Source of the DNA: Candidatus Iainarchaeum sp.
GTDB lineage: Archaea; Iainarchaeota; Iainarchaeia; Iainarchaeales; CSSED10-239
Length of the DNA stretch: 31,946 bases
Assembly: GCA_937968065.1 (NCBI GenBank)
Contig: CALBUD010000049.1
Location: 1-31,946 of the forward strand
Reading direction: 5' to 3'
Made by a program: the position numbers and the translations under genes. Positions 1-31,946 of the stretch are shown here, piece after piece. Within the stretch, counting starts at the first letter, position 1, and each line of letters opens with the position of its first letter. The notes beneath the pieces are model-generated. The model had not been told where the DNA came from and ran no database searches. It saw only the letters and a program-made list of their open reading frames with translations.

Positions 1-2
1 TT

Positions 3-1739
3 TTAAGTTTTAATTCTTTTTGATTTTATATCATAAAGCATTTTTTGTTCTTCTTCTGTAAGTTCATATATTATTTGTTCTAGTTTTTCTATAGATGAGT
101 TTGGAACATACACTGATAAAATATCTTCTTCTTTAAAATCTTTTAAAAAAGAAGCACCTTTGATTGAAACTGCAGCTTCTTTTTCTTTTTCTAAAAAATC
201 AAGTGATTTTCCTTCAGATTGTATATTTTCTATAACTCCTATTTCTTTATCTTTATTTAATATTTTTACACCAGAAAATAATCTTCCTTCAATAATTCTA
301 ACTCCAACAATTGCTGGTTTATTTGTTCTAAATACATGGTTTTTTAAAATTTTAAATTTACATGGAAAAACAATTTCTTTTAGAAGCTTATCTTTTTCTT
401 GTTTATTTTCTTTTAAAAGCCAATCATCATAATCTTCTATTAATTTATAAATAATATTATTTTTAAAAACAGGTATTTTTTCTTTATTAATTTCTTCTAA
501 AAGTTCTTTTGAAATTTCTGCATTAAATAAAAATAAAACTCCTTTTTTTTTATTTTGTTGATGTAAAACTTTAAGTTCTAAAACATCTTTTTGAGTTATA
601 GGACCAATATCTGCTTTTGCAATACACACATTATTTTTTGAAAGTAATTTTGTTAAAGCTTCTAAAGAACCTAAAGTATCTGTTTTTACAAAAGCACCTT
701 CTATGTCAGATACAAAACAACTTAATGGTTTTTCTTTAAGTCTTGAAACTGCATCTATATCTTCTGAAGACACAATTATACTTCCAGGCATACATTTTTC
801 AAGTTCTGGAGCTACAATTTTAACTCCGCTTGCTGAAGATACAAAATTTACATTTTTATAATCTCTTTTTTTGTTTATTGCACTCATTATATTTAACTTT
901 AATAAAGATTTTATTTTTGTTTCAACAATTCCATCTTTTGATAAAAAAGAAATTTTGTCTTTAACTCTTAAAACTCCTTGATAAATTATAACATCTATTG
1001 TTTTTCCAATACCTTTTATTTCTCCAATTTCTAATATTGTTCCTTGTGCTTTTTGATTTGGATCAATTGTTATTTTTGAACCTAAAAACTTTTGAGAAAG
1101 AACAGAAAGAAACAAAATTGCTTCAGGCATACCATATTCTTTTTCACAAGAGGTTGGAATAATTACAATTTGTTTTTTAAAATCTGTTATTCTATCAAAC
1201 CTTTCAGCAGAAAAACCTTTATCATATAATTGTCCAACAATCTTGTATATTTTTTCATCAATTTTTTCAATAGTTGATTTTGATTGTAATTCTAAAGCTT
1301 TTGAAACATCTTTTTGTTCTTGATAATATCCTGAAATTAAATCTATTTTATTTGCTAAAATAATAAAAGGGACTTTATACATTTTTAAAATTTCTAAAGT
1401 TTCAATATCTTGTGTTTGAAGTCCTTTATTAATATCAACAACTAAAACAACAAGGTCTGCTAAAGACCCTCCTCTTTCTCTTAAATTATCAAAAGCATTA
1501 TGTCCTGGAGTATCTATAAATAAAAGTCCAGGAAGTTGTATTTCATAATTAAATTTTTTTGCAAGATGAGAAGATAATTTTAAAATAATATCTAAAGTAA
1601 TCTCTGTCGCACCAATGTGCTGAGTTATTTTTCCAGCTTCTAGTTTTGTAACACTTGTTCCTTTTATTTTATCTAGAAAAGTTGTTTTTCCAGAATCAAT
1701 ATGTCCCATAATAGTTATTATAGGTTGTCTATACAACAA
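3..1739 (-). CDS. infB: translation initiation factor aIF5B (IF-2 family GTPase)
   Basis: N-terminal G domain with P-loop GHIDSGKT, DTPGH and NKID motifs. Length and position after eL8-eS28-eL24 are typical of archaea. No ATG lies upstream of the P-loop strand. The ORF opens with tandem TTG codons (1739 and 1736) just after AAAGGTGAT, so a TTG start is likely and the exact start is uncertain by one codon. Confidence 0.92.
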   Translation of the reverse strand: MLYRQPIITIMGHIDSGKTTFLDKIKGTSVTKLEAGKITQHIGATEITLDIILKLSSHLAKKFNYEIQLPGLLFIDTPGHNAFDNLRERGGSLADLVVLVVDINKGLQTQDIETLEILKMYKVPFIILANKIDLISGYYQEQKDVSKALELQSKSTIEKIDEKIYKIVGQLYDKGFSAERFDRITDFKKQIVIIPTSCEKEYGMPEAILFLSVLSQKFLGSKITIDPNQKAQGTILEIGEIKGIGKTIDVIIYQGVLRVKDKISFLSKDGIVETKIKSLLKLNIMSAINKKRDYKNVNFVSSASGVKIVAPELEKCMPGSIIVSSEDIDAVSRLKEKPLSCFVSDIEGAFVKTDTLGSLEALTKLLSKNNVCIAKADIGPITQKDVLELKVLHQQNKKKGVLFLFNAEISKELLEEINKEKIPVFKNNIIYKLIEDYDDWLLKENKQEKDKLLKEIVFPCKFKILKNHVFRTNKPAIVGVRIIEGRLFSGVKILNKDKEIGVIENIQSEGKSLDFLEKEKEAAVSIKGASFLKDFKEEDILSVYVPNSSIEKLEQIIYELTEEEQKMLYDIKSKRIKT

Positions 1740-1793
1740 AAATCACCTTTATATAAAATTTTAAAAAAAGATTTAAAAAAAAGAAAAAATAAA

Positions 1794-1988
1794 TTATTTT
1801 TTCTTTAAATGTCTTTCTTTTTCAACATGATACTTATTTGTCCATTTTGTTTTGTGTGCTTTATATTTTTTTTCTAAAACATTTATTTTACATTTACTTG
1901 AACAAAACATATAAGTAGTACCATCTTTCTTTGCATATAATATTCCTGTTCCTTTTAACATTGTTTTTCCGCAAAATGTACATTCCAT
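1794..1988 (-). CDS. rpl24e: ribosomal protein eL24 (L24e)
   Basis: 64 aa with a CTFCG...FCSSKC zinc-ribbon-like N-terminus and a KTKWT motif. GGTGAT lies 7 nt before the ATG. Conserved position after eS28. Confidence 0.9.
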   Translation of the reverse strand: MECTFCGKTMLKGTGILYAKKDGTTYMFCSSKCKINVLEKKYKAHKTKWTNKYHVEKERHLKKK

Positions 1989-1994
1989 TCAAAA

Positions 1995-2204
1995 TCACCT
2001 TGCTTTAATGTCTTTTGCTTCTGTTTCAGGATTCATTAATATTAATATGTCTCCTTTTTTAACATTACCTTTGACATTTCTTTTTTTTATTCTTCCTTTT
2101 TCAAAACCATCTATTACTCTACAAAGAACTTGAGTTGCTTCTCCTCTAGACCCTGTTCTACCTACAACATCTACAACTTCTGCAGGTATTCCTTCATCAG
2201 CCAT
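1995..2204 (-). CDS. rps28e: ribosomal protein eS28 (S28e)
   Basis: 69 aa. The stretch PAEVVDVVGRTGSRGEATQVLCRV...NVKGNVKKGDILIL is the characteristic S28e OB-fold sequence. Confidence 0.93.
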   Translation of the reverse strand: MADEGIPAEVVDVVGRTGSRGEATQVLCRVIDGFEKGRIKKRNVKGNVKKGDILILMNPETEAKDIKAR

Positions 2205-2216
2205 ATATTATCCACC

Positions 2217-2864
2217 TCATTCTTTGTTTTCTTCAGCTTTTTCTTCTTCAGCTTTTACTTTTTCTTCTTTAACTTCAGCTTTTGCTTCTTCAGCTTTTGG
2301 TTTTTCTTCTTTAACTTCAGCTTTTGCTTCTTCAGCTTTTGGTTTTTCTTCTTTAACTTCAGCTTTTGGTTTTTCTTCTTTAACTTCAGCTTTTACTTTT
2401 TCTTCTTTAACTTCAGCTTTTGGTTTTGCTTCAACCTTTGGTTTTTCTGTCTTTGGTTTTTCTACCTTTGGCTTTTCTTCTTTTACAACAGCTTTTTTAT
2501 CCCCAGATATTTCAGCAATTTTATCAAGTAAAGAAGATAATTCTTTTTGAAGAGAACCAGCATCTAAAATAGCTACACAACTTGCTTTTGCAGAAATTCC
2601 AACCATTTTTCCTAAATCATCTTTTGTTTTAACATAAGAAAAAGGAACTTTCTTTTCTTTAGAAATAATAGGTATATGCATTACAATTTCAACAGGAGAA
2701 ACATCTTCAGCAATTAAAATAAACTTTGCGTTTCCTCTTTCAATTGTTTTTGTAACTTCGTTTATACCAATTTTTATTTTTCCTGACTTTGAAATTTTCT
2801 TAATAGTTTCTTCTTGAAGAACTTTCAAATCATCAGGTACAGCGAATTTTATAAATTCAGACAT
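2217..2864 (-). CDS. rpl7ae: ribosomal protein eL8 / L7Ae (kink-turn RNA binding) with a long repetitive Lys/Glu C-terminal tail
   Basis: The core contains GINEVTKTIERGNAKFILIAEDVSP...PFSYVKTKDDLG. I moved the start to ATG 2864 (MSEFIKF), which has AAGGAGG 9 nt upstream; the track start at 2873 is a TTG. About 93 extra C-terminal residues follow the core. Confidence 0.9.
   Translation of the reverse strand: MSEFIKFAVPDDLKVLQEETIKKISKSGKIKIGINEVTKTIERGNAKFILIAEDVSPVEIVMHIPIISKEKKVPFSYVKTKDDLGKMVGISAKASCVAILDAGSLQKELSSLLDKIAEISGDKKAVVKEEKPKVEKPKTEKPKVEAKPKAEVKEEKVKAEVKEEKPKAEVKEEKPKAEEAKAEVKEEKPKAEEAKAEVKEEKVKAEEEKAEENKE
2220..2498 (-). repeat. in-frame tandem repeat encoding the L7Ae tail: unit AEVKEEK(P/V)K about five times, interspersed with AEEAK
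   Basis: The DNA shows reiterated cttcagcttttggtttttcttctttaa / cttcagcttttgcttcttcagc blocks. The translated tail is KAEVKEEKVKAEVKEEKPKAEVKEEKPKAEEAKAEVKEEKPKAEEAKAEVKEEKVKAEEEK. Confidence 0.85.
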
Positions 2865-2995
2865 GACAAACAACCTCCTTATAATGTCATTGGTTTTTTA
2901 GTTTTTTTTAAAAAAAGAACTATAATATATATTATATATACAAAAAGGTATTTAAACATTAAGTTTTTTATAAAAAAATAGAATTAAGAAAAAAA

Positions 2996-3724
2996 CTATT
3001 TCTTTTTCCAATAATCACGAAAATGAGATAAAAGAGCATTTGCAAGAGAAGGATTGTTCTCTAAAACAGTTAAGTTATATGCTTTTTTAGGAGAAGAAAG
3101 ATCATTTAAAGCCATAATAACCTTCTTTCTATCAAGAACAAAAGCATCCATAGAATGATCTGTTTCTTGCACTGAAAAGTGTTTAGGAAACTCATACATT
3201 TTAACCATAGGTTTAGTTAAAATATTTACTGATATATTTTTATTTGTTAAAATAGATTTTAAAGAATCTATTCTTTCATCAAGATTTGTAAAACCATGAA
3301 TTTCTTTTTCTGCAGTTTCAAATTCTTGAGATAAAAATTTATTATAATCTTTTATATTATCAACTTGAAGAACTTTTTCAGGTGTTTTTGAAACATAAGA
3401 AGACCAATTAGAATTTAAAATAACATCATCTACTTTTTTTGAAAGAGTGTGAAGTTCATTTTGTCTTAAATCTAAAAGACCTTTAAAAATTTCTTCAGGA
3501 TTTACTATTTTATATGTTTTTGGACTTTTATAAACTTCTAAAACAAAGCCACGTTCTTTTAATTTATCTAAAACATCATAAATTCTTGTTTTTGGTATTT
3601 CTGAATTTCTACTAATTGTAGGAGCATCAGATTCTGAAAATTTAAATAAAGTAACAAGTGCTTTTGCCTCATATTCAGTTAAGTTAAGTTCTTTTAAAAG
3701 AGCAACTAAATAATTATCTTTCAT
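2996..3724 (-). CDS. TrmB-family transcriptional regulator (N-terminal winged HTH plus C-terminal domain)
   Basis: The N-terminus LKELNLTEYEAKALVTLFKFSESDAPTISRNSEIPKTRIYDVLDKLKERGFV matches the TrmB/Lrp-like wHTH pattern. GTGAT lies 5-6 nt before the ATG. Confidence 0.7.
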   Translation of the reverse strand: MKDNYLVALLKELNLTEYEAKALVTLFKFSESDAPTISRNSEIPKTRIYDVLDKLKERGFVLEVYKSPKTYKIVNPEEIFKGLLDLRQNELHTLSKKVDDVILNSNWSSYVSKTPEKVLQVDNIKDYNKFLSQEFETAEKEIHGFTNLDERIDSLKSILTNKNISVNILTKPMVKMYEFPKHFSVQETDHSMDAFVLDRKKVIMALNDLSSPKKAYNLTVLENNPSLANALLSHFRDYWKKK

Positions 3725-3736
3725 TTTTTATCACAC

Positions 3737-3766
3737 TTGAGTATTTATTATTACCATTTAACTCAA
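3737..3766. promoter_or_regulatory. inverted repeat TTGAGT-N18-ACTCAA between a TATA-like element (about 3783-3792) and the TrmB-family gene start
   Basis: 6-bp perfect arms read directly from the sequence. The position overlaps where a transcription start would be expected. It is a candidate autoregulatory operator. Confidence 0.3.
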
Positions 3767-3818
3767 TAAAATTAACTATTACTATATATAAATAATACAC
3801 AAACATTTATATATATAT

Positions 3819-4625
3819 TCATTTTTTAAAAGATTTTCTTACAAATCTTGGTTTTTGTCTTCTACCATCTTTAGAATCGTCTTCTTTTTTATCTTCTAAA
3901 GATAATACAAAGTCATCAATTTTATAATTATAATCTTTTTCTGATTTTATAAATCCATGTTTAAGTTCTATTTCTCTATTTAAAAGCCAAAAGAAAAGAC
4001 CAACAGATTTACGACCCTTATTATTAAAAGGTATTAAAAGATCAATATTTCTTACATTACTTGATGTTGTTGCAAGAGCAATTATTGGAACTCTAATTTT
4101 GGTTGCTTCTAAAATTGCTTGACGATCAATATTTGGATCAACAACAAAAATTAATTTTGGTTCAATAAAATGTTCTGATTCTGGATTTGTAAAAGTTCCA
4201 GGAATAAATCTTCCTAATTTTATTTTATAATTAAAAGTTCTTTCAAGTAAACTTAATCCAAAGGAGGCATATTTTTTTCTTGAAACAAAAACAACATCTT
4301 CTGGTTTAAATTTTGATAAAAAATTAATTGCAGTTTTTATTCTTTGATCAATTATTTGAACATCCATTACATTTAATTTATCGCTTCTTGATTTAAAAAT
4401 AAATCTTCTCATTCCACCATTTTTATATTTAGTTCCTATATGGATACCATTTTTAAGATAAAGATCAATATTTACAAGTGTTTTTTGATTTTTATCTTCA
4501 TGGGTTTTTTGAAAAGATTCTACAGTTTTAGATTTTGGTAAATTTTTTTCTTTAACCTCTTCTTCTATTGAAACATTATCAAAACTTTTGCTTTCAGACA
4601 TTTTATTTTTTTGGATTTTACTCAT
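3819..4625 (-). CDS. rps2: ribosomal protein uS2 with N- and C-terminal extensions
   Basis: The core contains GIHIGTKYKNGGMRRFIF...FIPGTFTNP...VVDPNIDRQAILEATKIRVPIIALATT. It has about 50 extra N-terminal and about 45 extra C-terminal charged residues. The stop codon is TGA. Confidence 0.9.
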   Translation of the reverse strand: MSKIQKNKMSESKSFDNVSIEEEVKEKNLPKSKTVESFQKTHEDKNQKTLVNIDLYLKNGIHIGTKYKNGGMRRFIFKSRSDKLNVMDVQIIDQRIKTAINFLSKFKPEDVVFVSRKKYASFGLSLLERTFNYKIKLGRFIPGTFTNPESEHFIEPKLIFVVDPNIDRQAILEATKIRVPIIALATTSSNVRNIDLLIPFNNKGRKSVGLFFWLLNREIELKHGFIKSEKDYNYKIDDFVLSLEDKKEDDSKDGRRQKPRFVRKSFKK

Positions 4626-4652
4626 TTATATTCACTTTTAATTATTTACTTC

Positions 4653-4847
4653 TTAATTGTATTTCATAATATCATCTATCACATCGACTTGAGAGATATA
4701 CATTCTTCTACAACAATATTTTTTAACACCTAAATTATCTAAAATTTCTTTAGGACTTAATTTTTTTTCAGAAACTTGTTTTAAAAATTCTTCATAATTG
4801 TGAGCAACAACTTGTCCACATGAAAAACATCTTATAGGAATAATCAT
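4653..4847 (-). CDS. rpoN: DNA-directed RNA polymerase subunit Rpo10 (RpoN)
   Basis: 64 aa with MIIPIRCFSCG...KKYCCRRM zinc-binding motifs. Canonical position after uS9. Confidence 0.92.
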   Translation of the reverse strand: MIIPIRCFSCGQVVAHNYEEFLKQVSEKKLSPKEILDNLGVKKYCCRRMYISQVDVIDDIMKYN

Positions 4848-4854
4848 TAATTAC

Positions 4855-5262
4855 TCACCTCTTAGATTTTTGTTTTTTCTTTCTAGCACCAACACCTAAT
4901 TGTTTTTTAGGTTCTTTATTTCTAACATCATCAATTAGAAAATGTCTATCATATTTTAAAAATTTATCTTTAATAATTTTTTTATTTCCTGTTGCTGCAA
5001 CAATTCCTTTTGCAATACAGCTTCTAATTGCTTGTAATTGACCAGAAAAACCACCACCAGAAACATTAATAGAATAATTAAATTTAATAAATTCTTCTGG
5101 TGCAATTTTACTTGGTTCTAAAACCATAGCTTTCTTATATCCTGTTGGATAAATTGCATCAAGAGACATATTATTAATTCTTACTTCTCCTTTTCCTGGT
5201 TTTATGATTGCTCTTGCAACTGCGTTTTTTCTAGTTGATTTTACTATATAATTTTTTGCCAT
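4855..5262 (-). CDS. rps9: ribosomal protein uS9
   Basis: Contains GGGFSGQLQAIRSCIAKG, and the C-terminus ends in KR. GTGATATTTT lies before the ATG. Confidence 0.92.
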   Translation of the reverse strand: MAKNYIVKSTRKNAVARAIIKPGKGEVRINNMSLDAIYPTGYKKAMVLEPSKIAPEEFIKFNYSINVSGGGFSGQLQAIRSCIAKGIVAATGNKKIIKDKFLKYDRHFLIDDVRNKEPKKQLGVGARKKKQKSKR

Positions 5263-5276
5263 AAAATATCACATCT

Positions 5277-5693
5277 TTAATTAAATATTTTTGCACCTAA
5301 TCTTTTTGAAATTTCTTCAAGTGTTAAAAAATTAATATTTTTTAATTTTGTAGGTTCAGGTATTTTTTCTTTAAAATTTTCAGGAACATCAATATACACT
5401 TTTAAATTTTTTAAAGCAACAACACCTCTTGGTTTTCTAGGAAGCATTCCTCTAACTCCTCTTTTTACCATAAGATCAGGATATCTTGGGTATTTAGGAT
5501 TATTTCTAGGATTACCTTTTCCTCCTCTTTCTGTTCTTTCAAAAAATCTTTCAAAAATACTATCTTTGTTTCCACTAATAACTACTTTTCTTGCATTAAC
5601 AACAATAATTTTTTCATTATACTTTAAAAGTTTTTCTGCAATTTCTGAACAAAGTCTTCCATAAACTTTATTTTCACCATTTATTACAATCAT
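5277..5693 (-). CDS. rpl13: ribosomal protein uL13
   Basis: Contains GRLCSEIAEKLL...VVNARKVVISG...MLPRKPRG. Position between eL18 and uS9. Confidence 0.92.
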   Translation of the reverse strand: MIVINGENKVYGRLCSEIAEKLLKYNEKIIVVNARKVVISGNKDSIFERFFERTERGGKGNPRNNPKYPRYPDLMVKRGVRGMLPRKPRGVVALKNLKVYIDVPENFKEKIPEPTKLKNINFLTLEEISKRLGAKIFN

Positions 5694-5708
5694 TTTTATT
5701 CACCATAA

Positions 5709-6071
5709 TTATTTAACAATAACTGTTTTTTTAACATCTATATTATCTTTTGTAAGATCAATTAAAGATTTTGCATTAGATTTTAATTTTTCTTTTGCTG
5801 TTTTTGAAAAACTATACGCATAAACAACAATTTTTTTATTTGTAAAACCAACACCTAAAACTTTTCCTGCAACAATTACAATTGATCCATCATTTATATT
5901 TTTTAAAGAATCAAGTTTTGATAAATTTACAGAAACTTCTCTTCTTTTCGCTGTATCTAAAATTTCTGCAGTTCTTTTATAAACTTCTTTTTTCTTTTCT
6001 TTATATGCTTTATAAAGTAAATCAATTATTTCTTTTTTATAAATATTTTTTAAATTTTTTTTAACTGTCAT
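5709..6071 (-). CDS. rpl18e: ribosomal protein eL18 (L18e)
   Basis: Contains EVSVNLSKL...VIVAGKVLGVG...YAYSFSKTAKEKL. I moved the start to ATG 6071 (MTVKKN), which is preceded by GAGGT; the track start at 6086 is TTG. Confidence 0.8.
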   Translation of the reverse strand: MTVKKNLKNIYKKEIIDLLYKAYKEKKKEVYKRTAEILDTAKRREVSVNLSKLDSLKNINDGSIVIVAGKVLGVGFTNKKIVVYAYSFSKTAKEKLKSNAKSLIDLTKDNIDVKKTVIVK

Positions 6072-6107
6072 AAATAATAACCTCAATAAACTTTAAATAT
6101 TAAAAAA

Positions 6108-6189
6108 TGCAGGGGACAGGATTCGAACCTGCGAAGCACTAAGCACAGGATCTTAAGTCCTGCCCCTTTGACCACTCGGGAACCCCTGC
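6108..6189 (-). tRNA. tRNA-Leu, anticodon UAA (class II, long variable arm)
   Basis: The reverse complement GCAGGGGTTCCCGAGTGGTCAAAGGGGCAGGACTTAAGATCCTGTGCTTAGTGCTTCGCAGGTTCGAATCCTGTCCCCTGCA folds as a cloverleaf. It has a 7-bp acceptor stem, anticodon stem CAGGA/TCCTG with loop CTTAAGA, and a T-loop GGTTCGAATCC. No CCA is encoded, and a T6 run follows the discriminator. It is a GC-rich island in AT-rich DNA. Confidence 0.9.
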
Positions 6190-6200
6190 TTTTTAAATAA

Positions 6201-6938
6201 TTATTTTAATTTCTTTTTTAAAATTCCTATATTTTCTTTTAAATATCTATCTGATAATTTAAATAAATCTTTTGAATTGATTTGACCAATAAGTTCTACA
6301 GATAATATATAATTATTGGTAGGATTAATTTTTAAACACTTTTTATCACAAGATTCAACTTGAGATACACAAAAGTCATAATTATCAGGATTAATAACAA
6401 TATTTTTATTTGATTCTGATTTGATTGCAGTTTTAGAAGCTTTTTCAAAAACTTTTTTACACTCTTCACAACTTCTAGAAGTTTCAAGCTCATAAAGTTG
6501 AGCGTAAGACACTATTGCAGGTATATGTTTTACATGATCTTTTCCTTTTCCTAAAACAGCATAAGCTAAAAGTTTGATGTTTTCTTCTTCATTTAATTTT
6601 GTTAAAGGAATTGTATCATAAACCATTTTTATATCAGAATCATTTGATATAAAATCACTAGTATAAACTGTTTTTGGACCATTAACCTCTAGATTAAAAG
6701 TAACTTTTTTACCTGTATTTAAAAGAGGTGTTTTAATTGGTGAAAGTGCAATTCTATTTGAAAGCATTTCATCAAAAACAACAGATGAATTTTCATAAAA
6801 ATCAATTTCATCAATTGCATAGATTGGAAGATAATAACTTAAAGTTCTTCTAATTGTATTTAAAGTTACATGATCTGTATTTTCAATTAAATATTTAAAG
6901 ATTTTATTATCTTTTTCTAAAGATTTTACTTTCACCAT
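6201..6938 (-). CDS. rpoD: DNA-directed RNA polymerase subunit Rpo3 (RpoD)
   Basis: Contains TLNTIRRTLSYYLPIYAIDEIDFYENSSVVFDEMLSNRIALSPIKT and a Cys-containing middle domain (CEEC...C...CDKKC). Position after uS11. Confidence 0.88.
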   Translation of the reverse strand: MVKVKSLEKDNKIFKYLIENTDHVTLNTIRRTLSYYLPIYAIDEIDFYENSSVVFDEMLSNRIALSPIKTPLLNTGKKVTFNLEVNGPKTVYTSDFISNDSDIKMVYDTIPLTKLNEEENIKLLAYAVLGKGKDHVKHIPAIVSYAQLYELETSRSCEECKKVFEKASKTAIKSESNKNIVINPDNYDFCVSQVESCDKKCLKINPTNNYILSVELIGQINSKDLFKLSDRYLKENIGILKKKLK

Positions 6939-6972
6939 AAATAATCACTATAAATTTATTTTTTTAAAAATT

Positions 6973-7359
6973 TTAATCCTTTCTATGAGATTTCTTTTTT
7001 CTACAACCATCATGAGGAATTGGTGTTGTGTTTAAAATACTTAATATTCTTAAACCATGTCTTGTTAAAGATTTAATTGATGGTTCTGCACCTTGTCCTG
7101 GATTATAATAAAGATTACCTCCAGGAGCTCTAATCTTTACATGAACTTCTTTAATTCCTTTTTCTCTTGCTTTTTCTGCAATTATTTGAGCCATTTTCAT
7201 AGCAATATAAGGAGATCCTTCTTTATGTTGTGATTTTGTTAATTGACCACCAGAAGATTTTGCAATTATTTCAGCACCACTTTCATCAGTTAAAACCATG
7301 ATAGTATTATTTCTTGATGCAAAGATATTTACAATTCCAATTTTTTCTATAATCGCCAT
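6973..7359 (-). CDS. rps11: ribosomal protein uS11
   Basis: Contains GIVNIFASRNNTIMVLTD...VKIRAPGG...PIPHDGCR. I moved the start to ATG 7359 (MAIIEK), which is preceded by AGGAGTGA; the track start at 7368 is GTG. Confidence 0.9.
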   Translation of the reverse strand: MAIIEKIGIVNIFASRNNTIMVLTDESGAEIIAKSSGGQLTKSQHKEGSPYIAMKMAQIIAEKAREKGIKEVHVKIRAPGGNLYYNPGQGAEPSIKSLTRHGLRILSILNTTPIPHDGCRKKKSHRKD

Positions 7360-7360
7360 T

Positions 7361-7948
7361 TTATTCACTCCTTACATCCTCTTTTTTTTCAATAGTTTCT
7401 TTTTTTTCAGAAATTTCTTTTTTGTCTTTAATTATAGGTTTACCTTTCTTTTCACTCATTTTTTCAATCATATCTTTTATTTGAGTATTTGAGTAAGATA
7501 TAGATTCATTTGCATTAATTATTGACCCTGGAACTTTTCTAACCTTTCCGTTTATAGCAATGTGTCCGTGAGTAATTATTTGTCTTGCTTGAGAAGGTGT
7601 TAAGGCAAGTCCTTTTCTAAAAACCAAAGTTTGAAGTCTTCTATCAAGATAATCAGTTAAACTTAATTTTAAAACATCTTCAATTTTATGTTCTTTTGTA
7701 AAAATTCCTAATCTTACAAGTTTATTTAAAAGTTCATCTTTCCTTGTACTGTAGTCATCCACTCTTCCAGCAAGTAAAAGTCTTGCTCTTTTTCTAAAGT
7801 TTCTAACTTCTGTTTCTGCTTTCCAAAGTTCTTTTTTTCTTCTAAGACCATATTCTTCAAATAATTGTTTATCTGTTCTTATTTTTTGTTTATTCCATTT
7901 CATTCTAGGAACATCATATTTTCTATCAAGTCTTTTTGGGTCACCCAT
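7361..7948 (-). CDS. rps4: ribosomal protein uS4 (short Lys/Glu C-terminal extension)
   Basis: Begins MGDPKRLDRKYDVPR and contains the S4 domain LDRRLQTLVFRKGLALTPSQARQIITHGHIAINGKV. Confidence 0.92.
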   Translation of the reverse strand: MGDPKRLDRKYDVPRMKWNKQKIRTDKQLFEEYGLRRKKELWKAETEVRNFRKRARLLLAGRVDDYSTRKDELLNKLVRLGIFTKEHKIEDVLKLSLTDYLDRRLQTLVFRKGLALTPSQARQIITHGHIAINGKVRKVPGSIINANESISYSNTQIKDMIEKMSEKKGKPIIKDKKEISEKKETIEKKEDVRSE

Positions 7949-7966
7949 AAATAATCACATTAAATT

Positions 7967-8593
7967 TTATTTTTTCTTTGAAACTCCAACAGCTCCACTT
8001 TTTCTGAAAGATGATTTTGTTTTTTGTCCTCTTACAGTTAAGCCCCATTGAAGTCTTAATCCTCTATAACTTTTTGTTTTTCCTAAGTTTTGAAGATCTT
8101 TTCTATTTTCAAGTCTTAAATCTGCCATGATAAGATGTTTTTTATTTCCATCCATTGTTTTTGCTCTGTTTAATAACCAAACAGGAACTTCTTTATCTAA
8201 CTCAAGTATCATTTTTTCAATAATTTCTACATCTTCATCTGTTAAATAACCTGCTTTATTAGTTTTTTTTTCTGTTTTTTCAATAAATTTTTTTTCAATA
8301 ATTTTTGAAAGTCTATTTCCAACACCATATATAAAACAAACTCCATCTCCAATACTCATATATCCAGGAACATCTCTTCCACTTATTCTTATAACATGTT
8401 TAAAATCTTTTGATTCTTTTGAAAGATCTATGTGAGAAGGTGTTTTTCTTGTAGGTTGTTTAATAACTTTTTCAGGTTTTGTAACCTTTACAAAGGTAGA
8501 ATCTTTTTTACCTTTATTTCCTTTATTTTGTTTTGTAGGTTTTTTTGAAGAAGAACCTTTTTTTCCTTTATTATCTGTTTTCTTTTTAGCCAT
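7967..8593 (-). CDS. rps13: ribosomal protein uS13 with a roughly 60-aa Lys-rich N-terminal extension
   Basis: The core runs from DFKHVIRISGRDVPG... to YRGLRLQWGLTVRGQKTK. I moved the start to ATG 8593 (MAKKK); the track start at 8602 is GTG. Confidence 0.88.
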   Translation of the reverse strand: MAKKKTDNKGKKGSSSKKPTKQNKGNKGKKDSTFVKVTKPEKVIKQPTRKTPSHIDLSKESKDFKHVIRISGRDVPGYMSIGDGVCFIYGVGNRLSKIIEKKFIEKTEKKTNKAGYLTDEDVEIIEKMILELDKEVPVWLLNRAKTMDGNKKHLIMADLRLENRKDLQNLGKTKSYRGLRLQWGLTVRGQKTKSSFRKSGAVGVSKKK

Positions 8594-8619
8594 AAATAAC
8601 ACTCATTTTAAATATTTTT

Positions 8620-8775
8620 TTAAATAGGAAAAACATGAAATATACTTAATTTTATTTCTTTATCTTTTTGTTTATAAAAAACATTATTTCCTAAAACTTT
8701 TTCAATTTTTATTTTTTTTCCAAAATCTCTTCCCTGAACAATTATACATTCAGTTCCAACTTTTAAAACACCCAT
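8620..8775 (-). CDS. rpl14e: ribosomal protein eL14 (L14e), minimal 51-aa form; absent from the supplied ORF track
   Basis: My hand translation is MGVLKVGTECIIVQGRDFGKKIKIEKVLGNNVFYKQKDKEIKLSIFHVFPI followed by a stop. It shows a KOW-like G-x-x-C/V-x-x-x-x-G-R-D-x-G-K pattern and a terminal ...H-x-x-P like the L14e HLEPT. It occupies the syntenic slot next to eL34. Confidence 0.7.
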   Translation of the reverse strand: MGVLKVGTECIIVQGRDFGKKIKIEKVLGNNVFYKQKDKEIKLSIFHVFPI

Positions 8776-8788
8776 ATATCTTCACATT

Positions 8789-9130
8789 TTATTCTATTTT
8801 ATTTATTATCATATCAATATATTTTTTATATCTTAAGTCAACATCATCCATTGTTATGATATTATACTTTAACATAACTGCTTTTAGATAAATCTCTTTT
8901 CTAACATCAGGAGAAATCATTGATGCTAAAAGATTTTCAGGTCTTCTTTGTGTTTTTGTAAGTCTTAAAACTTCAAAAGGTCTTTTGTTATGAGGCATAC
9001 CTTGAAGAGGTTTTTTTGAAATTGCACAAACATGTTTACCTGGTGTTTTTTTTAAGATTAATCTTGAACTCTTTTTACCTGGAGTTTTTACAGTTTTATG
9101 TTTTTTAAATTTTTGATTAAAGCTTGGCAT
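8789..9130 (-). CDS. rpl34e: ribosomal protein eL34 (L34e)
   Basis: Contains KTVKTPGKKSSRLILKKTPGKHVCAISKKPLQG...TKTQRRPENLLAS. Only one Cys of the usual zinc-ribbon pattern is retained. GGTGA lies before the ATG. Confidence 0.8.
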   Translation of the reverse strand: MPSFNQKFKKHKTVKTPGKKSSRLILKKTPGKHVCAISKKPLQGMPHNKRPFEVLRLTKTQRRPENLLASMISPDVRKEIYLKAVMLKYNIITMDDVDLRYKKYIDMIINKIE

Positions 9131-9151
9131 ATTATTTCACCTAAATTAATT

Positions 9152-9610
9152 TTATTCTTTTAATTCTCCATCTGGATAATATTTTTTAACTAACTTTTTA
9201 TCATATATGTTGTTTATAACTAATGAGAAGATTACACCTAAGATAACATAAGCCCAAAAGCCAGAAACACTAAATAATAAAAAATTATATATAAATTCAT
9301 CATAATATTTTTTTACAAACCATAATAATGGAAAAGCAATTAATATCATTACAAGAAAAGATTTTTGTTGAAGCTTAAATTGTTTTCCAACAAGTCCAAA
9401 AGCCTCTTTTTGTTTTGCTTTTACTTCTTGCATTTTTTGTTCATTTGCAAGTTTTTTCATTTCTTTATTTATTTTTTTACTTTTTAATTTTATATAAAAA
9501 TAATCTTTAGGATTAATTGTAAAATGCTGTATTAACTTACTTAAAAATGCAAAGATTAAAGATATTAAAATCATATCAATCCAAAAATTTATTATAGGAG
9601 ATTCAAACAT
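9152..9610 (-). CDS. DUF106 / EMC3-TMCO1-like (Oxa1 superfamily) membrane protein
   Basis: 152 aa. It has a TM helix, then a basic coiled-coil hairpin (KKINKEMKKLANEQKMQEVKAKQKEAF), then two more TM segments. It sits immediately after secY, the conserved archaeal position for this family. Confidence 0.7.
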   Translation of the reverse strand: MFESPIINFWIDMILISLIFAFLSKLIQHFTINPKDYFYIKLKSKKINKEMKKLANEQKMQEVKAKQKEAFGLVGKQFKLQQKSFLVMILIAFPLLWFVKKYYDEFIYNFLLFSVSGFWAYVILGVIFSLVINNIYDKKLVKKYYPDGELKE

Positions 9611-9627
9611 TTTTTTTCTTTCCTTTT

Positions 9628-10959
9628 TTATTTTTTACCTGCTACTTGTTTTAAAAGATCACTATTTTGGAAAACTTGATCTTTTGCTAAAACTTCATAA
9701 ATCTTATAAATTACACCAACAGTTAATAAAATACCTGTTCCAGACCCTATCGCCCCTGTTAAATCAGAAACAAAAGCTAAAAGTCCAACAAATATTGAAC
9801 CCAATATCGTTATTGTTGGGATGTATCTATTTAAAACTGTTGCAAGCACCCTTTCATCTCTTCTAAAACCAGGTATTGACATTCCTGAATTTTGAAGTTG
9901 TCTTGCAACTGCATTTGCATCCTGTCCACCAACTATAACCCAGAATTTTCCAAAAATCACACATGTTGTAACAAATAAAATCATATAAATTAAAGCATTT
10001 ATCCACATATCTGGTGTGGTTCCACCTAAAATTGCATTTTCTAAAAGCTGATATTGAGGAGTTAAAATTTCACCAATTTTAAACATTATATTTTCAAGCC
10101 TTGTGTTTCTGGCAAGATTTACTAAAAGATTGACATTGGCAAACAAAGTTGATGCAAAAATTACAGGCATTACAGAAACATACAAAAGCTTTACAGGGTA
10201 TTTGGCCCCCATTCCACTTCTTCCAACCGTTAATGGAATATTTACATGCATTCCTTCAACATAAACAACTAAAAGGAATACTAAAATTGTCATTAATAGA
10301 GGAATTATTACAAAAGTTAAAAGTTGAATCATTGCACCTGTACTTACAAAGTCAACAGCCATAAAAATTAATCCACCTGTTGATCCTGCCATTGGAGGTG
10401 AAAAAATTCTCCAAATAATTGTTTGAGAAACACCTGCAGCAATAAACAAACCAATTCCAGAACCAATTCCGTATTTTGTAACAACTTCATCAAGATAAAG
10501 AATAATTATTGCACCAATAACAACCTGAAGCATTACAAATAAACCCATTCCAGGCATAGGCGCTAAAAAACCTATTTTTACAGCAACAATAGCTTCAACA
10601 ACAGATAAAACTACAGCAGAAACTTTTTGTAAAATACTGAATTTTGCTCTATCTGTAGGATTTGAAAAATCTAAATTAATTATTTTAACTCCAACTAACA
10701 ATTGAAGAATAATAGATGCAAGAACAATTGGACCAATTCCTAAAGTTATCAAAGTTCCTATTTGACTTGCAAGAATCATTTGAAGATATTCTAATTGAGG
10801 AAGTTGAGATTGATCAATTCCAATAAGCATAACAGTTCCAAGAATAAAAAACACAACTAAGACTATAGCCGTCCATATTAATTTAGTTTTTATAGAAAGA
10901 GATTTTTGAGGATCTCTTACAGATGGAAATATGCTTTGAGCAATTGAATAAAAACTCAT
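9628..10959 (-). CDS. secY: preprotein translocase subunit SecY
   Basis: 443 aa and polytopic (about 10 TM segments). It follows uL15 with a 4-nt overlap, and GGAGG lies upstream. Confidence 0.93.
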   Translation of the reverse strand: MSFYSIAQSIFPSVRDPQKSLSIKTKLIWTAIVLVVFFILGTVMLIGIDQSQLPQLEYLQMILASQIGTLITLGIGPIVLASIILQLLVGVKIINLDFSNPTDRAKFSILQKVSAVVLSVVEAIVAVKIGFLAPMPGMGLFVMLQVVIGAIIILYLDEVVTKYGIGSGIGLFIAAGVSQTIIWRIFSPPMAGSTGGLIFMAVDFVSTGAMIQLLTFVIIPLLMTILVFLLVVYVEGMHVNIPLTVGRSGMGAKYPVKLLYVSVMPVIFASTLFANVNLLVNLARNTRLENIMFKIGEILTPQYQLLENAILGGTTPDMWINALIYMILFVTTCVIFGKFWVIVGGQDANAVARQLQNSGMSIPGFRRDERVLATVLNRYIPTITILGSIFVGLLAFVSDLTGAIGSGTGILLTVGVIYKIYEVLAKDQVFQNSDLLKQVAGKK

Positions 10960-11336
10960 TCAATAACTCCTCCCTTTTTTTCAATTTTTTCTTTTGCTGT
11001 TTTTGTTAAAATTGCATTTTTTACTTTTATTGATTTTAAGATATTACCAGTTCCTAAGATTTTATCAAAACCAATTTCTTTTAAATCAATTGTATCTGTG
11101 TTAACTAAATATTTATTTAAATCATGTAAAGTTATTGTTCTTAATTTTTCTTTTGCTCTAAGTCTTGGAGATAATAATTTTCTTTTACCAATCATTACAT
11201 AATATTTTGTAAACTTATGTTTAAAAGAACCTGCTCTACCAGCGCCACCTTTACAACCAGCACCTCTTTTGTTTTTGGTATTTCCTTTACCGTGAGTTCT
11301 TTTACCTCTTAACCTATCTACTTTTGATTTACTCAT
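10956..11336 (-). CDS. rpl15: ribosomal protein uL15
   Basis: Contains RGKRTHGKGNTKNKRGAGCKGGAGRAGSFKHKF. Confidence 0.9.
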   Translation of the reverse strand: MSKSKVDRLRGKRTHGKGNTKNKRGAGCKGGAGRAGSFKHKFTKYYVMIGKRKLLSPRLRAKEKLRTITLHDLNKYLVNTDTIDLKEIGFDKILGTGNILKSIKVKNAILTKTAKEKIEKKGGVIE

Positions 11337-11347
11337 AAAATATCACA

Positions 11348-11809
11348 TTAAATCATTCTTTTTAATAAAAGATTTATTTTTTCTTTTCTATAACCTAAGG
11401 CACCACCTTCGACATAGGTTTTTTTAATACCTTGTCTATCATATCCTTTTGAAGGAGGTTTTAGTCTAAATACAGGTTTTATATTTAAGTCTTTTACTTT
11501 TGTTTTACCTGAATAAATATCATTAATAATTTTATCTAAATCTTTTTTAAAATGTTCTTTAAAAGAAATTAATTTGTTTTCTTTTGTATAAACACAGCCT
11601 CTCTTAACTAATAATTTTTTTAAAACTTCTTCTGAGATTTCTCCCCAAGTTATATAATCTTTTGATTTTTTTAAAAGACCTTGAAGATATTTATCATCAT
11701 TATACAAAACACAATGGTTTGCTCTTGTAAGACGCATTAAAGAAAGTGCTTTTTCAATTTCTTTTTTAACCTTTACAGGTCCTCTAACTCTTAATATTGC
11801 AATCAACAT
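11348..11809 (-). CDS. rpl30: ribosomal protein uL30
   Basis: Begins MLIAILRVRGPVKVKKEIEKALSLMRLTRANHCVL. Archaeal-length form (153 aa). Confidence 0.9.
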   Translation of the reverse strand: MLIAILRVRGPVKVKKEIEKALSLMRLTRANHCVLYNDDKYLQGLLKKSKDYITWGEISEEVLKKLLVKRGCVYTKENKLISFKEHFKKDLDKIINDIYSGKTKVKDLNIKPVFRLKPPSKGYDRQGIKKTYVEGGALGYRKEKINLLLKRMI

Positions 11810-11826
11810 ATTTTTTTCACATATTT

Positions 11827-12534
11827 TTAATTTTCTTCAAGTTTTTCAGGGAATGATTTAAGTTTACTTAAATTATGAAGAGCATTTATTGCAGCTTTTA
11901 CAAAATTAAGTTTTGTATCTGTTGCTCCTCTTGTTTTTGACCAAACATTTGTAATTCCAGCAAGTTCAAAAACTGGTTTTATAGATTCACTTACAGCAAG
12001 ACCAACACCTTTTGGAGCAGGTAAAAGTTCAACTCTTAAAGAGGCACATTTTCCTATAATTCTATAAGGTACTGAATTATCATCATAAGTGTTACTTTCC
12101 CAACTTCCAGAACCTCTTTTTACACTAATCAGGTTTAATTTTGCTTTTTGTATTGCTTTTTCTTGAGCATTAAATCTTTCAATATTTTTTGAAGAGCCAA
12201 TACCGATATGACCATTCATATCTCCAACAATAGCAGTTACTCTAAAAGAAAAATGTCTTCCAGCTCTTGTAACTCTTGTTGTTTTTTTAACATCTACAAT
12301 TTTATGTTTTATTTCAGGTATTAAAAAATCTACAATTTCAGATTCCATTATTCTTCCAAATTTTAAAGCATCATCTAAAGTGGTTATTTCTCCACCCTTT
12401 ACTTTTCTACCTAAGTTTGTTTTAGGTGTCCATAGCTCTTTGTTAAAGACAGGTTCTCTTGAAGCTCTGTCTTGTCTTGGTCTTGATCCTCTTTCTTTTC
12501 TATTTGGTTGATTTTCTTTATTTTCTTTTAACAT
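11827..12534 (-). CDS. rps5: ribosomal protein uS5
   Basis: Contains VTRAGRHFSFRVTAIVGDMNGHIGIGSSK...LLPAPKGVGL. Confidence 0.92.
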   Translation of the reverse strand: MLKENKENQPNRKERGSRPRQDRASREPVFNKELWTPKTNLGRKVKGGEITTLDDALKFGRIMESEIVDFLIPEIKHKIVDVKKTTRVTRAGRHFSFRVTAIVGDMNGHIGIGSSKNIERFNAQEKAIQKAKLNLISVKRGSGSWESNTYDDNSVPYRIIGKCASLRVELLPAPKGVGLAVSESIKPVFELAGITNVWSKTRGATDTKLNFVKAAINALHNLSKLKSFPEKLEEN

Positions 12535-12556
12535 AAAATATCACATTATTATAAAT

Positions 12557-13072
12557 TTATTTTTTTGAAAGTATTTTTTGTCTAACCTCTAAAAAATCTT
12601 TATCTATATTTTTTTTTAAATATTCTGAAACATGTTTTCCTTCAATTCTTGCCTCATCTGGAAAAGCTTTTGGATCGTGAGGACAAATAATACCAGCATC
12701 AATAATCCCTTTTAATGCTGCATAAATTCTAGATTTTGATTTAAAATTTTTAACTCCTGTATCAAAGATGACAGATTCAATTTTTTTTTCTTTAGCTAAA
12801 ACACCTGTTAAAAGACCTGTTAAATAAATTGCAGAAGTGTTTTTTAAAGAATGGTTCCAACCATATTTTTTTAGTTCTTTTGAAGTTATAAAAACTAAAG
12901 AAACGTCTCCTTCTTCTTTATAATCAACAATTTGTGTTCTTACTAAACTATTAGATATTCTAACTATAAATCTTTTTTGTTTTGATCTTAAAAATTTTAA
13001 TCTTTTATTATAATCTGTTTTTTGATCTCTTTTTCTTCTAAAAGGTAGATTATATGTAGGTCCTATTTTCAT
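12557..13072 (-). CDS. rpl18: ribosomal protein uL18
   Basis: Contains FRRKRDQKTDYNKRLKFLRSKQKRFIVRISNSLVRTQIV, the archaeal L18/L5e pattern. Confidence 0.9.
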   Translation of the reverse strand: MKIGPTYNLPFRRKRDQKTDYNKRLKFLRSKQKRFIVRISNSLVRTQIVDYKEEGDVSLVFITSKELKKYGWNHSLKNTSAIYLTGLLTGVLAKEKKIESVIFDTGVKNFKSKSRIYAALKGIIDAGIICPHDPKAFPDEARIEGKHVSEYLKKNIDKDFLEVRQKILSKK

Positions 13073-13518
13073 TAATTTTCACCATTAATATATTCTTCTA
13101 AATGTTTTTTACCCTTAAAGTAATTTCCTTTAATTCTTAAATATGTTTTATTATAATTTTTTCCATTAAGTTTATCTTCTTTTTTAAGTTCTCTTAATTT
13201 CTTTCTTAAAGCTCTTACTTTTAAATTATATTCATTAGTTGTTTTTCTTGCACTTTTAGTTCCTTTTCTTTTACCAAGGCCTCTTTTTCTTTTTAATTTT
13301 TTCTTTTCAAGTAAGATTCTTGCACGTCCTCTAGAGTGGCCTGTGTTTGGTTTCTTTTTAACTACACCTTCAATAATTATTTTTCTAGCATCATCTTTTG
13401 TAATAGCATCAGATACCATTTTTTTATTAGTTACTAATTTTTCAGTATTTAATTTTAGTTTATGCTTTCCTTTTTTTAAAATTTTTGAAGCCATTGATTT
13501 AAGTTTATTTAATTTCAT
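13072..13518 (-). CDS. rpl19e: ribosomal protein eL19 (L19e)
   Basis: Contains HSRGRARILLEKKKLKRKRGLGKRKGTKSARK. Position between eL32 and uL18. Confidence 0.9.
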   Translation of the reverse strand: MKLNKLKSMASKILKKGKHKLKLNTEKLVTNKKMVSDAITKDDARKIIIEGVVKKKPNTGHSRGRARILLEKKKLKRKRGLGKRKGTKSARKTTNEYNLKVRALRKKLRELKKEDKLNGKNYNKTYLRIKGNYFKGKKHLEEYINGEN

Positions 13519-13530
13519 GAAAATTCACAT

Positions 13531-13872
13531 TTAATTTAAAATTTTTAAATTTTTTTCTTTTGCAAACTTTGTAAGTTCAATTTTCTTTTTTGCACCAAGT
13601 CTTTTACTAAATCTAACTGCAATCTTATTTGTATCTAAAATATTTAATAAATCTGTTTTTGAATAAACTAAAATTTCTTTAAACTTACTTGGATGCATAT
13701 GTTTTTCATCTTTTTTATGTCCATAACCTATTTTTGGCATAGGCCCTCTTTTTTCTGAAAGAGATCTATCAATACCTCTAGGAAATCTCCATGCTTGAAC
13801 ATCTCTTCTCTTTTTTTTTCTTCTAGTTGTTAACCCATAATGGGCTCTGAAGTTAGGGGTGTCTTTACTCAT
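13531..13872 (-). CDS. rpl32e: ribosomal protein eL32 (L32e)
   Basis: Contains FRAHYGLTTRRKKKRRDVQAWRFPRGIDRS...PKIGYGHKK. The start is ambiguous: ATGs at 13881, 13878 and 13872, and a TTG at 13884. Confidence 0.85.
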   Translation of the reverse strand: MSKDTPNFRAHYGLTTRRKKKRRDVQAWRFPRGIDRSLSEKRGPMPKIGYGHKKDEKHMHPSKFKEILVYSKTDLLNILDTNKIAVRFSKRLGAKKKIELTKFAKEKNLKILN

Positions 13873-13892
13873 AATCATCATCAATTAAAAAT

Positions 13893-14453
13893 TTATTTTG
13901 CTTTTTCAACAATATAAATACCATCATCAAAAACTCTATAATCTTTATTTTTCATTCTAGTTTTTGCTTCTATTGCTCCAGCTGTTTGACCAACAGCTTG
14001 TTTATCTTTTCCAGAAAGAACGATTTCTTTTCCATTAACTTGAATATTTACATTTTTTGAAATTGAAACAACTCTTGGTTTTTTTTCTCCATAAAAATTT
14101 GAAATTATTAATTTATTTTTATCTATTTTAACAGTCATTGGAAAGTGAGAATATACAACTTCCATTTTATAAACATAATCTTTAGAAAAACCATTAACAG
14201 CATTATTAATTATCTTTTTAATTGTATTTGAAACAGATAAAAACATTTTTTTCTTATTATTTGGTTTAATAGTTATAGTATTATCTTTTACATCTACAGA
14301 TACAAAAACGTGATTGTATGGAATTGTTAAAATATCATCTCCTTTTTTTAAAATTACAGAATCTTTTTCTATACTACATACAATCTCTTGAGGAATTGTC
14401 AAAACATTCTCTTTAATTTCTTTTTTATTTTTCTTTTCAGTCACAAAAATCAC
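13893..14453 (-). CDS. rpl6: ribosomal protein uL6
   Basis: Two-domain L6 pattern (...VLSGKDKQAVGQTAGAIEAKTRMKNKDYRVFDDGIY). There is no ATG at the 5' end, so the start is GTG at 14453 or 14444. Confidence 0.88.
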   Translation of the reverse strand: MIFVTEKKNKKEIKENVLTIPQEIVCSIEKDSVILKKGDDILTIPYNHVFVSVDVKDNTITIKPNNKKKMFLSVSNTIKKIINNAVNGFSKDYVYKMEVVYSHFPMTVKIDKNKLIISNFYGEKKPRVVSISKNVNIQVNGKEIVLSGKDKQAVGQTAGAIEAKTRMKNKDYRVFDDGIYIVEKAK

Positions 14454-14465
14454 TTTAAAAATATT

Positions 14466-14855
14466 TTAATAAATGTATGCAAGCAATCTACCACCAAGTT
14501 TTTTTTGCTTTGCATTTTTGTGTGTCATAACACCACTTGTAGTACTTACAATTAAAACACCAACATCTCTTGAAATTAAGAAAGATTTTTCAAATTTTTC
14601 AAAATCATCGTGTTTTACAGCAAATCTTGGTTTTATTGCCTTACATTTATTTATTCTACCATATAGATAAACAACTACTTTTTTATAAGGTGGTTTATCT
14701 ATTATCTTATAATTATTTATATAACCTTCAGACTTTAAGACAGTTAAAACATTTTCAAGTAACTTTGAATGATTTAACAGACAAGTCTTTTTTGCTACAT
14801 TTTCAGCATTATTTATATTATTTAAAGCATTTGCAATTGGGTCATTTAAACTCAT
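14466..14855 (-). CDS. rps8: ribosomal protein uS8
   Basis: Begins MSLNDPIANALNNINNAE and contains ...VSTTSGVMTHKNAKQKKLGGRLLAYIY. I moved the start to ATG 14855, which is preceded by AGGTGA; the track start is GTG. Confidence 0.92.
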   Translation of the reverse strand: MSLNDPIANALNNINNAENVAKKTCLLNHSKLLENVLTVLKSEGYINNYKIIDKPPYKKVVVYLYGRINKCKAIKPRFAVKHDDFEKFEKSFLISRDVGVLIVSTTSGVMTHKNAKQKKLGGRLLAYIY

Positions 14856-14883
14856 TGATTTCACCTAATGACATATAATTTTT

Positions 14884-15072
14884 TTAATCATATTTTTTAA
14901 AACCTAAATCTAAAGCAATATCATTAAAACATCTTCTACAGATTCTTAAATTGTATTTAGAGATAACACCTCTAAAAGTGCCACACATTTTACAAGCTTT
15001 AGATCTTTGATATTCTTTACTGGTTTTACTAATTTTATTTACTTTTTTTGGTTTTTTTTCATTTGTAGTCAT
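14884..15072 (-). CDS. rps14: ribosomal protein uS14 (zinc-binding type)
   Basis: Contains CKMCGTFRGVISKYNLRICRRCF. There is an ATGA start/stop overlap with uL5. Confidence 0.92.
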   Translation of the reverse strand: MTTNEKKPKKVNKISKTSKEYQRSKACKMCGTFRGVISKYNLRICRRCFNDIALDLGFKKYD

Positions 15073-15593
15073 TCAACCACTACCTTTAATTTTTCTTGTG
15101 CAAAATTAATTGCATCTTCTTTAGATACTTTTTGTTTTTGTCCTACTTTTGAAGTATTATGTTTTCTTAATTTTACTCTATAACCTTTTCTTTTTAAGTT
15201 TACACAAACATCAAACCCTTTAATACCTAAATCAGGGTCATATTTAATTCCAGGGACGTCTAAATATTCGTGAATACCGTATGAAAAATTACCATCTTTT
15301 GTAAAACTTTTTCTTTTTAATTTATTTCTTTTTGCTTTTAAAGTCAATATTAAAAAATCATGAGCATCTTGTCCTCTTAAAGTTGTTTTACAACCTATTG
15401 GCAGTCCAGGTCTTATACCCCATGTTGGAAGTTTTACTTTACAAATTGTTTTTACTGCTTTTTTATTTGAGATCAATTTAATTATTTTTGATGCTTTTTC
15501 AATTTCAGCACCAGATTCTCCCACTCCTATGTTTATAACAACTTTGTCAATAAAAACATCTTTCATAACATTTTCTTTATTTTCTTTTAACAT
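15069..15593 (-). CDS. rpl5: ribosomal protein uL5
   Basis: Contains VVINIGVGESG...LPTWGIRPGLPIGCKTTLRG...YDPDLGIKGFDV. Confidence 0.92.
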   Translation of the reverse strand: MLKENKENVMKDVFIDKVVINIGVGESGAEIEKASKIIKLISNKKAVKTICKVKLPTWGIRPGLPIGCKTTLRGQDAHDFLILTLKAKRNKLKRKSFTKDGNFSYGIHEYLDVPGIKYDPDLGIKGFDVCVNLKRKGYRVKLRKHNTSKVGQKQKVSKEDAINFAQEKLKVVVE

Positions 15594-15607
15594 AAAATAT
15601 CACATAT

Positions 15608-16297
15608 TCAATTAATAACAATAATATTTTTTTCAATAGTCTCAAAATCAATATCATTTGCTTTTAATTTTATTAAAGTCGGTCTTTTCATAGTTCCTTC
15701 TTTAATATCTTCTATTTTTCCTTTTTGACCAACGTGCTTTCCTGCAAAAACAAAAACATCTCTTCCTTTTTCTAAAGGGAAATATTCTTTTATAGTATTT
15801 TCTAAAAGATTAAGTTTTATTGATGCAGAAGTTTTATATGCTTGATTTGGAGTTATTAAAATTCTTCCATCATTTGTAGATAATTGTATTTGTCCGTTTT
15901 TAATTATTTTTTTTGAAATTATTTTACAAATTTTATAGTCGGCATCTACTTTTTCAATTTCTTTTAAAACATATGCTCCATTTGTTGCATATTCTAAAGT
16001 ATAATATTTTTCTAATTTTGGAATTTCTATAATATCGTATAATCCTACAGGAAGATTATATTTTTTTACAATTTTTTTATCAACTATAATTTCTTTATTG
16101 TTAATTATATATTTTACTTCTTTTGTATTATCACAAAGATTTAAAATGTGTTTTAAAACAAAACCAATTGATATTGCGGTATTTTTATTATGTTTACCTG
16201 GTTTTGGGTTATAAATAAATCTTTTTATTTTTGAAATTCCAGTAATAGATAAAGAATTATTTATCTTTAAACATTTGGTTTCTCCTTTATTTGCCAT
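15608..16297 (-). CDS. rps4e: ribosomal protein eS4 (S4e)
   Basis: S4e architecture, with the KOW region FVFAGKHVGQKGKIEDI. I moved the start to ATG 16297 (MANKGE), which is preceded by GGGTGA; the track start is GTG. Confidence 0.88.
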   Translation of the reverse strand: MANKGETKCLKINNSLSITGISKIKRFIYNPKPGKHNKNTAISIGFVLKHILNLCDNTKEVKYIINNKEIIVDKKIVKKYNLPVGLYDIIEIPKLEKYYTLEYATNGAYVLKEIEKVDADYKICKIISKKIIKNGQIQLSTNDGRILITPNQAYKTSASIKLNLLENTIKEYFPLEKGRDVFVFAGKHVGQKGKIEDIKEGTMKRPTLIKLKANDIDFETIEKNIIVIN

Positions 16298-16673
16298 TTG
16301 ATTCACCCTTTTTTATTAGGTTTTTTTTTTCTAATCTTTTACTATCACTTAATACTAAATCTGTAATTAATAAATTTGATGCAACTAAAGGACTCATTTT
16401 TTCTTGAGCTCTTGCATTTTTATATTTAATTTCTTTAACATATATTTTAGATTTAGAATAATCTACTTTTTCAACTTTTCCTGTTTTACCTTTATTATCT
16501 CCAACAATTACTTTTACAGAATCTCCTTTTCTTATAGATATTCTTTTTAAATTATGTTTTTTTTGTAAATCTTTATCTAAAGGACAAACTAATAATTTTC
16601 TTCTTTTATGAAGAGGAGCTTTATAGATTTTCAATCTTTGTTTACCTGGATTTTTTGTAGATATTTTTTTCAT
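16287..16673 (-). CDS. rpl24: ribosomal protein uL24
   Basis: Contains the KOW motif IRKGDSVKVIVGDNKGKTGKVEKV. Confidence 0.9.
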   Translation of the reverse strand: MKKISTKNPGKQRLKIYKAPLHKRRKLLVCPLDKDLQKKHNLKRISIRKGDSVKVIVGDNKGKTGKVEKVDYSKSKIYVKEIKYKNARAQEKMSPLVASNLLITDLVLSDSKRLEKKNLIKKGESNGK

Positions 16674-16701
16674 TCTAAATCATATTTTTAATTTTATAAA
16701 T

Positions 16702-17100
16702 TTAAATTACACTAGATGCAAGCCCTGCAATTTTTGGAAACCTTTCTCCAACTTCTTTTGCAACACATCCTTTAACTTCTGATGATTTTGGAAATCCTTT
16801 TGCATCAGTTAAAACTACTGCATTATCTTCAAAACAAATTCTCAAACCATTTTTTCTTCTATATTCTTTTTTAACTCTGACAATAACAGCTTTTTCCATT
16901 TTTTTTCTAGTGTTAGGAGTTCCTTTCTTAACAACAACATTTACAAGTGCTGCAATTCCAGCCGAAGCAATCTGTCTTTTTCTTGCTTTATATTTATAAA
17001 CAGAAATTATTTCAACAATTTTCGCACCGCTGTTATCACTACAATTACATCTTGAACCAATTATTAAACCTTTTACAGCTTTTGCACTAATTTGCTTCAT
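16702..17100 (-). CDS. rpl14: ribosomal protein uL14
   Basis: Contains CSDNSGAKIVEIISV...VVKKGTPNTRKKMEKAVIVR...FEDNAVVL. GGTGAT lies before the ATG. Confidence 0.93.
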   Translation of the reverse strand: MKQISAKAVKGLIIGSRCNCSDNSGAKIVEIISVYKYKARKRQIASAGIAALVNVVVKKGTPNTRKKMEKAVIVRVKKEYRRKNGLRICFEDNAVVLTDAKGFPKSSEVKGCVAKEVGERFPKIAGLASSVI

Positions 17101-17380
17101 TTAAATCACCAGATGACTTTTTATTTATTTTTTTAATAATTATTAATGATTTTGTTTTACTTATTTTTCTTGTTTCTCCACAAAGAACATAATCTCCAAC
17201 AGAAACTGAGATATCTTCAGGAACGTGAACAGCATACTTGCTTTTTTTTACAAGAGATCTTTCATATTTAGAAATGTATTTTGTGGTAACAACTTCTACT
17301 TGAGCAGTTTTTTTTGCTTTCATCTTTATAATTGTTCCTTCAATTAATTTTCCTCTAACACTTTTTTTCTTTTCTACCAT
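17087..17380 (-). CDS. rps17: ribosomal protein uS17
   Basis: Contains GKLIEGTIIKMKAKKTAQVEV...KYERSLVKKSKYAVHVP...GDYVLCGETRKISKTK. Confidence 0.9.
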   Translation of the reverse strand: MVEKKKSVRGKLIEGTIIKMKAKKTAQVEVVTTKYISKYERSLVKKSKYAVHVPEDISVSVGDYVLCGETRKISKTKSLIIIKKINKKSSGDLNEAN

Positions 17381-17386
17381 AATAAA

Positions 17387-17572
17387 TCACAATATTTTAA
17401 ATTTTAAAATTTCATTTTTTTTAAGTTTTATATTTTTTTTATCAGTTTTTAAAACAACAATGTTTTTTGTTTCATAAATTATAAGACCACTTAATTTTAT
17501 TTTTGTTTTATCAGAACTATTTTCAATAATTATGTTTTTTCCAATTAAGTCTAAATGCTTTAAATTATGCAT
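17387..17572 (-). CDS. rnp1: RNase P protein component 1 (Rpp29/Pop4-like), minimal 61-aa form
   Basis: The pattern LIGKNIIIENSSDKTKIKLSGLIIYETKNIVVLKTDKKNIKLKKNEILKF matches the Sm-like Rpp29 core (L-x-G-x-x-V-x-V...G-x-V-x-D-E-T-x-N-T...). It sits in the conserved slot between aIF1 and uS17. Confidence 0.65.
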   Translation of the reverse strand: MHNLKHLDLIGKNIIIENSSDKTKIKLSGLIIYETKNIVVLKTDKKNIKLKKNEILKFKIL

Positions 17573-17867
17573 CTATTAATTCCTCTTGATAGCCTTTTTC
17601 AATTAATAATTTTTTAACTTTATCTACTTGGTTTCCTTGAATTTCAACAACTTTTTCTTTTACAGTTCCACCACAAGCAAGTTTTTTTTTAAGATATTTT
17701 TCAACATCTTTTGCTTCAGAGACTGATTCAAAACCAGCAATTTTTATTGAAAATTTTTTGAATTTTTTTCTTACTAAAGATATTTTAATTTGTTGAGATT
17801 CTTTTGAAATTTCATTTAAATCAAAAATATCTTTTGAAAGATGACTTACAGAACTAATATCCTTCAT
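17565..17867 (-). CDS. translation initiation factor aIF1 (SUI1 family)
   Basis: Contains IKISLVRKKFKKFSIKIAGFES...LKKKLACGGTVKEKVVEIQGNQVDKVKKLLIEKGY. Confidence 0.88.
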   Translation of the reverse strand: MKDISSVSHLSKDIFDLNEISKESQQIKISLVRKKFKKFSIKIAGFESVSEAKDVEKYLKKKLACGGTVKEKVVEIQGNQVDKVKKLLIEKGYQEELIDA

Positions 17868-17885
17868 AATTATACAACATTCTCC

Positions 17886-18113
17886 TTATTTTTTTATTTT
17901 TACTTTTTTAATTTTATTTTTTTTTAAAATATCATTTTTTTTTGTTAAATGTCTTGCAATTTCTTTCTTAATTTCTTTCTTTTTAGAAGTATTATTTGAT
18001 TTTGTTTTAGAGGCAAGTAAACCTTTAAAATTTGCAAGTTCTAATTTTAATTGCATTATTTTAGTATCAAGTTCAGAAACCTCTGAAACATTTACTTTCT
18101 TTTTTTTAACCAT
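17886..18113 (-). CDS. rpl29: ribosomal protein uL29
   Basis: 75 aa, helical and basic. It sits directly after uS3. GTGAT lies before the ATG. Confidence 0.8.
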   Translation of the reverse strand: MVKKKKVNVSEVSELDTKIMQLKLELANFKGLLASKTKSNNTSKKKEIKKEIARHLTKKNDILKKNKIKKVKIKK

Positions 18114-18120
18114 ATAAAAA

Positions 18121-19092
18121 TCACATTTTTGTTTCTTTTTCTTTTTCTACAATAACATCTTCTTTGTTTAAAGAAACTTTATCTTCTTTTTTTGCAACAA
18201 CATCTTCTTTATTTAAAATTACTTTTTCATCTACTTTCTTTTTGTCTGCTTTCTTTTCGTCTACTTTCTTAACAACTTTTTTTTCTTTAACTTTACTTAC
18301 AATTGCTTTTTTAGAAGTTGGTTTTTTAATAGGTTCAACTTTTGTTTGCTCATCTGCAGATTTTATTAATTCAATTTTATTTGTAATCTTTTTTTCTTGA
18401 TTTTCTTTTTCAATAACTTTCTTATCAACATCTTCTTTAATATCTTCTTGTCTTTCTAAAAGTTCTTCTTCTTGTATTTTTAATTTATATCTCTTAGAAA
18501 ATTCTAAAACATCAATTTTATCTGAAAAAACAATATCAGGCTTTACAATTCTTAAAGTTATACCAATAGTTCCAAGACTTGGAAATGTAGTTTGTTTTTC
18601 AATTGCAACTAAACCTTTTTGATCTCCAGCTTTTTTCATATATCCAAAGAAAAATCTTGATTTTCTTTTTCTCTGTCCTTTTCCTGAAGTGTTTCCCTTT
18701 GCAATTATTTCAGCACCAATAGCACCAGCTTCTTTAATTTGTCTTAAAGCCCCATAAACAACACTTTTCCAAGAAATACCTTTTGAAATATTTGTTTGAA
18801 TAGTTTCCATTATAACTTTTGGATCTAAATTTTTATTTGGAATTTCTCCAATCTCAATATGAACTTTTGTTAAATCAAATTTCTTTTCAAGATCATCTGT
18901 TAAAGTTCTAATGTTACTTCCTTTTTTACCAATAACAAATCCTGGTTTTAAAGAATAAATAACCACTCTTGTGTTAAACACAGTTTTATTGATATCAACA
19001 TCTATAAATCCAGCACCAGAAAGTCTTTTCTTTAAGTAATTTGAAATTGCTATTTTTTTTAGCTTATCTTTAATAAAATAATTTTCTTTCAC
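18121..19092 (-). CDS. rps3: ribosomal protein uS3 with a roughly 125-aa Lys/Glu-rich C-terminal extension
   Basis: Contains the KH domain VIYSLKPGFVIGKKGSNIRTL and the core AIGAEIIAKG. The start is GTG at 19092, preceded by GGAGG. The tail contains two LNKEDV(V/I) repeats. Confidence 0.9.
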   Translation of the reverse strand: MKENYFIKDKLKKIAISNYLKKRLSGAGFIDVDINKTVFNTRVVIYSLKPGFVIGKKGSNIRTLTDDLEKKFDLTKVHIEIGEIPNKNLDPKVIMETIQTNISKGISWKSVVYGALRQIKEAGAIGAEIIAKGNTSGKGQRKRKSRFFFGYMKKAGDQKGLVAIEKQTTFPSLGTIGITLRIVKPDIVFSDKIDVLEFSKRYKLKIQEEELLERQEDIKEDVDKKVIEKENQEKKITNKIELIKSADEQTKVEPIKKPTSKKAIVSKVKEKKVVKKVDEKKADKKKVDEKVILNKEDVVAKKEDKVSLNKEDVIVEKEKETKM

Positions 19093-19095
19093 TAG

Positions 19096-19566
19096 TTATT
19101 CCTCCAGAACAATAACTTCTATATTTGTAGATTTTGATTCTCTTTGTTTACCACCAATTCTTCCTTGTGGTTGTGTTTTGCTTCTTGTAACACCTTTAAC
19201 TGCAAACATATGTATAATTTTTAATTTTTCAAGATCTAAATTTTTATTTTCAGCATTTGCTTTAACATCAAGTAAAAGCATTTTAATTTCTTTTGCAGCT
19301 TTAACAGGCCATCTTCCAGAAACAACATTTCTTCTAGAATCACCTTTTCTATGAGCTACTTTTTTATTGTATTTTACAAGCGGTAAAAAATCTTTTTTTT
19401 CAATAATATCATCACAAATTTTTATTGCTTTTGATAATGGTTTATTTTTAAAATAATTTGAAAACTCAACAGAATATTTTGTTGAAATTCCAACATTATT
19501 TTTACAAGATTTTGCAATTTTCTTTTCATTAATATTTTTTTGAAAATTATATTTTTTATCAGCCAT
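19096..19566 (-). CDS. rpl22: ribosomal protein uL22
   Basis: Contains ...HMFAVKGVTRSKTQPQGRIGGKQRESKSTNIEVIV. Position between uS19 and uS3. Confidence 0.9.
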   Translation of the reverse strand: MADKKYNFQKNINEKKIAKSCKNNVGISTKYSVEFSNYFKNKPLSKAIKICDDIIEKKDFLPLVKYNKKVAHRKGDSRRNVVSGRWPVKAAKEIKMLLLDVKANAENKNLDLEKLKIIHMFAVKGVTRSKTQPQGRIGGKQRESKSTNIEVIVLEE

Positions 19567-19580
19567 AAATATTCAGCATT

Positions 19581-19973
19581 TTACTTTCTTTCACTAATTG
19601 CAGTACTTGACTTAGTTGCACCAATACCTGCTTTTCCGTGTTTTAATCTTTTTCTTGTTAAAGCATACTCACCAAGATAATGCCCAAGCATTTCTTCCAT
19701 AATAACTACTGGTAAAAATTCTTTACCATTATAAACATTAATGGTTTTACTAACCATTTTTGGAGTAACTATTAAATCTCTTCTATGAGTTCTAATGTTT
19801 TTTCCAAATCTTTTACCTTTTTCAAATTTTTGATAAAAAGGGTAACTTTCATTTCTAAGTAAGTTTCTTCTTGCTCTTGATGGAACTAATTTTGCAAAAT
19901 CTCTTAAAGACATTGCTTGAAGTTCTTCTAAAGTCTTCCCTCTATACTTAAAACCGTAATATTCATCATCCAT
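19581..19973 (-). CDS. rps19: ribosomal protein uS19
   Basis: Contains [15 protein letters not shown]...[31 protein letters not shown]. Confidence 0.92.
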
Positions 19974-19986
19974 TTAAATTCAACTC

Positions 19987-20700
19987 TTACTTCTTTTTTC
20001 TACCAGTTCTCTTAGATGCTATAGCACCAACCTTTCTTCCAGATGGAGCATGTCTTGAGGTTGATTTAGAGTGTCCTACATGGTGTTGAAGTCCTCCGAA
20101 AGGATGATCTACAGCATTCATTGCAACACCTCTAAGTGTAGGATAAGGTCTGCTTTTTGCTTTCATTGCATAAAATTTATTTCCTGCTTTAACAAAAGGT
20201 TTATTAGGTCTACCAGCACCTGCAACAACACCAATTGTGGCTCTAACTGTTAATGGAAAATTCTTAATTTTGCCTGATGGAAGTTTTATTATTCCAACAC
20301 CTTCTTTTTTACTCATTAAGGTTGCTGATTGTCCACTAGCTCTTACAAATTTTCCACCATCTCCAAAATTCTTTTCAATATTATATATTTGAGTTCCAGG
20401 AGAAATATCTTCTAAAAATAAAACATTTCCAGGAGAGATTGGTGCATCTTTTCCAAAAATAACCCTATCTCCTGTCTTTATACTTTCAGAAGCAACTATA
20501 TAATCTTTACTTCCGTCTTCAAACAAAACTTCTGCAATAGGTGCTGTTCTTATAGGATCTGTAAACAAACTAACTATTTGACCTTTTAAAGTTTTATCTT
20601 TATCAAAATAATTATATCTTATGTTTATTTTAGCATTAATTGTTGCTCTATATTTTGGAGTTCCTTTTCCTCTTCTTTGAAGTCTTAGTCTTTTACCCAT
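19987..20700 (-). CDS. rpl2: ribosomal protein uL2
   Basis: Contains ...GVAMNAVDHPFGGLQHHVGHSKSTSRHAPSGRKVG. Confidence 0.94.
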   Translation of the reverse strand: MGKRLRLQRRGKGTPKYRATINAKINIRYNYFDKDKTLKGQIVSLFTDPIRTAPIAEVLFEDGSKDYIVASESIKTGDRVIFGKDAPISPGNVLFLEDISPGTQIYNIEKNFGDGGKFVRASGQSATLMSKKEGVGIIKLPSGKIKNFPLTVRATIGVVAGAGRPNKPFVKAGNKFYAMKAKSRPYPTLRGVAMNAVDHPFGGLQHHVGHSKSTSRHAPSGRKVGAIASKRTGRKKK

Positions 20701-20724
20701 AAAAAATTACCTTTTAATAATTAT

Positions 20725-21000
20725 TTATAAAATACCTAATTTATTTGCAACATCTTGTGCATTACTTGATTTATTTAAAGTTACAAGTGCTTTTTTTCTA
20801 TTTTTTCTATCAATCATTGTATTAATTGTTTTAACTTTAACACTATATAATTTTTCAACAGCTTCTTTAATTTCTCTTTTAGTTGATTTTTTATTAACAA
20901 TGAAGGTTAATCTATTTTGTGTTGAGATTAAATCAACTGCTTTTTCTGTGATTACAGGATATTCAACAACATCATAATATTCTAATGTTTTCTTTTTCAT
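20725..21000 (-). CDS. rpl23: ribosomal protein uL23
   Basis: Contains YPVITEKAVDLISTQNRLTFIVNKKSTKREIKEAVEKLYSVKV. GGTGAT lies before the ATG. Confidence 0.9.
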   Translation of the reverse strand: MKKKTLEYYDVVEYPVITEKAVDLISTQNRLTFIVNKKSTKREIKEAVEKLYSVKVKTINTMIDRKNRKKALVTLNKSSNAQDVANKLGIL

Positions 21001-21001
21001 T

Positions 21002-21817
21002 TTAAATCACCTTTGAAAATCTCTCCTGTAATTTTTGGATAGCGCTTTCTGAAAAAATTGTAAGTCTTCCTGCATGAGTTCCTGGCGCAAGTTCTTTTAT
21101 TGAGAGTTTTTCAGCATTAACAACATCAGCACCTTCTAAATTTTTAAAAATTTTATAATTTTTAGTATCACCTAAGATAAAAAGAATACTTTTCCTTCTT
21201 TTGTATCTTCTTCCTCTCATCTTTCCTTTACCAGCTCTATAAGTTTTATTATCTTTTGCTTTTTCAATATTTTCAAGAAGACCAATTTCTTTTAAAAAAT
21301 CATTTACTTCTTTTGTTTTTTGTAAAGTTTCTATATTATTTTCAATAACTAAAGGAAGAGATAACTTTTCAGATAAAATATTTCCTCTAGCATAAACAAT
21401 ACCAGGATTTGCGGTTGCAGAAATTGCACTTAATATTGCTTTTGTTCTTTCTTTATTATTTATTTTTTTAATAAGTATTTTTGCTATTTTTGGAGGATGT
21501 GCTTTTGGACCTCCAACAGCTTGAGAAACTCCAGCAACTCTTCCAGCCATTAAGATTCTTCTATTTTTCATTCTTGGAAGTCTTGCTCTTCCTGTGTTTA
21601 TAGAATTATCCATAGTGTTTTTCTTTCTAACACCCCTATATTCTGCAGTGTTTAATCTATTTGAATAAGGAGAGGGTGCTTTAGATTGATAGTCCTTACT
21701 TTGACTTGAAATCACAGCTTTTTTTATTAGATCTGGTCTGTAACTTTGCTTAAAGTATTCTGGAACTTCAATTTCTTTTATTGGTTTTCCTAAAAGATTA
21801 TAAACATTTGTTTTCAT
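21002..21817 (-). CDS. rpl4: ribosomal protein uL4
   Basis: Contains ...RAGKGKMRGRRYKRRKSILFIL...LAPGTHAGRLTIFSESA. I moved the start to ATG 21817 (MKTNVY); the track start is TTG. Confidence 0.9.
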   Translation of the reverse strand: MKTNVYNLLGKPIKEIEVPEYFKQSYRPDLIKKAVISSQSKDYQSKAPSPYSNRLNTAEYRGVRKKNTMDNSINTGRARLPRMKNRRILMAGRVAGVSQAVGGPKAHPPKIAKILIKKINNKERTKAILSAISATANPGIVYARGNILSEKLSLPLVIENNIETLQKTKEVNDFLKEIGLLENIEKAKDNKTYRAGKGKMRGRRYKRRKSILFILGDTKNYKIFKNLEGADVVNAEKLSIKELAPGTHAGRLTIFSESAIQKLQERFSKVI

Positions 21818-21828
21818 AACAATCAAAA

Positions 21829-22815
21829 TTATTTAGTAATTATATTTAAATCTGTTAAAGTTAATTTTGTTCTTGGTTTTCTATTAGATTTTCTTAAAGC
21901 TAAAACTCTTTTTGAAACTCCAGGTACACTTCCTGCAATTATTATAAATGGGTTTTTTACAATTCCATAGTTTTTAAATCCTGATTTTATATTTACTTTA
22001 TTAGGATCTTTTTCTATCATCAAAAGTTTTTTTACAAAAGAAGTTCTATTATGAAAACCATGTTGTCCTGCTCTTGGAACAGTGTGCATTATTGTTGCTG
22101 GATGCCAAGGACCAATTGACCCTACATGTCTTTGTATTTGTTGAGCTTTTGGTCTTTGTATTTTTATACCAAATCTTTTTACAGGACCTGTAAATCCATG
22201 TCCTTTAGTTATTGATTTAACATCTAAATTAGTGTCAATTTCAAAAGCTTCAGAAATAGAAATGGTTTTATTAATTTTTTCTTTAAAATAATTTATCTTA
22301 TCTTCAAAATTTCCAGAAAGCATAATTTCAACTAAAACAGGTTTTTTTTGTCCAATTGTTGTAAGCTTAGTATCAACATAGCATAAAAGAACTAAGTCGT
22401 CTGCTTTTTCTTTATTTTTTAAAAAATCTTCTAGATCTTTTTTCTTAGTTGATTTTTTTCCTTTAATTTTTTTTAGAAGAAGAGAATTAAAATTTAAATA
22501 TTCAGAAACAGTATTTTTTCCTGTAATTGGCTTGTTTTTCTTATAAAATCTTGCTCCTACAACTTTTAATTCAGGAGTTTCAACAACCGTTACTGGAACA
22601 ACAATTTCATGGCCATAAGAAGATGAGTTTTTATGAGCATCTTTTGCTGTTATTTGCATCATACCAACCTTAAGACCATAAAAAGAAATTGGTTTACAAA
22701 CAGTTAAATCGTTTTCAACACCATTATATGAATTAAACTTAGGAATTATTGATTTAGCTTTTACTCTTGGGTAAAAAGCCATAGATCCTTCTCTTGGTTT
22801 ATATTTTTTAGGCAT
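21829..22815 (-). CDS. rpl3: ribosomal protein uL3
   Basis: Contains PREGSMAFYPRVKA...KGHGFTGPVKRFGIKIQRPKAQQ...PRAGQHGFHNRT. It is the first gene of the array. Confidence 0.93.
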   Translation of the reverse strand: MPKKYKPREGSMAFYPRVKAKSIIPKFNSYNGVENDLTVCKPISFYGLKVGMMQITAKDAHKNSSSYGHEIVVPVTVVETPELKVVGARFYKKNKPITGKNTVSEYLNFNSLLLKKIKGKKSTKKKDLEDFLKNKEKADDLVLLCYVDTKLTTIGQKKPVLVEIMLSGNFEDKINYFKEKINKTISISEAFEIDTNLDVKSITKGHGFTGPVKRFGIKIQRPKAQQIQRHVGSIGPWHPATIMHTVPRAGQHGFHNRTSFVKKLLMIEKDPNKVNIKSGFKNYGIVKNPFIIIAGSVPGVSKRVLALRKSNRKPRTKLTLTDLNIITK

Positions 22816-22824
22816 AAAATTACA

Positions 22825-23001
22825 CTTTGCATTTTTTAAAATTTACATAAAGATAAGCCATTTATCTTTAAAGATGTTAGGGAGTTTTTAAAAAAAACAT
22901 ATAAAAGCTTTGCATTTATATGTTAACCAAATTTTTTAAAAATGGTTAAATCTAATCGTACTCTGTTAACACACAGTGTACAAAGCTTATAAAAATTTCG
23001 C
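22825..23001 (-). promoter_or_regulatory. candidate promoter and structured leader of the r-protein array
   Basis: On the minus strand, GCGAAA plus TTTTTATAA (22987-23001) resembles BRE/TATA, and AAAGCTTTTATATG (about 22900-22913) is a second candidate. There is a 9-bp perfect hairpin TAAAGATAA-GCCAT-TTATCTTTA at 22848-22870. There is a palindrome TTAACCA-N13-TGGTTAA at 22923-22949. CTTTGCATTT occurs twice (22825-22834 and 22908-22917). The 8-bp arms AAGCTTTG (22905-22912) and CAAAGCTT (22981-22988) are complementary. Confidence 0.35.
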
Positions 23002-23085
23002 TTATATAATATCTTATTGAACAGAAATATTTAAAAAGGGGTTTGTTTGTTCCTTAGTAAAAATAACTATTTTTTTTATATAACA

Positions 23086-26000
23086 TTAATTTTTAATATC
23101 TAGTGTTTCAAGTTCTTTTAAAGTTACTTGTTTTGTATTTATATCTTCTTCTTCAACTATAGATGTTTTTAGATCCAAATTTTCTTTTTTAACTACATTT
23201 TCTTCTACATTATCTGTAACTTTATCTTTCTTCTTTGAATAACGTCTTGAGATAAAATATATTAATAAAGCTATTAATAATATTAAGATGACAAATAAAA
23301 TAATATCTGAAGCTGTTTTAAAAGAAAAGAATCCTGTTAAAATACCAGGTTTATCAACTTCTTTTAAATTATATTCACCTTCTTTAATTATTTGATATGT
23401 ATCTAAATCATATATTTTATATTTTAGATTTGATAAATCATCATATTTTATTTTATAATTTTTAGAAACTTCAGTAAAAGCATCTACCCCAAATTCTAAA
23501 TCTCCTTGAATTTCAAAACTATTTACATCTTCAAAAGAAATTAAAAGATTTTTTTGTAAACTAGAAGAATTGTTTATAGTTAAAGTTAATAAAACTGTTT
23601 TATCTTCATCTAAAACATTTTCAATAACTGATGAGATTAAAAGTTCTTTTTCAACAATTCCTCTATCTATTAAAAAAGGTTCTTTTAAGATTAATCTTCC
23701 AAGGTTATATATCTCTATATATCCATTATATTCATTTAAATAACTATTGTCTGGTATAATTATTCCAAAATAAATGTTTTTAGTCATAGAGGGAGATAAT
23801 AAAAATTCATTTTTGTTTTCTGCTTCTGTAAATATATTTTTATTTAACATATTTTCAGATTTAACAAAAACAAAATCTTCTGGAAATCCAGAAAATTTAA
23901 CTTCAATTGTTTTGTTTTCAAAAGAAGTATTTTTTAAACTAAAATTACTTGTTATTCTTTTGTCATTTGAAGATATTTTTGAAACATATGTTGTAAAATA
24001 AATCTCTTGGTCTGAAGATGTCACTGGATAAAGATTTGTAAAATAAGAGATTGGCTCACAACCATTAAAAGTAACTGTATAAATTACATTTTTTGGATTT
24101 TTAATATTTAATAAATCTATTTGTTTTGAAAAATTATCATAACCAGATAAAGGTATTATTGGTTCTTGAATAACAGCACCAGTTGAAGTTACTTTTATAG
24201 AACCTGTTTTATTAGTTAGATTTTTAAAAGATATTTGTACAAAATCATTATCTAAAGAAATATATTTTGAATTTGGATAATTTAAAGTAAAATCACAAGA
24301 GTTTTCAAAAGAATATTGTTCAAAAGTAAAAAAACCTGATTTTGTATCTTTATAATCACAAGAAACTCCATTTGAAAATAAACCTTTTGCTAAAAGTTCA
24401 AAAGAACCAGGATTAGATGTTCCAACTCTAATTGTTCTTTGTGAATTTTTAGGTAAAAATAAAGATTTATCAATAATATTTATATTTGTGTTTCTTCTAT
24501 TTTCAAAAATAACATCATTTAATGAAAAATCTACAGAAGAATTATTATAAATGGTTATAAAATTTTCTCCATCTTTAAAATAAGAATCATTAAAACCTAT
24601 ATTTGAACAAATTGAATCTTTGTTTATTAAGATATTATAGTTAGTGTTAATTGCTGAATAAGAACAAAAATCACCATTTTCAAAATTACCTTGAATAGAT
24701 ATATTTCCAACAGAAGTTATATTTGATGGAATATTTGTTGTTCTTATATCAAAATTTAAAGAAGTATCTGATTTAGGGTAGATTGTATAATTTATAGGTT
24801 TTGGAAAAATATCTGTATAAAGAGTGTTATCTGTGTGATTTATTCCTGTTATTGTAAATTTTTTATTAGAATTATTAAAAATATAAAAACCATTTTCTTT
24901 TGAAAAATTAGTTTGTGTTTTTTCTTGTAAATTTAAATTTCTTGTAAAAATAGTTATATCTTTACATTCATTTGAAACAAAATTTTGAGAAGTTGGAGAT
25001 ACTCTTACAGTTATTGTTTCATTTATTCTACATCTTTTATCTTCTCTATTTTCTCTTTTTAAAAAACCTTCAACTCTTAAAGTTAAATTTTCTGTTTTTA
25101 AAAAATCAGTTTTTCCTGATCTTACATTAAAAGTTAATGATTTTTTAGAATCTTCATATATTCTAAAAATACTATTTCTTAAAGAAACATCTAAAATAGA
25201 ATTGCTTGGTTTATCTATTCTTATATTTTCAACTTCAAAATAATAATCTAAAGATTTGTTTAAAACATCTATTTCAAAAGATTTATTATCATTTGAAGAA
25301 ATATTAAAATAATTATTTGAAATTCTTAAATCACTACACTCTGCTGTATTTGGAAGATAACTATCATTTATTCTATATCTTACGTTATATACCTTTTCAC
25401 AAGTTAAATTTTCATATTTTCCAATAACTCTTATATCAAAAAAGTTAGTGTATGTTGAAGAAACAGTATCTGCAAATAAATCTATTTGTGCACTTCTTGT
25501 TTGATAAGGAGATATTGTAAAAGGATAAGAAATGTTTTCAATTTTAAGGTTTGTTGGGTTTATAGGGTTTGTTGTAACTGAAGTTATGTTTAGTGGTTTG
25601 TCTATAGTATTTATTATATACAAATTATAAAAATCTCTTTTATCTTCTGTTAAATAAATATCAGAAAATCCAGAAACATAAAAATCATCACAAGTCGGAA
25701 TATTTTGTGGAGGAGTTGGAGGAATCAGAGGAGTTGTTGAACCACCTGTTGTTCCTTGTGAATAAATATATGAACTTGTTGTTGTTTGATAAGTTCCATC
25801 TGATGATTGAAGATCTAAAACAACTTCATAAGATTGATAAGAAGGATCAAAATAAAACATAGGGTTATATGAATAAACATAGTTTGAATAAGGAGATAAA
25901 ATGAAAGAATGTGTTTGTATGTTATGAACAAAAATTCTTTGACCAAAAGGATTTATTCCATAAACTTTAGGTGACACAATTACATTTACAGGAGATGCAA

Positions 26001-26184
26001 AATTAGTTCCATATATTGAATATCTTAAATCTATTGTATCATATACATCTGCATATTGATATGGCATGTAGATTGGATGTGAAGATGTTCTTACATGTGC
26101 ATAATCAAAACCAATTGTGTATGCTGTAATTGCATTTGATAAAATTATTATTGAAAAAAACAATAACAAATATTTAAATTTCAT
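23086..26184 (-). CDS. large secreted, C-terminally membrane-anchored surface protein (S-layer/adhesin-like, repetitive beta-sandwich-type modules)
   Basis: It has an N-terminal signal peptide MKFKYLLLFFSIIILSNAITA. The roughly 950-aa body is Asn/Ser/Thr/Tyr-rich with many N-x-S/T sequons and recurring strand patterns such as F-x-I-x-N-x-S (YIFNNSNKKFTI, ITIYNNSSVDFSL, LTLTINNSSSL). A single C-terminal TM segment DIILFVILILLIALLIYFI is followed by RRYSKKK and a 54-aa charged tail. GGGGT lies before the ATG. Confidence 0.75.
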   Translation of the reverse strand: MKFKYLLLFFSIIILSNAITAYTIGFDYAHVRTSSHPIYMPYQYADVYDTIDLRYSIYGTNFASPVNVIVSPKVYGINPFGQRIFVHNIQTHSFILSPYSNYVYSYNPMFYFDPSYQSYEVVLDLQSSDGTYQTTTSSYIYSQGTTGGSTTPLIPPTPPQNIPTCDDFYVSGFSDIYLTEDKRDFYNLYIINTIDKPLNITSVTTNPINPTNLKIENISYPFTISPYQTRSAQIDLFADTVSSTYTNFFDIRVIGKYENLTCEKVYNVRYRINDSYLPNTAECSDLRISNNYFNISSNDNKSFEIDVLNKSLDYYFEVENIRIDKPSNSILDVSLRNSIFRIYEDSKKSLTFNVRSGKTDFLKTENLTLRVEGFLKRENREDKRCRINETITVRVSPTSQNFVSNECKDITIFTRNLNLQEKTQTNFSKENGFYIFNNSNKKFTITGINHTDNTLYTDIFPKPINYTIYPKSDTSLNFDIRTTNIPSNITSVGNISIQGNFENGDFCSYSAINTNYNILINKDSICSNIGFNDSYFKDGENFITIYNNSSVDFSLNDVIFENRRNTNINIIDKSLFLPKNSQRTIRVGTSNPGSFELLAKGLFSNGVSCDYKDTKSGFFTFEQYSFENSCDFTLNYPNSKYISLDNDFVQISFKNLTNKTGSIKVTSTGAVIQEPIIPLSGYDNFSKQIDLLNIKNPKNVIYTVTFNGCEPISYFTNLYPVTSSDQEIYFTTYVSKISSNDKRITSNFSLKNTSFENKTIEVKFSGFPEDFVFVKSENMLNKNIFTEAENKNEFLLSPSMTKNIYFGIIIPDNSYLNEYNGYIEIYNLGRLILKEPFLIDRGIVEKELLISSVIENVLDEDKTVLLTLTINNSSSLQKNLLISFEDVNSFEIQGDLEFGVDAFTEVSKNYKIKYDDLSNLKYKIYDLDTYQIIKEGEYNLKEVDKPGILTGFFSFKTASDIILFVILILLIALLIYFISRRYSKKKDKVTDNVEENVVKKENLDLKTSIVEEEDINTKQVTLKELETLDIKN

Positions 26185-26224
26185 AAAATAACCCCTTTTT
26201 TTTTCTTAAATCTTATATAAAAAA

Positions 26225-26605
26225 TTATTGCCAACTAAATGAAACTCTAGTGTTTGGATTTACATAACTTATAGTGTTATAATTATAGTAAGTTGGATAA
26301 GTATATGTTGAATAACTATAACTTGGATAAGTATATGTTGAATAATATGAATTAACATAACTTGTGTATGTTGGAGTAATATACCCTGTATAAGGACTTA
26401 CATATCCTGAAGGATAATAGTATCCATAATCATAGTAACTGTTATAATAAGGTACATTTGGATAATATGGATAATTATAACTTACATTTGAATAAGATAT
26501 GTCAGTAACATCAAATCTTTTTGCAGCATCTACAGATATAGATACAAAAACAAGTGCAATTAAAATCATTAAAACACCTAGAATATTAATATATATTTTT
26601 TTCAT
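26225..26605 (-). CDS. small secreted or membrane-tethered tyrosine-rich low-complexity protein
   Basis: I moved the start to ATG 26605, which is preceded by GAGGTGA. The signal/anchor is MKKIYINILGVLMILIALVFVSISVDA. In the mature part I counted about 30 Tyr in about 99 residues (YNYPYYPNVPYYNSYYDYGYYYPSGY...). A 30-bp tandem duplication at 26291-26350 encodes Y-S-T-Y-T-Y-P units. Confidence 0.7.
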   Translation of the reverse strand: MKKIYINILGVLMILIALVFVSISVDAAKRFDVTDISYSNVSYNYPYYPNVPYYNSYYDYGYYYPSGYVSPYTGYITPTYTSYVNSYYSTYTYPSYSYSTYTYPTYYNYNTISYVNPNTRVSFSWQ

Positions 26606-26800
26606 ATACCCTTTCACCTCATATATTTTGTATATATATTTAGAGACAAATAGTTTATAAATGTTTTTAATTTAATAACTGAACGTAATTATCTACAAAA
26701 GGTATTAAAAAACAAATATTTTTTTAATAAAAAAAAAACAAACATCTTTAAATATATAATCATATATAGTAATATATAGAAAAATAAAAAAAGAATATCT

Positions 26801-27190
26801 ATGGTTGATCAATCTCAAAATATTTATCAAGATATTAAAGCATTACAGTCAAGCATTTTAGTTTTAAGACAAAAAATAAAATATCTTGTGCATAATGAAA
26901 AAATATTAGGTAGAAATATACTGGTTTTAAACAAAAAGATAGCTTCTGCTAATTTTTCTGGAAATGGAGATTCTGAAATTTCTAATGAAAAAATAGAAAA
27001 AATATTAAATACTTTAGAAAATCTAGATTCAAGAATAAAAGGAATTGAATCAACACTTGAAATGTTTTCAAAAAGATATGCAAGAGCAGAAGATTTAAAA
27101 GAAATGAAATATGTTATTGATAACATAAATCCTTTAGAGTATACAACTATTGAACAAGTTAAAAAAATCATTAAAGAAGAAAGTAAATGA
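26801..27190 (+). CDS. hypothetical coiled-coil protein (129 aa)
   Basis: The plus strand is A-rich here, as coding strands are in the rest of the window, and shows heptad-like Leu/Ile spacing. The competing minus-strand ORF is Phe/Ser-rich antisense shadow. A TATA-like CTTTAAATATATA lies about 40 nt upstream. Confidence 0.6.
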   Translation: MVDQSQNIYQDIKALQSSILVLRQKIKYLVHNEKILGRNILVLNKKIASANFSGNGDSEISNEKIEKILNTLENLDSRIKGIESTLEMFSKRYARAEDLKEMKYVIDNINPLEYTTIEQVKKIIKEESK

Positions 27191-27483
27191 ACTTATTCGA
27201 TTTTAGACAAAAATGGAATGAAGATAGTGTTTTAGCAAAAAAAAGAAAAGAACTTTTATGTGCGTCTAAAATTACTAATTCTCAAAAAATAAAATTAAAC
27301 TTATTAAATATTGAATTTTTAAAAGATGTTATAGCTGTTTCTAATGATCAAAGAAAAATTAATCAAAGTTTTAGAGAGATTTTAAGACTTAAGAGAAGTA
27401 ATACAGAAATTAAAAAAAAAATTGCTTTTAATAAAAAAATAAAATCTGCTTCTAAAAAACCAAAGATAAAAAGAAAAAGATAA
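27187..27483 (+). CDS. hypothetical basic protein (98 aa) with a poly-Lys/Arg C-terminus
   Basis: It has an ATGA start/stop overlap with the upstream ORF. The C-terminus is KKIKSASKKPKIKRKR. I recognised no family. Confidence 0.5.
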   Translation: MNLFDFRQKWNEDSVLAKKRKELLCASKITNSQKIKLNLLNIEFLKDVIAVSNDQRKINQSFREILRLKRSNTEIKKKIAFNKKIKSASKKPKIKRKR

Positions 27484-28026
27484 TTATTTAAAACTAGTTT
27501 TTAAAAATAAATAATAGGTTCCAATAACTATTATTATTAAGAATAATCTAAATAAAAAACCATGGAAAAAATCTGCAACAGATAGATCTAAAGAAACTAT
27601 TAAAAAGATTGTAAAAGTTATTCTTAAAAAATTAAAAAAGATTACTACTAAAAAAGATAAAAAGATCCATTTTATCTTTTGTTTAAAAGAAATGCCTAGG
27701 GTTGAAATGATAGCACTAAAAATCAAAGAAAATTCTAAAATACCTGTGCATAAAAAAACAATAGCTACAGGAAACTCTAAAGAAGGAATTATTAAGAAAG
27801 TTGTTTTTTCTATAAAATCATAATAAAAAGTAGAAGGTATATTATAAAAAATATTTAATAATTTACTTGACATTGATCCAAAGAAATAGTTTATGCCGTA
27901 ATAAATAATTGTCTTTGAAAGAACTAAATAAATAGAAATAAAAGAAATTAAAAAATAAATTAAAAAAAGAAAAGATTCTTTTAATTTCTTTTTATTTTTT
28001 AAATCTTTTTTTATTTTTTTAAACAT
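27484..28026 (-). CDS. minimal exosortase/archaeosortase-family membrane protein (putative sorting transpeptidase)
   Basis: 180 aa, about 5 TM segments. The ordered motifs are AIVFLCTGILEFS (family signature x-x-C-S/T-G), then about 40 residues later FFNFLRITF (N-x-x-R-I), then DFFHGFLFR (His/Arg). This is the Cys/Arg/His arrangement of EpsH/ArtA-type enzymes. It starts 9 nt after the eS8 stop. Confidence 0.55.
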   Translation of the reverse strand: MFKKIKKDLKNKKKLKESFLFLIYFLISFISIYLVLSKTIIYYGINYFFGSMSSKLLNIFYNIPSTFYYDFIEKTTFLIIPSLEFPVAIVFLCTGILEFSLIFSAIISTLGISFKQKIKWIFLSFLVVIFFNFLRITFTIFLIVSLDLSVADFFHGFLFRLFLIIIVIGTYYLFLKTSFK

Positions 28027-28035
28027 ATTAAAATA

Positions 28036-28431
28036 CTATTTTAACAAGACTGCAGTAACTTGTCCTGATTGACCAGGTCTTGAAGTTACTTTTGCTTTAT
28101 GTTCTTTACCATTAACATCAACAATAATAATTGAACCTTTTGTAATTACTTTTTGTCTTACAAAATGTTTATTTGCATTATTTTCTATAACATTTAAAAC
28201 TTTTGTTTTAAAGGTTTTTTCTTTATCAGAGATTAAAACATTTAAAACTTTGGTAATTTTTACTTTTTCATTACCGCCTCTTATTTTTTCTTTATGTCTT
28301 TTATCTTCAGTATCAACAATTGTTTTTGTAAATGTTCCACCTCTATCACTTAAGGATTTTGTTTTAGCATTTACAGAATTATTTATACCACCTGTTTTTT
28401 TTCTTTTTGATTTTTTAATCCATTCAACCAT
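28036..28431 (-). CDS. rps8e: ribosomal protein eS8 (S8e)
   Basis: Contains KSKRKKTGG...RGGNEKVKI...NANKHFVRQKVITKGSII...KVTSRPGQSGQVTAVLLK. Confidence 0.9.
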   Translation of the reverse strand: MVEWIKKSKRKKTGGINNSVNAKTKSLSDRGGTFTKTIVDTEDKRHKEKIRGGNEKVKITKVLNVLISDKEKTFKTKVLNVIENNANKHFVRQKVITKGSIIIVDVNGKEHKAKVTSRPGQSGQVTAVLLK

Positions 28432-28500
28432 TTATGTTCAACTCCTAAATATTTGTTTTTCCGTTTGTTTTTTAAACTAAATTATTTATAATTATTTAAT

Positions 28501-29028
28501 ATGACAGAAACATTCTCCATTTATAAAAAAAGTTACTATATAGAAAATATTTGTTGTTCTATAGATATTAATAATATAGAAAACTATTTAAAAAGAATTG
28601 AAAATATAGAAAAAAGGTATAAAAAAGAAATTGAGGTATTTTTAATACCTACAAACCTTATTTTTAAAGAAAATCAAATAAATTGGTCAATATTCATATC
28701 TAAAAGCAGATTTTTAGATAAAATCAATATTTCAAAGAAAATGTTTACAGAGGTTATTATGGTATTGTCTTACACTAATCAGATAAAAAACGTTTCAAAA
28801 GAATGGTATTTAAAAGAAGGTAGAAATATTTATTTTCTTACTATATTATCTAATAAAAAAATTAATAAAAAAGATTTAAAAGAAATAATAAATAATTTAG
28901 AAATTAAAAGTAAAAAAACAAAATTAAAGCCAAACATTAAACAAATTATAAAATATTATGATCTTAAAGATAATAAAAATATTGAAGAAAAAATTATTGA
29001 AAAAATGGCTTTATCTTTATATAAATAA
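28501..29028 (+). CDS. cgi121: KEOPS complex subunit Cgi121-like protein
   Basis: The central KMFTEVIMVLSYTNQIKNVSKEWYLKEGRNIYFL resembles the Cgi121 signature (F-x-x-E-I-L-x-x-x-S-G-x-x-Q-I-x-x-A-I...G). The C-terminal EEKIIEKMALS resembles the conserved terminal helix (V-L-E-K-I-A-L). This was recalled from the Methanocaldococcus protein and not searched. Confidence 0.5.
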   Translation: MTETFSIYKKSYYIENICCSIDINNIENYLKRIENIEKRYKKEIEVFLIPTNLIFKENQINWSIFISKSRFLDKINISKKMFTEVIMVLSYTNQIKNVSKEWYLKEGRNIYFLTILSNKKINKKDLKEIINNLEIKSKKTKLKPNIKQIIKYYDLKDNKNIEEKIIEKMALSLYK

Positions 29029-29029
29029 T

Positions 29030-29698
29030 TTAAAATTCTCTTTCAAAAAGATATTTTATTTTTTCTGCTTTTTTAGGTCCTAGTTTTGGAACCTTTCTTA
29101 ATTCCTTTACATCTGCATTAGATATTTTTTTAATACTTTTAAATTCTTTTAAAATTGATTTTGCAAGAGTTGGGCCAACATCTGGAAAAGATTGCATTAT
29201 AAATAATTGCCAGTCAGAAACATTCATTTTTGTTTTTGAATATCTTAATTTTAATTCATTATTTCCATTACCAATCTGTTCTTTTTTAGAAATTATAAAA
29301 AGAAATAAAGCTGTTTCTTTTTGATTTTTTGTAAAAAAAATAGGAATTCTGTAATTAAGACCAATTGAAGTTAAAAGGCCAATCATTGCTTTTTTATTAA
29401 GTCTTGCAGAATCTGAAAAAAGTTTAGATAAATCACCTTCAACTATTAATGCTGATCTTTTAATTTTTATAAGTTCTTGAAGTTGAGAAAAAATTCTACC
29501 ATCAATTATTGAAGTTTCTAAATCACTAATAGTTTTTCTTTCAATAACAATATCATCAGTTATTTGATAGTCTCCTACAGATAATTGTTCCATTATTAAT
29601 TTTATTTTTAAATTTTCTGTTGAAAGAGAAGATAATTCAGATAAAACAGAAGACGCATTCTCTCTTGTATCGCAAATAATTGTTATTTCTTTTGACAT
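29030..29698 (-). CDS. ERCC4-type (XPF/Hef) structure-specific endonuclease with C-terminal (HhH)2
   Basis: Contains DTRE...VGDYQITDDIVIERKTISDLETSIIDGRIFSQ (the GDxn-ERKxxxD active-site signature). The tail has two helix-hairpin-helix motifs (FPDVGPTLAKSIL, VPKLGPKKAEKI). GTGAT lies before the ATG. Confidence 0.85.
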   Translation of the reverse strand: MSKEITIICDTRENASSVLSELSSLSTENLKIKLIMEQLSVGDYQITDDIVIERKTISDLETSIIDGRIFSQLQELIKIKRSALIVEGDLSKLFSDSARLNKKAMIGLLTSIGLNYRIPIFFTKNQKETALFLFIISKKEQIGNGNNELKLRYSKTKMNVSDWQLFIMQSFPDVGPTLAKSILKEFKSIKKISNADVKELRKVPKLGPKKAEKIKYLFEREF

Positions 29699-29708
29699 TT
29701 AAAATCAC

Positions 29709-30167
29709 TTATACTAATTTAGGCCTTATTATTCCACCATGAAAAAAACCAGAATAAATTGTTTCGCCCTTATAATCAATTCTTTCTTTTCCAATAAATT
29801 TTTCAATATTTCCATTAACATCTGAAAAATATTCAAAATCATTTTCTTTATAGATGTTTGGGCCTCTAAAAGGAAATCTTTCTTCAACATTTAATAAAGC
29901 TTTTTTTAAAAAATCATAAATTTCTTTTTCTAAAATTAAATGAGTTTCTATAAAACCATAATAGTTTAAAGACCAAATAAAATTATCTTTTTCAAAAATA
30001 ATCTCTTGTCCTGAAAAAGGGTTATATCCATAATATTTATCAACATACTTATAATTTTCTTTTTCATAAATTAACTCTTTTGAACCATCTTTATTTAATT
30101 TATCTGTTATACGAGAAGATGCATAAGTGTTTTTTTTAGCTTCTATTAAAAAATCAATAAATTCCAT
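29709..30167 (-). CDS. DUF5680-like conserved protein of unknown function
   Basis: I moved the start to ATG 30167 (MEFIDFL), which is preceded by AAGGAGGA; the track start is TTG. The pattern FL-x-x-AK-x-x-TYA ... Y-x-D-x-Y-x-G-x-x-x-F-x-G-x-E ... W-x-x-N-Y-Y-G ... FLK-x-AL ... PFRGP ... F-x-G-x-E-x-I ... FHGG matches my recollection of that family. Confidence 0.5.
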   Translation of the reverse strand: MEFIDFLIEAKKNTYASSRITDKLNKDGSKELIYEKENYKYVDKYYGYNPFSGQEIIFEKDNFIWSLNYYGFIETHLILEKEIYDFLKKALLNVEERFPFRGPNIYKENDFEYFSDVNGNIEKFIGKERIDYKGETIYSGFFHGGIIRPKLV

Positions 30168-30183
30168 GTTTTTTCCTCCTTTT

Positions 30184-31770
30184 TTAAAAATCAACTATTG
30201 TTTTTTGAACTTTTTTCTTTTTAGAATCTTTTAAAAAATCTTTTTTTGACATATTAATTAAATTTTTATTCATAGTTTTTTCTTTTTTTAAAGATACAAA
30301 ATAATAATGTTCATCAATAGTATCTTTGTTTAAAAGAATAACAACTTTTCCTGCATTAAATCTTCCTGTTCTTCCTCTTCTTTGTATGGATCTTATCTCA
30401 GAAGGAACAGCATCATAAAAAATAACTAAATCAACAGAAGGTATGTCAAGACCTTCTTCACCTACAGAAGTGCATACTAAAACATTGAAGACACCCTCTT
30501 TAAAATCAGAAATTATTTTAGATTGTTCTTTTTGAGATAATCCTTTATCTTTTTCTTTACTTGCTTGTCCTACAAATCTTGCAGCAGAAACCCCTTCTTG
30601 ATTATTTAAAATAAAAGTTAAATGTTGAGCACAATCTCTAAAATTATTAAATATTAAAATTTTTGAATTTTTATTGTTTTTTAAAAAAGTGGTTGTAAGA
30701 GAAAGAATTTCTTTTTCTTTAGAATATAAGTCTTTTTTTAAATCTAAATTAACAAGTAAAGAATAAACCTCTAATATTTCTTTAGAATTTACAAACTGAT
30801 GAATAGTTTTTGTTGTTTTAGAAGATTTAGACTCTACAAATATTTTTTCTAAATAATTTTTTAAAGGTAAAAAACCTTGAGTTTCAATTAATTCTTTTGC
30901 ATGATATGCTTTTAAAGCAAGAGAAGTGTTTATTAAAGCTACAAAATTTAAAGAATTTTTAGATTTTTCAAGTCTTTTGAATAATAAGTGTTGAATCATA
31001 AGAATTTGTTTTTTTGTAAAATTATTTGAGATAGATATATTTAATTTTCTTAAAATATTTATTTTTTTAAAAATAAAAAAATCTAAGATTTTAGATATTT
31101 TTTTTGAAATTAAATCAAGCTCTACAAAAATAGTTTCTATTTCTATTTCTTTAATATAATCTATAACATCAATATCTTTATCTGTTCTTATCTCTATATG
31201 ATTTATTTTTAAATTATCTGCAACCTCTTTAATTTTTGTTTTATTATGTCCTGGAGATGCTGTTAAAGCTAATCTTTTTGTTTTTTCTGAAAAAAAAGAA
31301 GAGATTGAAACATAAGCATAATCACCTATCGCTCTATGAGCTTCATCAAAAATAATTAAATTAAAATTTTCTTTTTTTAAAAGATTATTTTTAATATCAT
31401 TATTTATTGTTTGAGGAGTTGCACAGATTATTTGTCCTTTTTTTGAATAAATTTCTTTTCTTTTTTCTGGAAGAATTTGTCCAGTTAATAATATTATCTT
31501 TTCTAAAGAAATATCTAAAACTTTTTCTAAAGATTTTTTATGTTGAGAAACTAAAGGTTTTGTTGGAGCTAATAAAATTATTGATTTTGAAGCATCATAA
31601 ACAGAACCTATAAGTAAAGCCGCAATAATTGTTTTTCCAAGACCAGTTGGAGCTACAACTAAAGTATTTGCATCAATTGCTTTTGCAGTTAAAAGCTCTT
31701 GATATAATCTTTTTTCTACAATATTTTTTTTAATATTTGGAAAAGAGATAAATTTATCTTCAATTGACAT
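30184..31770 (-). CDS. hef: Hef/FANCM/Mph1-type superfamily-2 DNA helicase (helicase half of Hef)
   Basis: Motif I APTGLGKT, Ia LAPTKPLV, II DEAH, III TASPG, an inserted helical domain, V TSVGEEGLDIP and VI QRRGRTGR. It stands in the same operon as an ERCC4 nuclease. Confidence 0.85.
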   Translation of the reverse strand: MSIEDKFISFPNIKKNIVEKRLYQELLTAKAIDANTLVVAPTGLGKTIIAALLIGSVYDASKSIILLAPTKPLVSQHKKSLEKVLDISLEKIILLTGQILPEKRKEIYSKKGQIICATPQTINNDIKNNLLKKENFNLIIFDEAHRAIGDYAYVSISSFFSEKTKRLALTASPGHNKTKIKEVADNLKINHIEIRTDKDIDVIDYIKEIEIETIFVELDLISKKISKILDFFIFKKINILRKLNISISNNFTKKQILMIQHLLFKRLEKSKNSLNFVALINTSLALKAYHAKELIETQGFLPLKNYLEKIFVESKSSKTTKTIHQFVNSKEILEVYSLLVNLDLKKDLYSKEKEILSLTTTFLKNNKNSKILIFNNFRDCAQHLTFILNNQEGVSAARFVGQASKEKDKGLSQKEQSKIISDFKEGVFNVLVCTSVGEEGLDIPSVDLVIFYDAVPSEIRSIQRRGRTGRFNAGKVVILLNKDTIDEHYYFVSLKKEKTMNKNLINMSKKDFLKDSKKKKVQKTIVDF

Positions 31771-31793
31771 ATATTATATTATAGAATAAATAG

Positions 31794-31801
31794 TTTATAT
31801 A
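31794..31801 (-). promoter_or_regulatory. TATA box candidate (TATATAAA) for the helicase operon, spaced for a leaderless or near-leaderless mRNA
   Basis: The 3' edge of TATATAAA lies 23 nt upstream of ATG 31770. There is no Shine-Dalgarno-like motif in between, unlike the internal genes. Confidence 0.4.
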
Positions 31802-31844
31802 TTTATTGAAAGAGGATGGCCAGATAAAAAAAGAATAAAAAAGA

Positions 31845-31869
31845 AAAAAGTATTTTTTAAATACTTTTT
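31845..31869 (-). terminator. perfect 11-bp inverted repeat with a 3-nt loop, followed on the minus strand by T-runs, downstream of the P1 gene
   Basis: AAAAAGTATTT-TTT-AAATACTTTTT read directly. On the minus strand it is followed by CTTTTTTCTTTTTTATTCTTTTTTT. Archaeal termination uses oligo-T tracts. Confidence 0.4.
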
Positions 31870-31890
31870 AATTTATTTTTAAAAAAGAAA

Positions 31891-31946
31891 TTAACCGAAA
31901 AGAGAACCTAAACCTTCAGCAGCTGATTCTTCTGAAACTTCAACTT
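31891..31946 (-). CDS. rpl12: ribosomal stalk protein P1 (aP1/L12), C-terminal end only (partial at window edge)
   Basis: The minus-strand translation ...VEVSEESAAEGLGSLFG followed by a stop shows the invariant stalk-protein C-terminus GLG-x-LFG. Confidence 0.75.
   Translation of the reverse strand, partial: VEVSEESAAEGLGSLFG

Follow-up and report, generated by a model that had tools for sequence, protein, structure and literature searches.

The window analysed here (31,946 nt, contig CALBUD010000049.1 of Candidatus Iainarchaeum sp.) carries five genes, A to E, between rps8e and rpl3 on a Forterrea-like contig, and the question is how many of them work together at the cell surface. An earlier note had proposed that all five form a single cell-envelope unit. 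We favor a smaller arrangement, in which E is an archaeosortase that anchors A, the main S-layer-type surface protein, with a functional core of two genes, perhaps three. We put the probability of this reading at roughly 0.6.

Gene order around rps8e

The five open reading frames were all confirmed with unchanged coordinates (5/5), and the translation genes that the note had placed on both sides proved to be those for S8e and L3 (Table 1). The host contig belongs to the Iainarchaeota (DPANN), with Candidatus Forterrea and Iainarchaeum as relatives, in keeping with the reduced DPANN genome that had been supposed. The locus is divided into three transcription units (S8e-E, C-D, and B-A) that are split between the two strands. 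E and A thus lie in separate units with oppositely oriented genes between them, 1.3 kb apart in the window and beside ribosomal genes.

Table 1. Features of the locus in window coordinates
Feature	Coordinates	Strand	Description
L3 (rpl3)	21829-22815		Flank on the A side of the five genes
A	23086-26184	-	1032 aa, secreted multi-domain surface protein, proposed archaeosortase substrate
A, charged cytoplasmic tail	23089-23220	-	44 aa, only in the window's clade
A, tail end motif K1018-QVTLKELE	23107-23133	-	Conserved
A, basic cluster RRYSKKKDK (R980-K988)	23221-23247	-	Read from sequence, third part of the signal
A, TM helix, about I961-S979	23248-23304	-	Kyte-Doolittle peak 3.36; helix 958-984 in the model
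A, signature motif T950-G-F-F-S-F955	23320-23337	-	Just before the TM helix
B	26225-26605	-	126 aa, signal peptide, 25% Tyr, low-complexity; ORF runs to 26617
C	26801-27190	+	129 aa, coiled-coil, cytoplasmic, highly conserved
D	27187-27483	+	98 aa, very basic (29 K+R)
E	27484-28026	-	180 aa, polytopic membrane protein, miniature archaeosortase
E, candidate catalytic Arg160	27547-27549	-	Conserved in alignments
E, candidate catalytic His155	27562-27564	-	Conserved in alignments
E, candidate catalytic Arg135	27622-27624	-	Conserved in alignments
E, candidate catalytic Cys93	27748-27750	-	Conserved in alignments
rps8e (ribosomal protein S8e)	28036-28431	-	PF01201 at 6e-24, TIGR00307; 9 nt upstream of E
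Cgi121 and XPF nuclease			Beyond S8e

This order was conserved. rps8e lay directly upstream of E in 24/24 loci, a homologue of A followed S8e-E at 0.6-3.3 kb in each of the 14 lineages with sufficient sequence, and every related locus with enough DNA kept the order rps8e-archaeosortase-...-A. The expectation that the genes would be neighbors across related genomes was therefore borne out in all those sampled, except that B and D were missing in some lineages. However, synteny in the clade spans the whole region, and because it includes the housekeeping genes, adjacency alone is weak evidence for a functional link.

A small archaeosortase

E matched the NCBIfam model TIGR04178 at 41.6 bits (cut-off 23, E=1.2e-10), as did 41/41 sampled relatives, and PF09721 was precomputed for many of its homologues. 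E is a genuine exosortase/archaeosortase-family protein. Its hydrophobic stretches cover most of residues 15-179 and are preceded by a basic N-terminus. Cys93, Arg135, His155, and Arg160 were invariant in an alignment of 15 close sequences; across 41 distant homologues the first three remained invariant and Arg160 nearly so. In Haloferax ArtA, the essential Cys/Arg/Arg residues are Cys173, Arg214, and Arg253 (PMC9263693). Judged by order and spacing, the Cys and Arg residues of E would be their equivalents.

The minimal sortase-like enzyme described earlier is thus a real membrane enzyme, but an archaeosortase instead of a sortase. The latter assignment was rejected, as exosortases/archaeosortases are an unrelated family and a Pfam search with E returned no family at E<=1, hence no sortase domain. 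The bacterial sortase/LPXTG systems offer a parallel in design, pairing a membrane-bound cysteine transpeptidase with a tripartite signal at the C-terminus, the two often encoded together, but have no sequence relationship to E. Moreover, the LPXTG anchor model reached the TM part of the A-family signals alone and stayed below its cut-off. To our knowledge, archaea also lack the peptidoglycan acceptor of the bacterial sortase systems.

Within its superfamily, E scored above the cut-off of no model for a named archaeosortase subfamily (ArtA-ArtH, pacearchaeosortase, heimdallarchaeosortase). The best scores were 20.1 bits for heimdallarchaeosortase (NF045528, cut-off 130), 9.5 for ArtD (cut-off 125), and 9.5 for pacearchaeosortase (NF033505, cut-off 80). 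E shares with ArtA the superfamily TIGR04178 and the conserved Cys and Arg; it differs in having only 180 aa, and the model TIGR04125 was not reported for it at E<=1. The heimdallarchaeosortase, ArtD, and ArtE systems are similar in being small variants with lineage-specific C-terminal signals. Pacearchaeosortase follows the concept proposed here: it is a small DPANN enzyme of about 167 aa that is catalogued alongside a dedicated target, the 'putative S-layer protein' PACE-CTERM (NF033506), though it belongs to the phylum Pacearchaeota instead of Iainarchaeota and its signal also differs. The claim that such a combination was undescribed in DPANN archaea was therefore too strong. Since NCBIfam already lists this DPANN pair, the novelty of the locus is modest: a further example of a known archaeosortase system rather than a novel machine of five genes.

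E was 44-75% identical across loci, and the window's own E was not found in a collection of 15 billion proteins. Given its position, E is probably co-transcribed with rps8e.

The surface protein and its sorting signal

The description of A as a large anchored surface protein with a sorting-signal-like C-terminus held up. It has an N-terminal signal peptide, a single C-terminal TM helix, a basic cluster, and a charged tail, the helix forming part of a conserved tripartite signal. An AlphaFold2 model was all-beta, with about eight tandem beta-sandwich domains (pLDDT 70-90 at residues 280-940). The sequence has 10 conserved Cys in the spacing of five domain pairs. Foldseek matched the model to tandem Ig-like/MG-domain proteins, generically and at TM-scores of 0.1-0.15. 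Searches with A found no significant Pfam or NCBIfam family, neither an adhesin-type domain nor a known S-layer family, and no match by sequence in the PDB; 10/10 homologues were annotated as 'hypothetical' or unnamed. N-x-S/T sequons were modestly enriched (26 versus 18.9 +/- 3.7 in shuffles). As a string of beta-sandwich domains, secreted and membrane-anchored, the model resembles known archaeal S-layer proteins. By its size, fold class, and position, A is probably the main envelope (S-layer-type) protein.

A could instead be a substrate of E that builds no S-layer lattice and serves an episymbiont as a host-cell adhesin or in nutrient scavenging. A symbiotic lifestyle is predicted for Forterrea (PMC5905446) and would suit such a role, and the best structural matches of A are non-lattice proteins. 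The A family also evolves fast, with 27-55% identity across lineages versus 57-83% for the ribosomal proteins there. However, S-layer proteins too are fast-evolving and built of Ig-like domains, and a single conserved A at a fixed, probably highly expressed site beside the ribosomal operon is what one would expect of a main envelope protein. With no adhesin-type domain found in A by Pfam or NCBIfam, we consider this role rather unlikely.

A signature, a TM helix, and a basic cluster in succession are the hallmark of archaeosortase substrates (reviewed in PMC6098224), and A shares with ArtA substrates both this architecture and the build of a large multi-Ig-domain surface protein. The signature differs, being (S/T)(G/A)FF instead of PGF, and the genes for E and A lie 1.3 kb apart beside ribosomal genes. 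The consensus [ST][GA][FL][FL]x[FL] was present in 13/13 distinct A-family proteins, and the pattern occurred 14 times in total in their 12,623 residues. The 30 residues upstream were poorly conserved (mean top-residue frequency 0.31). A K/R cluster followed the helix in all members of the family, and in distant homologues the tripartite signal stood at the exact C-terminus, with RKR or RRK as the last residues. When the motif, TM helix, and basic cluster were sought together in 509 ORFs of at least 100 aa, 20 passed, all of the A family; across about 400 kb of related loci the signal was found in no ORF outside it. Five A-family signals alone were compared with the curated PGF-, PEF-, IPTL-, Loki-, Heimdall-, and PACE-CTERM and LPXTG models, and all fell below the cut-offs, with partial matches limited to the TM/basic part. 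Heimdall-CTERM (NF045529) gave at most 15.4 bits against 24, for the TM part only, and PACE-CTERM about 8 bits against 110, with full-length A unmatched. The putative sorting signal (S/T)(G/A)FF is thus previously uncatalogued.

In the window's clade, unlike in ArtA substrates, the signal precedes the 44-aa tail. In eight close homologues the tail consists of a variable linker and a terminal [KR][QE][IV][TS][LF]x[ED][LV][DE]. ArtA is cited as also processing a non-C-terminal signal (Abdul Halim 2017, as cited in PMC6098224 and PMC9263693), and therefore the long tail of A is no obstacle to processing. The conserved end motif suggests that uncleaved, TM-anchored A has a function of its own.

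That end motif is unusual for a discarded signal, and it leads to the view that A is a permanent TM-anchored type I protein, such as a host-attachment adhesin, that E acts elsewhere, and that the two are neighbors by inherited synteny only. Adjacency is not independent evidence in a region that is syntenic throughout, and by gene order the partner of E is rps8e, not A. Further very large membrane-anchored proteins have been reported in the Forterrea genome and could be the substrates of E (PMC5905446). However, (S/T)(G/A)FF is far better kept than its surroundings in a family of 27-55% identity, which a plain anchor would not evidently need, and distant members carry the textbook C-terminal tripartite signal. 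Moreover, A stayed near E even at four loci (L007, L018, L019, and L021) whose retrieved sequence downstream of A yielded no rpl3. We therefore regard inherited synteny as an unlikely explanation for the pair.

Neighboring genes and proposed mechanism

B is the tyrosine-rich secreted mini-protein that had been described, with no TM helix apart from its signal peptide. Translation probably begins at the ATG at 26605, which follows a Shine-Dalgarno-like GAGGTGA, and the 126-aa form also occurs in a public protein collection. B and A share a strand, with 40 nt between B and the downstream A, and B has conserved motifs at the N-terminus (FDVTDISYSYVSY) and the C-terminus (SFSWQ). As a separate gene, B was present in 8/14 lineages that keep A and missing in 6/14. 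The N-terminal domain of A contained 12-22% Tyr where B was absent versus 9-15% otherwise, and at one locus (L014) A had no Tyr-rich N-domain and B was retained. Similarity between B and this domain was gone once composition was corrected. B is plausibly an accessory of A. The Sulfolobus SlaA/SlaB operon likewise encodes two adjacent secreted envelope proteins, one large and one small, but there the TM anchor is in the small subunit and no archaeosortase is involved (PMC6098224), whereas here the anchor is on the large protein A.

C and D overlap by 4 nt (ATGA) and are translationally coupled; hydropathy gave neither protein a hydrophobic segment, i.e. no signal peptide or TM helix. C was more conserved than E (60-83% identity across loci), and 115 homologues were found. 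In distant Diapherotrites it adjoins DNA polymerase B (PolB) and methionine aminopeptidase, and neither S8e nor an archaeosortase nor a homologue of A occurs within 10 kb of it. Its structure model consists of long helices without a PDB fold match. C, conserved like a housekeeping gene, appears to be a lineage-wide bystander to the archaeosortase system. D was confined to the closest clade (33-37% identity); in other lineages its slot was empty or held unrelated genes, e.g. MarC.

The five-gene unit was supported in part: the enzyme, the signal of A, and the conserved neighborhood stood. Homologues of E, C, B, and A are adjacent in the window's clade and several sister lineages, and an interaction of D with the A tail motif, which shares its one clade, is conceivable, but a single module of surface protein, matrix or cross-linker, coupled assembly factors C-D, and processing enzyme is very improbable given the location of C beside PolB without E or A, its housekeeping-like conservation, the lack of export signals in C and D, the absence or replacement of D in most lineages, the absence of B from six of 14, and the three transcription units in two orientations.

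For the E-A pair we propose the following. E would be made constitutively with rps8e, probably, and A, with its row of about eight Ig-like beta-sandwich domains, would be exported via Sec and initially held in the membrane through its C-terminal helix. As a cysteine endopeptidase/transpeptidase of the membrane, E would recognize (S/T)(G/A)FF at the outer end of this helix, cut there, and, by analogy with Haloferax ArtA, move mature A onto membrane lipid; cleavage in the window's clade would leave behind both helix and 44-aa tail. Mature A would form the main protein coat of the cell, as an S-layer-type or attachment layer. B would probably work with the Tyr-rich N-terminal domain of A at the outer face, and C and D would be cytoplasmic neighbors kept by synteny. 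A would be the cognate substrate of E, possibly the sole one. It is the one visible substrate within the related loci scanned (about 400 kb), and substrates elsewhere in the genome, or a many-to-one relationship, are possible.

An extended version of this scheme is improbable in our estimate. It posits a minimal coat system by ribosomal operons, made of an archaeosortase of a new subfamily, an S-layer-type A with (S/T)(G/A)FF, and either B or the Tyr-rich N-domain of A. In the window's clade, where the signal is internal, the end motif of the cleaved stub, perhaps read by D, would couple envelope assembly to the cytoplasm.

Most DPANN archaea are uncultured, with envelopes that are largely uncharacterized (PMC6098224). 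It is through these envelopes that the reduced cells contact the hosts they are thought to need. In the collections searched, A, B, C, and D bore no functional name. The locus leaves the understanding of archaeosortase systems unchanged, and adds to them an unclassified subfamily and a sorting signal that annotation pipelines now miss. For Forterrea/Iainarchaeum-type cells, it provides a candidate main surface protein, the likely enzyme that anchors it, and the recognition motif.

Gene layout and neighborhood of the locus

The GC content was about 25% across the window. A minus-strand archaeal super-operon of ribosomal-protein genes took up nearly all of it, together with SecY, aIF2/5B, RpoD, and one tRNA-Leu. 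Genes A to E occupied the single gap in this ribosomal gene array, from rps8e to rpl3. All five ORFs that the earlier note had claimed here were present as described. Based on gene strands and spacing, they fell into three transcription units, S8e-E, C-D, and B-A. The claim that the five genes form one module for cell-envelope biogenesis was not supported, since C and D were best read as bystanders, the genes were split among three transcription units, and B and D were patchy in relatives. The Hef-type helicase and the XPF/ERCC4 nuclease in the window were separate genes with a DUF5680 gene in between; this arrangement was kept in the closer relatives, and the DUF5680 gene was missing from some distant loci (L007, L008, and L009).

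Coordinates of the genes and sequence features in the window
Feature	Position	Strand	Description
rpl3	21829-22815		lower border of the gap in the ribosomal gene array
A	23086-26184	-	large surface protein, 1032 aa; signal peptide and one C-terminal TM helix (hydropathy)
Tail end motif of A	23107-23133	-	KQVTLKELE, residues 1018-1026
B	26225-26617	-	Tyr-rich secreted protein; signal peptide (hydropathy); likely start ATG at 26605 after GAGGTGA, giving 126 aa
C	26801-27190	+	coiled-coil protein, 129 aa; without hydrophobic segment (hydropathy)
ORF antisense to C	26827-27171	-	114 aa; probably not a gene
D	27187-27483	+	basic protein, 98 aa; ATGA overlap with C; without hydrophobic segment (hydropathy)
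E	27484-28026	-	archaeosortase-family protein, 180 aa; 9 nt past rps8e; tail to tail with D; polytopic membrane protein (hydropathy)
rps8e	28036-28431		upper border of the gap
XPF/ERCC4 nuclease	29030-29698	-	
DUF5680 gene	29709-30194		
Hef-type helicase	30184-31770	-	

The nearest genomes were MAGs of Ca. Iainarchaeum/ainarchaeum and the complete genome (839,632 bp) of Candidatus Forterrea multitransposorum, relatives that belong to the Iainarchaeota (Diapherotrites), a DPANN lineage. We compared 24 loci, comprising nine contexts reached via homologues of E and 15 GTDB genomes. S8e and E were adjacent in 24 of 24 loci, C came next in all loci with enough DNA, and a homologue of A (27-55% identity) followed in each of the 14 distinct lineages with enough DNA. 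At four loci (L007, L018, L019, and L021) the fetched DNA downstream of A lacked rpl3, yet A remained beside E and C; at L007 other large ORFs came after A. B was found in eight lineages and was absent as a separate gene in six. D was limited to the closest clade at 33-37% identity, and elsewhere its slot was empty or held unrelated genes. The proposed clustering in related genomes was borne out for E, C, and A in loci with enough DNA, and only in part for B, missing in six lineages, and D, present in the closest clade only. Since all the housekeeping genes around the locus (enolase, L1-L10-L12, Hef helicase, DUF5680, XPF, and Cgi121) were equally syntenic, conservation of the neighborhood is by itself weak evidence of function. 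In one relative, L004 (446-2600; ENA ERZ27315652, contig k141_270571), bAvd-like and reverse-transcriptase (RVT_1) genes lay immediately upstream of Cgi121 and rps8e, an arrangement that resembles a diversity-generating retroelement adjoining the locus.

The archaeosortase-family enzyme E

A Pfam search of E returned zero matches at E<=1. Against the NCBIfam exosortase/archaeosortase signature TIGR04178, E scored 41.6 bits and passed the cut-off of 23; its scores were far under the cut-offs of every named NCBIfam subfamily (heimdallarchaeosortase, 20.1 versus 130; ArtD, 9.5 versus 125; pacearchaeosortase, 9.5 versus 80). The search for homologues recovered 40, about 180 aa long and with 44-76% identity; when 15 were aligned, Cys93, Arg135, His155, and Arg160 proved invariant. 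When 1.84 billion representative proteins were searched with a profile, 519 relatives emerged, mainly of 160-220 aa. In 41 of these (23-44% identity), Cys93, Asn132, Arg135, and His155 were invariant and Arg160 was almost so; all 41 matched TIGR04178, and matches to named subfamilies were scattered and weak. In Haloferax ArtA, Cys173, Arg214, and Arg253 are essential (PMC9263693). A search found no solved structure for E. The TIGR04178 match, the conserved residues, and the parallel with ArtA mean that the earlier call of a sortase-like enzyme survives in amended form: judged by its sequence, E is an archaeosortase of an unnamed subfamily and not a sortase.

The E of this contig was missing from a collection of 15 billion proteins, where exact look-up found none and the best match had 75-76% identity, whereas its neighbors A to D on this contig were present. 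The ORF of E was intact and aligned over its full length with homologues, and it seems to have been left uncalled in the source annotation.

A different clade of small archaeosortases was found at GC contents of 31-58% (L029, L034, L035, L044, L046, L047, L049, L051, L054, and L056-L058). At most of these metagenome loci the enzyme gene was flanked on one side by a conserved gene pair, with products of about 785 aa and about 760 aa or longer, and on the other by a large ORF in the same orientation. This ORF was usually longer than 1100 aa and reached at least 2600 aa; most ran off the fetched DNA with unreadable C-termini, and the few complete neighboring ORFs (e.g. 1016 aa at L044) ended without a C-terminal TM helix. 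In one protein from the profile search, P0212 (1102 aa), an N-terminal archaeosortase domain (residues 6-182) was joined to about 900 aa of non-membrane sequence containing Ala/Gly/Ser-rich stretches, which could be a fusion of enzyme with substrate or partner.

The surface protein A and its C-terminal signal

A had no match in Pfam, in NCBIfam, or by PDB sequence search, and only 10 homologues were recovered, none functionally named. Its AlphaFold2 model was all-beta with about eight beta-sandwich domains (pLDDT 70-90 at residues 280-940). The Foldseek matches were all tandem Ig/MG/ASH-type proteins with low TM-scores. An identification of A by fold was rejected, because the proteins matched, hydin-like ciliary proteins and alpha-2-macroglobulins among them, were generic chains of tandem beta-sandwich domains. 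Ten cysteines (165, 262, 283, 385, 407, 507, 526, 609, 630, and 709), all invariant or nearly so, formed five start-and-end pairs, one for each of five consecutive beta-sandwich domains, and this spacing suggests one disulfide per domain. Sequons were mildly enriched (26 versus 18.9 +/- 3.7 in shuffled sequences). A is consistent with an archaeal S-layer-type glycoprotein, but it may be an adhesin.

Immediately outside the C-terminal helix, A and its homologues shared a conserved element, [ST][GA][FL][FL]x[FL]. In A this was TGFFSF at residues 950-955, followed by about five residues, the TM helix, and a K/R cluster. The element was found in all 13 distinct members of the A family, with one other occurrence in their 12,623 residues, and the 30 residues preceding it were poorly conserved (mean top-residue frequency 0.31). 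In a scan for the motif, TM helix, and basic cluster that covered the window and the 24 loci (509 ORFs, each of 100 aa or more), the A family alone was picked out. This conservation and the ORF scan provide evidence for a genuine sorting signal, the proposed target of E. No curated CTERM model reached its cut-off on the A-family signals, which are therefore uncatalogued.

Distant A-family members (L007, L018, L019, L021, and P0050) carried the signal in its classic tripartite form, as known for archaeosortases or sortases (review PMC6098224): their chains stopped at an RKR, RRK, or RKK that directly followed the helix, which is further evidence for a genuine signal. In the clade of the window, the signal preceded a charged tail (some 40-55 aa) with a variable linker. 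Despite this linker, a motif at the tail end, [KR][QE][IV][TS][LF]x[ED][LV][DE], was kept in eight close homologues, which suggests that the tail end has its own function. Since ArtA processes a signal located away from the C-terminus (PMC6098224, PMC9263693), the tail of A is compatible with cleavage.

Genes B, C, and D and the relation to known systems

The B family was secreted and of low complexity with 22-26% Tyr, and both ends were conserved (start FDVTDISYSYVSY, end SFSWQ). Comparison of B with the N-terminal domain of A by hhalign gave 82% probability, with the match mostly over the signal peptide, and the uncorrected BLAST matches were all lost under composition-based statistics. Descent of B as a split-off paralogue of this domain was therefore rejected, leaving a compositional parallel only. 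Tyr made up 9-15% of the A N-terminal domain where B was present and 12-22% where B was absent; the sole A without this domain (L014) still had B. The pattern of Tyr and B, which reflects few evolutionary events, is suggestive but no more than a hint that B and the domain share a role.

C was more conserved than E (60-83% identity; 115 homologues). In distant Diapherotrites C (42-50% identity) lay in divergent orientation next to DNA polymerase B and methionine aminopeptidase, and none of E, A, and S8e was found within 10 kb of it. The structure model of C consisted of long helices, as in a helical coiled-coil protein; identification by family or fold failed, with only coiled-coil noise in Pfam and NCBIfam and no PDB fold match to the model. 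D was very basic, clade-restricted, and without a match. C and D had no tie to the envelope, save that D and the conserved tail motif of A occurred in the same single clade, and in the best-supported reading both are bystanders. The ORF antisense to C, which shares the strand of E, B, and A, was open in relatives too. With the codons of C resampled synonymously, the open antisense stretch measured 106 +/- 11 codons; the observed 120 (P=0.28) is a length expected from the composition of C, and this ORF is probably not a gene.

The best-supported reading of the locus takes E and A as an archaeosortase/substrate pair that processes and anchors the main surface protein; B may be an accessory, and A would be cleaved, attached to lipid, and assembled into a lattice. 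The Forterrea genome paper (PMC5905446) did not mention the locus. The earlier claim that the combination is undescribed in DPANN archaea was too strong, since NCBIfam already has a DPANN analogue, pacearchaeosortase with a PACE-CTERM S-layer protein; an Asgard analogue, heimdallarchaeosortase with Heimdall-CTERM, is also there. The E/A locus adds a subfamily and a signal to an already known kind of system.

Follow-up and report, generated by a model that had tools for sequence, protein, structure and literature searches.

A tyrosine-rich mini-protein linked to a large envelope protein in Iainarchaeota is a candidate non-covalent accessory of the cell envelope

The window analysed here, a 31,946-nucleotide stretch of DNA from Candidatus Iainarchaeum sp., carries a gene for a small protein in which almost every third mature residue is tyrosine. 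This gene is real and under purifying selection, its product has a signal peptide and a conserved, even Tyr pattern, and it is strictly linked to the gene for a large surface protein. It occurs in a small clade of tiny-celled DPANN archaea within the Iainarchaeota (Diapherotrites), namely the Candidatus Forterrea group. As to function, the best remaining reading appears to be an envelope accessory with an adhesive or matrix role. More specifically, and with slightly less than even confidence, we propose that it opens a conserved envelope operon of two genes and that its product would accompany the envelope protein as a multivalent, non-covalent "sticker".

26225..26605, minus strand: coding sequence of the Tyr-rich mini-protein, 126 aa plus stop; ATG at 26605, stop codon at 26227-26225

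The precursor has a mass of 15.0 kDa and the mature part, at 12.0 kDa (pI 6.1, GRAVY -0.85), is 30% Tyr, with no Cys and a single Lys. The full protein contains 31 Tyr residues, 30 of which lie in the 99 residues (30.3%) after the predicted cleavage site VDA/AK, so that the coordinates and the composition given in the first-pass annotation (about 30 Tyr in a mature part of roughly 99 residues) were right. The window's 44 other ORFs contain 3.6% Tyr, and given this background the binomial P for at least 30 Tyr in 99 residues is ~7e-20. The second Tyr-richest 99-aa stretch of the window holds 16 Tyr and lies within the adjoining large protein. Charges in the mature protein are limited to K29, R30, D32, D35, D59 and R120; residues 36-119 hold only one of them, and the mature chain offers just three tryptic sites. 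Of the six frames at the locus, only this one is open. The ORF finder's GTG at 26617 sits within the Shine-Dalgarno sequence GAGGTGA, and the ATG at 26605 is the start common to the window's gene and its orthologues.

One might suspect a frame open by chance in low-complexity DNA rich in AT and TAT, since the low GC content (20-31% in the window, ~22% near the gene) favours TAT and since four reference genomes, the complete Forterrea genome included, lack the ORF in their protein sets. However, 24 distinct orthologues were found in Forterrea-like Iainarchaeota, and in 24/24 the frame is intact, Tyr makes up 26-33% of the mature part and the three motifs described below are present. Indels among these 24 relatives are multiples of three. 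NG86 dN/dS is 0.06-0.21 for close pairs, with a median of 0.20 across 86 pairs, and synonymous TAT/TAC variation occurs at conserved Tyr columns. Together with the conserved signal peptide, motifs, Shine-Dalgarno sequence and promoter-like block, the intact frames and a dN/dS of ~0.1-0.2 refute the chance-frame explanation, to which we assign next to no probability. The ORF is a genuine gene under purifying selection, as the first-pass annotation had assumed; the loss of the frame in relatives, which it had named as grounds for refutation, was not seen. Codon bias gave no signal as a proxy for expression (TAC share of Tyr codons 0.13 vs 0.11 in the ribosomal operon).

When 1.84 billion representatives were searched exhaustively by profile, the small protein yielded 6 representative clusters. 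Its database relatives all either lack a name or are labelled 'hypothetical protein'. We obtained no matches in Pfam, NCBIfam (E<=1), PADLOC or PDB sequences (E<=10), in line with the earlier remark that no described archaeal family like it was known. Literature searches on Tyr-rich secreted or S-layer archaeal proteins turned up no mention of such a protein, nor does the Forterrea genome paper mention one. A search of IMG/VR for viral origin or carriage returned no relatives, and Rfam detected no structured RNA in or near the locus, the only hit in the window being a tRNA-Leu elsewhere.

The precursor can be divided as follows.

26525..26605, minus strand: signal peptide, residues 1-27: MKK, hydrophobic core of 22 residues, VDA/A
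26441..26521, minus strand: N-terminal block of the mature protein, KRFDVTDISYSNVSYNYPYYPNVPYYN, signature [KE][RD]FD[VI]TDISYSYV.Y.YP.Y
26381..26407, minus strand: central motif GY[VI]xPYTG[YM] (GYVSPYTGY, residues 67-75), from the alignments
26289..26345, minus strand: 30-bp in-frame tandem duplication (Tandem Repeats Finder: 1.9 copies, 96% matches)
26228..26278, minus strand: C-terminal block, NTISYVNPNTRVSFSWQ, signature N.[IV]SY........[ST]FSW

The N-terminus fits the pattern of a Sec substrate of signal peptidase I, with a positively charged n-region, a hydrophobic h-region and small residues at -3/-1. Inspection of the alignments showed that orthologues share this pattern (MKK or MNKK, ~20 hydrophobic residues, [VIL]-[SDF]-A), with V, I or L at -3 and an invariant Ala at -1. 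The signal peptide proposed in the first-pass annotation is therefore well founded, and cleavage would occur after A27 or A28. A class III signal peptide of the type IV pilin or archaellin kind was considered and rejected: the hydrophobic stretch has no G/A cleavage motif before it, and the conserved A-x site comes after it. The protein is equally unlike an archaeosortase substrate of the PGF-CTERM kind, as it ends ...VSFSWQ, without a C-terminal hydrophobic segment.

Were the N-terminal helix not cleaved, the protein could be a membrane-tethered spacer whose Tyr-rich chain fills the space between the membrane and a canopy made by the large protein. The 22-residue hydrophobic core could indeed span the membrane and remain as an anchor, and AlphaFold models residues 2-34 as a single helix. 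Against this, [VIL]-x-A at -3/-1 is conserved with an invariant Ala, as signal peptidase I would need, and a conserved motif begins directly after the -3/-1 site. We consider a tethered spacer unlikely and favour a released accessory.

Conservation in the mature part is concentrated in three places. Y38, S39, P46 and Y48 are invariant among the 24 distinct sequences in the N-terminal block, as are Y72 and G74 in the central motif and W125 in the C-terminal block of the orthologue alignments. The tandem duplication reported earlier was recovered by Tandem Repeats Finder at 26289-26345 with a period of 30, in frame. Its units read STYTYPSYSY and STYTYPTYYN, and it falls inside a length-variable Tyr/Ser/Thr/Pro repeat region in which orthologues have YYPxT and GYNY units. 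The middle of the protein thus evolves by swapping repeat units while keeping its composition.

Averaged over the orthologues, the mature part is Y 29.6%, S 12.2%, N 10.2%, T 8.9%, P 8.3% and G 5.2%; Lys accounts for 0.5%, and most members are nearly uncharged. AlphaFold gave the small protein a mean pLDDT of 47.9, with values <50 over residues 33-109, from an alignment of 10 sequences, and this low confidence may reflect the shallow alignment rather than true disorder. The only confident part was the helix of the signal-peptide segment; the terminal motifs were modelled as short strands. Aromatic residues are more evenly spaced than in shuffles in 24/24 sequences (z -1.0 to -2.3), the sequences being related and the tests therefore not independent. 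Tyr pairs at spacings of 1 and 2 are underrepresented (i+2 z = -4.1), whereas those at a spacing of 3 are enriched.

This pattern, judged from sequence, resembles that of prion-like, sticker-and-spacer chains, which are polar, of low complexity and provided with evenly spaced aromatics. The archaeal protein's aromatic content of ~30% is roughly two to three times that of FUS/hnRNPA1-type domains. Disorder, a property of those domains, is tentatively predicted here as well, and in both the composition is conserved while the sequence is poorly conserved. The archaeal protein differs in being extracellular, in being a whole small protein and in having three sharply conserved motifs. Self-associating low-complexity domains combine evenly spaced aromatic stickers with polar spacers, Tyr being a strong sticker, and the even aromatic stickers and polar S/T/N/G spacers of FUS/hnRNPA1-type domains have counterparts here (PMC8638251; bioRxiv 10.1101/2021.01.01.425046).

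The same composition raises the possibility of a functional amyloid or fibre subunit forming surface cross-beta fibrils, like curli or methanogen sheath proteins. The N/S/T/Y-rich polar chain is prion-like, archaeal prion-like domains are able to form amyloid (bioRxiv 10.1101/2020.07.20.212902), and the terminal motifs are modelled as strands. However, Pro averages 8% in the mature parts and is scattered across the repeats, Tyr is depleted at i+2, and even aromatic spacing is thought to oppose aggregation (PMC8638251). A repeat ladder of the curli type is absent, and the alternating strand-loop-strand repeats of a curli-like functional amyloid were not found. The classic alternating-strand pattern is thus missing, the first-pass suggestion of an amyloid component loses ground, and we regard such a role as very unlikely. 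Glycosylation, also suggested at first pass, fares no better with respect to conserved N-glycosylation, which we reject because N-X-S/T sequons are not conserved: they vary from 0 to 3 among orthologues, and the one sequon of the window copy comes from a private Y40N change.

Cross-linking is the remaining property that a Tyr-rich secreted chain calls to mind. A covalent matrix would arise from dityrosine or isodityrosine coupling, or after conversion to DOPA, and would yield an insoluble wall layer; spore coats, oocyst walls, extensins and mussel adhesives offer comparisons. The conserved Tyr content (26-33%) and a signal peptide that makes the protein extracellular are consistent with such a role. 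Extensins, oocyst-wall and eggshell proteins and mussel foot proteins are secreted, Tyr-rich, repeat-evolving matrix or adhesive proteins, and these eukaryotic structural proteins depend on peroxidase or tyrosinase chemistry and, in addition, on Hyp-glycosylation or DOPA. In contrast, such enzymes, SPPPP motifs and Lys-rich DOPA contexts are not seen here. Like the archaeal protein, CotC and CotU of Bacillus subtilis are small, very Tyr-rich proteins of a prokaryotic surface layer. They are also rich in Lys and Asp, have no signal peptide and assemble within the mother cell, whereas the archaeal family is predicted to be Sec-exported, contains 0.5% Lys and is mostly near-uncharged. Pfam, NCBIfam and profile searches revealed no sequence relationship, and a CotC/CotU-type identity was rejected on the lack of a family match, the low Lys content and the presence of a signal peptide.

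CotC and CotU form high-mass assemblies and, with larger partners, build a protective proteinaceous layer; spore coats contain dityrosine links, a chemistry attributed in Bacillus to a peroxidase and a source of H2O2 (PMC7944565). A covalent matrix likewise requires a peroxidase, laccase or tyrosinase together with an oxidant (PMC7944565), but neither the window nor the conserved neighbourhood (~30 loci) contains a gene for such an enzyme. The sole described relative, a deep-groundwater archaeon with minimal metabolism (PMC5905446), also argues against this chemistry; its habitat is presumably anoxic. The dityrosine cross-linking put forward at first pass is therefore not supported, and we hold a covalent matrix to be decidedly unlikely.

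The relevant features of the genomic context are listed below.

26647..26690, minus strand: near-invariant non-coding block, AATTnnGTTCAGTTATTAAATTAAAAACATTTATAAACTATTTG, from an alignment of 11 loci
26654-26661, minus strand: BRE/TATA-like element, TTTATAAA, within this block and 48 nt before the ATG
26614..26620, minus strand: Shine-Dalgarno sequence GAGGTGA, its 3' end 8 nt before the ATG
26185..26224, minus strand: intergenic spacer of 40 nt, with a T6 run after the stop codon and a GGGG ribosome-binding-like site at 26192-26195
23086..26184, minus strand: gene for the partner of the Tyr-rich protein, an envelope protein of 1032 aa

The first-pass annotation had the Tyr-rich gene 40 nt downstream of the large gene on the same strand. 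The gap and the shared strand are right; because both genes are on the minus strand, however, it is the Tyr-rich gene that comes first, on the upstream (5') side. A large-protein homologue lies 24-70 nt 3' of every orthologue that has downstream DNA. This pairing holds in the window, in Forterrea, in three other GTDB genomes and on further contigs, and 15/15 metagenome loci with downstream DNA have the large-protein homologue after the small gene. In the reciprocal test, the small gene was found 24-45 nt upstream in 9/10 large-protein clusters. The proposed adjacency to the surface-protein gene is thus conserved at every locus that could be checked. Upstream of the most divergent large-protein homologue (P0019, L013) is a 388-nt gap without a Tyr-rich gene, so that the large protein can apparently do without its small neighbour. 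The two families are equally narrow, the large-protein family comprising 10 clusters among 5.8 billion.

The block at 26647..26690 is unique within the window and, given its BRE/TATA-like element, would be the promoter of the gene pair. The Shine-Dalgarno sequence of the Tyr-rich gene is the strongest among those inspected in the window. The spacer has no conserved promoter block and carries only an SD-like site before the large gene. A promoter-like block before the small gene and only a ribosome-binding site before the large one suggest that the two form an operon and are co-transcribed. In the window, as in several relatives, a T-run comes straight after the stop codon and could terminate some transcripts. 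Scans for bacterial-type promoters and terminators gave counts equal to those in shuffles, the bacterial models being uninformative for an archaeon.

The large protein and its neighbourhood show the following features.

Residues 1-21, signal peptide; 22-127, N-terminal Tyr-rich domain; 128-161, Thr/Pro linker
Residues ~280-940, tandem beta-sandwich domains, well modelled; an LTGFF motif
Residues 958-984, TM helix, with the basic cluster RRYSKKK and then a tail of ~50 aa
27484..28026, minus strand: archaeosortase/exosortase-family membrane protein of 180 aa (TIGR04178, 41.6 bits vs a cut-off of 23)

The large protein has a mass of 118.6 kDa, a pI of 5.0, 26 N-X-S/T sequons and 10 conserved Cys (5 pairs). 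Its size and pI match generic S-layer criteria (bioRxiv 10.1101/2021.04.28.441871), and it is probably an S-layer or main envelope protein. No S-layer family match was obtained, look-ups in Pfam, NCBIfam and PDB sequences giving only noise. Foldseek with the model of the large protein retrieved only generic tandem beta-sandwiches (hydin-type proteins, alpha-2-macroglobulins) at TM-scores of 0.1-0.15 and no specific relative. The possibility that the small protein is homologous to the N-terminal Tyr-rich domain of the large one was rejected (hhalign 14%, driven by the signal peptides).

The C-terminal signal of the large protein appears archaeosortase-like, and its arrangement of motif, TM and basic cluster is shared with the Haloferax S-layer glycoprotein (PGF-CTERM/ArtA), as is an archaeosortase-family gene, here ~1.3 kb away (PMC7157517). 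It differs from Haloferax-type substrates in having LTGFF instead of PGF and, in most members, a tail of ~50 aa. Curated C-terminal sorting-signal models gave no match to the C-terminus of the large protein, and the likeness concerns this protein only, as the Tyr-rich protein itself has no such signal. Related loci carry the archaeosortase-family gene in the same neighbourhood, and the 180-aa product is a candidate for processing the large protein, not the Tyr-rich one.

The gene pair also invites comparison with the SlaA/SlaB S-layer of Sulfolobales, which is encoded by two neighbouring genes, one for a large glycosylated envelope protein, the other for its smaller partner (PMC10903991). Adjacency is common to both systems, and the single conserved promoter-like block would fit co-transcription here too. 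SlaB, however, is a membrane-anchored coiled-coil stalk that holds SlaA, whereas here the large protein bears its own C-terminal anchor and the small one, at 12 kDa and of low complexity, would be anchorless after cleavage. No homology was found, and a SlaB-type stalk was rejected, since the small protein has neither a coiled coil nor a C-terminal TM and the anchor is on the large protein.

In our model, the Sec pathway would export the small protein and its signal peptide would be removed, releasing a ~12-kDa, nearly uncharged low-complexity chain with evenly spaced Tyr (~30%) between Ser, Thr, Asn, Pro and Gly. The motifs FDVTDISYSYV..YP.Y, GY[VI]xPYTG and ISY...[ST]FSW could then dock it on the co-expressed large protein, a presumably glycosylated, membrane- or lipid-anchored beta-sandwich protein. 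The variable Tyr-rich repeats would act as multivalent non-covalent stickers through pi-stacking, hydrogen bonds and CH-pi contacts with glycans. Such stickers might join envelope subunits to one another or coat them as a cohesive, adhesive layer.

Alternatively, the protein could be an outward adhesin whose Tyr-rich chain binds host-cell glycans, S-layers, polysaccharide or mineral surfaces during attachment of a symbiotic DPANN cell, instead of keeping the cell's own envelope together. Uncharged aromatic-rich surfaces commonly bind sugars and other surfaces. As the large protein is anchored C-terminally, its Tyr-rich N-terminal domain would be distal, and a symbiotic lifestyle has been predicted for Forterrea (PMC5905446). 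On the other hand, no lectin or CBM-like fold or family match was found, and the strict operon linkage suits a partner of the large protein at least equally well. The adhesin reading, improbable in our estimation, overlaps with a sticker accessory and does not exclude it. A bolder version of the sticker accessory, which we put forward as a fairly unlikely proposal, is an extracellular, non-enzymatic 'tyrosine glue': a dedicated sticker-and-spacer chain that would condense on the archaeal surface into a gel-like cement and bind the glycosylated envelope protein and/or host cells. It would have co-evolved with the archaeosortase-anchored surface protein of the lineage and be stoichiometrically co-expressed with it from one operon.

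The envelopes of DPANN archaea are molecularly almost unexplored, yet they are the interface of a host-dependent lifestyle. Our finding defines, in one DPANN clade, a conserved envelope module of two genes, one for a Tyr-rich mini-protein and one for a large beta-sandwich glycoprotein; a gene of the archaeosortase family lies close by. The absence of the small gene from reference protein sets shows how short low-complexity genes evade annotation. If the sticker model is true, the grammar of low-complexity self-association known from the eukaryotic cytoplasm would extend to the archaeal cell surface, and the protein would offer a tiny, lysine-poor, Tyr-dense natural peptide scaffold for biomaterials. 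If the tyrosine glue exists, it would be the first archaeal envelope component built on low-complexity phase behaviour and not on a folded lattice subunit. Should the sticker model be wrong, the conserved operon would still provide a handle (antigen, promoter, partner) on these uncultured cells.

The Tyr-rich gene is a minus-strand ORF that opens with the ATG common to its orthologues; a GTG at 26617, listed by the ORF finder, falls within the Shine-Dalgarno (SD) sequence GAGGTGA. The surrounding window (GC 20-31%) further contains a minus-strand cluster of archaeal ribosomal-protein genes and genes for S8e, CGI-121, an XPF/ERCC4 nuclease and a Hef-like helicase.

6108-6189, minus strand: tRNA-Leu (anticodon TAA), inside the ribosomal-protein gene cluster
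23086-26184, minus strand: large-protein gene, 1032 aa, 40 nt 3' of the small gene
26605 (ATG) to 26227-26225 (stop), minus strand: Tyr-rich coding sequence, 126 codons
26647-26690, minus strand: conserved 44-nt non-coding block upstream of the small gene, including TTTATAAA; sequence AATTnnGTTCAGTTATTAAATTAAAnACnTTTATAAACTATTTG
26801-27190, plus strand: gene for a 129-aa coiled-coil protein, N-terminus near-identical everywhere (MVDQSQNxYQDIKALQSS...)
27187-27483, plus strand: gene for a Lys-rich basic protein of ~100 aa, its start overlapping the preceding stop (ATGA)
27484-28026, minus strand: archaeosortase/exosortase-family gene, 180 aa (TIGR04178, 41.6 bits against a cut-off of 23)
29709-30194, minus strand: 161-aa ORF between the XPF nuclease and the Hef-like helicase

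The product begins with MKKIYINILGVLMILIALVFVSISVDA, followed past the predicted cleavage site by AKRF. It holds 31 Tyr, 30 of them in the 99 residues past that site, against a mean of 3.6% in the 44 other ORFs of the window (binomial P ~7e-20). Only the Tyr-rich frame is open among the six, residues 36-119 carry a single charge (D59), and Tandem Repeats Finder placed a 30-bp in-frame duplication at 26289-26345. The first-pass annotation had described the coordinates, composition and duplication correctly, but had put the small gene downstream of the large one; since both lie on the minus strand, it is upstream. Among the other ORFs, the product of 29709-30194 has the highest Tyr content (8.7%), and its counterparts in related loci match DUF5680.

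Relatives of the small protein are few. Five came from searching 5.8 billion protein clusters, only six representative clusters from an exhaustive profile search over 1.84 billion representatives, and two further members from a second profile search; none was found in the viral contigs searched. Scans located 4 loci in GTDB genomes and 16 in JGI metagenomes. Those with names are Candidatus Forterrea multitransposorum (complete genome CP045477) and Iainarchaeum/'ainarchaeum' MAGs, members of the Iainarchaeota (Diapherotrites), a DPANN phylum. In the resulting set of 29 sequences, 24 with distinct mature parts, the frame is intact throughout and lengths differ by multiples of three. The mature parts are 26-33% Tyr, and both codons, TAT and TAC, occur at conserved Tyr columns. 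Close pairs gave Nei-Gojobori dN/dS values of 0.06-0.21; over 86 pairs the median was 0.20 and the highest value 0.42. The small gene is genuine and conserved within a narrow clade. The observation that the first-pass annotation named as refuting it, a reading frame lost in relatives, was clearly not made; with frame, selection and motifs all conserved, there is next to no chance that the ORF is spurious. The exact orthologue sequences of four GTDB genomes (L007, L008, L009 and L010, including CP045477) are absent from a collection of 15 billion proteins in which their large neighbours are present, and it therefore seems that gene callers routinely skip this short, low-complexity, Tyr-rich ORF.

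Members of the family are built from the following parts.

Signal peptide: [VIL]-x-A ahead of the mature chain, the Ala invariant
N-terminal block: [KE][RD]FD[VI]TDISYSYV.Y.YP.Y
First variable stretch: Tyr-rich
Central motif: GY[VI]xPYTG[YM]
Repeat region: variable in length, the unit varying by lineage
C-terminal block: N.[IV]SY........[ST]FSW

Such sharply conserved motifs, at either end of the chain and in its middle, point to a specific binding partner. The window copy has two units of STYTYPSYSY in its repeat region; a second subfamily has YYPxT (five times) and GYNY there. The mean composition of the mature parts is Y 29.6%, S 12.2%, N 10.2%, T 8.9%, P 8.3% and G 5.2%, with 0.5% Lys and no Cys. 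Sequons (N-X-S/T) number 0-3 per orthologue and are unconserved, the sole one of the window copy stemming from a private Y40N change, so that the glycosylation proposed earlier gained no support. A long h-region would suit an uncleaved, membrane-tethered spacer, a reading that the conserved cleavage motif makes unlikely. With a 10-sequence alignment, AlphaFold modelled the signal helix alone with confidence (residues 33-109, pLDDT <50).

Tyr pairs at spacings of 1 and 2 are underrepresented (z = -2.8 and -4.1), those at 3, 5 and 6 overrepresented (z = 6.4, 4.4 and 5.4), and aromatics are spread more evenly than in shuffles in 24/24 sequences (window-based patterning statistic, mean z -1.66). 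Conserved composition and even Tyr spacing over a middle part with repeat turnover form a multivalent sticker-and-spacer signature. In such sequences, Tyr acts as a strong sticker, and an even distribution of stickers works against uncontrolled aggregation (PMC8638251; bioRxiv 10.1101/2021.01.01.425046). An amyloid fibre, also raised in the earlier annotation, is improbable for a Pro-rich protein depleted in i+2 Tyr spacing.

Wherever DNA downstream of the small gene is available, in the window as in the related loci, a large-protein homologue follows it after 24-70 nt and is itself followed by the rpl3 ribosomal operon. Reciprocally, a Tyr-rich gene lies 24-45 nt upstream in 9 of 10 large-protein clusters; the adjacency of the two genes is thus conserved. 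The 388-nt gap (L013, 5613-6000) upstream of P0019, the most divergent homologue (33% identity), contains neither a Tyr-rich ORF nor the conserved promoter block. P0019 also lacks the C-terminal cytoplasmic tail, and small gene and tail may have been gained or lost together.

The 44-nt block is unique in the window and near-invariant across loci whose proteins are just 35-60% identical. Because this block and a strong SD precede the small gene, while the intergenic spacer is short and unconserved except for an SD-like G-run, we infer that one promoter serves both genes; a T-run after the small-gene stop codon could attenuate read-through. The block reaches well upstream of a TATA-like box and may therefore, in addition, contain a site for a regulator or act on the divergent gene. 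The divergently transcribed pair 26801-27190/27187-27483 is kept in all related loci, and neither product matched a protein family. In some relatives, a diversity-generating retroelement cassette (small target-like gene, bAvd and RVT_1 reverse transcriptase; L001 446-2600, L002 215-2369, L016 321-2472) adjoins the CGI-121 gene; it is absent at the equivalent position of the window.

The large protein (118.6 kDa, pI 5.0) comprises a signal peptide, a Tyr-rich N-terminal domain (up to 16 Tyr per 99 residues), a Thr/Pro linker, a series of beta-sandwiches well modelled over ~280-940 (pLDDT 70-90), a TM helix at 958-984 and a disordered tail. It contains 26 sequons, and its conserved Cys form five pairs. 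These properties, mass and pI included, are generic for archaeal S-layer glycoproteins, judged by those given for a DPANN S-layer protein (bioRxiv 10.1101/2021.04.28.441871). It matched no protein family or PDB sequence, and Foldseek returned only generic tandem beta-sandwich proteins. Its C-terminus consists of LTGFF, the TM helix, a basic cluster and a tail of ~50 aa with a conserved end (KQITLxELD), and P0019 ends directly after ITGF, TM helix and RKK, as is classic for archaeosortase signals. Curated sorting-signal models did not match the large-protein C-terminus. An archaeosortase-family gene is conserved nearby, beside the S8e gene, in all related loci examined. Given this gene and the shape of the C-terminal signal, the large protein is very probably the main anchored envelope protein, and the gene product and the signal may constitute an undescribed archaeosortase/sorting-signal pair. 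In L036 (1501-4539), an in-frame stop splits the large-protein gene into ORFs of 652 and 345 aa, reflecting a pseudogene, variation between strains or a misassembly.

Altogether, the small protein is Sec-exported, low-complexity, nearly uncharged, Tyr-dense, under purifying selection and strictly coupled to an envelope protein. The first-pass interpretation is supported in part: its proposal of an envelope accessory stands. We hypothesize, with a little less than even confidence, that it is a non-covalent cohesive or adhesive accessory that would attach to the large glycoprotein and either join subunits together or coat them. An outward adhesin for host or substrate, which overlaps with this model, is an unlikely alternative. 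Dityrosine or DOPA cross-linking, the former one of several options named in the earlier annotation, needs a peroxidase and a source of H2O2 (PMC7944565); no oxidase occurs in any locus examined, and a described relative has a minimal metabolism and lives in deep groundwater (PMC5905446), making such chemistry quite unlikely.

The small protein would work most like Tyr-rich structural proteins and prion-like low-complexity domains, to which it has no homology. Its operon logic resembles that of the two-component S-layers SlaA/SlaB (PMC10903991), but it has no homology to them and no stalk architecture. It differs in composition from CotC/CotU, again without homology, has no sorting signal, unlike archaeosortase substrates, and lacks the repeat pattern of amyloids. 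It belongs to none of these systems, in keeping with the earlier statement that it has no known family, and we found no description of such a protein in archaea in the literature. Collectively, the small protein represents a family of secreted, Tyr-rich proteins that is undescribed, confined to one clade and unusual in its setting, a solid and unusual finding of narrow distribution, for which we infer a structural function.

Follow-up and report, generated by a model that had tools for sequence, protein, structure and literature searches.

The window considered here, a stretch of 31,946 nucleotides from an archaeon of the Iainarchaeota (Candidatus Iainarchaeum sp., contig CALBUD010000049.1), holds a small membrane protein and a large secreted one within a block of housekeeping genes (L1/L10/L12, Hef, XPF, Cgi121, eS8 and onwards to the L3 operon). 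Read along the minus strand, the genes of interest begin with that of ribosomal protein eS8 (131 amino acids, 28036–28431), the first of an inferred two-gene unit, which is followed after a spacer of 9 nucleotides (28027–28035) by an open reading frame of 180 amino acids with an ATG start (27484–28026). Further along the same strand are the gene of a secreted, Tyr-rich, low-complexity protein of 130 amino acids (26225–26617) and, immediately after it, that of a secreted surface protein of 1032 amino acids (23086–26184); the L3 ribosomal-protein operon comes next downstream of the latter gene. The strand was missing from an earlier, sequence-only reading of this DNA; eS8 and the 180-residue protein are both encoded on the minus strand. 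The two-gene unit is bordered on one side by the divergent cgi121 gene and on the other by a convergent gene, the stop codon of which abuts that of the 180-residue frame. The Tyr-rich protein, which has homologues in the same position at at least ten loci and matches no Pfam or NCBIfam family, is mentioned for context only. A further neighbour, a conserved coiled-coil protein of 129 amino acids, was considered as a part of the system and set aside, having no transmembrane (TM) helix, signal peptide or family match.

The exosortase/archaeosortase family comprises polytopic cysteine endopeptidases and transpeptidases, and it was to this family that the sequence-only reading assigned the 180-residue protein. 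The assignment is borne out by the curated NCBIfam signature for the family, TIGR04178, which the protein matches at 41.6 bits where the cutoff is 23 (E = 1.2e-10), residues 88–176 being aligned with positions 2–93 of the 97 in the model; relatives of the protein score between 32 and 63 bits. Homology searches returned 40–70 homologues of 174–191 amino acids, many of the close ones already carrying the name ‘exosortase/archaeosortase family protein’. A scan against Pfam gave nothing at E ≤ 1, PF09721 (Exosortase_EpsH) included, such that membership rests on NCBIfam and profile–profile evidence; roughly half of the close homologues carry a precomputed match to PF09721, some of these matches being marked as weak. 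In the profile–profile comparison, hhalign aligns the profile of the sortase with that of an ArtB-like clade at a probability of 99.0% (E = 3.6e-18), and it was at ArtB-like bacterial (Caldisericia) proteins that a third round of homology searching ended, ArtA not being reached. Scores against the specific subfamily models are far lower, at 20.1 bits for heimdallarchaeosortase (NF045528, cutoff 130), 9.5 bits for archaeosortase D (TIGR04175, cutoff 125) and 9.5 bits for pacearchaeosortase (NF033505, cutoff 80), while the ArtA model (TIGR04125, cutoff 75 bits) gives no match at E ≤ 1. Since every curated subfamily cutoff is so clearly missed, the Iainarchaeota sortase appears to be a sister subfamily which has no curated model of its own.

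The protein had also been described as a miniature. It is indeed shorter than ArtA of Haloferax, at 180 amino acids against 303 (artA is a gene of 912 bp; PMC7157517), but its size is not unusual, given that the curated models of several small sortases are of similar or lesser length: 167 residues for pacearchaeosortase (NF033505), 199 for heimdallarchaeosortase (NF045528) and 150–166 for ArtB, ArtD, ArtE and ArtF. With XrtH, XrtM and XrtX also falling in the range of 150–200 residues, such a length is the norm in many curated subfamilies and cannot be regarded as remarkable. On the evidence of its sequence, the protein genuinely belongs to the family, as one of its ordinary small members, in a DPANN archaeon of the Iainarchaeota type.

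The arrangement of the protein in the membrane was derived from hydropathy and the positive-inside rule. Four Kyte–Doolittle peaks are found (residues 19–37, 79–112, 118–145 and 151–175), and across 24 sequences the mean number of Lys and Arg residues is 14.8 in the segments taken to be cytoplasmic (the N-terminus, the loop at 113–119 and the C-terminus) versus 1.8 elsewhere. From this distribution of charge we infer four TM helices with both termini inside and with the conserved Cys, Arg and His residues on the outer face of the membrane, at the level of the outer leaflet rather than in the cytoplasm. The helices of an AlphaFold2 model (mean pLDDT 91.7) agree with this topology, and the model places the Cys in an unwound stretch ahead of helix 96–108. 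It also contains a helix at residues 41–60 which begins a 2-residue turn after the first TM helix and which, were it to span the membrane, would flip the face on which the active site lies. This helix was rejected as a fifth TM segment, its Kyte–Doolittle mean being ~ 0.5 and the resulting topology putting both the Lys-rich loop 113–119 and the Lys-rich C-terminus outside. Searches of the PDB by sequence, with the single sequence and with the profile of alignment A1, gave no match at E ≤ 10, and a Foldseek search of the PDB with the AlphaFold2 model returned only unrelated helical proteins (best E 0.9).

The Cys, Arg and His motifs are all present as the sequence-only reading had quoted them and in the order known from the family, namely C93 in FLCTGILEFS, R135 in NFLRITF, 42 residues past the Cys, and H155 in HGFLFR. 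These three residues and N132 are invariant in the 24 family members of alignment A1, and in a broader alignment, A3, of 18 relatives with identities down to 11%, the sole invariant residues are I89, C93, G95, N132, R135 and H155. In the profile–profile comparison, hhalign pairs C93, N132, R135 and H155 with the C, N, R and H that the ArtB-like clade holds invariant; R160 is kept within the sortase clade and not in the ArtB-like relatives. Strict invariance of Cys, Arg, His and Asn, in a protein whose other positions have diverged to as little as 11% identity, is what one would expect if the enzyme were active, and the pattern, as judged from these alignments and from the match to TIGR04178, lies far beyond chance. 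[quoted passage not shown] The candidate active site of the Iainarchaeota sortase is formed by C93, N132/R135 and H155. Of the outcomes that the sequence-only reading had named as fatal to its assignment (no profile match, a Cys and Arg out of line with the catalytic residues, or a cytoplasmic placing of them), none was obtained.

The most conspicuous neighbour of the sortase is the 1032-residue surface protein, its probable substrate, which has an N-terminal signal peptide and lies 1.3 kb from the sortase in the window. In 15 loci the corresponding position is taken by homologues of 803–1075 amino acids, all with Sec-type N-termini. The protein has no Pfam or NCBIfam domain match. Towards its C-terminus there is a candidate for a tripartite sorting signal (residues 946–986; 23227–23349, minus strand), identified by alignment of the C-termini of 14–15 homologues and consisting of P-G-ILTGFFSF (948–955), a TM helix (961–978) and the basic cluster RRYSKKK (980–986), after which comes a charged tail of 46 amino acids. 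The consensus, present in the window and in 14 other loci, is [LI]-[ST]-[GA]-F-[FL]-[STN]-[LF] followed by a TM helix and a Lys/Arg cluster. In four homologues (L019, L020, L021 and L024) the protein stops right at the basic cluster (...FRKR*; endings RKR, RKK or RRR), while the window protein and its closest relatives continue for a further 46–69 charged amino acids, such that in these proteins the signal is not strictly C-terminal. For ArtA, processing of a signal that does not lie at the very end of its protein is already known (PMC6098224). The motif, moreover, stands 4–6 residues short of the hydrophobic core, whereas in PGF-CTERM and PEP-CTERM it abuts the helix (bioRxiv 10.1101/2023.06.07.544157).

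The large proteins are homologous over their entire length, and mean column conservation is 0.62 in the motif block versus 0.49 overall; the block is not the best-conserved part of the protein, and its conservation alone is therefore no proof of a sorting signal. The PGF-CTERM model (TIGR04126) matches neither the full proteins nor their C-terminal fragments at E ≤ 10, and the Loki-CTERM, Heimdall-CTERM, PEF-CTERM and LPXTG models give only sub-threshold matches confined to the TM and basic parts; the putative tripartite signal corresponds to no curated CTERM model. A phmmer search of 1.84 billion representatives with the 55-residue C-terminal segment, a short and hydrophobic query of low power, returned nothing at E ≤ 0.001. 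When the 32-kb window and the other loci were scanned for the motif, to about ±8 kb around each sortase, it was found in the syntenic protein and in one other, a non-homologous β-helix protein of 498 amino acids (L004:7158-8654), the C-terminus of which consists of LLSEFKNSW, a TM helix and KHKG. Giant proteins are likewise neighbours of more distant small sortases, and two of these neighbours (L029:1514-4972 and L026:6811-8622) have a tripartite signal at the end. Most likely, on the basis of these C-termini and of gene position, the sortase trims the membrane anchor off the surface protein encoded at 23086–26184.

Whether the surface protein would be the only substrate is a separate matter. 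In most characterised exosortase and archaeosortase systems there are several to dozens of targets (PMC6098224), and the enzyme could be a genuine archaeosortase acting on many scattered substrates, as ArtA does on PGF-CTERM proteins, with the neighbouring surface protein one of them or none. The similar C-terminus of the non-homologous β-helix protein would fit such an arrangement, as would the limited span of about ±8 kb inspected around each sortase. On the other hand, in none of the 15 loci does the distance between sortase and large protein exceed ~ 2 kb, even though the proteins are only 31–57% identical, and neither the 32-kb window nor the loci contain a further motif-bearing open reading frame. 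This constant proximity fits the criterion of Haft for dedicated systems (bioRxiv 10.1101/2023.06.07.544157), and the existence of many scattered substrates is accordingly considered unlikely.

The second relationship of the sortase gene is with eS8. The identity of the latter is secure, from matches to PF01201 (Ribosomal_S8e; E = 6e-24) and to TIGR00307 (79.1 bits, cutoff 78.25), and the 9-nucleotide distance from its stop codon to the ATG of the sortase, noted already in the sequence-only reading, is as described (TAG-tattttaat-ATG on the coding strand). The spacer contains no SD-like sequence. In relatives the gap ranges from −4 to +46 nucleotides, being an ATGA overlap at five loci and mostly 5–20 nucleotides in the rest. 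In each of the ~ 19 distinct Iainarchaeota contexts sampled the sortase gene comes next after eS8, and the pair is retained at sortase identities of 42–75%. Upstream of eS8, and there only, alignment of the cgi121–eS8 intergenic region from 8 loci reveals a conserved TATA-like element, TTTAAAAAA (28468–28476), and an SD-like AGGAG (28442–28446); this region (28442–28476, minus strand) is likely, from its conservation across the 8 loci, to be the promoter and ribosome-binding site of the eS8–sortase unit. Co-transcription of the two genes appears well supported, albeit indirectly, by these features of the sequence. The sortase would then be the second cistron of a unit with its promoter 5' of eS8 and, having no ribosome-binding site of its own, is proposed to be translated by coupling or re-initiation; its expression would be constitutive, growth-linked and at a low level.

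It could be held against co-transcription that the adjacency is neutral synteny, with a promoter for the sortase inside the eS8 coding region and with neither a shared transcript nor translational coupling. TATA-like strings are to be found everywhere in a sequence of 22–27% GC (the genome is at ~ 25%), and promoter-like sites are neither enriched nor depleted in 27300–28600, with 8 found versus 10.1 ± 2.8 expected, in a bacterial-type scan which is uninformative for an archaeon. Furthermore, eS8 is missing beside all six of the more distant small sortases, which giant surface proteins adjoin instead, and function therefore does not depend on the link. Such considerations are outweighed by the five independent ATGA stop/start overlaps and the otherwise short, operon-typical spacers, by the confinement of the conserved TATA-like box and SD to the region upstream of eS8, by the persistence of the pair despite divergence of the sortase, and by there being neither an SD-like sequence nor a terminator between the genes, although the terminator scan (0 sites in 27300–28600, which spans both genes) was again of a bacterial type and uninformative for an archaeon. 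Synteny without any co-transcription thus seems improbable. The earlier suggestion that surface-protein processing is tied to a ribosomal gene needs to be qualified in this regard, since the adjacency stands for Iainarchaeota and a general tie does not. The placing of the sortase behind eS8 is, as far as the sampled loci indicate, a gene order specific to one DPANN lineage, and the link is best seen as the retention of gene order within a compact genome rather than as a functional tie to the ribosome.

Two further explanations are weaker still. The sortase might be inactive or repurposed, for instance to serve the surface protein as a chaperone or as a scaffold in the membrane, and it is true that it reaches no specific subfamily model and that neither sequence nor fold searches of the PDB find a solved structure of any small member; given that the Asn and the three presumed catalytic residues (Cys, Arg, His) are strictly invariant, this is very improbable. 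A real coupling of ribosome production with envelope maturation, by eS8-dependent regulation or by stoichiometric co-expression for growth, is scarcely credible, since conservation of the pair across the clade and the position of the candidate substrate gene before the L3 operon are more simply explained by synteny, the whole region being a housekeeping gene block, and since the sequences give no sign of interaction and the link is absent outside the lineage.

The explanation preferred here, and judged on balance to be probable, is of a functional family member specific to a lineage (Iainarchaeota/Diapherotrites, DPANN), expressed from the eS8 unit and acting as follows. The surface protein of ~ 1000 amino acids would be exported through Sec and then held by its C-terminal helix, which the 4-TM sortase would bind inside the membrane. 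At the outer leaflet H155 and R135 would activate C93 for attack in or beside the [LI]-[ST]-[GA]-F-[FL] motif, giving a thioester; either water or, as has been suggested for ArtA, a lipid amine would then resolve this intermediate. The mature surface protein would thereby be anchored to lipid or released, with the TM helix and tail staying behind. In the subclade of the window a conserved [QE]-[IV]-T-[LF]-x-x-[LV]-D closes the tail of 46–69 amino acids, and cleavage in this subclade might also release the tail as a membrane-anchored cytoplasmic fragment with a possible role of its own. The fuller proposal, that this is an undescribed and dedicated Iainarchaeota system, in which a minimal 4-TM enzyme encoded as the second cistron after eS8 recognises a new class of signal ([LI]-[ST]-[GA]-F-[FL], TM helix, Lys/Arg), matures a single major envelope protein and releases the tail, is more tentative, and we would place it somewhat short of an even chance.

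To our knowledge, Haloferax is nearly the only genus in which archaeosortases have been studied by experiment. In reviews the family is said to occur in part of the Euryarchaeota (PMC6098224). What is new at the locus is the candidate substrate and its signal, small family members having been curated and annotated before. A genome-reduced DPANN lineage retains a very small archaeosortase beside what is probably its only target, and an enzyme of 180 amino acids with a signal of ~ 45 amino acids could be a handy minimal model for working out how this protease family is built and how it acts. NCBIfam-style curation could gain one sortase subfamily and one CTERM signal. The eS8 linkage is of little consequence beyond operon annotation.

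Among known systems, ArtA provides the best-studied comparison. Both enzymes bear the TIGR04178 superfamily signature, and the Cys–Arg spacing of 42 in the Iainarchaeota protein is close to the 41 of ArtA, the comparison with HVO_0915 (C173, R214, R253) being one of spacing. The active site of ArtA is at the outer membrane face, as is likewise predicted here, and ArtA acts on the principal large surface protein, in which an x-G/A-F motif is combined with a TM helix and a basic cluster, as is likely here too. The two differ in the motif, which is P-G-F for ArtA as opposed to [ST]-[GA]-F-[FL] at 4–6 residues from the helix, in the host, a euryarchaeote rather than a DPANN archaeon, and in gene context, no linkage to pssA or pssD being seen in the window, unlike for ArtA. 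As regards the pairing of one enzyme with one target, the nearest likeness is with JDVT-CTERM/MrtJ (Haft 2023, bioRxiv 10.1101/2023.06.07.544157), in which an enzyme and a single protein with a tripartite signal are regularly found close together, although MrtJ is a CPBP glutamic protease, unrelated to an exosortase-type Cys enzyme, and the enzyme and target described here are not co-operonic, 2–3 genes of the opposite strand lying between them. In size and in its Cys/Arg/His core the sortase belongs with pacearchaeosortase, heimdallarchaeosortase and ArtB, ArtD, ArtE and ArtF, all of the 150–200-residue class. The motif part of the Heimdall-CTERM, Loki-CTERM and PEF-CTERM signals is unmatched by the candidate signal. 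The pattern seen for lineage-specific archaeosortases, in which one archaeal lineage has a sortase subfamily and a C-terminal signal of its own, appears to hold here as well.

It is practically certain that the 180-aa protein encoded at 27484..28026 on the minus strand (hereafter the sortase) belongs to the exosortase/archaeosortase family. A Pfam scan gave no match at E ≤ 1, while TIGR04178, the NCBIfam signature of the family, matches residues 88-176 at 41.6 bits (cutoff 23; E = 1.2e-10), giving the sequence-only reading of this protein the profile support that it lacked. Other NCBIfam models fall far short of their cutoffs, namely heimdallarchaeosortase (20.1 bits, cutoff 130), ArtD (9.5 bits, cutoff 125) and pacearchaeosortase (9.5 bits, cutoff 80), and ArtA is not among the matches. 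Relatives number 40 in a database search and 70 in a profile search, nearly all of 174-191 aa, and are assigned by their genome records to Iainarchaeota/Diapherotrites (DPANN), under the names Ca. Forterrea multitransposorum (Forterrea being a Diapherotrite; PMC5905446), Ca. Iainarchaeum and 'Ca. ainarchaeum'. Many carry the NCBI or JGI label 'exosortase/archaeosortase family protein'; the family assignment of the close homologs is already in public annotation, where it was made automatically.

The expected motifs FLCTGILEFS (C93), NFLRITF (R135) and HGFLFR (H155) are all present. C93, E98, N132, R135 and H155 are invariant among 24 family members, and I89, C93, G95, N132, R135 and H155 alone stay invariant once far more distant small sortases are added, a set which reaches down to 11% identity and takes in a bacterial Caldisericia clade with ArtB as its best match. 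Profile-profile comparison of the window clade with this ArtB-like clade (probability 99.0%, E = 3.6e-18) brings the Cys, Asn, Arg and His columns of both into coincidence; R160, also within HGFLFR, is conserved in the window clade and not in the ArtB-like relatives. That the protein is an active enzyme is very probable.

An AlphaFold2 model made with the family alignment is confident (mean pLDDT 91.7, pTM 0.84) and contains helices at 12-38, 41-60, 96-108, 114-145 and 148-178, plus a small beta-sheet (66-89); C93 occupies an unwound stretch immediately ahead of helix 96-108. Neither sequence searches nor a fold comparison turned up a similar solved structure. Kyte-Doolittle hydropathy has four membrane-spanning peaks (19-37, 79-112, 118-145 and 151-175), the mean for helix 41-60 being only ~0.5. 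Across the family, K+R averages 14.8 in the N-terminus, loop 113-119 and the C-terminus, against 1.8 in the other loops. The positive-inside rule therefore places both termini inside, such that C93 would lie near the outer leaflet, as had been anticipated, together with R135 and H155. A type-I anchored substrate would present its cleavage motif at this same level.

The sortase gene follows a 131-aa ORF for eS8 (28036..28431, minus strand; PF01201, E = 6e-24; TIGR00307, 79.1 bits, cutoff 78.25), in a window of 22-27% GC whose minus strand also bears the archaeal ribosomal-protein superoperon (L3, L4 through SecY to S2) and in which aIF5B is present. Both ORFs and the spacer can be read directly, and the sortase ATG does stand 9 nt beyond the eS8 stop (TAG-tattttaat-ATG). 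A single gene order is common to all ~19 distinct Iainarchaeota contexts fetched: read along the eS8 strand, cgi121 (opposite strand) comes first, then eS8 and the sortase, next between one and three variable genes and a 129-aa coiled-coil gene (opposite strand), in many cases a small Tyr-rich secreted protein, and finally a large secreted protein and the L3 operon. In five loci eS8 and the sortase overlap by ATGA; elsewhere the junction is mostly 5-20 nt, with one of 46 nt and an ambiguous start codon in two loci. Upstream of eS8 are a conserved TATA-like TTTAAAA(A) and an SD-like AGGAG/GGTGA, with no SD-like element ahead of the sortase ATG in the window. The sortase stop (27484-27486, minus) abuts that of a convergent gene (27481-27483, plus), which, with the divergent cgi121, limits the unit to exactly two genes; a scan tool built for bacteria found no terminator-like hairpin in the region. 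These features together make co-transcription, with translational coupling, of eS8 and the sortase likely. The eS8 link is restricted to the window's lineage, being absent from all six more distant small sortases (L026, L027/28, L029, L030/31, L032 and L033/34).

The convergent gene encodes a 98-aa basic protein, with zero intergenic bases to the sortase stop, and since no terminator-like structure accompanies the abutting stops, transcripts of the two strands probably overlap at 27481..27486. The predicted coiled-coil protein (26801..27190, plus), for which Pfam, NCBIfam and PDB gave no match, shows 60-83% identity across all Iainarchaeota loci, more than the sortase, and its gene is always convergent to the eS8-sortase unit. 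One relative (L008, 446..2600) carries, just upstream of cgi121/eS8, a reverse transcriptase (RVT_1) alongside a bAvd-like gene, two features that typify a diversity-generating retroelement. At 29030..31770 (minus), an XPF/ERCC4 nuclease (222 aa) and a Hef-type helicase (528 aa) have separate genes, which flank a DUF5680 gene. Several relatives share this layout; Hef in many archaea is one helicase-nuclease fusion.

On balance, the sequence points to a 1032-aa surface protein (23086-26184, minus), which the sequence-only reading had not mentioned, as the sortase substrate. It has a Sec-type signal peptide, no known domains and a C-terminal region reading ...KPGILTGFFSFKTASD-IILFVILILLIALLIYFI-SRRYSKKK, after which comes a charged tail of 46 aa. 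Homologs occur in 14 other loci (31-57% identity), and all 14 have [LI]-[ST]-[GA]-F-[FL]-[STN]-[LF], then, after a gap of 4-6 residues, a hydrophobic helix, and then a K/R cluster, the last forming the protein end in four loci (L019, L020, L021 and L024; e.g. ...SPLSAFFSLRNTSFILLGVVALIVLFLIFRKR*). Such a tripartite layout is classic for the targets of sortases, exosortases and archaeosortases (PMC6098224; bioRxiv 10.1101/2023.06.07.544157). With C-terminal fragments, the Loki-, Heimdall- and PEF-CTERM and LPXTG models scored below threshold and over their TM/basic part alone, their motif parts staying unmatched, and PGF-CTERM did not match at all; hence the signal appears to be an uncurated variant. 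A phmmer search with the 55-aa C-terminal segment, a short, hydrophobic query of little power, gave no matches. The reading as a sorting signal is tempered by the homology of the large proteins along their entire length; the motif is not adjacent to the helix, nor is its block the best-conserved segment (mean column conservation 0.62 versus 0.49 overall, with several other blocks at 0.7-0.79). In the loci examined the motif occurs only in the large protein and in a non-homologous 498-aa beta-helix protein (L004:7158-8654), which terminates with LLSEFKNSW, a TM helix and then KHKG. For Haft, a system counts as dedicated when one enzyme is regularly encoded near one target (bioRxiv 10.1101/2023.06.07.544157).

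Beyond the TM helix and the basic cluster, the charged tail (residues 987-1032; 23086..23226, minus) is cytoplasmic; its length in the window and the nearest relatives is 46-69 aa, and it closes with a conserved [QE]-[IV]-T-[LF]-x-x-[LV]-D, while deeper relatives stop right after RKR. Directly upstream of the surface-protein gene and on the same strand, a 130-aa secreted protein (26225..26617) has a signal peptide and then an extremely Tyr-rich low-complexity region (YNYPYYPNVPYYNSYYDYGYYYPSGY...); its homologs are likewise placed in many relatives, and it may therefore be an envelope component. Very large surface proteins (1079 to >2600 aa) lie within a few genes of all six distant small sortases (L029 1514..5525, L026 5001..9185, L030, L032 and L033, for example), and other tripartite signals, e.g. 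...PAFTWWAALLMLISMLGIVLFLKEKKVKRI* and ...PEINFGFVAMIGIMVLFSISFFSSKR*, stand at the ends of the neighbours L029:1514-4972, L026:6811-8622 and L026:8634-9185. Additional pairs of enzyme and signal, likewise uncurated, may thus exist here.

ArtA (PMC7157517, PMC9263693) offers an analogy from which a mechanism of moderate probability can be drawn. Sec would export the surface protein, the C-terminal helix of which would hold it in the membrane and dock into the four-TM sortase. C93, helped by H155 and by R135 with N132, would then attack at or near the motif at the outer leaflet, giving a thioester to be resolved by a lipid amine or water, and the helix would be left behind, along with the conserved charged tail in the window's subclade.

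The size of the sortase, initially thought 'miniature', is in fact ordinary, since many curated NCBIfam subfamilies have models 150-200 positions long: ArtB (156), ArtD (150), ArtE (153), ArtF (166), XrtH (158), XrtM (150), XrtX (168), XrtF (174), XrtG (187), pacearchaeosortase (167) and heimdallarchaeosortase (199). A literature search found no paper linking archaeosortases with Iainarchaeota, Diapherotrites or Forterrea, and reviews place archaeosortases in a subset of Euryarchaeota (PMC6098224). Given this and the automatic annotation of its homologs, the sortase is an uncurated addition to a known family, with a lineage-specific operon layout and a sorting signal probably of a new flavour. 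The annotation is sound and would not surprise a specialist; the locus is possibly a handy minimal model system. ArtA itself is among the long forms, with a 271-position model as against the 180 aa here, and the artA gene of H. volcanii has 912 bp (PMC7157517). Its active-site placement, as listed (PMC9263693), matches the outer-leaflet site of the sortase. C93, R135 and H155 agree with the nearly perfectly conserved Cys, Arg and His that Haft suspects to be a triad (bioRxiv 10.1101/2023.06.07.544157), and the conservation pattern also fits the experimental result that C173, R214 and R253 are critical in ArtA (PMC9263693). We infer equivalence to these numbered Haloferax residues, R160 being at most a possible counterpart of R253; the Cys-to-Arg spacing is 41 in ArtA and 42 in the sortase.
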